In this document: positions 1-8,021 of the stretch, piece by piece
How the letters are laid out: each line of letters starts with the position of its first letter
How positions within the stretch are numbered: position 1 is the stretch's first letter
Source of the DNA: a virus
Lineage: Duplodnaviria; Heunggongvirae; Uroviricota; Caudoviricetes
Length of the DNA stretch: 8,021 nt
Virus record (IMG/VR): IMGVR_UViG_2778261358_000014
Direction: 5' to 3' (one strand)
Translations under genes and position numbers: made by a program
The notes under the pieces: model-generated
Databases searched by the model: none
Seen by the model: the letters and a program-made list of their open reading frames with translations, nothing else
Told to the model about the DNA's origin: nothing

Positions 1-927
1 TCAGTTTTTAGCCAGAGCGGTGACGGCATTGTCGAGTTTTTGCCATCCGCAATAGGTGATTGCTCTGAATGCTGTTGCGCCATTCTGGAAAAGGCTAACC
101 GCTCCTGATTCGGTTTTTATTACCGCCTCATCAGTTGGAGTTATAACCGTGGCTTCAACGTTAATAATCAGCTTTTGAGCGTCTATCAGCATCATGCGAT
201 CCGCCTGTTCGCTCACAATTACCGGTATTCTCAAAAGCTCTATCTGCCAGAACTCAGCATTAGTAAGCTGTAAGGCGTTTTCTACGGGCAAGATTAGCGA
301 CGACGTGGCAAGCGTGTTACCGTTCGCTATGTGCTTTTTGAAAAGCTCTATGAAGTTTTCGGCCTCATCAGCACCATTAAGCACGCCCTCAGGGGATACG
401 CCCGCCAACTCCTGGTCACTGGAAAGAAATTTTTTATCTATTTCTTTCACCGATTCCGATGTGATCAAGTCTCTGATCGCTGAATTGGTACCAGGGGTGC
501 TAAATTTGATTAGCTCGTTATTCAGCATCACAATAGCGCCGAGTTTGTACAGTTTTAGCGAGCTTTCGCTTACTTCTCCCCCTTTTACTGGGATTTCTTC
601 GGCCTCTTTAAGCCATTTACTCCCCTTGCCTGATATTGATTGCAATTTTGCGCCAAAGGGAAGATTAAGCGCACTACTGATTAACTTGCCAGGTACAGAC
701 TGCGAAAAAATATACCCGCCCAGCTCTCTTGCTATCGGCTCAGCCACCAGCGACGGAAGGTTATCCGTGTTCATTCCTGCTACTACGGATTTTTCAAGGA
801 ATAACGAGACAGCCGGATCATTTCTTTTCGTCATCTCTATAGCGTCAGCATGGCTAAATTTACACGATGCCAGCACGCTGGCGGCGCGAACTGCTGACAC
901 GCCTTTCATGTTTTTACAGATCATCAT
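1..927 (-). CDS. Putative phage major capsid protein (HK97-fold-like), 308 aa
   Basis: Long ORF with protein-like composition. The C-terminal half (GAIVMLNNELIKF...LRIPVIVSEQADRMMLIDAQKLIINVEATVI...) resembles the conserved C-terminal pattern of HK97-type capsid proteins, judged from memory. A strong RBS (AGGAGGAGGAAG) precedes tandem ATGs at 927/924. Stop TGA at 1-3. Confidence 0.45.
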   Translation of the reverse strand: MMICKNMKGVSAVRAASVLASCKFSHADAIEMTKRNDPAVSLFLEKSVVAGMNTDNLPSLVAEPIARELGGYIFSQSVPGKLISSALNLPFGAKLQSISGKGSKWLKEAEEIPVKGGEVSESSLKLYKLGAIVMLNNELIKFSTPGTNSAIRDLITSESVKEIDKKFLSSDQELAGVSPEGVLNGADEAENFIELFKKHIANGNTLATSSLILPVENALQLTNAEFWQIELLRIPVIVSEQADRMMLIDAQKLIINVEATVITPTDEAVIKTESGAVSLFQNGATAFRAITYCGWQKLDNAVTALAKN

Positions 928-1075
928 CTTCCTCCTCCTGGAAGCACGGTGTTAGTGTTTCGTGAAAATATGGCATCAGAATAGCGGCGGCCTGTAACCG
1001 TATTTCGGTCGGCTGCTGCTTGTCGTTCATGATTTCCGTTAGTACCTCGATCGGGTCTGTTATGTATTCGCTCAT
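914..1075 (-). CDS. Small acidic hypothetical protein (53 aa), not in the ORF track
   Basis: ATG at 1075 preceded by GAGGT (8-nt spacer). Product MSEYITDPIEVLTEIMNDKQQPTEIRLQAAAILMPYFHETLTPCFQEEEDDDL. Its stop overlaps the start of the capsid-like gene, suggesting coupling. Position between TerS and capsid suggests a head-assembly accessory. Confidence 0.3.
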   Translation of the reverse strand: MSEYITDPIEVLTEIMNDKQQPTEIRLQAAAILMPYFHETLTPCFQEEEDDDL

Positions 1076-1086
1076 AGTTCGCTACC

Positions 1087-1575
1087 TCAGTGTTTTAGGG
1101 CTGTTGGTGGCTTAGGGATGGGAAAGCGGTTTGATGAAACATTGGTAGCATTGAGTTTTTTTACCTCTTTTTTACCAATGCTGCTGATCTTGCGGTGGGT
1201 GAACTGGGCCAGCTTAAACGCGGCATCTAAAGCCAGTTTTGGATCTGTGTCCATGTTGTCAATCAGTATCCTGCCCATTGCTTTGATGGGGTCGGGTAGG
1301 CCGTTATCCATCATCTCAATGGTGTTAATTGATGCCCGTTCCGGTGTAACTTTTTCGGTAACTTTCTTTGTAACTTTTTTCGGTTTTGTAACCTGAAAAG
1401 TTACATCAGAAGTTACAGCCTTAAGATACTTTTTCACCTCAGGATCATTGGATAGCTGCCAGCCTTTAACCCTTGCGGTCTTTTCGCTGTATCCCGCATG
1501 TATAGCGGCTTCCGTGGGATTTGCGCCCCTTGATAACGCATCAGCAAACCGCTTTTTTTTGGTCGTTAATGCCAT
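1087..1575 (-). CDS. terS: Phage terminase small subunit (TerS, Terminase_2-like), 162 aa
   Basis: N-terminus MALTTKKKRFADALSRGANPTEAAIHAGYSEKTARVKGWQL matches the conserved TerS N-terminal HTH signature (KxRF...AGYS.KTA). The ATG at 1575 is preceded by GAGG. The ORF track extends to 1713, but that extension overlaps the upstream gene and a structured repeat region. Confidence 0.7.
   Translation of the reverse strand: MALTTKKKRFADALSRGANPTEAAIHAGYSEKTARVKGWQLSNDPEVKKYLKAVTSDVTFQVTKPKKVTKKVTEKVTPERASINTIEMMDNGLPDPIKAMGRILIDNMDTDPKLALDAAFKLAQFTHRKISSIGKKEVKKLNATNVSSNRFPIPKPPTALKH
1346..1416. repeat. Cluster of GTAAC/GTTAC short repeats inside terS (four direct, two inverted); candidate pac or TerS-binding site
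   Basis: GTAAC at 1346, 1358, 1370 and 1388, with AAAGTTAC / AGTTAC inverted copies at 1397-1416. The repeats encode the KVTKKVTEKVT linker. Two more GTGTAACTTTT copies lie just upstream of terS at 1598-1620. Confidence 0.4.
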
Positions 1576-1702
1576 GCAAAAACCTCGTTTTGAGGGGGTG
1601 TAACTTTTCGTGTAACTTTTTTGAAAAGCAAAATTTTCTACGAATGAGACGGGGGGCGGTGTCCAGGGCGATCGACTTTCCGGCCGGAACACTCCCCCCC
1701 TG

Positions 1703-1864
1703 TCATTGCTCACCGAGTAACGAGATCAGGCCTTCAACTTCATCACTCAGCTTGTTTATTCGTGTCTCAAGCTCTGCGATCTTTTCCATCAATGGCGCTA
1801 TGGTGTCTCTTGTTTCCTCGCCAATGGCTTTAATGATGCTTGCCTCGCGTTCTGTGATAGCCAT
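1703..1864 (-). CDS. Small hypothetical coiled-coil protein (53 aa), not in the ORF track
   Basis: ATG at 1864 preceded by GAGG (5-nt spacer), 4 nt after the stop of the upstream ORF. Product MAITEREASIIKAIGEETRDTIAPLMEKIAELETRINKLSDEVEGLISLLGEQ has heptad-like character. Confidence 0.35.
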   Translation of the reverse strand: MAITEREASIIKAIGEETRDTIAPLMEKIAELETRINKLSDEVEGLISLLGEQ

Positions 1865-1867
1865 TGT

Positions 1868-2062
1868 TTACGCCTCACTTGTTGCAATGCCCAGGCGTTC
1901 GCGTAACAGTACGCGCGCAAGATGCCCTATTGTTGGTGTTGCCGCCCTGCCGTAGATACCTGATTCATTCATCCGGCGCACAATATCGAACTGCAACTTT
2001 TTAAGCTCGTTAAGGATTTCATGATCAATCATCACGGTAGCGCTTTGCTTTATCTCTTCCAC
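1868..2062 (-). CDS. Hypothetical small protein (64 aa), possibly DNA-binding; first gene of the packaging module
   Basis: ORF from the track with an apparent GTG start preceded by GGAGA. Tight coupling to the following ORF. Function not recognised. Confidence 0.4.
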   Translation of the reverse strand: MEEIKQSATVMIDHEILNELKKLQFDIVRRMNESGIYGRAATPTIGHLARVLLRERLGIATSEA

Positions 2063-2079
2063 TTTGTTTTCTCCTGATA

Positions 2080-2128
2080 CTTATCATTGCATAACCAGTA
2101 TTTTCGATAGATTATCATTAATTAACCA
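2080..2128. promoter_or_regulatory. Direct repeats GATAnTTATCATTnnnTAACCA (x2, about 31 bp apart) in the promoter region of the packaging module
   Basis: CTTATCATTGCATAACCA at 2080-2097 and ATTATCATTAATTAACCA at 2111-2128, lying between the upstream terminator and the first packaging gene. A GATAAT -10-like hexamer is embedded on the minus strand. Confidence 0.35.
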
Positions 2129-2149
2129 TCTTTGAAGATATATGAGATC

Positions 2150-2174
2150 GAAAAAAAGCCGGATTGCTCCGGCT
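2150..2174 (-). terminator. Rho-independent terminator ending the replication operon
   Basis: Hairpin AGCCGGA-ttgc-TCCGGCT (2157-2174) followed on the minus strand by a T7 run (plus-strand A-run 2151-2157), 19 nt after the stop of ORF 2193..2438. Confidence 0.6.
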
Positions 2175-2192
2175 ATGTGCTCACTTCTTCGG

Positions 2193-2438
2193 TTATTCTC
2201 CAGCGCTTTTAACGTTGATGGTTGTTACCTGTTCCGCTTCGGCAATCTCCCGTTCTGTCAGCGTGGCAAAGTTTGCCGCCGCTGTGGTCATGAATGCGCT
2301 TATCAGTTCGGGATGCTCCTTCGCGTATCCTTCCCCCGCGTGGCGGTCTATCGTTCTGATTGCCACCTTTAAGGAAAGCTCTGTCATGTCTAACGCTTTA
2401 TATTTTGGCGCTGTCTTATCTCTGGTTTTTCTGTTCAT
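2193..2438 (-). CDS. Hypothetical protein (81 aa) downstream of the origin
   Basis: ORF from the track with ATG at 2438 and protein-like composition, followed by an intrinsic terminator. The antisense ORFs here are low-complexity. Confidence 0.5.
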   Translation of the reverse strand: MNRKTRDKTAPKYKALDMTELSLKVAIRTIDRHAGEGYAKEHPELISAFMTTAAANFATLTEREIAEAEQVTTINVKSAGE

Positions 2439-2641
2439 TCCCCACTACTCCCCACTTTTGCTCCCCACTTTTTGAAATTACCCACCGTCTCCCCACCTCT
2501 TTTTTTTGTGATTCTAACGTTATGTTTTTCAATATGTTTTTTACTCCCCACTTTTTTGGGTATATACAGGTGGGAAAGTGGGTAATTATGTTTCAATTTT
2601 GTTAAATTCCCCACTCCCCCCACTTTTACTCCCCACTTTTT
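2439..2641. repeat. Iteron array, putative island replication origin
   Basis: At least eight direct copies of (CT)CCCCAC(T)4-8 (at 2440, 2450, 2463, 2491, 2546, 2609, 2616, 2631) plus an inverted copy GGTGGGAAAGTGGG (2569-2582), flanking an AT-rich core (about 2500-2545). It starts directly at the stop codon of the Rep helicase gene. Confidence 0.6.
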
Positions 2642-4040
2642 ACAGCGGGCGCACGTCATCACCGTCAATAACGATTACGCCATCATTTTCCAGCTTGTAC
2701 AGCCAGCGCCGGAAGTGCTTCATCTCATACCCCAGCTTTTTCATATCGTCGCGGAGAAGGGCGATAGTGCACGCCTCCCCGTGTGCTGTTCGTGTTCTGA
2801 TGCACTGCCATAGCGCGGCGTGATTCTCCGTCTTGTTCCCTGCCTCCTCGATGCGCTCCAGTTCAACGGGAGGGCGCGGCTTATCCACCACCACCAGCGA
2901 CGTGATTAACTCCCCGTCAGCGTCGGTAAAAAGCTCCACCACGCGTAAGTCATATGCTGCTTCTTTGAGTTCCTCCGCGTCCTTCATTTTGGTACATGAG
3001 ATAACCAGCGCTTCGCTGCCTGCGTCCTCCCTGCGTATCCGGTATTCGGCGTCCAGTGATGCACGAAATGCACTGGAACCACGCGCCCCCTTTGTTTCAT
3101 CCTTGCCGGAATGGTGAACCACCAGCACCGTTGCCCCTGTGCGCCGTTTCAGTTCGTCACACCCACGGATAAACGCCCCCATATCACGGGAATCATTTTC
3201 ATCATTGCCGCCAAAGCAGCGCGCCAGCGTATCCAGAATAATCATTCGAACCGGTTTACCCGTTTCCCGTTCCACCTGACGGGCAGCGATAACCATTTCC
3301 TCAACATCAAGCGGGGCAGCCGGAAAGATGGGACGGTTTACCAGATACAGATTTTTCACCTGCTCACCGTGCACAACCTCCCAGGCTTTTACACGACGCG
3401 GAACGCCGATACCGCCTTCACCAACCACATAGAGAACAGCGCCATGCGCCACCCTGCGGCCTCCCCACTGGCGGCCCGTGGAAACGTGACACGCCCACGA
3501 ACCCGCAAGGAACGATTTATATGAACCGCTCGCCCCGTATATGCTGCACAGCGATACCGCCGGAATAATCCCCTTAACCACGTAATCAAGTTGTGTGTCG
3601 TATCCGGCAGATCCCACGCTCATTGGTAGCGTGGTTTTTCGCTGGTGGTGTTTTTCTTCCCCTGGCTTTTTCCCCCGCTCCCGTTCCAGATATTCGCGCC
3701 AGTTCTCCCGCTTCTGGCTGTGCATCCCTTCGGGGTAATAATTCGCATCAGTTACACCCGCCGCCGCCAGCTTGTGCGCAATGGCATTAATATTTGATGG
3801 CCTGATGTGGCCTGCCTTGTACAGCCGGACACAATAGCGCCCCTCGTCGATGATTCTCAGGTCTGCCAGTTCATCCAGTTGATCATCAGCCAGCACAACG
3901 GGAGGCACATTATCGCCAGCCAGTCGCCCGTCCTGTTCCTGCCACTGTTTCGCATGTGCCCAGGCATCACTACCCGCAAAAATAATGACTTCGGTCATCT
4001 TGTCGTAAGGCTGTTTTTTTAAGTTCGGTGCGCTTTTCAT
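2640..4040 (-). CDS. RepA-like replicative helicase (RecA-fold / AAA_25-type ATPase) with a C-terminal putative origin-binding domain, 466 aa
   Basis: Walker A GASGSYKS (residues 169-176, nt 3513-3536), Walker B VRMIILD (about residue 270) and the VLVVHHSGKD motif typical of RepA/DnaB-like helicases. The start ATG overlaps the stop of the upstream ORF (ATGA). The gene is immediately followed by iterons. Confidence 0.85.
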   Translation of the reverse strand: MKSAPNLKKQPYDKMTEVIIFAGSDAWAHAKQWQEQDGRLAGDNVPPVVLADDQLDELADLRIIDEGRYCVRLYKAGHIRPSNINAIAHKLAAAGVTDANYYPEGMHSQKRENWREYLERERGKKPGEEKHHQRKTTLPMSVGSAGYDTQLDYVVKGIIPAVSLCSIYGASGSYKSFLAGSWACHVSTGRQWGGRRVAHGAVLYVVGEGGIGVPRRVKAWEVVHGEQVKNLYLVNRPIFPAAPLDVEEMVIAARQVERETGKPVRMIILDTLARCFGGNDENDSRDMGAFIRGCDELKRRTGATVLVVHHSGKDETKGARGSSAFRASLDAEYRIRREDAGSEALVISCTKMKDAEELKEAAYDLRVVELFTDADGELITSLVVVDKPRPPVELERIEEAGNKTENHAALWQCIRTRTAHGEACTIALLRDDMKKLGYEMKHFRRWLYKLENDGVIVIDGDDVRPL

Positions 4041-4336
4041 TTCTTGCCCCTGAATCCGTTAATCATGTTTTTCATCTTCTGAATATTGGTGCGTGCTTTC
4101 TCCCTGCTGGTGGGCTTGCTTCGTTGCGCTGCCTGCACCAGCGTAAAATCACGTTCGAACTGATAAACAGGCATCACGCAATCATATTCGTAGCCTTCAC
4201 GGCGGTAAGTTACGCGCCGTTCCTCCACGCCCTTAATCATTACCGTGCCGCCGTACTTATCGCGGTAAATATCCCCGCGCATGAATTTAGTGCGAGTTTT
4301 GCCACTGGCAGTTAAGCCAGGATATTTAAGTTTCAT
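4037..4336 (-). CDS. Hypothetical basic protein (99 aa), translationally coupled to the helicase
   Basis: ORF from the track with ATG at 4336 and GGAG upstream. Its stop overlaps the helicase start. K/R/Y-rich, possibly nucleic-acid binding. Not recognised. Confidence 0.5.
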   Translation of the reverse strand: MKLKYPGLTASGKTRTKFMRGDIYRDKYGGTVMIKGVEERRVTYRREGYEYDCVMPVYQFERDFTLVQAAQRSKPTSREKARTNIQKMKNMINGFRGKK

Positions 4337-4341
4337 TATTT

Positions 4342-4572
4342 TTATTCTCCGGTGTGCTGTTCTTTATATCTGTCGTGCAATAGATCTATTTCTTGCAGTT
4401 CCATTATTACAGGCTCAAGAATCGTTATTAATGCCGTGGCAATTCTTGATTTTTGTTTGTCGCGTTCATTGTCGCCAAGTGTTTCAAGCCATATGCGAAA
4501 TATTTCCAACATATTTTCACTGTGAGAAAGTGCAAGAAATGCGCGGTCTATTGTTTCAAAGATAAATATCAC
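4342..4572 (-). CDS. Hypothetical small protein (76 aa; GTG start, or 56 aa from an internal ATG)
   Basis: ORF from the track, tightly packed between neighbours with 5-nt gaps. The region is visibly AT-richer than the flanking helicase gene. Confidence 0.4.
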   Translation of the reverse strand: MIFIFETIDRAFLALSHSENMLEIFRIWLETLGDNERDKQKSRIATALITILEPVIMELQEIDLLHDRYKEQHTGE

Positions 4573-4577
4573 GCATA

Positions 4578-4799
4578 TTAATCCCCGTCCGTTGTTTTTC
4601 TTAAAACAGCTTCTGTCACGAAATCAGCATAGTTAGCGGCAATATCAAGAATATTTAGCCCTGTACCTCTGTGCTCATCAGTGCAAAGAAAGAAAAAAGC
4701 CACCCGCATAATTTCAGATATTGACGAAAGCGCATCAGCCGCATCATCAGGAACGCCGGAAAATTCTTGTTTCAGGGAATTAAAACGATCATCACGCAT
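4578..4799 (-). CDS. Hypothetical small acidic protein (73 aa)
   Basis: ATG at 4799 preceded by GGAGG-rich sequence (GGGGAGGGGGGG) at good spacing. Overlaps the upstream ORF by 28 nt. Confidence 0.5.
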   Translation of the reverse strand: MRDDRFNSLKQEFSGVPDDAADALSSISEIMRVAFFFLCTDEHRGTGLNILDIAANYADFVTEAVLRKTTDGD

Positions 4800-5017
4800 A
4801 ACCCCCCCTCCCCATTTTCACAATCAGCAACAAGAATATTTTTAGCGTCATTCAGCGACCGCGTGGCGGTGTATCGGATACATTCCAGGGCGAACAATGT
4901 GTATTCTTCCCGTTCTTCCTTTTGTGCAAGCCCTGCTGTGCATTCAATATCAATAAGCGCATGCATCAGCGTAGTGAGCGCGGCGGCTGCTGCGTCCGGT
5001 GTGGTTTTATTGCACAT
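4772..5017 (-). CDS. Hypothetical small protein (81 aa)
   Basis: Internal ATG at 5017 preceded by AGGAGG (6-nt spacer). It overlaps the stop of the upstream repeat-containing ORF, suggesting coupling. The ORF track's upstream extension to 5059 lacks an RBS. Confidence 0.5.
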   Translation of the reverse strand: MCNKTTPDAAAAALTTLMHALIDIECTAGLAQKEEREEYTLFALECIRYTATRSLNDAKNILVADCENGEGGLCVMIVLIP

Positions 5018-5567
5018 GGCACACCTCCTGACGAATACGGGCGGCGAATACAGCAACACAACCGGACGGGCAACGGCTACGTGCTTCGCGTTCCGTCCAG
5101 GCGGTTACGTGGATGATTTGATGTTCTGACGCGCCAAAGATGATAAAGCGCCAGAGAAAGGCGGTTTGAGAATGTACAAGGGTAGGGATAGTAGCCATGT
5201 TGGCAGCCTCCTCAGTGTGGTTAAGATAACCGCCACCGGAAACGCCAATTTCGCTGGTGGCGGACTGTACAGGGTTGGCGTAACCGGACACTGAAGAAAC
5301 CGGCGCGGATTGCTCCGCCCCCGTACAGCCCACCATTGATAAGGTGTGACTATGCGGCACAAAAAAACACGCGGGGCGCGTGTTATGCGCTTCAGTTTTG
5401 CCCAGGACGCCAATCCCGGCACCCGTTTTATGAGGTGCGCGGGAATCATAGCTATTTTCGACACTGGCGATCAACTGGTTTTTTTCTCCGATATTCAGGG
5501 CCAGAAAACGCCACACAAAGGCCGTTTGTGTGTGTACAAGGTGTGGTATATGATTTACGGCAACCAT
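5007..5567 (-). CDS. Repeat-containing open frame (186 codons) with two RBS-preceded in-frame starts (5567 and 5198); may be one protein, two paralogous small proteins, or a partly noncoding leader
   Basis: AGGAG + ATG at 5567 and AGGAGG + ATG at 5198. The paralogous N-terminal segments (M..IPxLVH[ST]QTAF[LV]WRF) differ mostly at third codon positions. An intrinsic terminator sits inside the frame at 5357-5384. The ORF track's 409-aa extension beyond 5567 is rejected. Confidence 0.3.
   Translation of the reverse strand: MVAVNHIPHLVHTQTAFVWRFLALNIGEKNQLIASVENSYDSRAPHKTGAGIGVLGKTEAHNTRPACFFVPHSHTLSMVGCTGAEQSAPVSSVSGYANPVQSATSEIGVSGGGYLNHTEEAANMATIPTLVHSQTAFLWRFIIFGASEHQIIHVTAWTEREARSRCPSGCVAVFAARIRQEVCHVQ
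5357..5384 (-). terminator. Strong intrinsic terminator on the minus strand, about 210 nt downstream of the leftward promoter
   Basis: Stem AACACGCG / CGCGTGTT (8 bp, GC-rich, 3-nt loop, plus-strand 5366-5384) followed on the minus strand by a run of seven U (plus-strand A-run 5361-5367). Confidence 0.55.
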
Positions 5568-5596
5568 AACGGCTCCTAGTTTACGTTGTTGGTTAG

Positions 5597-5638
5597 ACGC
5601 CCCGTATGTGTTCCCAGCACTGCGGGGCGTTGATTTTT
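5597..5638 (+). terminator. Hairpin plus T-run on the plus strand (terminator-like); its complement also forms a 5' leader hairpin of the leftward transcript
   Basis: Stem ACGCCCCG / CGGGGCGT (5597-5604 / 5623-5630) with an inner 5-bp helix, followed by TGATTTTTGTG. It sits 18 nt after the stop of a plus-strand ORF (5352..5579) that is antisense to the leader ORF. Confidence 0.4.
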
Positions 5639-5655
5639 GTGTAATGGCAAGTACA

Positions 5656-5704
5656 ATGGTAATTACCATGTAGGTATAGTAATGAAGGGTAATTACCATG
5701 TCAA
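5656..5704. promoter_or_regulatory. Switch region: leftward sigma70-like promoter (-35 TTGACA, 17-bp spacer, -10 TACTAT) overlapped by two palindromic operators (ATGGTAATTACCAT and GGTAATTACC)
   Basis: Minus-strand TTGACA corresponds to plus 5699-5704 and TACTAT to plus 5676-5681, with an exact 17-bp spacer. The perfect 14-bp palindrome is at 5656-5669 and a 10-bp palindrome at 5688-5697, centres 30 bp apart. A plus-strand TATAGT (5675-5680) shares the -10 region. Confidence 0.5.
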
Positions 5705-5871
5705 CACCATTAGAAAAACGTTCGCCTCCATACCAAATGCGATTACCGGAAGACTTCAGAGCGCAGCTAGAAGAAGCAGCTAAGGCCGATGGCGACACAT
5801 CTTTAGCCACTTGGATTAAACGCGTTCTCCGCAAAGAATTACAGCAACGCGGCATAGAACCCAAAGGATAA
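5698..5871 (+). CDS. Ribbon-helix-helix (Arc/MetJ/CopG-type) DNA-binding protein, 57 aa; candidate island repressor. Not in the ORF track
   Basis: Translation MSTPLEKRSPPYQMRLPEDFRAQLEEAAKADGDTSLATWIKRVLRKELQQRGIEPKG has the Arc-type pattern (beta-strand MRLPEDF, then two helices). AAGGG RBS upstream. Palindromic operators lie immediately upstream. Divergent from the replication operon. Confidence 0.65.
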   Translation: MSTPLEKRSPPYQMRLPEDFRAQLEEAAKADGDTSLATWIKRVLRKELQQRGIEPKG

Positions 5872-5928
5872 AAACTATCAGCGCCGTGGTGTGAGGTATT
5901 ACGGCGCATTGCTATGCAGGACAACACA

Positions 5929-6102
5929 ATGACCGATAAAGAATTGACCAAAACATTATCACCGGCACGGAAAAGACGGCGCAGAAAGATAGAGCATGAA
6001 TCAGAAAGATTCGCGCCATGTGCTTTTGCCCTTGAGCAATTCCTTAAAGAGTACAGGGAAAAGCGCTCATTGCAGGTATGGCAACGAACTGAACCAGACT
6101 GA
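5929..6102 (+). CDS. Hypothetical small basic protein (57 aa) downstream of the RHH gene
   Basis: ATG at 5929 preceded by AGGAC (7-nt spacer). R/K-rich stretch (SPARKRRRRK). Same transcription unit as the RHH gene, ending at the terminator at 6198. Coding status uncertain. Confidence 0.3.
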   Translation: MTDKELTKTLSPARKRRRRKIEHESERFAPCAFALEQFLKEYREKRSLQVWQRTEPD

Positions 6103-6197
6103 TTGCATTGCCCACCAGCCTGATAGCGGCTATCATCCCCGTGCTTATGTTTGGGATCACATACACATAAGGCGCAGCGGGTTAATTGTTCAGAAAG

Positions 6198-6224
6198 GCG
6201 GCTCCATATCGGGGCCGCTTTTTT
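6198..6224 (+). terminator. Rho-independent terminator between the convergent RHH unit and alpA, possibly bidirectional
   Basis: Stem GCGGCTCC / GGGGCCGC (8 bp including one G-U pair, 5-nt loop) followed by TTTTTT (6219-6224). The alpA stop is at 6251 on the opposite strand. Confidence 0.65.
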
Positions 6225-6250
6225 CGTGTTTGTCATATCTGTGATACCCG

Positions 6251-6457
6251 TTAAGCAGCCGTTCCGCGTGCTTCCTCTTCGCGTTCTTTCTGCCAGGACA
6301 ACACATCATCCTCATACCATCCGCGACGGCGTAAACCAACGCGAAAACCCTGCGGAAATTCTCCGGCGTTGATCATGCTTTGCAGCGTGCTGTCTGCCTT
6401 GATGTGGATAATTTTTTTTACTTCCTGGCGAAAGATAATTTTTCTGATTGCTTCCAT
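6251..6457 (-). CDS. alpA: AlpA/Vis-family transcriptional regulator (excisionase-like MerR-type HTH), 68 aa
   Basis: Motif ...LQSMINAGEFPQGFRVGLRRRGWYEDDVLSWQ matches the AlpA signature (FP...G.R..GW.E.DV..W). RBS AAGGT upstream of ATG 6457. Located next to a P4-type integrase, as in P4 (Vis) and CP4-57 (AlpA). Confidence 0.8.
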   Translation of the reverse strand: MEAIRKIIFRQEVKKIIHIKADSTLQSMINAGEFPQGFRVGLRRRGWYEDDVLSWQKEREEEARGTAA

Positions 6458-6534
6458 CGTGATTTACCTTGTGAATCCGGTGTATTCCGGTGACAAATAC
6501 GGTAAATCATCGGATATGGGTAAAAACAGTTCCC

Positions 6535-6562
6535 ACCGTTTTTAAACGGTATACACCGTTTT
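6535..6562. promoter_or_regulatory. ACCGTTT half-site repeats (inverted pair plus a third direct copy) upstream of alpA; candidate operator
   Basis: ACCGTTT-tt-AAACGGT at 6535-6550 and ACCGTTTTTT at 6555-6562, lying between the integrase-side terminator and the alpA start. Confidence 0.35.
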
Positions 6563-6590
6563 TTATATTGATGATTTGAAATGGAATTAT

Positions 6591-6613
6591 AAAAAAAGCG
6601 GCATTTCTGCCGC
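6591..6613 (-). terminator. Rho-independent terminator for the integrase transcript
   Basis: Hairpin GCGGCA-ttt-CTGCCGC (6598-6613) followed on the minus strand by a T7 run (plus-strand A-run 6591-6597). Confidence 0.6.
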
Positions 6614-6624
6614 TTCCAGGATTG

Positions 6625-6807
6625 TTACCGCCATTTTTTGGGCCTGCCTCCGATCTTCATAGATGCCGGACGTACGACCTTATCAATACTTACCGCCAGA
6701 TTTCTGGAAGCGCCACGGGATACCAGAAAATCTACTACCTGTTTTTTTGATGGGGCCGTCGTTCTGTCCTCCGGATCGTAGGTTGACCAAAATTCATGCT
6801 GAACCAT
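6625..6807 (-). CDS. Hypothetical small basic protein (60 aa) translationally coupled to the 3' end of the integrase
   Basis: Its ATG (6807..6805) overlaps the integrase stop TGA (6809..6807) as ATGA. The frame ends 12 nt before the terminator. The ORF track's longer version (from 6855) overlaps the integrase coding sequence. Confidence 0.3.
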   Translation of the reverse strand: MVQHEFWSTYDPEDRTTAPSKKQVVDFLVSRGASRNLAVSIDKVVRPASMKIGGRPKKWR

Positions 6808-8021
6808 CAGGGCCAGTTGCAGCCCGTCGCCGCAGCCTCGACAAATTCGCCCCACCAGCGCATCAGCACGATGCGTTTTTCTATGTAGTTGCTCCGGTTG
6901 TATGCCCGTCTAACTTCGTTGGTGTCGACGTGGGCAAGTGCCGCCTCTATTACGTCCGGCTCGAATCCTTCCTCGTTCGCTGCTGTGCTGAATATGGCGC
7001 GTAATCCATGAGACACCAGCACGCCAGCGAATCCCATACGCCGCAATGCTGCGTTAGCTGTCTGGCTGTTCATCGGCTGCTGTGGGTCTTTCAGACTTGG
7101 GAAAACGTAATTGCGGTGGTGGCTGATTGGTTTCATGGCCTCCAGCACCGCCATAGCCTGACCGGAAAGCGGGATAACGTGATCCCTGCGCATCTTCATG
7201 CGTCCGGCAGGTATCGTCCATTGCTTCGCGTCCAGGTTGATTTCATCCCACCGCGTTGATGACGCTTCGGCGGGACGGGTTACGGTCAGTAACTGCCATT
7301 CAATCAGTAATCTGGTCTGCCGTTCTGTTGCCGATACTGATAAAGCCTGCATAAGCTCGGGCAGCTGTTCGGGGCGGATTGTTGGCATATGTTTTTTTAC
7401 AGGTGAGGGAAACGCCTTACGCACATTCATAGCCGGATTGGCATCAATCAGCCCACTGTTGGCGGCGTAATCCATTACCTCATTAACGCGCTGTAAAACC
7501 CGCTTGAGTGTTTCCAGGTTGCCGCGCTCCTTGATGGGGGTAAGCACTTCAACGAACCTTCGGGCGGTGAGGGTATCTATTGGCGTGTTGCCGATGAACG
7601 GGAATACATATTTATCCAGCGAACGCCAGATGTCTTTAATCGTGTTGGGGGCCAGATTCTGGCTGATTTTCACCTGGTACCATGCCGCCGCCACATTTTC
7701 GAACGTGTTCCCTTGTCTTCGGGCCTCTGTCTCTCTTTTTTGCCTCTCGTGGTCCTGCGGGTCAGTTCCGGCACTGATTAACGTCCTGTACTCGCTACGG
7801 CGTTTTCTGGCATCAGCCAGGGAAACATCTTCAAGCGATCCAAAACTCAGCAATATTCTTTTTTTGTCCGATGGTCGGTAGTAGGAAAATCTCCAGAGTT
7901 TTGATCCAGACGGTTTGACCAGGAGAAAAAGCCCTCCGCCGTCCTGCAGGGTGTACTCCTTTTGCGCTGGTCTGGCTGCTTTGATCTGCACTGTGGTTAA
8001 TGGGTGTGTTTTTCTCGCCAT
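6807..8021 (-). CDS. int: Tyrosine site-specific integrase, P4-type, 404 aa (complete; ATG is the last three bases of the window)
   Basis: N-terminus MARKTHPLTTVQIKAARPAQKEYTLQDGGGLFLLVKPSGSKLWRFSYY is the characteristic P4-integrase N-terminal (arm-binding) motif. The C-terminus carries HGLRAIF (HxxR) and the VRRAYNRSNYIEKR region with the catalytic Tyr. Confidence 0.9.
   Translation of the reverse strand: MARKTHPLTTVQIKAARPAQKEYTLQDGGGLFLLVKPSGSKLWRFSYYRPSDKKRILLSFGSLEDVSLADARKRRSEYRTLISAGTDPQDHERQKRETEARRQGNTFENVAAAWYQVKISQNLAPNTIKDIWRSLDKYVFPFIGNTPIDTLTARRFVEVLTPIKERGNLETLKRVLQRVNEVMDYAANSGLIDANPAMNVRKAFPSPVKKHMPTIRPEQLPELMQALSVSATERQTRLLIEWQLLTVTRPAEASSTRWDEINLDAKQWTIPAGRMKMRRDHVIPLSGQAMAVLEAMKPISHHRNYVFPSLKDPQQPMNSQTANAALRRMGFAGVLVSHGLRAIFSTAANEEGFEPDVIEAALAHVDTNEVRRAYNRSNYIEKRIVLMRWWGEFVEAAATGCNWP

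Follow-up and report, generated by a model that had tools for sequence, protein, structure and literature searches.

The window, meaning the whole stretch of 8,021 nucleotides analyzed here, is a PICI-type phage satellite of E. coli with all of its genes on the minus strand. From Pfam and PHROG matches, an integrase gene (int, 8021..6807) is followed by alpA (6457..6251) and by a gene for a RepA/AAA_25 helicase (4040..2640). The replication gene adjoins an ori of CTCCCCACTTTT iterons, which a repeat search located at 2440-2641, and small open reading frames lie between the iterons and terS in the gene list. The terS gene (1575..1087), assigned by Pfam, PHROG and an AlphaFold2 model, encodes 162 amino acids. 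Directly after it come a 53-aa open reading frame with a phrog_641 match (1075..914) and a gene for a truncated, 308-aa capsid homologue with a Pfam Phage_capsid match (927..1). Thus, the island has the features by which PICIs are recognized, which are an integrase, AlpA, a replication gene with an adjoining ori, one gene direction, a size of ~8-9 kb and integration at a tRNA gene. Neither terL nor an HNH gene is encoded in the island, as judged from the gene list of the window. When the region 1000-2700 was searched against Rfam, no known RNA was found, and only sub-threshold miRNA and Y_RNA noise was returned.

In strain FORC_028, the island occupies ~8.5 kb between tRNA-Pro/yejM and yejO, and the same 162-aa gene is annotated there by RefSeq. 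The island was found in ~220 of 5426 complete E. coli genomes at 96-98% identity, and many of these are EHEC. It is not a deposited phage, because megablast of positions 1-2700 against phage records returned no deposited phage matching the island DNA. That some Gram-negative PICIs carry a terS homologue had been noted earlier, and the homologue was left uncharacterized (PMC6092414). We found no literature on the packaging site of terS-bearing E. coli PICIs or on this island, and no published report of its experimental induction or transfer by a helper phage.

The 308-aa capsid homologue lacks the protease/scaffold half and aligns at 24% identity with residues 291-633 of the 645-aa major head protein of Stx phages. 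Its homologues come after terS in other satellites as well, and the protein is possibly a Ccm-like capsid-size factor.

A short motif, AGTTAC, occurs in eight copies in and just upstream of terS, six of them within codons of the linker of the encoded protein. The original prediction had placed eight repeat copies in terS and in the 127-bp gap upstream of it, and all eight are indeed in the sequence. When read on the plus strand, terS contains four direct GTAAC copies (1346-1350, 1358-1362, 1370-1374 and 1388-1392, the last being a weak copy without a T-tract) and two inverted GTTAC copies (1400-1404 and 1412-1416). On the minus strand, the order is two inverted GTAACT copies (1416..1411 and 1404..1399), then four direct GTTAC copies (1392..1388, 1374..1370, 1362..1358 and 1350..1346). 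This intragenic cluster (1343..1417, minus strand) covers linker residues 53-78, and on the coding strand it reads A53-VT-SD-VT-FQ-VT-KPKK-VT-KK-VT-EK-VT-P78. The gap spans 1576-1702, as the terS ATG is at 1575. It contains two tandem GTGTAACTTTT copies at 1598-1609 and 1610-1622 in the plus-strand reading. On the minus strand (1598..1622), they are AAAAAAGTTACAC and GAAAAGTTACAC, spaced 12 bp apart; at -41 to -25 relative to the ATG, they immediately precede the ribosome-binding site of terS.

The repeats are non-random. GTAACTTT has 6 matches in the 8-kb window, all within 1346-1619, compared with 0.24 expected, and none of 200 shuffles reached 6. Likewise, AAGTTAC has 8 matches in the window (7 within 1346-1618) compared with 0.64 expected, and 8 were reached in 0 of 200 shuffles. 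A repeat search recovers the same direct and inverted families.

That the island has its own TerS, as had been predicted, is supported by a match of the terS product to Pfam Terminase_2 (PF03592) over residues 3-57 (E = 1.2e-10, above the curated cut-off) and by a full-length match to phrog_641 (E = 2.6e-43). In the AlphaFold2 model, a four-helix N-domain is followed by disorder at 57-84 and by core helices at 96-126. The protein has the Terminase_2 architecture of an N-terminal helix-turn-helix, a linker and an oligomerization core, and its parts are a helix-turn-helix DNA-binding domain (1-56), the linker (57-84) and a helper-like core with a tail. The linker is the one region with pLDDT below 50, and the repeats fall there. 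Because the repeats are in a predicted disordered region, protein-level constraint on the linker should be weak.

The closest phage TerS proteins are 46% identical to the island protein over 96% of the length, and they belong to prophages of the Stx1a, Stx2a, Stx2c, BP-4795 and PPompW types. The gene order in those Stx/BP-4795-type prophages is HNH, terS, terL and a 645-aa protease-capsid fusion. When the island protein is compared with the Stx-phage TerS, residues 85-126 are well conserved while the linker is unrelated, and the core and tail together (85-157) are far more similar than the linker. A PDB sequence search (E ≤ 1; sequence only) gave no Rpp-like hit for TerS, orf64 or orf81.

Just upstream of the repeats, GGACAC-CGCCCCCCGT-CTCA lies at 1664..1645 in the window. 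It is part of a conserved cos core block (1640..1702, minus strand), which consists of a G7 run, ~30 nt, GGACAC, the overhang and CTCA. CGCCCCCCGT (1658..1649, minus strand) is predicted by homology to be the cohesive end, with a 3′ overhang of 10 nt, and the same homology puts the predicted cut in the island between 1649 and 1648. This 10-mer has 9 of the 10 bases of CGCCCCCCCT, the reported cos of phage Lys8385Vzw. Lys8385Vzw belongs to the Stx/BP-4795-type phage group, and a PhageTerm analysis reported it as a cos phage that has 3′ cohesive ends with CGCCCCCCCT as the cos site (PMC7946995), and the deposited record of this phage starts at the base right after the CGCCCCCCCT 10-mer. The exact window 10-mer, CGCCCCCCGT, is present in a subset of Stx-type viral contigs. 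Moreover, window positions 1702..1645 are ~80% identical to a ~57-nt block following the HNH gene in Stx2a_1447, and the same core block is found in loci L004, L006, L008/L009 and L014. The window and cos-packaging phages have the cohesive-end sequence in common, and the GGACAC and CTCA flanks are conserved. Because the island has neither terL nor an HNH gene, it would depend on a helper enzyme that cuts such a cos site.

The cos core also has a partial dyad with arms at 1651-1664 and 1687-1700, an exact 14-mer and its inverted partner with 3 mismatches. The G7/C7 dyad around the core folds no better than shuffled sequence (z = -0.91), so that a hairpin or terminator is unconvincing. No fit to the IHF consensus was seen by eye between the cut and the first repeat. 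A lambda-like cosN (GGGCGGCGACCT) was our first idea for the cut site, and it was dropped after the HNH-type cos had been identified.

Nine loci were anchored on the cos core, which are the window, L004, L013, L006, L008/L009, L010, L014 and L002. Among them, L004 and L013 are E. coli satellites, L006 is a Hafnia alvei prophage with the order HNH-terS-terL-capsid, L002 is a Stx phage, and L008/L009, L010 and L014 are Salmonella and metagenomic satellite-like loci. The distance from cut to repeat is measurable where the GGACAC core is located, as the cores of L010 and L013 are divergent, and another locus, L012, is without upstream sequence. The first AAAAGTTACAC starts 33 nt past the predicted cut in the window, L004, L006, L008/L009 and L014, and AAAAGTTACAC is found upstream of terS in all clade-A loci (clades are defined below). 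In L004, the first site is still at +33 although the gap is ~240 nt long, and a further 200 nt with five copies separate it from terS. In the Stx phage, GTTAACATGTTAAC occurs at +34 with three more GTTAAC after it, and of the seven GTTAAC in its 8.5 kb, five lie within 3802-3921 (120 bp).

The fixed offset bears on whether the repeats could be mainly an operator, by which TerS or another protein autoregulates the late operon while packaging specificity resides elsewhere. [quoted passage not shown] On the other hand, the offset runs from the cos cut and not from the start codon, because in L004 the first site stays at +33 with the terS start ~230 nt downstream of it. Moreover, a promoter scan found no sigma-70-like promoter in 1000-2700. 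We regard a mainly regulatory role as unlikely, though the upstream pair could also serve as an operator without contradicting a packaging function of the repeats.

When IMG/VR was scanned with the cos core as the pattern and the loci were then classified, three configurations (clades A, B and C) were found on one common cleavage core. A TerS-alignment search of genome contigs gave 37 pattern matches, none of which was confirmed. Clade A has AGTTAC sites, and residue 39 of its TerS is W, C or Y. Clade B has GTTAAC sites, a terS start at ~+229 to +230 and Ser at position 39. Clade C has GT[A/T]AAC and then ATGTTAACA, overlapping the terS start, and again Ser at position 39. The first site is at +34 in clades B and C versus +33 in clade A. 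Position 39 is in the predicted recognition helix, and the DNA-binding domains of clades B and C are alike. Thus, the motif covaries with the TerS DNA-binding domain, with only two specificity classes sampled and with an association that is partly circular, because the comparison loci were recruited via TerS homology or the cos core. Of the proteins of the window, only TerS is present in all motif-bearing loci. In eight clade-A loci, the identity of TerS to that of the window is 54-62%.

Lineages differ in how many sites they have, with 1 to 6 upstream and 3 to 6 within the gene, and one or two KVT units are lost in the close variants P0003 and P0004. Therefore, no particular copy number is required.

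The 53-aa open reading frame accompanies clade-A terS genes. It matches positions 89-126 of phrog_641, ends with an acidic tail and shares 38% identity with the core of clade-C TerS over 32 aa, thus resembling a TerS core helix pair. Its homologues come after terS in L008-L012 and L014, and an unannotated one is in the Hafnia prophage (L006/L007). A role as a satellite-specific decoy was considered, but the homologues next to terL in the Hafnia prophage and in L012 speak against satellite specificity.

L006 is a true prophage, and it agrees with the island in TerS clade and in motif. Therefore, the module did not originate in satellites, and the specificity of the island may be shared by some helpers. 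This raises another explanation, that the sites copy the cosB of a clade-A helper phage, as in P4 and SaPIbov5, and that the island TerS redirects nothing. Clade-A terS next to terL, together with the motif, is indeed found in the Hafnia prophage L006/L007 and in contig L012. However, no clade-A TerS was found in 50,697 phage records, a result limited by database content, and the best match to the DNA-binding domain in phage records is 61% identical and belongs to clade B. Among E. coli genomes, the matches covering at least 80% of the terS region are all the island itself, and the E. coli clade-A variant P0005 also resides in a satellite. Copying of this kind seems quite improbable to us.

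The repeats had originally been predicted to be a pac site for headful packaging, in which the island TerS would bind them and the helper TerL would cut imprecisely and fill the head. Pac sites typically have repeats in or beside terS, and those of SPP1/SF6, phages with a TerS of the same Pfam family, are an example (PMC4737164). However, all the close TerS relatives adjoin an HNH gene and a cos core, in HNH-terS-terL modules, and the island has a cos core 33 nt upstream of its repeats and no terL of its own. Instead of a headful-type terminase without unique cohesive ends, a member of the phage group has a reported cos with a defined 10-nt 3′ overhang, and the window has that core. Because of the HNH modules and reported cos ends of the relatives and the core in the window, the repeats are better called a cosB-like arm of a cos site, and a pac site is very improbable. 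The original prediction is thus supported by sequence comparison in part, in that repeats resembling a TerS recognition element are conserved as nucleotides, in coding and in non-coding DNA, across diverged TerS lineages and give way to GTTAAC in phages whose TerS differs in its DNA-binding domain. It is not supported as regards a headful pac site.

The codons of the linker provide another line of evidence. Across eight clade-A loci, the direct copies are GTT-AC[A/C] in 19 out of 19 cases, with Val always encoded by GTT, and the inverted copies are GTA-ACT in 11 out of 11. In E. coli, Val is rarely encoded by GTA. The usual clade-A linker has two inverted copies followed by two to four direct copies. 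Exceptions are L006 with one inverted copy and L014 with one direct copy, and the inverted positions are degenerate (GCAACT) in L004 and L013. At two aligned KVT columns, the third base of Val is T in 8/8 and 7/7 sequences. Pairwise third-base identity is 1.0 at the repeat Val codons, compared with 0.18-0.75 (mean of ~0.34) at 19 further four-fold-degenerate residues that are invariant in these genes.

Direct copies are translated as KVT and inverted copies as VTS or VTF, with the DNA 6-mer common to both. Hence, the conserved unit is AGTTAC as DNA rather than a peptide. The segment was not recently shared, because residues around the motif differ between lineages. In clade C, a conserved linker dipeptide VN is encoded by GTAAAC (16 times) or GTTAAC (5 times) and by no other codons. 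On the evidence of codon usage, the intragenic copies are selected as DNA. Slippage does occur, as indicated by the tandem units of 12 bp and by P0003 and P0004, which vary in copy number. Nevertheless, it is hardly credible that the intragenic copies are only a repetitive KVT linker shaped by slippage and protein-level selection, with the upstream copies unrelated or due to chance. Orientation determines which codons are used, whereas other synonymous sites are randomized, different peptides come from the same 6-mer, and the same 11-mer recurs in non-coding DNA at a fixed offset from cos.

Taken as a whole, the sequence comparisons support that the repeats behave as a TerS recognition element. 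We propose that the upstream pair (1598..1622), at +33 and +45 from the predicted cut, serves as proximal, cosB-like TerS-binding sites, and that the intragenic cluster (1343..1417), at +233 to +299, provides distal ones. The likely explanation, which we favor with fair but not full confidence, is HNH-dependent, HK97-like cos packaging, in which the AGTTAC repeats are cosB-like sites for TerS of the island itself. The repeats probably direct packaging to the island via a cos mechanism rather than a headful pac.

In the mechanism that we conceive, we infer TerS binding to the motif, the helper identity and the redirection of packaging. The island would be excised and replicated after helper induction. 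A ring of island TerS would then engage the 12-bp-phased, A-tract-preceded copies via its helix-turn-helix domains, at +33, +45 and +233 to +299, in two clusters on either side of the DNA that codes for the DNA-binding domain. Through its core and C-terminal tail, which are helper-like, the island TerS would recruit the TerL and HNH proteins of the helper, which would cut the island cos, and packaging would run from cos toward terS. The similarity of residues 85-157 to the Stx-phage TerS is what such recruitment of TerL would call for. Because helper-type phages have GTTAAC where the island has AGTTAC, the two TerS proteins should discriminate between island and phage DNA. A GTTAAC-specific helper TerS should not recognize the island, and the island TerS should not recognize the helper. 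Incidentally, the DNA-binding domains of SF6 TerS bind in vitro with little sequence specificity (PMC4737164), and a model of strict motif reading may therefore be an oversimplification.

HNH and TerL are carried by the candidate helper prophages, and the variant satellite L004 has an HNH of its own. The clade-B cos-terS module is present in 1253 of 5426 E. coli genomes (23%), and strain 10159 contains the island together with five clade-B module places. In a spread sample of 11 genomes with the island, one or more additional query matches were seen in 10, which is a rough count confounded by lineage.

A further reading, which we advance only tentatively, is that the TerS linker of this group is dual-coding, its codons being distal sites for the very protein that they encode, and that the satellite joined such a cassette to the cleavage core of another lineage. 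The VT or VN dipeptides would then be by-products of the DNA motif. A TerS-plus-site cassette would have been captured and joined to the cleavage core of another phage lineage, and the outcome would be a private packaging address that still uses TerL and HNH of the helper. If this is true, the covariation between clades (AGTTAC with VT versus GT[T/A]AAC with VN) would make the recognition code of the family directly readable. In any case, codon usage in the linker offers a clean natural example of a protein-coding segment under a DNA-binding code.

The HNH-dependent cos class takes in many Shiga-toxin prophages. With the island in ~220 of 5426 genomes and helper modules in 23%, the island could affect its own spread and also the yield of Stx phages.

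Known satellites bias packaging toward themselves in three ways, which are their own TerS with a pac site (SaPIs), a copy of the helper cos (P4 and SaPIbov5) and reprogramming of the helper TerS by Rpp (EcCICFT073). The island appears to combine strategies, as it pairs a helper-compatible cos core with a TerS and cosB-like sites of its own. Each part has precedents in kind, namely the TerS of a satellite, the divergent cosB, the capsid homologue and the cos core in common with the helper. What is new is the combination of these parts in an HNH-cos system. Also new, as read from the sequence, is that most of the putative recognition sites are embedded in linker codons of TerS with orientation-specific codon usage.

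Among known satellites, EcCICFT073-type PICIs resemble the island in being Gram-negative and in the layout of int, alpA, replication gene and ori (Fillol-Salom 2018, 2019; PMC6092414, PMC6739421). They also keep the cos cleavage core of the helper next to differing TerS-binding elements and have a packaging specificity of their own. Their helpers, lambda and phi80, have a 12-nt 5′ cos and no HNH, unlike the candidate helpers of the island. In EcCICFT073, specificity is set by an Rpp heterodimer with the phage TerS, whereas the island has a full Terminase_2 TerS and sites that are mostly intragenic.

Pac-type SaPIs (SaPI1 and SaPIbov1) resemble the island in having a TerS homologous to that of the helper, an island-specific site and the use of helper TerL. 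They are headful satellites of Staphylococcus, whereas the system proposed for the island is cos plus HNH. Because of the latter, a helper-compatible cleavage core would also be needed in the island, unlike in pac-type SaPIs. SaPIbov5, a cos SaPI with Ccm, shares with the island the HNH-terS-terL class of helper, a cos site and a capsid-protein homologue. It is without terS and relies on cos recognition by the helper, whereas the island adds its own TerS and sites. The cf-PICIs (EcCIEDL933) are E. coli PICIs with packaging in the HNH-terS-terL style, as is proposed for the island. They encode HNH, TerS, TerL, portal, protease and capsid, while the island encodes only TerS, the small open reading frame and the truncated capsid homologue.

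In HK97, which serves as the model of this cos class, the cut leaves a 10-nt 3′ overhang, cleavage is stimulated by the HNH protein, and TerS has one 15-bp A-tract site at +15 to +29 from the cut (PMC11331095). The prediction for the island is similar in the 10-nt 3′ overhang, in cleavage assisted by HNH and in A-tract TerS sites that begin some tens of bp past the cut, toward terS. The single HK97 site is read through the TerS tunnel, whereas the island has 12-bp-phased repeats in two clusters ~200 bp apart and a TerS of a family with N-terminal helix-turn-helix domains. Because HK97 TerS uses its central tunnel and not a helix-turn-helix ring, this analogy is positional only.

SF6/SPP1 TerS (G1P), on the other hand, forms a helix-turn-helix ring with its motifs about one DNA turn apart, and bent DNA with AT runs has been proposed to be selected by this ring (PMC4737164). 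The pac of SPP1/SF6 has repeat boxes, pacL and pacR, on both sides of the terS start (PMC4737164). These phages are headful, infect Gram-positive hosts and have sequences unrelated to the island, yet like the island they have a Terminase_2 TerS, with direct repeats both upstream of terS and inside its 5′ part.

Embedding of the repeat sites in coding sequence was found in a third TerS lineage with the same cos core, clade C, which comprises IMG/VR loci (L015-L099, e.g. L016 and L015). In this clade, the terS start codon falls within the site at +41, counted from the predicted cos cut, where ATGTTAACA encodes M-L-T. The clade-C TerS linker also contains a conserved VN dipeptide, whose codons are always GTAAAC or GTTAAC. 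Because both the start-codon site and the fixed VN codons are found in clade C, site-in-codon embedding is not unique to the island's own clade A. In the gap of the Stx phage locus (L002 3808-3888), an ATG within GTTAACATGTTAAC begins a 26-codon hydrophobic ORF, MLTGCPGIFAVFIFIIQFVVRKKC. Instead of being a gene, this ORF may be left over from an ancestral terS start of the kind seen in clade C.

The window's cos core contains a partial dyad, in which GGACACCGCCCCCC faces GAACACTCCCCCCC (1651-1664 and 1687-1700) with three mismatches. The 10-nt overhang, predicted at 1658..1649 from the reported phage cos, lies in the terS-proximal arm, so the cut does not coincide with the dyad centre. The distal arm carries a G-run.

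An E. coli satellite variant, L004/L005 (3348-4474), has an HNH-like gene upstream of cos and a TerS 62% identical to that of the window. GTTAC/GTAAC occurs six times in its gap of ~240 nt, once in inverted orientation, and these sites come on top of the intragenic copies. In L013 (3001-6474), an E. coli satellite with another clade-A terS, the type I restriction-modification genes hsdM and hsdS lie directly 3′ of terS, replacing the capsid homologue, and this locus looks like a satellite with defence cargo.

Directly 3′ of clade-A terS, a conserved ORF of ~50 aa is encoded on the minus strand of the window (914-1075), with homologues in a Hafnia prophage (L006 4501-4629) and on a contig with terS beside terL (L012 533-682). 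Satellites carry this ORF, and so does the Hafnia prophage, where it is unannotated and sits between terS and terL; L004, L013 and the Stx phage are without it. Its product looks like a lone TerS core helix pair (DP..L..IM.D....R..AA..L.PY.H) plus an acidic tail, with 38% identity to the clade-C TerS core over 32 aa, and could be a terminase accessory or interfering subunit.

Iterons at 2440-2641, consisting of CTCCCCACTTTT and longer families of 18-45 nt, include an inverted pair (2476-2494 and 2569-2587) and directly follow the gene for the RepA-type helicase; they are probably the island's replication origin. A strong terminator-like hairpin on the minus strand (2157-2174), AGCCGGAGCAATCCGGCT followed by a T-run, stands 3′ of an 81-aa ORF. 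The AT-rich stretch of ~100 bp between this hairpin and the orf64-orf53-terS block (2063-2160) may mark the start of a separately controlled late/packaging operon. The promoter scan of 1000-2700 detected no sigma-70-like promoter.

The region 5007-5600 contains two short segments that resemble each other, …GAGAAAGGCGGTTTGAGAATGTACAAGG… and …CACAAAGGCCGTTTGTGTGTGTACAAGG…. For the equivalent region of a sister island, the RefSeq annotation gives an Icd-like cell-division inhibitor as well as an ash-family pseudogene.

The capsid homologue (1-927, minus strand) matches only the C-terminal capsid half of a 645-aa protease-capsid fusion of Stx-type phages, with 24% identity. In this it recalls Ccm of SaPIbov5, a protein that redirects capsid size.

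Follow-up and report, generated by a model that had tools for sequence, protein, structure and literature searches.

The region 2439-2642 is very probably (we put it at about 85%) the Rep-dependent vegetative replication origin of a Gram-negative PICI of the EcCI11128 type, with the adjoining helicase as the putative initiator. It lies in a window of 8,021 nt, by which we mean the whole stretch of DNA that was analysed (IMG/VR record IMGVR_UViG_2778261358_000014), and the assignment is drawn from comparison with related sequences. An earlier note had read the region as an iteron-type origin. This reading gained support: the fourth iteron base covaries with residue 442 of Rep, the C-terminal domain of Rep is predicted to be a winged helix and the edges of the exchanged cassette coincide with the edges of the modules. 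Across the compared loci all iteron copies change in concert with one Rep residue, and the helicase core, the winged helix and the repeats are inherited together as one cassette. As an origin the region is ordinary: it belongs to one more catalogued island that obeys the published PICI rule, according to which the origin sits just 3' of rep. Since the rule is published and the island is catalogued, this kind of origin was already known and finding it is not in itself novel. The one-residue, one-base specificity correspondence is new as far as our literature search showed.

The island and the repeats downstream of rep

Nucleotide identity shows the window to be a phage satellite (PICI) of E. 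coli that is already catalogued, as EcCI11128/EcCI11368.1. A 501-nt query (window 2300-2800) matched many E. coli chromosomes at 100% identity, and for O111:H- 11128 the 100% match falls inside the published EcCI11128 interval (NC_013364 is the RefSeq copy of AP010960). Fillol-Salom et al. 2018 (PMC6092414) place this interval at AP010960 2855234-2864550, at the yejM site. In strain E2865 the island is located between tRNA-Pro/yejM and yejO, and 1051 of the 5426 complete E. coli genomes contain a relative. Every gene of the window is carried on the minus strand. The island shows the PICI order int - alpA - rep in one direction together with a PICI attachment site. The integrase gene (int, 6807-8021) is followed by an AlpA-like regulator (6251-6457), a DUF4222 gene (4037-4336, Pfam DUF4222) upstream of rep, rep itself, an 81-aa ORF (2193-2438, phrog_1231) downstream of rep, a small terminase gene (TerS, 1087-1713) and a 308-aa capsid homologue (1-927). 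Both the DUF4222 gene and the 81-aa ORF are kept beside every rep type. The end of the island (~8.4-9.3 kb in total) beside yejO thus carries its own small terminase and a short HK97-type capsid homologue, in place of which sister islands have SSB, PerC and a full-size capsid gene. We also detected a C4 antisense RNA (5253-5340, minus strand, 77.6 bits) and an isrK Hfq-binding RNA (5362-5438, minus strand, 66 bits), both at the Rfam gathering level. The pair, an RNA immunity module of the P4/P1 type, is located within a 409-aa ORF (5007-6236) that is probably spurious and where RefSeq has Icd-like and ash-family pseudogenes.

The repeats occupy the 201-nt gap between the helicase stop codon and the start (2438) of the 81-aa ORF. 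We counted eight exact copies of CCCCAC on the plus strand, at positions 2440, 2450, 2463, 2491, 2546, 2609, 2618 and 2631, and only two in the other ~7.8 kb of the window. The ninth direct copy deviates from this motif (ACCCAC, core 2481-2485). In the sense of the genes the repeat unit reads as an A-run followed by GTGGGG, with a spacing of 9-13 nt. The earlier note had counted at least eight direct copies and one inverted copy. Its eight direct copies were reproduced when exact copies were counted, but we found two inverted copies, each of them degenerate (plus-strand GTGGG at 2570-2574 and 2578-2582). The repeats do start at the helicase stop codon, as had been stated: the A-run of the first iteron overlaps the TAA at 2640-2642 and shares its two As (sense strand TAAAAAGTGGGG). 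At the other end the final iteron stops one base short of the ATG at 2438. The AT-rich core claimed between the repeats was also recovered, with a GC content of 0.29 across 2500-2599 and iteron sets on both sides. The rep-proximal and rep-distal iteron triples are 78% alike over a 45-nt repeat (D1).

The clustering of the repeats is far beyond chance. In 1000 dinucleotide-preserving shuffles of the window, which served as the null model, the maximum cluster of any single 6-mer per 200 nt was 5 (11 of the 1000 shuffles), compared to the observed 8. A search of the window for further repeat clusters returned none outside the gap. The motif had also been described as unusually G/C-homopolymeric. 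This is no essential feature, because sister alleles break the G-run with GTGAGG or GTGCGGC at the same positions, and we rejected a G-quadruplex or homopolymer role of the G-runs on the same ground.

Read from the rep stop codon, the region is organised as follows. The rep-proximal array (2609-2642, minus strand) consists of three direct units of an A-run plus GTGGGG (CCCCAC on the plus strand at 2631, 2618 and 2609). Then come the two inverted degenerate iterons (2570-2582, plus strand), which become CTCAC in GTGAG-type origins, and a conserved TGTATATA element (2561-2568, minus strand), which separates the inverted from the direct iterons and is the proposed site of first melting and of helicase entry. 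The central direct iteron (2546-2557, minus strand; AAAAAAGTGGGG on the sense strand) is followed by the AT-rich core (2497-2545), the candidate DNA unwinding region. The rep-distal iterons (2440-2496, minus strand) comprise GGTGGGG at 2491-2496, the degenerate GGTGGGT at 2481-2485 and a triple at 2463, 2450 and 2440.

We observed the same order from E. coli to Xenorhabdus and Morganella: 2-3 direct iterons after the stop codon, a spacer of 25-30 nt, 1-2 inverted iterons, a TGTATATA-like element, a direct iteron, an AT-rich stretch of 40-50 nt and further direct iterons that reach the next gene. Of 131 unique origins, 115 had the palindromic core (inverted iteron - nnTATAYR - direct iteron), whatever the iteron type, and about 16 of these related origins lacked it in clear form; its median distance from the rep stop in this set was 74 nt. 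Overall the architecture is kept across at least 14 genera. The arrangement by which PICI origins are recognised, iteron sets around an AT-rich region directly 3' of rep, was found in 2439-2642. Two loci showed additional units. Locus L009 has a 686-nt gap (1432-2117) with a second, tandem origin-like unit that contains its own inverted iteron - TATATA - direct iteron core, and the Xenorhabdus locus L012 has an additional GTGGGG/ATGGGG triple after its GTGAGG origin.

Other signals were scarce. We found no sigma-70-like promoter or terminator on either strand of the gap and rejected both as explanations of the region. Near the origin, the gene strand has a terminator-like hairpin only after the 81-aa ORF (2157-2174, minus strand), and transcription from rep probably continues through the origin into this ORF. 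No DnaA box with up to one mismatch was detected in 2439-2641. The motif TTACCCACT (2578-2586) was considered as a DnaA box and rejected accordingly; as it becomes TTACTCACT in GTGAG-type origins, it is an inverted iteron. When the region was folded as single-stranded DNA the signal was weak (z = -2.3), with iterons paired to inverted iterons. Single-strand hairpins add nothing to the picture and were rejected.

Rep and the fourth base of the iterons

The gene rep (2640-4040, minus strand) encodes a 466-aa RepA-family helicase (AAA_25, RecA-fold), the proposed initiator-helicase. Residues 147-315 matched Pfam AAA_25 with E=2.6e-43 and 148 bits (cutoff 27), which places Rep in this family, and there were weak RadA/RecA-type profile matches besides. 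The protein is named 'helicase RepA family protein' in RefSeq (WP_000833625.1) and also belongs to phrog_2850. The only PDB sequence match of full-length Rep was a weak one (E=0.013) to RSF1010 RepA (1g8y), covering the ATPase region (residues 148-320). Pfam and NCBIfam profiles gave no match to the C-terminal domain. As both the profile and the PDB sequence searches missed this domain, we assigned it from a structure model. The full-length AF2 model had a mean pLDDT of 64 and was poor outside the N- and C-terminal domains. Residues 400-466 were confident (pLDDT 82-93) and contained helices at 405-419, 426-435 and 443-452 and a beta-hairpin at 456-465. A separate model of the C-terminal 81 residues (pLDDT 80) agreed with the full-length one. 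All of the top Foldseek matches in the PDB were DNA-binding domains of the winged-helix type, among them those of DtxR/IdeR (DNA complexes included), PcaR and Fur and the C-terminal winged helix of MCM. The scores (E about 0.02, probability about 1, TM 0.55-0.66) were modest, as is to be expected of a domain of 65 residues.

The C-terminal domain of Rep (residues ~400-466; 2643-2843, minus strand) is thus confidently predicted to be a winged helix, in keeping with the DNA-binding role that the earlier note had given it. The predicted recognition helix is the third one (residues 443-452; 2685-2714, minus strand) and residue 442 is its N-cap in the model. The codon of His442 (2715-2717, minus strand; GTG on the plus strand, CAC in sense) would encode the reader of iteron base 4. 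We infer that the winged helix recognises the iterons from the covariation between residue and base described below.

We collected 160 further RepA-type loci from species-representative genomes and IMG/VR, which gave 133 unique rep-ori pairs. For each locus we took the Rep C-terminus and 260 nt past the stop codon, and scored the residue directly before the conserved F-x-R-W (H442 in the window). Base 4 of the iteron (GTG-N-G) tracked residue 442 across the 133 unique pairs, without a single exception in the majority base. We detected the following combinations: His occurred with G in E. coli, Kluyvera, Kosakonia, Pantoea and Trabulsiella. Lys also occurred with G (GTGGGGGA), in Pectobacterium, Serratia, Morganella and Erwinia. 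Asn was found with A (GTGAGG) in other E. coli alleles, all Xenorhabdus and one Rosenbergiella, and Ser with C (GTGCGGC) in Kosakonia, Leclercia, Phytobacter, Enterobacter, Kluyvera and another Rosenbergiella. The inverted iteron copies switched their base along with the direct ones.

The codon of residue 442 is only ~75 nt away from the repeats, so part of this association is linkage. As a control we calculated, over an alignment of 58 unique E. coli-type origins (31 with His, 27 with Asn), the mutual information of each column with the H/N class. Only base 4 of the first two iterons and of the one scored inverted iteron reached a value of 1.0. For base 4 of the central iteron we obtained 0.89, and the central and distal iterons together ranged from 0.75 to 0.89. 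The best spacer column reached 0.73 and most spacer columns were below 0.3. Because no column outside base 4 of the iterons reached 1.0, the signal goes beyond what linkage alone would give. The H/N pairs occurred on four different Rep C-terminal backgrounds, and between L004 (GTGGG) and L009 (GTGAG) residue 442 was the sole difference in the last 66 Rep residues. Where recombination is frequent, the independent switches of residue 442 admit no rigorous count. Asn with adenine and His or Lys with guanine are established amino-acid/base recognition preferences, which makes these pairings plausible, and residue 442 may well contact iteron base 4.

We lean, if only slightly, towards the following interpretation: the N-cap residue of the Rep recognition helix (His or Lys, Asn, Ser) sets base 4 (G, A, C) of every iteron and forms a one-residue, one-base switch of replicon specificity, reused in Enterobacterales satellites on several protein backgrounds, within a self-loading RecA-fold (SF4-type) initiator-helicase. 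Our literature search returned no characterised example of a one-residue switch in an initiator-helicase of this kind. H442 and one iteron base are thus a candidate specificity switch, which bears on how satellite replicons stay orthogonal, and if true the residue-442 code could help to design compatible PICI-based delivery vectors.

Mixed origins also occur. In three natural hybrids from IMG/VR (L133, L139 and L140) an Asn-type Rep is accompanied by GTGAG iterons in the proximal array and the core, but the rep-distal half also contains two or three iterons of the GTGGG type. Recombination thus seems to have broken within the origin, and distal iterons that do not match their Rep seem to be tolerated, so that a match of every copy is not required. 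Three contigs of IMG/VR genome 2585427729 (L100, L102 and L104) agreed in their Asn-type Rep C-terminus and in their top iteron 6-mers, so islands that reside in one genome can have the same replicon specificity.

The comparison of whole loci revealed the extent of the cassette. Between the conserved DUF4222 gene and the 81-aa ORF we found three unrelated replication genes, each with its own repeats in the same place: the RepA helicase with GTGGGG/GTGAGG, a primase family with CTGTCTACC and DUF927 with TAACCCGCA. By sequence, three rep types with three unrelated iterons point to iterons that are specific to the cognate initiator, as in PICI origins. In blastn comparisons with primase- and DUF927-type islands the homology covered 2204-2430/2445, ended at the iterons and restarted near 3675 (about Rep residue 122). 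The unit that is exchanged therefore runs from the helicase core through the winged helix to the repeats. The 81-aa ORF marks the distal edge of the cassette and is ~90% identical at the DNA level beside CTGTCTACC and TAACCCGCA origins. On the other side, the DUF4222 protein of the window (WP_000770163.1) recurs as an identical protein next to GTGGGG, GTGGGC and CTGTCTACC origins. The segment ~3675-4464 (Rep residues 1-~120 and DUF4222) showed 71-83% DNA identity to L003 (EcCICFT073), L010 and L011, where it matched the beginning of primase-type and DUF927-type replication genes, and Rep residues 3-122 also matched phrog_864 'DNA primase'. The replication proteins therefore have the N-terminal module in common, while the motor, the DNA-binding domain and the origin vary.

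Alternative readings and a possible mechanism

We considered several other explanations for the repeats. They could be regulatory operators bound by Rep, acting in autoregulation, in handcuffing copy control or in read-through control, with initiation taking place elsewhere. The covariation demonstrates recognition and not initiation, rep and the 81-aa ORF point the same way and no terminator separates them, and the iterons of plasmids serve as both origin and regulatory sites. However, an AT-rich core and a conserved TATATA flanked by opposed iterons are features of an origin, the window has no second repeat cluster and no promoter-like site is present on which an operator could act. The homologous position is moreover the tested origin in EcCICFT073 (PMC6092414). 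We consider the operator explanation improbable. The same loci speak to a binder other than Rep, for which the 81-aa protein, DUF4222 and factors of the host or the helper phage were considered. No function is known for the small proteins on either side, which leaves room for such a role, but the identical DUF4222 protein adjoins three unrelated iteron types, the 81-aa ORF hardly changes between CTGTCTACC and TAACCCGCA origins and a host factor cannot account for allele-specific iterons within one species. We rejected DUF4222 and the 81-aa ORF as specificity factors, given that both recur beside unrelated iterons, and a binder other than Rep is very improbable altogether.

A pac site read by the small terminase of the island would explain the repeats in yet another way. 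The island does encode TerS (1087-1713), and pac sites can contain repeats. Against this, loci L004-L008 have the same repeat architecture with no annotated TerS in the fetched stretch, and the repeats follow the rep allele and not the late genes. As there is also no lambda/phi80-type cosN in the window, a cos or pac site was rejected, and the chance of a pac site is extremely slim. Non-functional low-complexity sequence or a chance cluster has nothing in its favour apart from the shortness of the motif, and we give it practically no weight: it is already refuted by the shuffles (8 observed, maximum 5), by the concerted change of all copies and by a core and architecture conserved in at least 14 genera.

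For the preferred reading, a Rep-dependent origin, we propose the following course of events. After induction Rep would be made and its C-terminal winged helix would bind the 5-9 nt iterons (A-run plus GTGGGG), with His442 at the start of the recognition helix reading base 4. Three groups of iterons would be occupied: the rep-proximal triple, the palindromic core (inverted iterons - TGTATATA - direct iteron) and the rep-distal group, which lies beyond the AT-rich stretch of ~45 nt. Opposed Rep molecules may then flank and open the TATATA/AT-rich DNA, with melting presumably starting at TATATA. RecA-fold (SF4-like) helicase rings would self-load at the opened DNA without a separate loader, probably in opposite orientations. 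Host or helper functions, as the presumed source of the primer, would then prime and elongate. The RepA/AAA_25 class is a candidate type of self-loading initiator-helicase, and it is present in about a fifth of complete E. coli genomes (1051/5426).

Comparison with known replication systems

The closest system with experimental data is EcCICFT073. According to PMC6092414, all Gram-negative PICIs identified there carry, directly 3' of the replication gene, an AT-rich region with an iteron set on each side, and the rep-ori segment of EcCICFT073 maintains a temperature-sensitive plasmid, with no colonies for delta-rep and significantly fewer after deletion of ori. The pri-rep-ori of EcCICFT073 and the window belong to the same island family, have the same layout (int, alpA, DUF4222, rep, ori, small ORF, late genes) with the origin 3' of rep, and are homologous at the DNA level in the first ~120 Rep residues and the flanking genes. 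The initiator of EcCICFT073 is a 584-aa 'DNA primase family protein' with CTGTCTACC/GGTAGA iterons, whereas the window has an AAA_25 RecA-fold helicase with GTGGGG iterons. EcCICFT073 was the only experimentally tested Gram-negative PICI origin that we found, and it thus uses another initiator family than the RepA type. Our literature search returned no study of a RepA-type PICI replicon, origin or iteron code.

Classical iteron plasmids have iterons of 17-22 bp and DnaA boxes, rely on DnaA/DnaC to load DnaB and use an initiator that lacks a helicase domain. Their initiators are of the Rep_3 type (WH1-WH2), whereas the Rep of the window had no Rep_3 match, and we found neither such long iterons nor DnaA boxes at its origin. 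The likeness lies in the layout: in pPS10, RK2, F and R6K initiator-specific direct repeats are located beside an AT-rich unwinding element (PMC4980987).

P4 and RSF1010 each resemble the window in part. The alpha protein of P4, a satellite of enterobacterial phages, combines a helicase and a C-terminal origin-binding domain for short repeated motifs in one polypeptide. In contrast to the window, P4 alpha is a primase with an SF3 helicase, the origin of P4 has two parts (ori + crr) and its genes differ in order and content (PMC6092414). The RepA of RSF1010 (IncQ) belongs to the same Pfam ATPase family (AAA_25) as the Rep of the window, and oriV of RSF1010 likewise has iterons and an AT-rich region. 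RSF1010 divides the two tasks between separate proteins, with RepC binding the iterons and RepA acting as the helicase, and its iterons are ~20 bp long. In the window the iterons are short, and binder and helicase appear to be fused.

The SaPIs offer the nearest likeness in how the origin would work. SaPI Reps are AAA+ 3'-5' helicases of the pre-sensor II insert clade and act as self-loading initiator-helicases, and their C-terminal winged helix reads iterons of 5-6 nt directly downstream of rep around an AT-rich centre; the SaPI ori has 6-12 iterons, some in opposite orientation (PMC9371898). The window has the same short iterons directly downstream of rep, the AT-rich centre, the opposed iterons and a C-terminal winged helix, the last as a predicted fold whose recognition of the iterons is suggested by covariation. 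The opening and loading that we propose are those of the model for SaPI Reps (PMC9371898), but with a RecA-fold motor: the Rep of the window matched only AAA_25/RecA-RadA-type models and not an AAA+ ATPase with a pre-sensor II insert. The earlier note had assigned the region to a joint SaPI/PICI rule. The position of the origin immediately 3' of rep agrees with that rule as published for Gram-negative PICIs (PMC6092414), where this island is catalogued, whereas the kinship with SaPIs fell away with the non-homologous motor. The Rep of the window is not a homologue of the SaPI Reps, and the likeness between the two is therefore one of mechanism, an analogy, and not one of family or motor.

Follow-up and report, generated by a model that had tools for sequence, protein, structure and literature searches.

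A core block of small genes with a predicted rgdR ortholog and a hypermutable G-tract in the early operon of a probable Escherichia coli/Shigella phage satellite

The described elements that most resemble the one analyzed here are the Gram-negative PICIs EcCICFT073 and EcCIO42 (Fillol-Salom et al. 2018, PMC6092414) and the cf-PICI OI-51. Core components listed for Gram-negative PICIs are int, alpA, pri-rep, a capsid-morphogenesis gene, and terS (PMC10085698), and rgdR has been reported in all analyzed E. coli PICIs (PMC6092414). RgdR has been described as ECs1581 of O-island 51/CP-933C in E. coli O157:H7 and as C1493 of CFT073 (Flockhart et al. 2012, PMC3378721). It is a small, basic protein that activates LEE1 and type III secretion, represses motility, and binds DNA nonspecifically; the RGD motif is needed for activation of type III secretion (an R20C variant is inactive), and orthologues are reported at >77% identity (PMC3378721). 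The published RgdR phenotypes are host-directed. Further points of comparison are the immI region of phage P1, which is arranged as c4 antisense RNA, icd, and ant, the isrK RNA of Salmonella Gifsy-1, and the left operon of P4 (NC_001609), which holds ORF88 (AlpA-like), the cI RNA region, epsilon, ORF151, ORF106, and alpha.

Here, we analyzed a stretch of 8,021 nucleotides of viral DNA (IMG/VR record IMGVR_UViG_2778261358_000014), hereafter called the window. We consider it probable that the window represents a PICI-type phage satellite of E. coli/Shigella, and that 4 small ORFs upstream of its helicase gene (ORF-A to ORF-D) are a conserved middle part of the early operon. We call it a satellite because of family matches for int, AlpA, an AAA_25 helicase, and TerS, together with the annotation of 2 relatives (L001 and L002) and the presence of iterons 3' of rep. 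All of the core components named above are found in one transcription direction. Specifically, the window shares with the Gram-negative PICIs int, alpA, a unidirectional operon, rgdR, pri-rep, 3' iterons, terS, and the capsid-morphogenesis gene, and its leftmost module is common to PICI and cf-PICI. By contrast, a C4/isrK–icd gate, the A/B/C genes, and the G-tract polymorphism are without mention in the PICI accounts used for comparison (PMC6092414, PMC10085698). The features of the region, from the promoter to the iterons, are the following:

5676-5704, minus strand: sigma-70-like promoter, TTGACA-17-TACTAT (10/12, a consensus match only)
5362-5438, minus strand: isrK-like sRNA with terminator hairpin in the operon leader (Rfam RF01394, 66 bits; gathering score 50)
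5253-5340, minus strand: C4-type antisense (immunity) RNA (Rfam RF01695, 77.6 bits; gathering score 45)
5007-5198, minus strand: Icd-like ORF of 63 aa, the first cistron (NCBIfam NF033153, E = 1.4e-15, and PGAP annotation of relatives)
4772-5017, minus strand: ORF-A, N-terminal module of the A/B family, 81 aa from ATG 5017 (phrog_5146; phrog_2512 positions 1-75)
4802-4813, minus strand: hypermutable G-tract GGGGAGGGGGGG, i.e. G4-A-G7, 12 nt (from alignment to L001, G10, and L002, G7)
4578-4799, minus strand: ORF-B, C-terminal module of the A/B family, 73 aa from its own ATG
4342-4572, minus strand: ORF-C, small conserved helical protein (phrog_2196), 76 aa from GTG 4572
4037-4336, minus strand: ORF-D, predicted rgdR ortholog (DUF4222, PF13973), 99 aa
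2640-4040, minus strand: RepA-family helicase (AAA_25), the satellite replicase (Pfam and PHROG matches), translationally coupled to ORF-D
2429-2641, no strand assigned: iteron cluster, CTCCCCACTTTT repeats around an AT-rich core, directly 3' of the helicase gene

The iteron cluster is likely the ori of the satellite: as in PICIs, an AT-rich, iteron-flanked stretch directly follows the replication gene, and its position agrees with the PICI ori organization of PMC6092414. The AT-rich stretch of ORF-B and ORF-C was also considered as a replication origin and rejected, as the iterons lie 3' of the helicase gene and none is found in that stretch.

Upstream of the 4 ORFs, the window resembles P1 immI and Gifsy-1 isrK in having covariance-model matches to C4 and isrK and an Icd-like ORF. 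The promoter at 5676-5704 is opposed by the divergent plus-strand promoter of an Arc/YlcI-like gene, and the isrK-like leader holds a terminator-like site at 5384-5366. As in P1 immI, the C4 loop and the icd ribosome-binding site are complementary: C4 nucleotides 39-53 pair with the icd Shine-Dalgarno at 5204-5218 over 15 bp, 4 of them G-U, and the pairing stretch (5218-5204) includes the GAGGAGG that precedes the icd ATG at 5198. The next gene overlaps the icd stop, again as in P1. In contrast to P1 immI, icd is followed by A, B, C, RgdR, and the helicase and not by an antirepressor gene; searches of Pfam and PHROGs find no Ant, Bro, or KilAC domains in A, B, C, or D. From the C4 and isrK matches, the Icd-like ORF, the predicted pairing, and the promoter-like site, we infer that C4 gates the operon. 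Transcription would begin near 5704-5676 and then cross the isrK-like/C4 leader into icd-A-B-C-D-rep, and the C4 loop could block the icd ribosome-binding site, as it does in P1 immI. With this block relieved, ribosomes would move on from icd through A, B, C, and D to the replicase via overlapping or abutting stop and start codons, so the small proteins would be produced along with the replicase.

The window and P4 are alike in that 3 or 4 small overlapping genes lie between an RNA-immunity region and the replicase. Comparisons by BLASTP and HMM of A, B, C, D, and a further gene X found at some related loci with P4 epsilon, ORF151, and ORF106 are all nonsignificant, and the Pfam models for epsilon ('Derepression', PF25738) and ORF106 (DUF5375), both of which do match P4's own proteins, have no match in A-D. 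A candidate relationship of ORF-D to P4 ORF151 was rejected, the alignment being weak (E = 0.6) with no Pfam backing.

The 4 ORFs form a polycistronic, tightly coupled block, all on the minus strand and at the lengths originally proposed (81, 73, 76, and 99 aa), and the block lies between the immunity region and the helicase, as had also been claimed. The overlapping or near-abutting starts and stops are confirmed: icd and ORF-A overlap by 11 nt; ORF-A, which in the present allele ends in CENGEGGLCVMIVLIP and a stop codon, extends 28 nt beyond the ORF-B ATG; gaps of 5 nt separate ORF-B from ORF-C and ORF-C from ORF-D; and ORF-D and the helicase gene share an ATGA. A Shine-Dalgarno-like motif precedes every start from ORF-A to ORF-D. 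These are genuine genes and no chance ORFs, given their strong PHROG/Pfam matches, hundreds of database homologues, and pairwise dN/dS. Each is under purifying selection, with dN/dS in the range 0.3–0.5 (ORF-A 0.45, ORF-B 0.41, ORF-C 0.33, and ORF-D 0.32), where values of 0.4–0.5 mean moderate constraint only and the pairwise estimates are phylogenetically nonindependent.

The AT-rich shift that had been described for 4342-4800 is real, with a GC content of 0.394 compared with 0.492 in the window and 0.554 in the helicase gene (the lowest 1.3% among same-size windows), but it is limited to 2 of the 4 ORFs. Specifically, ORF-B and ORF-C are AT-rich (GC3 0.31 and 0.33, respectively), whereas ORF-A and ORF-D are not (0.49 and 0.56), and the shift starts exactly at the G-tract between ORF-A and ORF-B. 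The description of unknown function holds for ORF-A, ORF-B, and ORF-C but not for ORF-D, which matches DUF4222. The Icd-like ORF is the sole one recognized in the NCBIfam search, which returns none of A-D, and a PDB sequence search with ORF-D, ORF-C, and fused A/B finds no match. BLASTP of ORF-A against ORF-B, and of ORF-C against fused A/B, yields no alignment that would indicate internal duplication.

ORF-D is, by its sequence, an ortholog of the characterized regulator RgdR, whereas none of these proteins had originally been recognized. The PF13973 match covers residues 17-68 (87.2 bits against a cut-off of 27; E = 5.1e-25), and over 99 ungapped residues the protein shares 80% identity with its DUF4222 counterpart in O157:H7 OI-51, an island beside roxA/ycfD. 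Like RgdR of OI-51, ORF-D sits directly upstream of the island replicase, has the same length and DUF4222 domain, and carries RGD at residues 20-22 (F-M-R20-G21-D22); there is no sequence-level difference of substance between the two. RGD is present in 78 of 86 sampled ORF-D copies. The AF2 model is a beta-meander with a C-terminal helix (pLDDT 67), and Foldseek against the PDB returns no match below E = 1. In the satellite, RgdR would most likely support the replicase or the early regulon as a DNA-binding cofactor, a role suggested by the fact that it is invariably coupled to the conserved N-domain of Rep.

In ORF-C, the core (residues 5-73) matches phrog_2196 with E = 1.6e-36, and the exact product is found on 28 contigs. 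The canonical ATG at 4576 is out of frame in the window owing to one extra T (CTT to CTTT, 4558-4560), and the frame that it opens stops at 4556-4558. Among 86 copies, only the window and L031 have this frameshift allele. A GTG 4 nt downstream may rescue the frame, and ORF-C, if made at all, would start at this codon past the lost ATG.

ORF-A and ORF-B belong to one family, as both halves match phrog_2512 (ORF-B at positions 78-146), single-gene relatives exist, and the databases hold fused clusters. Many relatives encode A and B as a single protein of 144–154 aa, single A/B genes of 145 and 154 aa occur in relatives, and there are 120 database clusters of fused A/B (144–151 aa). As a side observation, many relatives, having A and B fused, show 3 gene families in place of the 4 ORFs of the window. 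ORF-B also matches phrog_24341 (E = 1.6e-42), and its exact product is found on 367 contigs, compared with 12 for ORF-A. An alternative upstream GTG start would give an ORF-A product of 95 aa. AF2 models ORF-A as a helical hairpin (pLDDT about 75), while the model of fused A/B has a pLDDT of 58.7, below the level for a fold search; confidence in the fused A/B and ORF-D models is thus low to moderate.

The 12-nt tract at the A/B junction is out of frame, and A and B are therefore split in the window. In fused forms the tract encodes a Gly linker, and it also supplies ORF-B with a Shine-Dalgarno (GGAGG) that lies 7 nt before its ATG. Run length ranges from G6 to G11 across 75 surveyed A/B junctions, with 27 fused and 48 split, which does not differ from a 1:2 expectation (P = 0.62). 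The run varies in 6 of 11 haplotypes with identical flanks, and its length changes faster than flanking point mutations accumulate. In finished chromosomes, G7 and G10 are fused and G8 and G9 split, one of them annotated as "frameshifted" by PGAP, while interrupted out-of-frame tracts (G4AG7, G4TG3, and G5TG2) persist. The junction between gene X and ORF-B toggles likewise (G5 fused, G6 split). Some sequencing chemistries are error-prone in reading homopolymer length, so part of the G7/G8/G9 scatter is possibly artefact. That such artefact explains all of the tract variation is rejected by the finished genomes, the interrupted tracts, and the hundreds of contigs, and given the latter two we argue that most of the variation is real. 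Slipped-strand changes in run length would toggle A/B between one fused chain and two chains, seemingly at little fitness cost, with the G-run acting as the ORF-B Shine-Dalgarno and, when in frame, also as a Gly-Gly(-Gly) linker. The window would then represent the split state, with G4AG7 placing GGAGG ahead of ORF-B.

A different explanation is gene decay—i.e. a cryptic satellite that gathers frameshifts, in which the A/B split and the ORF-C 5' frameshift are inactivating and the ORFs are pseudogene fragments. The window does carry 2 frameshifts relative to majority alleles within one 700-bp stretch, the frame states stand at the neutral 1:2 ratio, and PGAP labels one G9 allele a frameshifted pseudogene. 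However, both halves are full-length open frames in the 48 split loci, ORF-B keeps its ATG and Shine-Dalgarno, and the ORF-C core still matches its family, with the nearby GTG regaining the frame. Split-split pairs show no relaxation of dN/dS (0.49 for ORF-A and 0.41 for ORF-B) compared with fused-fused pairs (0.38 and 0.41, respectively). A and B also occur as bona fide separate genes: ORF-B stands alone behind gene X in 6 loci (L039-41, L045, L046, and L055), in L040 and L045 A and B are separate with gene X in between, and most of the distant, 50%-identity representatives of the A/B family are stand-alone halves. We thus regard decay as unlikely. The like dN/dS of split and fused pairs, the stable out-of-frame tracts, the gene X loci, and the stand-alone representatives suggest that both halves are functional when apart, and we infer from the sequences that ORF-B is translated from its own start and that A and B cooperate, in which case they would be 2 helical modules acting as a pair.

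Poly-G contingency loci that underlie phase variation are known in Campylobacter, Neisseria, and Haemophilus; homopolymeric contingency loci are uncommon in E. coli. The tract is like these loci in that a homopolymer of at least 7 lies within a reading frame, its length differs between near-identical or otherwise identical sequences, and all three frames are represented. It differs in being satellite-borne, in having an E. coli host, and in toggling a fusion versus two chains, a switch of this type rather than an on/off switch being expected as ORF-B has its own start and the run serves as its Shine-Dalgarno. That the G-run at the A-B and X-B junctions is a true contingency locus, i.e. a heritable, reversible, high-rate satellite switch between single-chain and two-chain forms, is a tentative reading that we hold to be rather doubtful. 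It is left standing by the fast change in run length, by 2 independent junction types of like design, and by the selection that both halves retain in either state.

Analyses of related loci bear on whether the block is cargo. The order Icd-A-B-C-D-RepN is almost invariant across ~80 independent loci, and almost every one of 84 loci carries Int-(AlpA)-Icd-A-B-C-D-RepN. In about a third of the ~80 loci, the replicase has had its catalytic part exchanged, and the N-terminal ~125 aa of the helicase are kept together with ORF-D even where the catalytic part differs. An invariant order next to a swapped catalytic part indicates that the block is core and not cargo. Partial block matches occur in 2331 of 5426 complete E. 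coli genomes, and a taxonomic-spread scan of genome contigs yields a single locus, in Shigella flexneri. ORF-A, ORF-B, and ORF-C are satellite-specific, with no tblastn match in 50,697 phage genomes. A literature search found neither functional studies of these three genes nor reports of homopolymer switching in satellites, and in the searchable literature these genes are labelled "hypothetical" only.

It had been proposed that the block is a separately acquired accessory cassette, flagged by its low GC, with helper-interference or anti-phage functions. The distinct GC3 of ORF-B and ORF-C fits this proposal, as does the small, satellite-specific, and uncharacterized nature of the A, B, and C products. 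Accessory genes can also occur upstream of the pri-rep module in PICIs according to the SatelliteFinder paper (PMC10085698), and one unidentified gene of an E. coli PICI has a part in superinfection immunity (PMC11773190). Evidence against separate acquisition comes from near-invariant synteny in divergent elements whose adjacent replicase catalytic domain is swapped, and from the nature of ORF-D, a known regulator present in every E. coli PICI analyzed (PMC6092414). As for anti-phage or helper-interference functions, the block is without the presence/absence polymorphism typical of defence hotspots, and a PADLOC-DB v2 search (E <= 0.1) with ORF-A to ORF-D, the fused A/B form, and the helicase gives no match. 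As such, the accessory-cassette proposal is very unlikely; a role of A, B, or C in satellite-helper cross-talk is possible.

Recoding, i.e. production of an A-B fusion from out-of-frame alleles by programmed -1 frameshifting or transcriptional slippage on the G-run, is most improbable. In formal terms, G_GGG_GGG at 4809-4802 fits the X_XXY_YYZ heptamer pattern perfectly and lies in phase with frame A, from which a -1 shift enters the ORF-B frame (...GEGGV-MRDD), but a stimulatory RNA structure downstream of the tract was rejected by folding (z = 0.43, with 126 of 200 shuffles as good), the neutral frequencies of all three frames mean that no out-of-frame configuration is conserved, the interrupted tracts G4TG3 and G5TG2 break the heptamer yet persist, and G-runs are not among the known efficient slippery sites of E. 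coli.

With the small ORFs read as satellite core genes behind a C4/icd gate, the analysis helps to frame how Gram-negative PICIs are switched on. About 40% of complete E. coli genomes, O157:H7 included, carry the block or at least some of it, and OI-51 in O157:H7 affects type III secretion and ruminant colonization through RgdR. The A/B locus is annotated inconsistently, sometimes as a single gene, sometimes as two, and sometimes as a "frameshifted" pseudogene, and its natural run-length polymorphism is a ready experiment on the role of A/B. Should the tract prove to be a true switch, simple-repeat phase variation would gain an unusual example, both for E. coli and for a phage satellite, and the switch would also change translation initiation of ORF-B. 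Clonal E. coli would then carry satellites that differ in their interaction with, or induction by, helper phage, a form of PICI bet-hedging.

The window is a single phage-satellite element with almost every gene on the minus strand, and it carries all five of the PICI core components that SatelliteFinder lists—i.e. int, alpA, pri-rep, a capsid-morphogenesis gene, and terS (PMC10085698). The nearest annotated relative (locus L001, E. coli strain 10159) is 94% identical over the region, has the same gene order, and is inserted between tRNA-Pro and yejO. A second relative, L002, adjoins roxA/ycfD in O157:H7 and is the OI-51/CP-933C island (described in PMC3378721). Directly 3' of the helicase gene, the position described for PICI origins (PMC6092414), a cluster of at least six copies of the iteron CTCCCCACTTTT and its variants, accompanied by a 19-nt inverted repeat, flanks an AT-rich core (2429-2641); this is the probable origin of replication.

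Gene map of the window, from the integrase to the capsid-type gene
6807-8021, minus: integrase
between integrase and AlpA-like regulator: 76-aa ORF
6251-6457, minus: AlpA-like regulator
between AlpA-like regulator and Icd-like ORF: immunity/leader region
5007-5198, minus: Icd-like ORF (icd)
4772-5017, minus: A, 81 aa
4578-4799, minus: B, 73 aa
4342-4572, minus: C, 76 aa, GTG start
4037-4336, minus: D, 99 aa
2640-4040, minus: RepA-family AAA_25 helicase, downstream of D
between helicase and TerS: three small ORFs
1087-1713, minus: TerS
1-927, minus: capsid-type gene

The four small ORFs have the coordinates and sizes originally predicted, and their tight coupling is confirmed by overlaps of 11 nt (icd/A) and 28 nt (A/B). 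Gaps of 5 nt separate B from C and C from D, the end of D overlaps the helicase start in an ATGA, and a Shine-Dalgarno-like motif precedes every start. Strong PHROG or Pfam matches and hundreds of homologous clusters for each, together with pairwise dN/dS values of 0.45, 0.41, 0.33, and 0.32 for A, B, C, and D, respectively, mark all four as genuine genes.

The original prediction recognised none of the products, but D matches Pfam DUF4222 (87 bits) and, in an ungapped alignment, shares 80% identity with the DUF4222 protein of the O157:H7 island, identifying it as RgdR, a member of an already known family. Flockhart et al. characterised this family as RgdR (ECs1581), a basic protein of 99 aa that represses motility, binds DNA non-specifically, and requires an RGD motif at residues 20-22 to activate LEE1/type III secretion (PMC3378721). 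R20-G21-D22 is present in the window, and RGD is found in 78 of 86 copies in the sampled loci, the remainder having PGD, NGD, or CGD. In the alignment of L001-L089, residue 20 varies (R, C, N, P, K) and G21 and D22 are invariant. The cluster representative closest to the window's RgdR (95% identical) has CGD, a state reported inactive for T3S activation (strain ED1a). The AF2 model of D (pLDDT 67) shows a beta-meander and then a C-terminal helix, and its comparison with the PDB gave no significant fold match.

The order Int-(AlpA)-Icd-A-B-C-D-RepN is kept in almost all of 84 loci, and it is the catalytic part of the replicase that is swapped in about one-third of them (RepA helicase, 'DNA primase family', or DUF927), leaving the proposal of a separately acquired cassette largely unsupported. 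No product matched the PADLOC defence models, and an anti-phage or interference function likewise finds little support. The region occurs, at least partly, in 2331 of 5426 complete E. coli genomes; across 50,697 phage genomes, tblastn detects neither A/B nor C and gives a single weak match for D. Steady gene order, replicase exchange, genome spread, and the negative phage-genome and PADLOC searches together argue that the A-D block behaves as a core module of the satellite, not as cargo. We also observe that the N-terminal ~125 aa of Rep (3666-4040, minus) are conserved jointly with rgdR in L004-L089, loci that vary in the catalytic C-terminal region (RepA helicase, DNA primase family, DUF927). 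This pattern suggests that RgdR and the Rep N-domain are inherited together, and it hints that the two may interact.

Upstream of the block, Rfam identifies an isrK-like sRNA (RF01394; 5438-5362, minus; 66 bits) and a C4 antisense RNA (RF01695; 5340-5253, minus; 77.6 bits), both on the strand of icd and just upstream of it. The C4 loop (nt 39-53) is complementary to 5218-5204, including the icd Shine-Dalgarno (15 bp, 4 G-U). A 409-aa ORF spanning both RNAs (5007-6236) was rejected as spurious. A strong sigma-70-like promoter (TTGACA-17-TACTAT) is predicted at 5704-5676, opposed by the divergent promoter of a plus-strand gene. This gene encodes an Arc/YlcI-YnfO-like ribbon-helix-helix protein (5698-5871) and is followed by a 62-aa ORF (phrog_21027; 5914-6102, plus) and a strong terminator (6192-6224), forming a divergent unit that faces the early promoter; it may supply a protein repressor beside the RNA immunity. 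Two copies of a ~50-nt motif (5135-5185 and 5495-5545, minus), translating as IPxLVHxQTAFxWRF, lie within icd and upstream of isrK in a PGAP 'ash family' pseudogene, respectively, and could be leftovers of a duplicated Icd-like coding sequence or a pair of RNA target sites. The P1 immI module has the order c4-icd-ant. The C4-icd arrangement of the window follows the same logic, with A-B-C-rgdR-rep in place of ant. Satellite P4 has the same architecture (ORF88, cI RNA region, epsilon, ORF151, ORF106, alpha; 8-nt overlaps), with no detectable homology between its proteins and those of the window.

The AT-rich shift predicted at 4342-4800 is real (GC 0.394, within the lowest 1.3% of same-size windows) but is limited to B and C, whose GC3 values are 0.31 and 0.33; those of A (0.49) and D (0.56) are unremarkable. 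The step coincides exactly with the A/B junction. Low GC in B and C, beginning at the G-run of this junction, suggests that B-C has another origin than A; if so, this event would predate the diversification of this satellite family.

In relatives, C has 77 aa and begins MRDIYLETIDRAF. Because of an extra T in the window (CTT to CTTT, within 4556-4576, minus), the frame of the canonical ATG (4576) stops after six codons; the listed, putative GTG start, 4 nt downstream of that ATG in the new frame, restores the frame. This frameshift is rare, being found only in the window and L031 among 86 copies, and the exact window product occurs on 28 contigs. Separately, an in-frame deletion fuses the N-terminal ~49 residues of B with C in a 126-aa protein (P0189, 36 contigs), and another joins B to a remnant of C (L055, 3986-4270). 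B and C begin alike, with ATGCGTGAT (MRD); this direct repeat of 10 nt (4568-4577 and 4791-4800) is a possible cause of such deletions.

A and B match a single 154-position PHROG (positions 1-75 and 78-146, respectively), and L001 and L002 carry one gene in their place (145 and 154 aa). In the DNA alignment, the difference is confined to the junction run—i.e. G10 in L001, G7 in L002, and G4-A-G7 in the window, whose 12-nt tract places B in the -1 frame. Judged from these comparisons, A and B belong to a single gene family as its two modules, with a hypermutable G-run at their junction. The exact 81-aa A occurs on 12 contigs and the 73-aa B on 367; other stand-alone N-halves, ending CENGGGYA-stop or CENGEGGYA-stop, occur on more than 200, and fused forms (144-151 aa, A and B in one frame) on many hundreds.

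State and tract at 75 A/B junctions, from 80 IMG/VR loci and reference loci
fused: G7, n = 23
fused: G10, n = 4
split: G8, n = 26
split: G9, n = 13
split: G11, n = 1
split: G4AG7, n = 4
split: G4TG3, n = 2
split: G5TG2, n = 2

Fused and split junctions (27/75 and 48/75) are not distinguishable from the 1:2 ratio expected for an unconstrained frame (p = 0.62). Eleven flank haplotypes (420 nt identical) recur in the sample, and run length differs within 6 of these 11 (e.g. G10, G9, and G8), so the tract mutates fast. Finished RefSeq chromosomes include fused (G10, G7, G10) and split (G9, G8, G9, G8) forms, the latter annotated by PGAP as either two genes or a 'frameshifted' pseudogene. In the searchable literature, we found no description of a hypermutable G-run that fuses and splits two adjacent modules.

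Several features indicate that the split state amounts to more than inactivation. B has its own ATG, with the G-run directly upstream and placed to act as a Shine-Dalgarno; in the window, the interrupting A nucleotide creates GGAGG 7 nt from this ATG. Both genes are intact in every split locus surveyed, and dN/dS shows no relaxation in split-split vs fused-fused comparisons (A, 0.49 vs 0.38; B, 0.41 vs 0.41). Tracts with an interruption, in which slippage is no longer easy, are fixed in the split frame. A stands alone as a 74-aa gene ending at its own stop in L040 and L045, where a 127-aa gene X and then B come after it; X matches the N-half of phrog_2512 (E = 1.5e-22) better than A does, and the X-B G-run also toggles (G5, fused 192-aa protein; G6, split). 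X additionally matches phrog_340, and some elements have a 76-aa extra gene before A (phrog_1478); both observations come from L040 (3215-4017), L045, L088, and L089. When 1.84 billion representatives were searched exhaustively by profile, only 52 A/B family members were recovered, mostly stand-alone halves with only 2 of full length. In the weak AF2 model of the fused form (pLDDT 59), the Gly linker separates a helical hairpin from a second helical bundle. We propose that A (or X) and B would be partner modules, with the G-run serving as the ribosome-binding site of B and at once as a potential linker, and that slipped-strand mutation would switch the pair between a single chain and two chains.

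Overall, the region is mostly ordinary. The four ORFs belong to the conserved early operon of PICIs, and D is the known regulator RgdR; only one feature, the hypermutable G-run between A and B, is of real interest.

Follow-up and report, generated by a model that had tools for sequence, protein, structure and literature searches.

The entry to the replication genes of this island carries strong leftward promoter signals, two ribosome-binding sites (RBS) in one frame, hairpins facing in both directions and an open reading frame (ORF) on the opposite strand, which raises the question of what kind of RNA, if any, gates the operon. The first-pass annotation had answered with two converging transcription units, the plus-strand one supplying the immunity RNA. 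We assign a probability of roughly 0.75 to another reading, namely, that the whole region is a P4-type RNA immunity module behind an operator-controlled promoter. The immunity switch is probably of a type already known (phage P4 CI, phage P1 c4), and a small antisense RNA, not described before, probably lies upstream of it.

The window, that is, the whole stretch of 8,021 nucleotides analyzed, corresponds to a satellite-like island of 8.4 kb located at tRNA-Pro/yejM in E. coli E2865. Annotation and profile matches identified int, an alpA-like gene, a RepA-like helicase gene, terS and a major capsid protein gene, and none of the P4 core genes for alpha primase, epsilon, sid, delta and psu was annotated or matched in the island. 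The island looks like a PICI-type or capsid-forming satellite. Our reading would place the P4 CI/P1 c4/IsrK mechanism in a small capsid- and terS-bearing satellite of Shiga-toxin-type E. coli.

IsrK- and C4-like RNAs ahead of the replication genes

Two Rfam families were matched on the minus strand, one behind the other. The isrK model (RF01394) was matched over positions 1 to 77 at 5438-5362 with 66 bits (gathering threshold, 50; E = 9e-13), and the C4 model (RF01695) over positions 1 to 87 at 5340-5253 with 77.6 bits (gathering threshold, 45; E = 2e-14). The predicted IsrK/seqA-like RNA (5438-5361) ends in the leftward intrinsic terminator, whose 8-bp stem (5384-5366) and seven consecutive T residues (5367-5361) were correctly described in the first-pass annotation and lie inside the significant isrK match. 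The C4/CI-type immunity RNA begins 21 nt 3' of this terminator, compared with a spacer of 107 nt in P4; its fold (-46.9 kcal/mol, z = -5.2) reproduced the consensus shape.

Directly upstream of the IsrK-like RNA is a predicted promoter (TTGATC at 5474-5469, an 18-nt spacer, TATGAT at 5450-5445, minus strand), the probable equivalent of P4 PLE, with its predicted start at G5438. It matches the consensus at 9 of 12 positions, with 6 nt between its end and isrK position 1, and a -35/-10 pair stands at a constant distance from that position in all seven divergent homologues, P4 included. Judged from its sequence and position, the terminator at 5384 is the P4 t1 equivalent and forms the 3' end of the IsrK/seqA-like RNA. 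It would serve the promoter at 5474-5445, 77 nt upstream, and would not primarily be the end of the transcript from the promoter at 5704.

The C4 RNA contains two putative recognition elements, loop a' (UUUCUUCAGUGU, 5299-5288) and linker b' (ACGCCAA, 5281-5275). Sites complementary to C4 were found once upstream and once downstream of it on the common transcript, as in P4. The upstream site lies on the IsrK-like RNA just 5' of the terminator (b1, 5413-5407; a1, 5396-5390), and the downstream, seqC-like target spans 5207-5248 (b2, UUGGCGU, 5248-5242; a2, ACACUGAGGAGG, 5218-5207), all on the minus strand. The a2 element covers the icd Shine-Dalgarno sequence GAGGAGG, 8 nt before the ATG at 5198. 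With C4 as the probe against 5318 windows on both strands, its own antisense being set aside as a self-match, the top non-self duplex sites were a2/b2 (-37.6 kcal/mol) and a1/b1 (-34.7 kcal/mol). The background had a mean of -16.9 (standard deviation, 5.5) and its best window reached -32.3, so the margin is modest. Among seven homologues of differing specificity, loop a' covaried with both a targets, and b' covaried with both b targets. The Rfam model for the upstream target, c4-a1b1 (RF03163), scored 21.2 bits, under its gathering threshold of 46.7; the a1/b1 complementarity is nonetheless present. The first RBS (5575) was also considered as a C4 target and was rejected because it falls outside the top duplex sites.

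The C4 RNA is on the same strand as its targets and is presumably cut from read-through transcripts. The immunity RNA would be this same-strand C4 (5340-5253) and not the plus-strand transcript to which that role had been given. The more general proposal, an RNA-based gate of the P4 kind ahead of the replication genes with the terminator at 5384 as part of it, agrees with our results. The C4 RNA, the 5474-5445 promoter and, further upstream, two operator palindromes and an Arc-like gene were absent from the first-pass annotation.

The first gene of the replication operon is an Icd/Kil-like gene of 63 amino acids (5007-5198, minus strand), which matched NCBIfam NF033153 (E = 1.4e-15). Its start region (window positions 5180-5212) can be aligned with the beginning of P4 kil. 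Small ORFs, a DUF4222 protein and the RepA-like helicase follow 3' of icd (annotation and profile matches), and no antirepressor gene was found there such as the ant of P1 immI, whose control runs through icd translation.

The upstream promoter and a candidate antisense RNA

The leftward promoter at 5704-5676 (TTGACA at 5704-5699, a 17-nt spacer, TACTAT at 5681-5676, minus strand; predicted start at about 5669) had already been recognized as near consensus. It matches at 10 of 12 positions and has the top promoter score in the window, in which promoter-like sites overall are not enriched (8 found versus 9.2 expected). The position of its -35 element is kept in nine related loci. Two copies of the palindrome ATGGTAATTACCAT, 30 bp apart at 5656-5669 and 5686-5699, are candidate operators, one lying over the predicted leftward start and the other between the -10 and -35 elements. 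In related loci with other repressor variants, these positions are occupied by a repeated motif particular to the locus.

The divergent gene at 5698-5871 (plus strand) encodes an Arc-like ribbon-helix-helix protein of 57 amino acids, the candidate repressor of the switch. It matched the Arc-like repressor family phrog_228 (E = 1.5e-6) and, weakly, Pfam Arc and NCBIfam YlcI/YnfO; a search of its profile against PDB sequences gave nothing meaningful (best E, 0.11). The gene has 166 relatives in IMG/VR, and the promoter scan placed a candidate promoter for it at TTGATT (5630-5635) and TACAAT (5652-5657). The 5704 promoter appears to be a separate, operator-controlled promoter facing this divergent repressor gene, and it would be the counterpart of P4's upstream PLL promoter. 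A minus-strand ORF at 5568-6236 was rejected as a gene, being antisense to the conserved Arc-like gene and absent in the Pectobacterium locus L075. That locus was the one useful result of a contig scan with TTGGTTAGAMGCCCYG, in which almost all matches were chance matches from unrelated phyla.

The leftward transcript from 5704 would reach an AGGAG RBS and the ATG at 5567, which open an eta/'Ash'-like ORF of 186 codons (5007-5567, minus strand). Without a change of frame, this ORF spans the IsrK-like RNA, the C4 RNA and, nested at its end, the Icd-like gene. Both starts, the ATG at 5567 and that at 5198 with the second RBS, are present as first noted, and they share one frame.

Opposite the leader of this ORF lies a conserved plus-strand structure. 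Its terminator stem spans 5596-5631, and the T-rich tract behind it extends to 5638; folding, which had been suggested as a check for both terminators and gave the 8-bp stem on the leftward side, returned -24.9 kcal/mol (z = -4.0) here. In the alignment, 97.4% of the stem cells were paired and 7 of 12 pairs had changed on both sides, a covariation score reached by none of 500 shuffles. The homologues (n = 51) contained 76 G.U and 0 A.C cells, indicating that the structure forms on the plus strand, and the T-run is present on that strand only. The hairpin and T-run proposed earlier are therefore real, but a single plus-strand structure had been counted twice, once as a leader hairpin and once as a terminator of the opposite strand.

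Such a terminator might act as an insulator only, stopping stray antisense transcription into the repressor promoter without any discrete RNA being made. The gene arrangement would suit this role, all genes to the left of the hairpin being on the minus strand, as would the weakness of the nearest plus-strand -35 element (TTGTGT at 5526-5531, 3 to 4 of 6 positions). We nevertheless consider it fairly unlikely. In 18 of 21 sequence clusters, a -10-like hexamer, TAnnnT, ends at a fixed 36 to 38 nt before the GGTTAGA motif and hairpin, even where the start codon is offset differently; here it is TATGAT (5549-5554). A second stem-loop (stem-loop 1, 5562-5594), with the anti-Shine-Dalgarno sequence CUCCU in its loop, is likewise biased to the plus strand. 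Its stability was higher on that strand in 17 of 17 clusters, and in 13 of the 17 it presents the anti-Shine-Dalgarno sequence. In 44 of 57 sequences its closing helix includes G.U pairs; folded from the other strand, these positions would be C.A mismatches.

The elements combine into a candidate cis-antisense RNA of about 78 nt (5561-5638, plus strand), which has its own candidate promoter and is made up of stem-loop 1 and the intrinsic terminator. The RBS and AUG at which the 5567 ORF begins are complementary to this RNA. For the second start at 5198, the duplex energy was -19.2 kcal/mol (rank 192 of 796 windows), indicating no special complementarity. Of the pairing proposed for a plus-strand RNA, that with the leader at the first start thus probably holds, and that with the second start does not. 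A permissive Rfam scan of 5530-5680 gave no family for the hairpin region, and literature searches found no description of the candidate.

We see even odds that these features define an undescribed family of cis-antisense RNAs of about 78 nt, associated with Arc-like and YlcI/YnfO-type cassettes in enterobacterial satellites. Its members would have their own -10 element, a stem-loop with an anti-Shine-Dalgarno sequence and a terminator, and would oppose the RBS and start of the first leftward gene. In this island the RNA would be added to P4-type immunity, so that a single operon would have two successive RNA gates, and the hairpin would also be a site where switch and cargo modules are joined by recombination. 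If real, the RNA would represent an unrecognized RNA layer at the main switch of many enterobacterial satellites.

Cis-antisense RNAs opposite early-gene starts are found in temperate phages, namely, sar in the Arc/Mnt immI region of P22 and oop in lambda. The candidate resembles them in size (about 70 to 80 nt), in having its own promoter in or near the 5' end of the target, in ending in an intrinsic terminator, in its complementarity to the RBS and in its association with a ribbon-helix-helix repressor switch. It has no sequence or Rfam relationship to sar or oop, and differs from both in targeting the gene that heads the leftward operon of a satellite and in being a predicted RNA.

Predicted operation and known systems

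All functional steps of the switch are transferred by analogy from P4, P1 or Gifsy-1, the P4 and IsrK mechanisms being taken as summarized in PMC10111431 and PMC4825925. The internal promoter (5474-5445) would give rise to the 77-nt IsrK/seqA-like RNA ending at 5384-5361. A fraction of its transcripts would pass the terminator and be processed to C4, as in P4, P1 and Gifsy-1 IsrK. Pairing of C4 with a2/b2 would block icd translation and lead to premature termination ahead of the replication genes. Pairing with a1/b1 would strengthen termination at 5384-5361 and limit the synthesis of C4 itself, as was reportedly found for P4 t1 by Briani in 2000. The Arc-like protein, bound to the two ATGGTAATTACCAT palindromes, would keep the 5704-5676 promoter off. 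After derepression, ribosomes starting at AUG 5567 may translate through the RNA module, and such translation would override the terminator and the C4 block, allowing the replication operon to be expressed. As a candidate second layer, the antisense RNA (5561-5638) may mask the RBS and AUG at 5567 and silence leaky transcripts. The module has a pairing specificity of its own, and the proposed mechanism predicts which elements would be mutually immune and by what means the island silences its replication genes.

The gate had been proposed to be analogous to that of P4 but differently built. By sequence comparison, it is instead homologous to P4 and built alike. The order of elements on the single strand is identical, with Rfam isrK and then C4 at the corresponding places (isrK scored 60.8 bits at the P4 seqA position), and SfV has both in the same order. 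Also shared with P4 are a promoter-like sequence directly upstream of the seqA-like RNA, targets flanking the RNA with the downstream one over the kil/icd ribosome-binding site, alignable Icd/Kil starts, replication genes downstream and a long ORF passing in frame through the RNA genes (in P4, eta over kil).

The two systems differ in specificity (a' of the ACUGAAG type and b' ACGCCAA here; a' UUCACAGG and b' UUCUCAC in P4) and in the replication protein, a RepA-like helicase here and alpha primase in P4. Unlike P4 eta, the long ORF is preceded by an AGGAG RBS of its own, has an icd-derived N terminus and is uncoupled from the alpA/vis homologue; the divergent Arc-like operon and a terminator separate the alpA-like gene (6251-6457) from the module. 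In a further difference from P4, the upstream promoter is under a divergent Arc-like repressor cassette and is probably faced by an antisense RNA.

The region also resembles P1/P7 immI. Shared are a C4-family RNA in which two recognition elements are single stranded, a target upstream as well as one on the RBS of icd, and a small Icd-like gene in first position. It differs from immI in the lack of ant, in an upstream target that scores below the c4-a1b1 threshold and carries an intrinsic terminator, and in the long ORF overlapping the RNAs.

Control might instead follow the logic of IsrK in Gifsy-1 of Salmonella, where short IsrK switches on the translation of a longer, read-through isoform from which STnc1160, the counterpart of C4, is also processed (PMC4825925). 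The abundant short RNA (5438-5362) would then have C4 or the read-through transcript as its trans target, open the structure hiding the icd RBS and activate the downstream genes. The match to the isrK model is full length, and both systems combine a short RNA ending at a terminator with a longer isoform that reads through and carries a C4-like RNA. Moreover, the short IsrK-like RNA could titrate C4, since its a1/b1 sites are complementary to C4. However, an Icd/Kil homologue and replication genes follow here, as in P4, and not the orf45-anrP antirepressor pair of Gifsy-1; the nested eta/kil-like frame is also a P4 feature. We therefore regard activation of this kind as improbable. A further difference from Gifsy-1 is the additional regulated promoter and ORF start upstream. 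The IsrK-type and P4-type models are not mutually exclusive, and because the short IsrK of Gifsy-1 activates rather than represses, control here may be of either sign.

Origin of the long ORF and of the plus-strand frame

The 186-codon ORF matched phrog_29966 from end to end (E = 6e-110) and Pfam Phage_ASH at nucleotides 5450-5169 (E = 3e-17), and the minus-strand fragment 5346-5567 alone had no Pfam or NCBIfam match. The sense frame is open across the module in P4 and SfV as well. Comparison with related islands indicated a chimeric origin, the first 28 or so codons being icd-derived. A 360-bp 'insert' lies between icd 5' repeats that are 81% identical to each other, and a 98%-identical island lacks it. 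Versions of the switch without C4 are carried by the O145:H28 strains RM12581 and RM13514 and by O157:H7 strains, at 98% and 82 to 88% identity, respectively. With a recombinant piece of icd as its 5' end, the ORF may owe its translation from AUG 5567 to an accident of recombination and not to selection for an override.

The insert could mean that an isrK-C4-icd cassette entered an island whose promoter had driven icd directly, and that the region is now a decaying scar with disused RNAs and a pseudogene as its long ORF. PGAP does call the ORF a pseudogene, and C4 was found in only 15 of 80 related switch loci (within about 1.2 kb of the left flank), so the C4 module is dispensable for the switch. 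Decay is very unlikely, however, given that the promoter, the terminator, the C4 fold and both targets are intact and mutually complementary, and that the ORF retains its full-length family match. The fused module also occurs at 96 to 98% identity beside differing repressor cassettes, and at least 80% of the length of window positions 4990-5900 is present in 69 complete genomes. PGAP probably gives this label because a protein model was drawn across what is an RNA region. If the region is a functional P4-type module, the labels 'Ash family protein' and 'Icd-like pseudogene' would largely denote RNA genes, or an ORF meant for translation through them.

The plus-strand ORF of 75 to 77 codons (start at 5346 or 5352, end at 5579) is present as described, and its strand has a weak promoter-like site at 5200-5227. 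We judged that the ORF is not a gene. It has no family in Pfam or NCBIfam and is interrupted by stops in the P4 and SfV equivalents, and related islands that lack isrK/C4 and keep the hairpin have nothing corresponding to the 5' two-thirds of the ORF (5346-5483). The hairpin covaries among homologues, and the ORF is not conserved. The converging-unit proposal, in which RNA from a unit comprising an RBS, the ATG at 5352, this ORF and the terminator at 5597-5638 pairs with the leader and the second-start copy to gate read-through, retains the real and conserved terminator but is hardly credible, as the conserved -10 element puts the plus-strand start at about 5561 and not 5340, and the gate is explained by the same-strand C4 and the targets that covary with it. 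The overlap of about 200 bp claimed for the two units is likewise unsupported, because the plus-strand ORF is unconserved and 5346-5483 is without counterpart in the related islands. The plus-strand unit is likely to be about 78 nt long and not to reach the terminator at 5384. The stretch encoding this candidate antisense RNA was matched in about 1157 of 5426 complete E. coli genomes.

Homology to the P4 immunity region

The Rfam scan identified two RNA genes on the minus strand, isrK at 5438-5362 (66 bits, E 9e-13) and the C4 antisense RNA at 5340-5253 (77.6 bits, E 2e-14), both above the gathering score. The leftward intrinsic terminator described in the first-pass annotation is real (stem 5384-5366, seven T at 5367-5361) and lies within the isrK match. 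In the genome of phage P4, isrK matched at seqA/terminator and C4 at the CI RNA, again in that order, and in phage SfV isrK was likewise followed by C4 inside the annotated "immunity region." ATG 5198 opens an Icd-like gene (NF033153, E 1.4e-15), and the start region of P4 kil could be aligned with its start. The same RNA pair in the same order, together with this alignment, indicates that the module is homologous to the P4 immunity region, beyond the "analogous but differently built" gate first proposed. The P4 intrinsic terminator t1, which adjoins seqA, was reportedly found by Briani et al. in 2000 to be CI dependent and to restrict CI synthesis. In P4, premature termination is caused by pairing of CI RNA with seqA and seqC (PMC4825925). 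The first-pass annotation had named the right family, P4-type RNA immunity, but assigned the mechanism to the wrong RNA, overlooking the same-strand C4 as well as the internal promoter, operators and repressor. At its core, the finding adds another member to the P4 CI/P1 c4/IsrK immunity family, which earlier work had already recorded in Gram-negative PICIs (PMC10111431).

The recognition elements of C4 are the loop of hairpin 2, a' (UUUCUUCAGUGU, 5299-5288), complementary to a1 and a2, and the linker, b' (ACGCCAA, 5281-5275), complementary to b1 and b2. On the same minus strand, b1 (5413-5407) and a1 (5396-5390) are located just 5' of the terminator, and b2 (5248-5242) is followed by a2 (5218-5207), which overlies the icd Shine-Dalgarno sequence. 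Among 5318 duplex windows on both strands, the two target regions were the best non-self partners of C4 (-37.6 and -34.7 kcal/mol); the next best reached -32.3 kcal/mol, and the background had a mean of -16.9 kcal/mol (sd 5.5). Covariation was compared in seven homologues (the window, P4, SfV and the related loci L131, L133, L134 and L135). In all seven, changes in the a' loop were matched at both a targets, with elements such as ACUGAAG/ACUGAGG in the window, UUCACAGG in P4, GAUCAAGG in SfV, GUCAAAGG in L131 and GUUAUCGG in L133; in P4 and L134 the b' linker likewise varied in step with the two b targets. Such co-variation is the classical signature of immunity specificity.

Leftward promoters and the long open frame

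The leftward promoter TTGACA-17-TACTAT (5704-5676) was confirmed and, at 10/12, is the top-scoring promoter match of the window, where promoter-like sites as a class showed no enrichment. A -35/-10 pair ending 6 nt before isrK position 1 was present in 7/7 homologues. From this conserved position, the internal promoter TTGATC(5474)-18-TATGAT(5445), on the minus strand with a predicted start at G5438, is probably the equivalent of P4 PLE. The terminator at 5384 would therefore end a 77-nt RNA from G5438, and not mainly the leader from the 5704 promoter as had been assumed.

The two leftward starts reported earlier, ATG 5567 with AGGAG and ATG 5198 with a second ribosome binding site (RBS), are both present and share one frame. 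The open reading frame (ORF) from ATG 5567 comprises 186 codons and stays open across both RNAs into icd; P4 and SfV keep the equivalent frame open as well. Its Pfam Phage_ASH match covers exactly nt 5450-5169, and its phrog_29966 match spans the full length. This arrangement over icd mirrors the nested eta/kil genes of P4, where termination is prevented when eta is translated on transcripts from the late promoter upstream (PMC10111431). PGAP called two minus-strand pseudogenes at 5229-5567 and 5721-6236, one an "ash family protein" and the other a second "Icd-like" gene, which look like artefacts of the RNA genes and the long open frame. The Phage_ASH match coincides exactly with the isrK and C4 region, and ORF 5721-6236 is a frame that stays open antisense to the conserved Arc-like operon.

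The stretch 5484-6224 shares 98% identity with the O145:H28 island L004, in which the same promoter, hairpin and RBS lead into a complete Icd-like gene, without isrK or C4. The window carries an extra 360 bp bounded by 81%-identical icd 5' repeats (5145-5181 and 5505-5541), indicating that the long ORF took its first ~28 codons from icd. The fused module (5000-5640) was found at 96-98% identity beside different repressor cassettes (loci L005 and L010), and at least 80% of the stretch 4990-5900 was present in 69 complete genomes. C4 was detected in 15 of 80 loci with the Arc-like gene, the comparison covering ~1.2 kb to the left of each.

Plus-strand hairpin and a candidate antisense RNA

The "leader hairpin" and "plus-strand terminator" proposed as two elements are one and the same, a plus-strand hairpin with a T-run at 5596-5638. 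It was upheld both by folding (-24.9 kcal/mol, z -4.0) and by alignment of 51 distinct homologues, in which 97.4% of stem cells were paired and 7 of the 12 stem pairs had changed on both sides (52 cells). None of 500 shuffles reached the observed covariation score, and slid controls were far lower. The stem contained 76 G.U cells and no A.C cells, indicating that the hairpin belongs to a plus-strand RNA; the T-run follows on the plus strand only.

In 18 of 21 clusters, a TAnnnT hexamer ended 36-38 nt upstream of an invariant motif, GGTTAGA, and this spacing held with the start codon either 10 or 4 nt from the hexamer. In the codon beneath the hexamer, the amino acid varied and the third-position U was kept. 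The intervening ~35 nt fold as a hairpin that was more stable on the plus strand in 17/17 clusters (mean, -10.1 versus -4.6 kcal/mol), with an anti-Shine-Dalgarno sequence in its loop in 13 of the 17 and G.U pairs in its closing helix in 44 of 57 sequences. From the conserved terminator hairpin, the fixed hexamer and the plus-biased upstream hairpin, we predict a ~78-nt antisense RNA (5561-5638, plus strand) that would cover the RBS and start codon (AUG) of the first leftward ORF. This candidate matched no Rfam family, no paper describing it was found in the literature searched, and within the finding it alone may be new. The suggestion that the plus-strand RNA pairs with the copy at the second start (5198) was not borne out, as nothing special was found there.

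The proposed plus-strand unit does contain an ORF (5346/5352-5579) besides the hairpin and T-run, but this 75-codon frame was rejected as a gene, having no family match and being interrupted by stops in the P4 and SfV equivalents. Its 5' two-thirds (5346-5483) are absent from L004-type islands.

Probable repressor switch and the surrounding island

The 5704 promoter is overlapped by a pair of ATGGTAATTACCAT palindromes, at 5656-5669 and 5686-5699, next to a divergent plus-strand gene for a 57-aa Arc-like protein (5698-5871, phrog_228). Loci with other repressor variants have their own repeated motif at equivalent positions. Judged from sequence, the right half would function as a classical operator switch. 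A third, degenerate motif copy (76% identical, 5643-5659) is 12 nt away from the first and overlaps the rightward promoter at its candidate -10. The Arc-like gene is followed by a 62-aa gene of unknown function (5914-6102, plus strand, phrog_21027). Beyond it, the strongest terminator-like hairpin of the window (14 pairs, 6192-6224, plus strand) separates the Arc-like operon from the end of the alpA-like gene converging on it, and may therefore act in both directions.

Recombination breakpoints were found on both sides of the plus-strand hairpin (5589 and 5638-5643), which seems to be a joint for the exchange of repressor cassettes and leftward cargo. Homology between related islands also broke beside the hairpin at L005 positions 3063 and 3810. 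Several loci carry tandem pairs of hairpin-plus-switch cassettes. The loci behind these observations, besides the window and L005, are L145, L187, L194, L201, L203 and L205. Pectobacterium sp. B2J-2 (locus L075, 971-1599) shares the hairpin and the -35 GTCAA, and has an Arc-like gene that is 58% identical; the first leftward gene there is an unrelated 106-aa ORF, indicating that the switch travels with the hairpin independently of Icd.

The window is 99.9% identical to Escherichia coli E2865 (NZ_AP018808.1), where the island of ~8.4 kb lies between tRNA-Pro/yejM and yejO. Its leftward order is integrase, small ORF, AlpA-like HTH protein, the studied region, Icd-like gene, small ORFs, DUF4222 protein, RepA-like helicase, small terminase subunit and major capsid protein. 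This content, unlike that of P4, points to a PICI-like or capsid-forming satellite. At the island end (1-1713), the only genes are those for the small terminase subunit and for a major-capsid-like protein of 308 aa, whose match is limited to the C-terminal part of PHROG head-protein profiles. The annotation shows neither a portal nor a protease gene up to the flanking yejO pseudogene (L001), where the island ends, and the island may represent a capsid-forming satellite in minimal or decayed form. No Rfam family, the int-alpA motif among them, matched the int-alpA intergenic region (6458-6806) with an E limit of 1. On the minus strand, a terminator-like hairpin is located at 6617-6594, directly after a 76-aa ORF (6625-6855).

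Follow-up and report, generated by a model that had tools for sequence, protein, structure and literature searches.

The window analysed here (8,021 nt, IMG/VR record IMGVR_UViG_2778261358_000014, Caudoviricetes) carries on its minus strand two similar short sequences, each opening with a ribosome-binding site and an ATG, with an intrinsic terminator lying in the same reading frame. This raises the question of what the two copies are and what is expressed from them. A first-pass annotation had read them as a duplicated small peptide under protein-level constraint, expressed under attenuation control either as two short paralogous peptides or as one protein with an internal repeat.

The early control region of an Escherichia coli phage satellite (PICI/P4-like island, tRNA-Pro) makes up the window, with the gene order int, alpA, Arc-like repressor (other strand), icd, DUF4222, RepA helicase, terS and a capsid gene. 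The PGAP annotation downstream of icd consists of hypothetical proteins, a DUF4222 protein and the RepA helicase, and Pfam and NCBIfam gave no match to Ant, KilA or Bro domains among the ORFs there. The repressor gene matches an Arc-like repressor family (phrog_228, E 1.5e-6) and NCBIfam YlcI_YnfO_N (E 0.0014, under the family cut-off), and PGAP places YlcI/YnfO family genes at this position in three related loci (L003, L008, L009). Two 17-nt palindromic elements are likely to be the operators of this divergent repressor; operator-like palindromes flank and overlap the putative promoter for copy B. Coordinates of all features are collected in Table 1.

Table 1. Features of the early control region (positions in the window).
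Feature	Position	Strand	Remarks
Arc/RHH (YlcI/YnfO-like) repressor gene	5698..5871	+	antisense to the long minus-strand frame
Upstream promoter-like site for copy-B transcription (putative)	5676..5704	-	TTGACA-17-TACTAT, 10/12 matches
17-nt element, two copies, palindromic core ATGGTAATTACCAT (putative operators)	5655-5671, 5685-5701	.	family D2, inverted repeat I3
Copy-B Shine-Dalgarno AGGAG	5573..5577	-	5 nt 5' of ATG; read from sequence
Copy B	5505..5567	-	ATG 5567-5565 and repeat core 5552-5505; first codons of truncated icd allele
Eta-like/'Ash' ORF, 186 aa + stop	5007..5567	-	from copy B across both RNA genes to icd
In-frame cassette, 360 nt	5124..5483	-	missing from otherwise near-identical O157-type islands (alignment)
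Internal promoter, P4 PLE equivalent (putative)	5445..5474	-	-35 TTGATC 5474-5469, 18-nt spacer, -10 TATGAT 5450-5445
IsrK/P4 seqA-type RNA	5362..5438	-	Rfam RF01394, 66 bits vs gathering score 50
IsrK a1/b1 sites	b1 5416-5407, a1 about 5396-5390	-	complementary to C4; inverted repeat I8
Intrinsic terminator of IsrK	5384-5366 (stem) + U-run	-	terminator prediction
C4 antisense RNA, P4 CI RNA homologue	5253..5340	-	Rfam RF01695, 77.6 bits vs gathering score 45
C4 a' loop; single-stranded b' region	about 5297-5288; about 5287-5272	-
a2/b2 (seqC-like) C4 targets	5207..5248	-	b2 5248-5236, a2 5218-5209; inverted repeats I6, I7
Copy A	5145..5198	-	ATG 5198-5196 and repeat core 5192-5145, preceded by Shine-Dalgarno GAGGAGG 5213-5207; start of complete 63-aa Icd/Kil-like gene
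Icd-like (P4 Kil-like) ORF, 63 aa + stop	5007..5198	-	NCBIfam NF033153

Two icd starts in a single open frame

A repeat search (family D1) recovered the tandem repeat at the identity claimed for it, as a 46-nt direct repeat (5145-5190 and 5505-5550) of 76% identity; at least 35 of 46 matches anywhere in a 900-nt region have a chance probability of about 7e-7. The 24-nt core CAAACSGCCTTTSTSTGGCGYTTT has only two sites in the window, in copies A and B (0/200 shuffles), and iterons or other protein-binding sites were rejected on the grounds that the core is found just twice. The ribosome-binding sites and start codons described ahead of each copy are both there, the copies are offset from start to start by 360 nt (120 codons), and both sit in a single open frame that closes at 5007.

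Over 48 aligned nucleotides (5192-5145 and 5552-5505) the copies differ at 13 sites, 4/2/7 at codon positions 1/2/3. The third-position excess that had been taken as a sign of peptide constraint is thus present and suggestive, but not significant (binomial p 0.10, chi-square p 0.23).

The ORF that begins in copy A matches the Icd-like family along the whole profile (57 bits, cut-off 25, positions 1-48 of 48), for which P4 Kil scores 76 bits, and PGAP labels it Icd-like in a near-identical locus (L001). It is nested at the 3' end of the 186-codon ORF, a frame with a truncated Icd copy as its N-terminus and a complete Icd/Kil-like protein as its C-terminus. This longer ORF matches Pfam PF10554 (Phage_ASH) over residues 40-133 (63.3 bits, gathering threshold 26) and phrog_29966 (PHROGs) over residues 1-186 (E 6e-110), and such proteins carry the NCBI name 'Ash-like/host cell division inhibitor Icd-like protein'. 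All three are annotation families without demonstrated protein function, and the Phage_ASH segment (window 5450-5169) overlies the -10 of the internal promoter, IsrK, C4 and a2/b2.

An antisense-RNA immunity cassette between the repeats

The region between the repeats is a self-contained P4/P1-type RNA immunity cassette, set in frame inside the satellite icd (P4 kil-like) gene and flanked by copies A and B, the 5' ends of two icd alleles. It comprises a putative internal promoter, IsrK/seqA with its terminator, C4/CI, the a2/b2 targets, a Shine-Dalgarno sequence, the ATG and the first icd codons. The terminator noticed within the frame is real; the control element, however, is the known IsrK/seqA-C4/CI antisense RNA module as identified by Rfam, rather than a leader-peptide attenuator.

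The 5' end of IsrK lies 6 nt past the -10 of the internal promoter. Neither hexamer changes across 13 satellite loci, and the spacer differs in sequence at constant length. In P4 the constitutive promoter PLE lies directly 5' of seqA.

Compensatory changes were found in 14 of 28 C4 stem pairs (16 sequences). The segment encoding NPVQSAT (5266-5285), described as a degenerate third copy of the repeat, lies inside the 3' half of C4 and is under RNA constraint, because the stem pairs there covary in the 16 homologues; it is no peptide paralogue. Complementarity to the C4 loops is found at b1 of IsrK and at a2/b2, where the a2 site overlaps the icd Shine-Dalgarno sequence; duplex energies are -28.1 kcal/mol for IsrK-C4 and -24.6 kcal/mol for C4-a2/b2. 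The repeats themselves were considered as RNA targets of the P4 seqA/seqC type and rejected, the C4-complementary sites lying elsewhere (5416-5407, 5248-5236, 5218-5209). Inspected by eye, the start region of copy B can pair with C4 only weakly, at about 7 of 10 positions with wobbles included.

Comparison with characterised systems shows the locus to be of the usual phage P4/P1 regulatory type, but for one small difference. The P4 immunity region has the same elements in the same order and on the same strand, namely an internal promoter (putative in the window), seqA/IsrK, CI/C4 and a target over the Shine-Dalgarno sequence of an Icd-family gene (63-65 aa), with an alpA/vis homologue upstream, and there too the small ORF is the 3'-terminal part of a longer one whose start precedes the internal promoter. 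When run on P4, the Rfam C4 model matches CI (74.9 bits) and the isrK model matches seqA, again with order and strand as in the window, and both elements fall within eta (8168-8812), whose 3' end is the 65-aa kil. The 186-codon frame corresponds to P4 eta, with kil nested at its end. The two regions differ in that the P4 Eta N-terminus is unrelated to Kil, and no internal repeat was found in P4 Eta, whereas the N-terminus in the window is a truncated icd paralogue that creates the repeat. The seqA-CI interval in P4 is also longer, by about 107 nt, its downstream replication gene encodes the alpha primase where the window has a RepA-type helicase, and only the window has an Arc-like repressor gene with palindromic operators on the opposite strand between alpA and the module. 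Termination in P4 is Rho-dependent (timm), occurs within kil and is relieved by translation, and CI is processed by RNase P/PNPase. CI lies within eta, translation of which prevents termination, and the C4 and isrK models also match Gram-negative PICIs (PMC10111431).

The immI system of P1/P7 (a1b1-c4-a2b2-icd-ant), the source of the Rfam C4 and c4-a1b1 models, shares with the window a C4 RNA with a' and b' loops, duplicated targets flanking c4 and an icd-like first gene whose Shine-Dalgarno sequence is masked by C4, as predicted for the window. Unlike P1, a plasmid prophage, the window is a satellite without an ant/antirepressor gene (ant1/ant2) after icd, and its long ORF spans c4; P1 is not known to have such an ORF. 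In the Gifsy-1 isrK-orf45(STnc1160)-anrP region of Salmonella, the IsrK sRNA likewise ends at its own terminator, with partial read-through in Gifsy-1, and a C4-like RNA downstream is overlapped by an ORF, which in Gifsy-1 is translated and needed for expression of the next gene. The Gifsy-1 ORF is a separate 45-aa frame coupled to the antirepressor gene, whereas the frame in the window continues into icd and reaches back to another start upstream, and the activating trans-action of short IsrK is a feature of Gifsy-1. IsrK has been described as a structural homologue of P4 seqA, orf45/STnc1160 over the RNA downstream of IsrK as translated and required for downstream expression, and this RNA has been likened to P4 CI (PMC4825925).

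Three labels applied to E. coli satellites, 'ash family protein' pseudogenes, doubled 'Icd-like' calls and Pfam Phage_ASH, all refer to one known design in which a small toxin-like gene harbours the RNA immunity cassette in frame; the main outcome is that this annotation puzzle is cleared up. The suggestion of an internally repeated protein under attenuation came close, since an Eta-like ORF joining a truncated to a complete Icd is present, but it erred in the leader-peptide attenuator.

Relatives with and without the cassette

The leader and icd 5' end of the window (5484-5600) are 96.6% identical to the start of a CDS annotated as a stand-alone Icd-like gene in other E. coli genomes. In an O157 locus (L002), icd is an intact 65-aa ORF behind the same leader and Shine-Dalgarno sequence. 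O157-type islands agree with the window in promoter, operators, leader and copy B, with copy B there opening the intact 65-aa icd, and are shorter by exactly 360 nt; two homologues (H3 and H4) have 526 nt where the window has 886 nt. A 161-nt query over copy B and the cassette junction matched 741 E. coli genomes, of which only 143 carried the match through the junction and so have copy B and the cassette side by side.

What survives in copy B is 28 codons, down to 5484, from the 5' end of a resident icd allele, with the putative promoter, leader, Shine-Dalgarno sequence and ATG retained; the last two match the working allele at 100% identity. Copy A opens the complete icd 3' of the cassette. 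The likeness of the copies and their somewhat more frequent third-position differences are explained by the 5' ends of two icd alleles having diverged in the past as working genes, given that intact alleles were found. Intact Icd alleles of 65-68 aa exist for other types of upstream remnant as well, one of which (P0121) shows 100% identity to a 44-aa query designed after long upstream remnants. The earlier reading is correct that both repeats derive from coding sequence; present-day protein-level constraint on copy B is unsupported.

The cassette behaves like a promoter-to-start-codon module whose left boundary, an A-run before the -35, is fixed across remnant types. It could have arrived by insertion into icd or by unequal recombination between two islands. 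That the O157-type icd arose by simple deletion through recombination in the 46-nt repeat was rejected since its codons 22-28, past the repeat core, are B-type. Present in some islands and missing from others that are otherwise identical, the cassette offers a natural experiment on the joint use of protein repression and RNA immunity by PICI-like satellites. The cross-species sample was drawn from a protein database and viral contigs, species-representative genomes having yielded one locus; a tblastn match in Yersinia phage vB_YpM_44 was set aside, as it reflects the RNA genes alone, with the frame broken and a downstream gene that is not Icd-like.

Among relatives, upstream remnants are 18 (+3), 25, 28 or 44 codons long, all joined in frame. 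In viral contigs picked by DNA pattern and not by ORF, the frame runs from the promoter region to the Icd C-terminus in 24 of 25 relevant loci. Support from these in-frame junctions is modest (roughly p 0.04, with loci related by descent), because junction types are few (about four). Nor is the long frame obligatory, as it is broken by a frameshift inside IsrK in one locus (L030) and icd is out of frame with the Ash frame in a P4-like relative (L020).

Variable sites fall at codon positions 1/2/3 in the ratio 9/6/11 in the upstream remnant (p 0.48, not significant) and 11/10/33 in the downstream icd (p 8e-5). The pN/pS is about 0.5 in the remnant, compared with 0.26 in the downstream icd and about 1.2 in the other two frames of the remnant. 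Because the remnant varies in length, is always joined in frame and shows no significant codon-position bias, the upstream frame looks to be maintained and the copy-B peptide does not. A pN/pS of about 0.5 leaves room for some protein constraint on the remnant or for repeated import from intact alleles.

Possible role of translation across the RNA genes

Based on P4 eta/kil and Gifsy-1 isrK-orf45, we hypothesise that the in-frame placement of the RNA immunity cassette between two icd starts lets ribosomes from the upstream start escort transcripts past the RNA genes; we consider this the probable explanation, with promoters, C4 processing and anti-termination deduced from homology and sequence. 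Transcripts from the internal promoter would lack the upstream start codon and either end at the IsrK terminator or give C4 RNA, which would pair with a2/b2 over the icd Shine-Dalgarno sequence, block translation and shut off the downstream replication genes, establishing the immune state. Translation of transcripts that begin at the upstream repressor-controlled promoter or come from alpA would instead run from the copy-B ATG across IsrK, C4 and a2/b2 into icd. The escorting ribosomes would stop the terminator and C4 pairing from acting and exclude Rho, and such transcripts would therefore escape the C4-dependent shut-off. What selection keeps would then be the start site and the open frame rather than the Icd-like copy-B peptide. 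One objection to this mechanism is that a ribosome following the polymerase need not suppress an intrinsic terminator, in contrast to a Rho-dependent one. If the frame is indeed maintained, the P4 eta principle of translation as anti-termination extends to a large satellite family.

A bolder form, which we put forward tentatively, is that selection in satellites of this class keeps a stop-free frame of 400-600 codons purely for ribosome escort past Rho, the IsrK terminator and C4, whatever the peptide. This frame may run from the alpA stop antisense through the repressor gene, the icd 5' fragment and two structured RNA genes into icd, and the eroding icd 5' fragment may serve as a portable ribosome-loading site; the frame as a whole would be a 'translated spacer'. 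The Pfam Ash family would then largely be a shadow of the RNA genes.

Alternatively, copy B may be a dead icd 5' fragment left by modular satellite exchange, a pure recombination scar whose open frame is inherited or accidental and has no regulatory role. The varied, eroded-looking remnant lengths and the non-significant codon-position bias fit this reading, as do the broken frames of L030 and L020, a P4 Eta without an Icd-like N-terminus, and the clustering at the junction of the 4 nucleotide differences from the intact allele, 3 of which change amino acids. We nevertheless regard it as rather unlikely, since all four of the four junction types and 24 of the 25 loci picked by DNA pattern are in frame, the remnant has retained a Shine-Dalgarno sequence and ATG identical to those of the working allele, and, by the account of Forti et al. 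1999 given in PMC10111431, nonsense mutations in P4 eta cause termination.

Less probable still is that the 186-aa product is itself active, for instance as a division inhibitor or killer of greater strength or under different regulation, with copy B selected as protein. Hundreds of fusion ORFs are predicted (774 matches) and form their own PHROG family, the pN/pS is lower in the ORF frame than in the others, the FxWRF core is kept in several diverged remnants, and a longer upstream remnant (L011) scores 38 bits against NF033153, above the cut-off, although over positions 1-32 only. However, the window's own copy-B fragment has no match to NF033153, the commonest remnant type (MLNHTTHPQGRDSHNLNKAGM joined to KNQLIA, 14 of 25 loci) is without the WRF core, the 94 central residues (Pfam Phage_ASH) come from translating two covarying RNA genes, and the apparent constraint could be inherited from intact donor alleles.

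Leader-peptide attenuation, in which translation of a short copy-B peptide would decide terminator formation, or two independent small peptides would find a Shine-Dalgarno sequence and ATG upstream of an intrinsic terminator and a hairpin within copy B (5532-5512), but can be given almost no credence, as the absence of a stop codon over the 186 codons from 5567 to 5007 excludes a short peptide from copy B, the terminator belongs to an sRNA with its own putative promoter, conserved and lying between it and copy B, a run of regulatory codons is not evident in the translated frame, and islands without the terminator have the copy-B hairpin too, in their intact icd allele. Folding the whole 479-nt leader region added nothing beyond the Rfam structures. 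Anti-terminator pairing between a leader hairpin (5598-5641) and the IsrK terminator (inverted repeats I1 and I2) was dismissed as fortuitous pairing of GC-rich sequence, because islands without IsrK have this hairpin too.

An RNA immunity cassette within nested reading frames

The minus-strand direct repeat consists of two 46-nt copies with 76% identity and a spacing of exactly 360 nt, and its quality is unexpected at random given that an equally good match has a chance of ~7e-7 in a 900-nt region. Its 24-nt core does not recur in the window or in any of 200 shuffles. As the first-pass annotation had observed, each copy lies a few codons downstream of an SD and ATG. Both ATGs share a single frame that is open as far as a stop at 5007, giving a 186-aa (Eta-like) product from 5567 with the 63-aa (Icd-like) product from 5198 nested at its end.

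Coordinates of features in and around the cassette
Feature	Position	Strand	Basis or note
alpA	6251-6457
62-aa ORF	5914-6102	plus	phrog_21027, E 1.6e-15, function unknown
Arc/RHH (YlcI/YnfO-like) gene	5698-5871	plus
Upstream promoter-like site	5704-5676	minus	TTGACA-17-TACTAT
Copy B SD and start	AGGAG 5577-5573, ATG 5567	minus	sequence
Copy B repeat	5505-5550	minus	direct repeat
IsrK	5438-5362	minus	Rfam RF01394, 66 bits
b1, inside IsrK	5416-5407	minus	complementary to C4
C4 antisense RNA	5340-5253	minus	Rfam RF01695, 77.6 bits
b2	5248-5236	minus	complementary to C4
a2	5218-5209	minus	complementary to C4; overlaps SD of 5198 ORF
Copy A SD and start	GAGGAGG 5213-5207, ATG 5198	minus	sequence
Copy A repeat	5145-5190	minus	direct repeat
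Phage_ASH (PF10554) match	5169-5450	minus

Two RNA genes recognised by Rfam, IsrK and C4, lie between the repeats on the same strand, and a sub-threshold c4-a1b1 match overlaps IsrK. The terminator previously seen within the frame is real and corresponds to the IsrK 3′ hairpin (stem 5384-5366 plus U-run). The proposed third repeat copy (5266-5285) proved to lie within the C4 stem, on its 3′ side; across 16 homologues, compensatory changes affect 14 of 28 C4 pairs and hardly any pair is broken, so the constraint on this stretch acts on the RNA. C4 has complementarity, through its unpaired a′ and b′ regions, to b1, b2 and a2, with duplex energies of -28.1 and -24.6 kcal/mol, the best two in the transcript. 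A related locus, L015, has a second full C4 match (2257-2344, 75.2 bits) 3′ of icd, within a called 155-aa gene.

This arrangement very probably belongs to the P4-type immunity design. In phage P4, the IsrK and C4 models match seqA and CI RNA within the eta ORF (8168-8812), and kil forms the final 65 codons of eta just as the 63-aa ORF ends the 186-aa ORF here; the NCBIfam Icd-like family (cut-off 25) scores P4 Kil at 76 bits and the 63-aa ORF at 57 bits. The P4 CI-seqA interaction terminates transcripts of an internal constitutive promoter, giving CI; Kil is produced on read-through only, and full-length Eta depends on an upstream promoter for its translation, which blocks termination (PMC10111431). 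Gram-negative PICIs are also matched by the C4 and isrK models (PMC10111431). IsrK has been named a structural homologue of seqA, and in Gifsy-1 the orf45/STnc1160 ORF, which lies over an RNA downstream of IsrK that its authors compared to CI RNA, is translated and required for expression of the next gene (PMC4825925). The immI region of P1 has C4 and the a/b logic in common with the window, which lacks ant. Unlike that of P4, the Eta-like ORF here has a truncated icd paralogue at its start, a consequence of the cassette's position within icd. We found no paper describing such a start; the ORF family itself is already in PHROGs and NCBI naming. The feature first noticed was real and rightly spotted, and is largely accounted for by known biology.

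The 186-aa ORF matches phrog_29966 end to end, and its residues 40-133 match Pfam Phage_ASH. Since these residues coincide with DNA running from the promoter -10 across IsrK, C4 and a2/b2, the conservation seen in this protein family may in large part lie at the RNA level and be viewed through translation. The setting is a satellite at tRNA-Pro encoding int, alpA, icd, DUF4222, a RepA helicase, terS and a capsid gene. The ORF after icd (ATG 5017, preceded by AGGAGG) has an 11-nt overlap with the icd stop codon (5007-5017, minus strand), an arrangement suggesting that translation of the downstream genes is coupled to that of icd or Eta.

Origin of the two repeat copies

Islands that are otherwise almost identical, found in O157:H7 and in other strains, share the promoter with its operator palindromes as well as the leader, the SD and copy B, which there starts an intact 65-aa icd (MVAVNHIPHLVHTQTAFVWRFLALSAGESQIIHVTAW...), and lack exactly the 360 nt from 5483 to 5124. 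A 161-nt query comprising copy B and the cassette junction matched 741 of 5426 complete E. coli genomes, only 143 of which had matches crossing the junction; in a spread sample of the remainder, annotation places the match at the beginning of a stand-alone Icd-like gene. Copy B thus consists of the 28 opening codons of a resident icd allele, and copy A opens the icd that accompanies the cassette. Simple deletion by crossover within the repeat does not account for the O157 form, since codons 22-28 there are of B type. The similarity of the copies and their mild third-position excess reflect divergence of two functional icd alleles; the codon-position bias earlier read into the mismatches holds weakly (13 of 48 aligned nt, 4/2/7 at positions 1/2/3, p ~0.1).

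In three e14-like prophages (L021, L023 and L024), an "ash family protein" CDS has the same IsrK-C4 cassette and first codons (MATVPAL), followed by a quite different, non-Icd gene; the module's right-hand boundary would thus seem to fall ~7 codons inside the first gene.

Constraint on the upstream peptide and frame

A protein search returned 774 Ash-Icd fusion ORFs, whose N-termini are icd remnants of differing length. The remnant in the window has 28 codons, and the others have 44 (…WRFIALSTAQPRVITIEATSEQEARQ joined to KNQLIA…), 25, or 18 plus 3. All remnant junctions have a common left boundary, an A-run just before the -35. Intact 65-68-aa Icd alleles were found for these remnant types, including P0121, which matches at 100% identity a 44-aa query designed after the long remnants.

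Variable columns in the upstream remnant (7 long copies) fall 9/6/11 at codon positions 1/2/3 (p 0.48), and those in the downstream icd 11/10/33 (p 8e-5). In the ORF frame, pN/pS is ~0.5 for the remnant (~1.2 in its two other frames) and 0.26 for icd. Among 25 relevant loci in a viral-contig sample chosen by DNA pattern rather than by ORF, 24 keep one frame between the promoter region and the Icd C-terminus, and in the remaining locus, L030, IsrK carries a frameshift. The type of remnant seen most often (14/25) has entirely lost the WRF core. The copy B peptide therefore looks dispensable, and its start site and frame look maintained. Support from in-frame junctions is modest (roughly p 0.04, ~four junction types).

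Promoters and upstream control

A sigma-70-like promoter (TTGATC, 18 nt, TATGAT; 5474-5445) stops 6 nt short of the IsrK 5′ end. Its hexamers are invariant in 13 related satellite loci while the spacer changes sequence and keeps its length, the usual signature of a functioning promoter, and we predict that it is active. Transcription from it would yield IsrK, with read-through and processing giving C4. On these untranslated transcripts, C4 would mask the icd SD and downstream genes would stay off. Transcripts from the upstream promoter or from alpA could load ribosomes at 5567 that would cross the RNA genes into icd and then the next ORF (ATG 5017), and such transcripts would escape immunity. 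We lean slightly towards this role for the upstream start, in which translation across the RNA genes makes transcripts immunity-insensitive, and consider the explanation overall reasonably probable.

Within 5655-5704, two ATGGTAATTACCAT palindromes bracket or overlap the upstream promoter-like site and also overlap the start of the divergent Arc-like (Arc/RHH) repressor gene. This looks like a putative repressor-operator switch upstream of the RNA cassette, which would place the island under control by protein and by RNA in series. In the near-identical locus L001, PGAP leaves the Arc-like gene unannotated, placing an "Icd-like" pseudogene on the opposite strand instead.

The Eta-like frame is uninterrupted for 409 codons, from ATG 6236, shortly beyond the end of alpA, to the icd stop, its upstream part (5568-6250, minus strand) lying antisense to the Arc-like gene and a second plus-strand gene. 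The 683 nt from alpA to copy B contain 0 stops in this frame vs 10 and 20 in the others; five further loci, whose upstream sequences differ, likewise have 0 stops over 661-1010 nt, and three loci have another frame as their nearly stop-free one. Many of the 25 viral-contig loci have at least 230 open codons upstream of the internal promoter (maximum 607); besides the window, the comparison covers L003, L013, L015, L018, L019 and L025-L053. When the antisense genes alone were recoded synonymously, 2-34% of trials had 0 stops, which makes the open-frame signal only moderate. No PHROG match was found for the 222-aa upstream part. The 62-aa plus-strand ORF, which has no annotation in L001, is likewise antisense to the long minus-strand frame.

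Follow-up and report, generated by a model that had tools for sequence, protein, structure and literature searches.

A Candidate Ribbon-Helix-Helix Repressor with Paired Operators at the Early Operon of an Escherichia coli Phage Satellite

Results

Gene organization of the island

The window, meaning the whole 8,021-nt stretch of DNA analyzed here (IMG/VR record IMGVR_UViG_2778261358_000014), makes up the regulatory core of a phage satellite, namely a phage-inducible chromosomal island (PICI) of E. coli. The island carries int, alpA, an Icd-like gene, a RepA-family helicase gene, terS, and a capsid gene, and in strain E2865 it spans ~8.4 kb and is bounded by tRNA-Pro and yejO. It thus shows the features of Gram-negative PICIs, namely int, alpA, a replication module, and packaging/capsid genes within ~8-15 kb at a fixed chromosomal site. 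Related islands adjoin phoQ in O157:H7 and in CFT073. The leftward strand encodes a tyrosine integrase (6807-8021), which adjoins tRNA-Pro in strain E2865, and an AlpA-like regulator/excisionase (6251-6457). The first leftward ORF (5007-5567, 186 aa) is Ash/Icd-like and matches PHROG 29966 over its full length, with the Icd-like domain (NF033153) occupying its final 63 codons (5198-5007). The replication gene of the leftward operon, encoding a RepA-family helicase (AAA_25; 2640-4040, leftward), is preceded by small ORFs and a DUF4222 gene. Replication cargo elsewhere includes a primase downstream in Pmp8, EcCICFT073, and strain A5, and in Xenorhabdus an ORF of 812-924 aa begins right at the leader.

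The only rightward genes in the window are a 57-aa ribbon-helix-helix (RHH) gene (5698-5871, with its ATG at 5698) and orf62 (5914-6102), a small basic ORF 3' of it that encodes 62 aa, or 57 aa from M6 at 5929, and matches PHROG 21027. A counterpart of orf62 also sits behind the different RHH allele of EcCICFT073. The RHH gene and alpA are convergent, and a predicted rightward terminator (6192-6224) lies between alpA and the RHH-orf62 unit. A 409-aa antisense ORF (6236-5007), called an Icd-like pseudogene by PGAP, was considered as a conserved coding frame and rejected; it is broken in about half of the related loci, whereas the RHH frame is unbroken in every locus with a placeable start.

The 57-aa protein belongs to the Arc family

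Judged by its sequence, the product of the 57-aa ORF (MSTPLEKRSPPYQMRLPEDFRAQLEEAAKADGDTSLATWIKRVLRKELQQRGIEPKG) is an Arc-family RHH protein. The sequence-only reading had already called it an RHH protein, and PHROG 228, the hhalign comparison with Arc, the alignment motif, and the AlphaFold/Foldseek results agree with that call, each line of the sequence-based fold evidence being individually weak. The protein matches PHROG 228 (Arc-like) with an E value of 1.5e-6, and two homologues carry the NCBI label 'Arc family DNA-binding protein'. In the hhalign comparison with Arc, RSPPYQMRLPEDF pairs with KMPQFNLRWPREV with the strand in register (E 5.5e-4). The predicted secondary structure consists of a strand at about residues 10-16 and helices at residues 18-31 and 36-50. 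A 73-sequence alignment gives the motif SPQYQMRLpEEFRaQLEE..DGDxSLATWIKRvLRKEL, which follows the Arc/MetJ pattern of a strand with alternating polar residues (PQYQMRL), helix A (EEFRAQLEE), a G-x-S/T/N turn (DGDxS), and helix B (LATWIKRVLRKEL). The AlphaFold monomer model contains the two helices (18-31 and 36-50) and leaves the strand region without structure, as expected for a monomer; RHH proteins are obligate dimers with a two-stranded antiparallel sheet. The top Foldseek matches are mostly RHH proteins (NikR, Arc, VapB, MazE9, and ParD2), but with E values near 1. Pfam gave no match for the protein, and the PDB sequence searches returned mostly designed helical-repeat proteins, whose resemblance to the two helices is compositional, with AmrZ alone besides (E ~0.5-1). 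The protein stops 7 residues past helix B and has no C-terminal toxin-binding tail, oligomerization extension, or Mnt-type tetramerization domain.

Among 5,426 complete E. coli genomes, 472 carry the RHH gene, O157:H7 among them, where a strain has a 98.9%-identical module; the RHH module is also found in a packaged, capsid-forming island from Pasteurella. tblastn searches with the other window proteins show the module to travel separately from the remainder of the island. The gene lacks annotation in both RefSeq records examined, which call an antisense 'pseudogene' in its place, so it may have been overlooked.

Two opposed predicted promoters meet at the RHH gene

A leftward early promoter, P_left, is predicted at 5676-5704, with a -35 element TTGACA (5704-5699), a 17-nt spacer, and a -10 element TACTAT (5681-5676), matching at 10 of 12 positions. 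Its -35 element overlaps the RHH start codon, and its start is placed near 5669. TGTCAA is found at the RHH start codon in 44 of 49 loci, and a -10 TAnnnT follows at a spacer of 17 or 18 in 36 of the 49; ATGTCAA is held at the DNA level while residue 3 of the protein varies. The predicted RHH promoter, P_right, reads rightward at 5630-5657, with a -35 element TTGATT (5630-5635), a 16-nt spacer, and a -10 element TACAAT (5652-5657). It matches at only 9 of 12 positions and is less clear in the group of loci with TGTAATTACA sites. Its start is placed near 5664, and the RHH Shine-Dalgarno sequence GAAGGG lies at 5684-5689. Because P_left and P_right face each other with starts ~5 bp apart, RNA polymerase would be accommodated on one promoter at a time.

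Paired palindromes overlap both predicted promoters

Two predicted operators, both without strand assignment, overlap these promoters. O1 (5656-5669) is the perfect 14-bp palindrome ATGGTAATTACCAT with the core GGTAATTACC at 5658-5667. O2 (5686-5699; AGGGTAATTACCAT) has the perfect 10-bp core GGTAATTACC at 5688-5697. The two palindromes that the sequence-only reading had described, of 14 bp at 5656-5669 and of 10 bp at 5688-5697, are thus present at exactly these coordinates, and its centre-to-centre distance is borne out by a 13-mer (GGTAATTACCATG) present in two exact copies (5658-5670 and 5688-5700) with centres 30 bp apart. O1 occupies positions +1 to +14 of the leftward promoter and lies over the -10/+1 region of the rightward RHH promoter, while O2 falls between the Shine-Dalgarno sequence and the ATG of the RHH gene, within the 17-nt spacer of the leftward promoter. 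The promoter scan therefore agrees with the earlier placement of the 14-bp copy at the leftward start and of the 10-bp copy in the leftward spacer just before the RHH ATG.

A palindrome alone is not significant here, because such palindromes are expected by chance in 8 kb: a random 8-kb window of the same composition should contain ~8.6 perfect palindromes of at least 10 bp, and the chance of at least one perfect palindrome of at least 14 bp is 0.43. The exact 10-mer GGTAATTACC occurs at these two places only in the whole window, and further operator-like copies in the rest of the window are no more frequent than chance predicts. The weight for the operators comes from their exact duplication, their position, and the comparative data, of which the comparative data are decisive.

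The two-site layout is kept in ~45 non-identical loci, drawn from Enterobacterales, Pasteurellaceae, Aeromonadales, and Orbales. Sites 30-31 bp apart are found in 26 of 39 loci; in 29 of 39, the -10 TAnnnT of P_right stops 4-5 nt to the left of the O1 centre. The overlap of the palindromes with opposed promoters, proposed from the window, is accordingly found as a geometry conserved across genera. The cooperative binding proposed along with it fares worse. Cooperativity in RHH proteins is typically between adjacent dimers, and most loci have sites separated by 27-35 bp; the 30-bp spacing and the missing oligomerization domain of the 57-aa protein argue against classical RHH cooperativity.

The two copies could alternatively act as a nucleic-acid structure, since 5656-5667 and 5688-5699 form a 12-bp inverted repeat, 100% complementary and 20 nt apart, that might fold as an RNA hairpin or a cruciform; in one locus (L014), an asymmetric site 1 recurs as its exact reverse complement at site 2. 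However, neither predicted transcript holds both copies, and complementarity between site 1 (GGTCGTTACC or GGTCATTACC) and site 2 (GGTAATTACC) is lacking in about half of the loci. Graded operator affinity would accommodate such mismatch but a stem would not, and we regard the structural explanation as extremely improbable.

Site sequences co-vary with the DNA-reading residues

The core of site 2 differs from the site-1 core of its own locus by 1.4 mismatches on average, compared to 3.2 for cores from other loci. Proteins with RSPQYQM are paired with GGTAATTACC sites, those with KTDQYQI with TGTAATTACA at both sites, those with RSPQFPM with GGTATATACC, and those with NPPFQF with GTGTAATTACAC. 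The arm and strand residues are the DNA-reading part of Arc. The protein changes are limited to these arm/strand residues and, in several independent lineages, correspond to the base positions that have changed. Because the site sequence co-varies with the strand/arm residues, the RHH protein is the likely binder of the sites. A different protein, such as AlpA or a host or helper-phage factor, might bind the palindromes instead, with the RHH co-variation reflecting linkage. Nothing speaks directly for this, and the RHH gene and its adjacent sites would in any case be co-inherited; yet linkage would have to produce changes confined to the Arc-type DNA-reading residues that match the base changes in several independent lineages, and the module travels without the AlpA of the window, which tblastn did not detect in the other loci. 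We consider another binder highly improbable.

Since the layout is both conserved and co-varying, repression of the leftward early/replication operon together with autoregulation is implied, and this role of the RHH protein is well supported, by inference from the compared sequences only. A narrower role would be that the RHH protein regulates only itself, or is an antitoxin paired with orf62, with read-through from the alpA promoter transcribing the replication operon and no working promoter at the start-codon TTGACA. RHH antitoxins do autoregulate via palindromes, both the window and EcCICFT073 have a small ORF behind the RHH gene, and AlpA activates downstream genes in EcCICFT073 (PMC6092414). 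On the other side, TGTCAA and a -10 element at 17-18 bp are conserved in the DNA, and orf62 has no Pfam or toxin-family match, matching only a PHROG of unknown function. tblastn shows orf62 to be absent from all 72 of the fetched RHH-bearing genome loci, and the RHH protein has no C-terminal toxin-binding tail. A toxin-antitoxin pair of RHH and orf62 was rejected on these grounds, and the narrower role as a whole appears quite improbable.

A predicted antisense RNA faces the first leftward gene

A conserved rightward intrinsic terminator lies at 5596-5639, with a hairpin at 5596-5631 and a T-run at 5630-5639, and ends at the -35 element of P_right. We assigned the hairpin to the plus strand from its wobble pairs (54 G.T vs 6 A.C cells) and from the alifold energies (-19.3 kcal/mol on the plus strand vs -11.5 kcal/mol on the minus strand). 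The wobble-pair counts, which indicate a plus-strand RNA structure, also led us to reject the hairpin at 5596-5631 as a leader structure of the leftward mRNA. Compensatory changes are seen in 11 of the 17 predicted pairs, 13 of which are in the terminator hairpin.

A rightward antisense promoter and an ~80-nt antisense RNA are predicted at 5549-5640, with the -10 element TATGAT at 5549-5554 and the RNA at ~5561-5640. In 36 of 39 loci, the distance between the -10 TAnnnT and the start codon of the first leftward gene is exactly 10 nt. No good -35 element was found for this promoter, only the -10 element, accompanied by TGn in a subset of loci. The predicted RNA includes the complement of the first leftward gene's Shine-Dalgarno sequence (5573-5577) and AUG (5567-5565); it folds stably (z = -4.2) and matches no family in Rfam.

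A C4/isrK module lies within the operon

Two further RNAs, both leftward, lie inside the first leftward ORF, between P_left and icd. An isrK-family RNA (5362-5438) scores 66 bits against a gathering threshold of 50 and has its own terminator (5384-5366), and a C4 antisense RNA of the P1 C4/P4 CI type (5253-5340) scores 77.6 bits against a gathering threshold of 45. The complementary targets of C4 are 10-13-mers at 5407-5416 upstream and at 5236-5248 downstream, the latter ~40 nt before the Icd ATG. A C4 RNA above threshold, flanking targets, and then icd make up the arrangement of P4 CI/P1 C4 immunity. The isrK family is a relative of P4 seqA/P1 a1b1 (PMC10111431). Of 40 loci scanned plus the window, just the window and four Pasteurellaceae loci have C4/isrK beside the RHH gene; for most islands, no control is visible at the leftward promoter besides the RHH protein and the predicted antisense RNA. 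As a separate observation, the frame of the 409-aa antisense ORF is open in all five C4-bearing loci.

The RNA-based immunity of the window's island could alone hold the operon off. It may be, then, that RNA layers (C4/isrK immunity of the termination type and the antisense RNA) keep the island silent and that the RHH protein merely trims promoter output and its own level. This would suit the position of the high-scoring C4 and isrK RNAs between the promoter and icd with targets on both sides, the predicted conserved antisense RNA module, and the precedent of P4, whose early promoter is constitutive (PMC10111431). Against it stand the rarity of C4/isrK beside the RHH gene, an operator inside the -35/-10 spacer, which is typical of a real repressor, and allelic repressor/operator cassettes that suggest selection on specificity. 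We judge such a minor role for the RHH protein unlikely.

Discussion

Taken as a whole, the data are probably best explained by RHH dimers that bind the two GGTAATTACC copies, O1 and O2, repress the early operon, and regulate their own gene, as one of several locks. With O2 occupied, the early operon (the Icd-like gene, small ORFs, DUF4222, and helicase) would be off, and occupation of O1 would reinforce this shut-off and limit RHH synthesis by negative autoregulation. As a second lock, the predicted ~80-nt antisense RNA would pair with the first leftward gene at its ribosome-binding site, and as a third, in the window's island, the C4/isrK pair would terminate or block the transcript before icd. 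A helper phage would relieve the repression, and AlpA, encoded upstream and convergent, is the known helper-responsive activator of such islands.

The proposal of the sequence-only reading that the RHH protein represses the replication operon and is autoregulated accordingly stands, strengthened by the conserved geometry and the co-variation. The rank of 'master' repressor is not supported, because the operon also carries the C4/isrK RNA module and the predicted antisense RNA, and the master regulator demonstrated in Gram-negative PICIs is the activator AlpA (PMC6092414, PMC11773190). Induction by helper phages via AlpA has been described for EcCICFT073, EcCIMP1, and EcCIEDL933 (PMC6092414, PMC11773190, bioRxiv 10.1101/2022.09.08.507074). 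The further suggestion that the RHH protein determines helper specificity would be a notion carried over by analogy from staphylococcal Stl.

Related islands carry other alleles at the same position. EcCICFT073 has a YlcI/YnfO-type 59-aa divergent RHH-like gene with GTGGGCCAC present twice and a promoter TTGACG-18-TATAGT, and E. coli strain A5 has a 101-aa allele with the duplicated sites GTGTTTCATG/CATGAAACAC. EcCICFT073-type PICIs share with the window's island the gene set, the leader/terminator module, and the small divergent RHH-like gene. Gram-negative PICIs have been described as unidirectionally transcribed, with an unclear global repressor (PMC6092414), and we found no discussion of the divergent RHH cassette in the literature searched on them. 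A bolder proposal, which we put forward only tentatively and hold to be rather doubtful, is that the global repressor 'missing' from Gram-negative PICIs, EcCICFT073 among them, is this cassette, that its exchangeable alleles define immunity/helper-response groups, and that it acts with a sar-like antisense RNA. Induction would come from AlpA-driven transcription antisense through the RHH gene, which would silence RHH and bypass the promoter block, by a route akin to that of the P4 late promoter through eta. In C4 islands, translation of the antisense ORF (6236-5007) would prevent RNA-mediated termination.

The predicted switch resembles several known systems in part. P22 Mnt acts at Pant/Pmnt, and the P22 operon encodes the antirepressor Ant. 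As in P22 immI (Mnt/Arc, Pant/Pmnt, sar), a small RHH gene lies opposite to the operon that it is predicted to repress, the operator lies within overlapping opposed promoters such that repressing one would favour the other, and a small antisense RNA, only predicted in the window, is directed against a ribosome site in the repressed operon. The opposed, overlapping promoters of the RHH gene in the window are seen in the promoter predictions and their conservation. In contrast to P22, the operon of the window consists of the Ash/Icd-like gene, small ORFs, DUF4222, and the RepA helicase, with no match to Ant; in place of a single tetramer-bound 21-bp operator there are two palindromes 30 bp apart; the RHH protein lacks a Mnt-type C-terminal tetramerization domain; and the element is a satellite, not a phage. 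In pMV158, an RHH protein (CopG) and a cis-antisense RNA (RNA II) likewise control a replication operon (repB) at the levels of transcription and translation, but CopG is encoded at the head of its target operon and not divergently from it, the circuit controls plasmid copy number, and CopG has no sequence relationship with the window's RHH protein beyond the fold.

The leftward operon also resembles the P4 CI/P1 C4-icd systems in having C4 and isrK RNAs with their targets, followed by icd, but this layer is separate from the RHH switch and is found in a minority of the RHH-bearing islands. In P1, a protein operator (C1 at Op51) lies on the promoter of the C4-icd operon; P4 is not known to have a protein repressor at its early promoter. 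In the Stl(Rpr)-Str systems of SaPIs and Gram-positive PICIs, the repressor gene diverges from the replication operon and lies between the integrase and replication modules, and allelic diversity is seen, as here. Unlike the 57-aa RHH protein, whose gene is convergent with int-alpA, Stl is a large helix-turn-helix protein co-oriented with int and inactivated by a helper-phage protein, and the window's candidate repressor is not of the SaPI type.

On the evidence of sequence comparison, the RHH protein and its operators are a candidate repressor for Gram-negative satellites, of a kind reported as not found there. The natural protein/operator specificity pairs could be useful as small orthogonal repressor parts. 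If confirmed, the repressor would call for a revised model of how these satellites are regulated and would explain how the toxic Icd and the replication genes stay off.

Duplicated palindrome at two predicted facing promoters

The perfect 14-bp palindrome ATGGTAATTACCAT reported by the sequence-only reading is present at 5656-5669 (site 1), and its 10-bp copy, GGTAATTACC, recurs as described at 5688-5697 (the core of site 2), inside the leftward promoter spacer and abutting the ATG of the RHH ORF (5698-5871, + strand, 57 codons), which stands at the end of this second copy. The proposed 30-bp distance also holds, with the 13-mer GGTAATTACCATG exactly repeated 30 bp apart. A consensus scan predicts a strong leftward promoter (- strand; -35 TTGACA 5704-5699, 17-nt spacer, -10 TACTAT 5681-5676; 10/12 consensus matches) and a rightward promoter (+ strand; TTGATT 5630-5635, 16-nt spacer, TACAAT 5652-5657; 9/12). 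The 14-bp copy overlies the predicted leftward start point and the rightward -10/+1 region, and the scanned positions place the 10-bp copy across the leftward spacer. The inferred start points (~5669 leftward and ~5664 rightward) face each other about 5 bp apart. Simulated windows of equal composition contain about 8.6 perfect palindromes of at least 10 bp each, and 43% of them contain one of at least 14 bp; a palindrome of such size, taken alone, is not unusual. The exact 10-mer GGTAATTACC is confined to these two places in the window, and the functional case rests on duplication, position and comparative evidence.

The 57-aa protein resembles Arc

A Pfam search with the RHH protein returned no match; PHROG 228 ('Arc-like repressor') matched it with an E-value of 1.5e-6, and 2 of the 93 homologue clusters carry the NCBI name 'Arc family DNA-binding protein'. 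In an alignment of 73 homologues, a strand is followed by helix A, a D-G-D-x-S turn and then helix B. Profile comparison aligned RSPPYQMRLPEDF of the RHH protein with KMPQFNLRWPREV of Arc (E 5.5e-4), placing Q11, Q13 and R15 on Arc Q9, N11 and R13, which are base-contacting residues. The AlphaFold monomer (pLDDT 77.7) has helices at residues 18-31 and 36-50, and its best PDB structure matches are mostly RHH proteins, although the E values, for a domain this small, are close to 1. Apart from Pfam, these results point to an Arc-type RHH protein. Homologues are almost always 56-58 aa long and come from Enterobacterales, Pasteurellaceae, Aeromonadales and Gilliamella. RefSeq does not annotate the gene in E. 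coli E2865 (locus L001, 9699-9869) or O157:H7 F8092B (locus L074, ~3609-3782); in both records the PGAP call over it is an antisense 'Icd-like pseudogene, missing C-terminus'.

Putative operator sequence co-varies with the protein

We compared 72 loci from other species, which yielded about 45 non-identical control regions. In these regions a palindromic site abuts the RHH start codon, and most loci carry a related second site 27-35 bp upstream of it (30-31 bp in 26 of 39). The site-2 core differs from site 1 of its own locus by a mean of 1.4 mismatches, as against 3.2 for cores from other groups. Site sequence co-varies with the arm and strand residues of the protein: RSPQYQM, RSPPYQM and RSPPFQM occur with the core GGTAATTACC, KTDQYQI/L (at least 8 lineages) with TGTAATTACA at both sites, RSPQFPM with GGTATATACC, and NPPFQF with GTGTAATTACAC. 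The outer base of the site (±5) varies with the three residues immediately before the strand, and the central bases vary with the second polar strand residue. This pattern fits one RHH dimer per palindrome, in which the sheet would lie in the central major groove with the arms outward. Many loci have a perfect site 2 and an imperfect site 1 (GGTCGTTACC or GGTCATTACC), which is the picture expected of operators with graded affinity and speaks against a simple hairpin joining the copies. In a single Serratia locus (L014, ~2955-3000), the asymmetric site 1, GGTCGTTACC, is matched by its exact reverse complement, GGTAACGACC, at site 2.

Conserved predicted promoters and the leftward operon

TGTCAA, which is the -35 read on the other strand, comes directly after the start-codon A in 44 of 49 loci, and the third RHH residue is variable (T, I, S or N) despite this constancy. 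A TAnnnT -10 lies 17 or 18 bp from TGTCAA in 36 of 49 loci, and in 29 of 39 the rightward -10 stops 4-5 nt to the left of the centre of site 1. By these alignments, the predicted promoters are conserved at the DNA level.

The first leftward gene is the Ash/Icd-like ORF186 (5567-5007, - strand, 186 aa), followed by small ORFs, a DUF4222 gene and a RepA-family helicase, with terS and a capsid gene further on; the E2865 island, about 8.4 kb, lies between tRNA-Pro and yejO. Other species have an Icd-like gene or a different small ORF after the same leader, and in Xenorhabdus an 812-924-aa ORF begins directly at the leader. Pmp8, EcCICFT073 and E. coli A5 each have an annotated primase farther along the operon. 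Because of this gene content, including helicase and primase, 'early/replication operon' is a fair label. We also observed a 46-nt direct repeat (76% identical; 5145-5190 and 5505-5550) that doubles an N-terminal Icd-like coding motif (..TQTAF.WRF..), once where ORF186 begins and once where the Icd-like domain begins.

A predicted antisense RNA in the leader

The ~150-bp control region is a single conserved module. It includes a large hairpin with a T-run (5596-5639), for which 54 G.T versus 6 A.C cells and alifold values of -19.3 versus -11.5 kcal/mol indicate that the structure is one of + strand RNA. Compensatory changes occur in 11 of 17 predicted pairs, 13 of the 17 making up this hairpin. 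In 36 of 39 loci a TAnnnT precedes the complement of the leftward start codon by exactly 10 nt, and no other offset occurs more than three times; the three exceptions look like misplaced anchors, and the offset is constant although the encoded N-termini differ. Because of this fixed -10 and the co-varying + strand terminator, we predict an antisense RNA of about 80 nt (~5561-5640, or 5549-5640 with the -10; + strand). Its -10 lies inside codons 5-7 of the leftward gene, and its terminator ends at the RHH promoter -35. Its first stem-loop displays CCUC/CUCC, complementary to the Shine-Dalgarno sequence. The expected target of the RNA is the ribosome site and AUG at the head of the first leftward gene, to which it would base-pair in the manner of the P22 sar RNA. 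The predicted fold in the window has -33.6 kcal/mol (z = -4.2), and no Rfam family matches the RNA. About 40 loci, and also EcCICFT073, share it. The RNA itself is a prediction only.

Immunity RNAs and the frame opposite the RHH gene

Within ORF186, Rfam identifies an isrK-family RNA (5438-5362, - strand, 66 bits) and a C4 antisense RNA (5340-5253, - strand, 77.6 bits), with C4-complementary segments at 5407-5416 and 5236-5248. The Icd-like gene comes after both RNAs, downstream of the palindromes. Together with the targets they form a complete RNA immunity module, related to P1 C4 and to P4 CI and seqA; the isrK/C4/target order matches the seqA/CI/seqC layout of P4. PICI 'Bro zones' are known carriers of such immunity RNAs (PMC10111431). 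C4/isrK occurs in only 4 of the 40 other loci scanned, all four Pasteurellaceae, which marks the RHH switch as a module independent of it. These RNAs and the predicted antisense RNA are layers that the sequence-only reading overlooked. In a Testudinibacter island (locus L031), an int-alpA RNA (RF02996, 48.6 bits) lies at 5529-5594 (- strand), upstream of an alpA-like gene; the window has no Rfam match to RF02996.

In the window, an uninterrupted antisense frame of 409 codons (6236-5007, - strand) starts 15 nt past the alpA stop and crosses orf62, the RHH gene and the switch before entering the Icd-like ORF. As a real gene, the 'Icd-like pseudogene', it is opposed by its interruption in about half of the related loci, against an RHH frame that is always intact. 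All five C4-bearing loci keep this antisense frame open, as do roughly 35-40% of loci without C4. In P4, eta translation from the upstream late promoter blocks CI-mediated termination (PMC10111431), a parallel that is suggestive but weakened by the open frames of loci without C4; the antisense frame may be such a read-through frame or a mere shadow ORF. Downstream of the RHH gene lies a very basic small ORF, orf62 (5914-6102, + strand; MTDKELTKTLSPARKRRRRKIEHESERF...), which also follows the unrelated allele in EcCICFT073 (locus L078, 7243-7416) and is absent from all 72 fetched RHH-bearing genome loci. A strong terminator hairpin (6192-6224; 14 pairs and a T6 run) separates the convergent RHH-orf62 unit from alpA.

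Spread and exchangeable cassettes

Among 5,426 complete E. coli genomes, 472 carry the RHH module at a coverage of at least 80%. The leader/terminator by itself occurs in many further genomes, there with other cassettes behind it. Behind the same leader/terminator and at the same position, EcCICFT073 (L078, 7243-7870) has a 59-aa gene of the YlcI/YnfO type, divergent and RHH-like in pattern, with GTGGGCCAC twice around a TTGACG-18-TATAGT promoter, and E. coli A5 (locus L079, 1500-1975) has a 101-aa YlcI/YnfO-type allele, C-terminally extended beyond its RHH-like N-terminal part, with GTGTTTCATG/CATGAAACAC around TTGACG-17-TAACAT. By analogy, such exchangeable repressor/operator cassettes behind a shared leader look like immunity regions. 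In 'Pasteurella phage Pmp8' (locus L075, OR544139.1; 15.3 kb), the RHH gene (5007-5183) is the sole rightward gene; with terL, terS, portal, protease, capsid and adaptors, Pmp8 is a capsid-forming PICI by gene content. RHH homologues are also encoded in 120 plasmid records, among which plasmids of 42-61 kb from Klebsiella, Salmonella or Enterobacter are numerous; these may be phage-plasmids or carry inserted islands.

Discussion

The paper defining Gram-negative PICIs described unidirectional transcription, an unclear global repressor, and AlpA as the helper-induced activator (PMC6092414), and later work repeated this account (PMC11773190; bioRxiv 10.1101/2022.09.08.507074). Our literature search, limited to open-access papers, turned up no account of an RHH repressor from these islands. 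The switch architecture proposed from sequence is correct, and the comparative evidence supports it far better than the palindromes themselves. The best explanation, and probably the right one, is that the RHH protein represses the early operon and its own gene. We found no support for calling it cooperative, a master repressor or the determinant of helper specificity; besides AlpA, at least two more layers of RNA control, one of them the predicted antisense RNA, are recognised in the island. The switch belongs to the classical Arc/Mnt type, and its island context makes it worth experiment.
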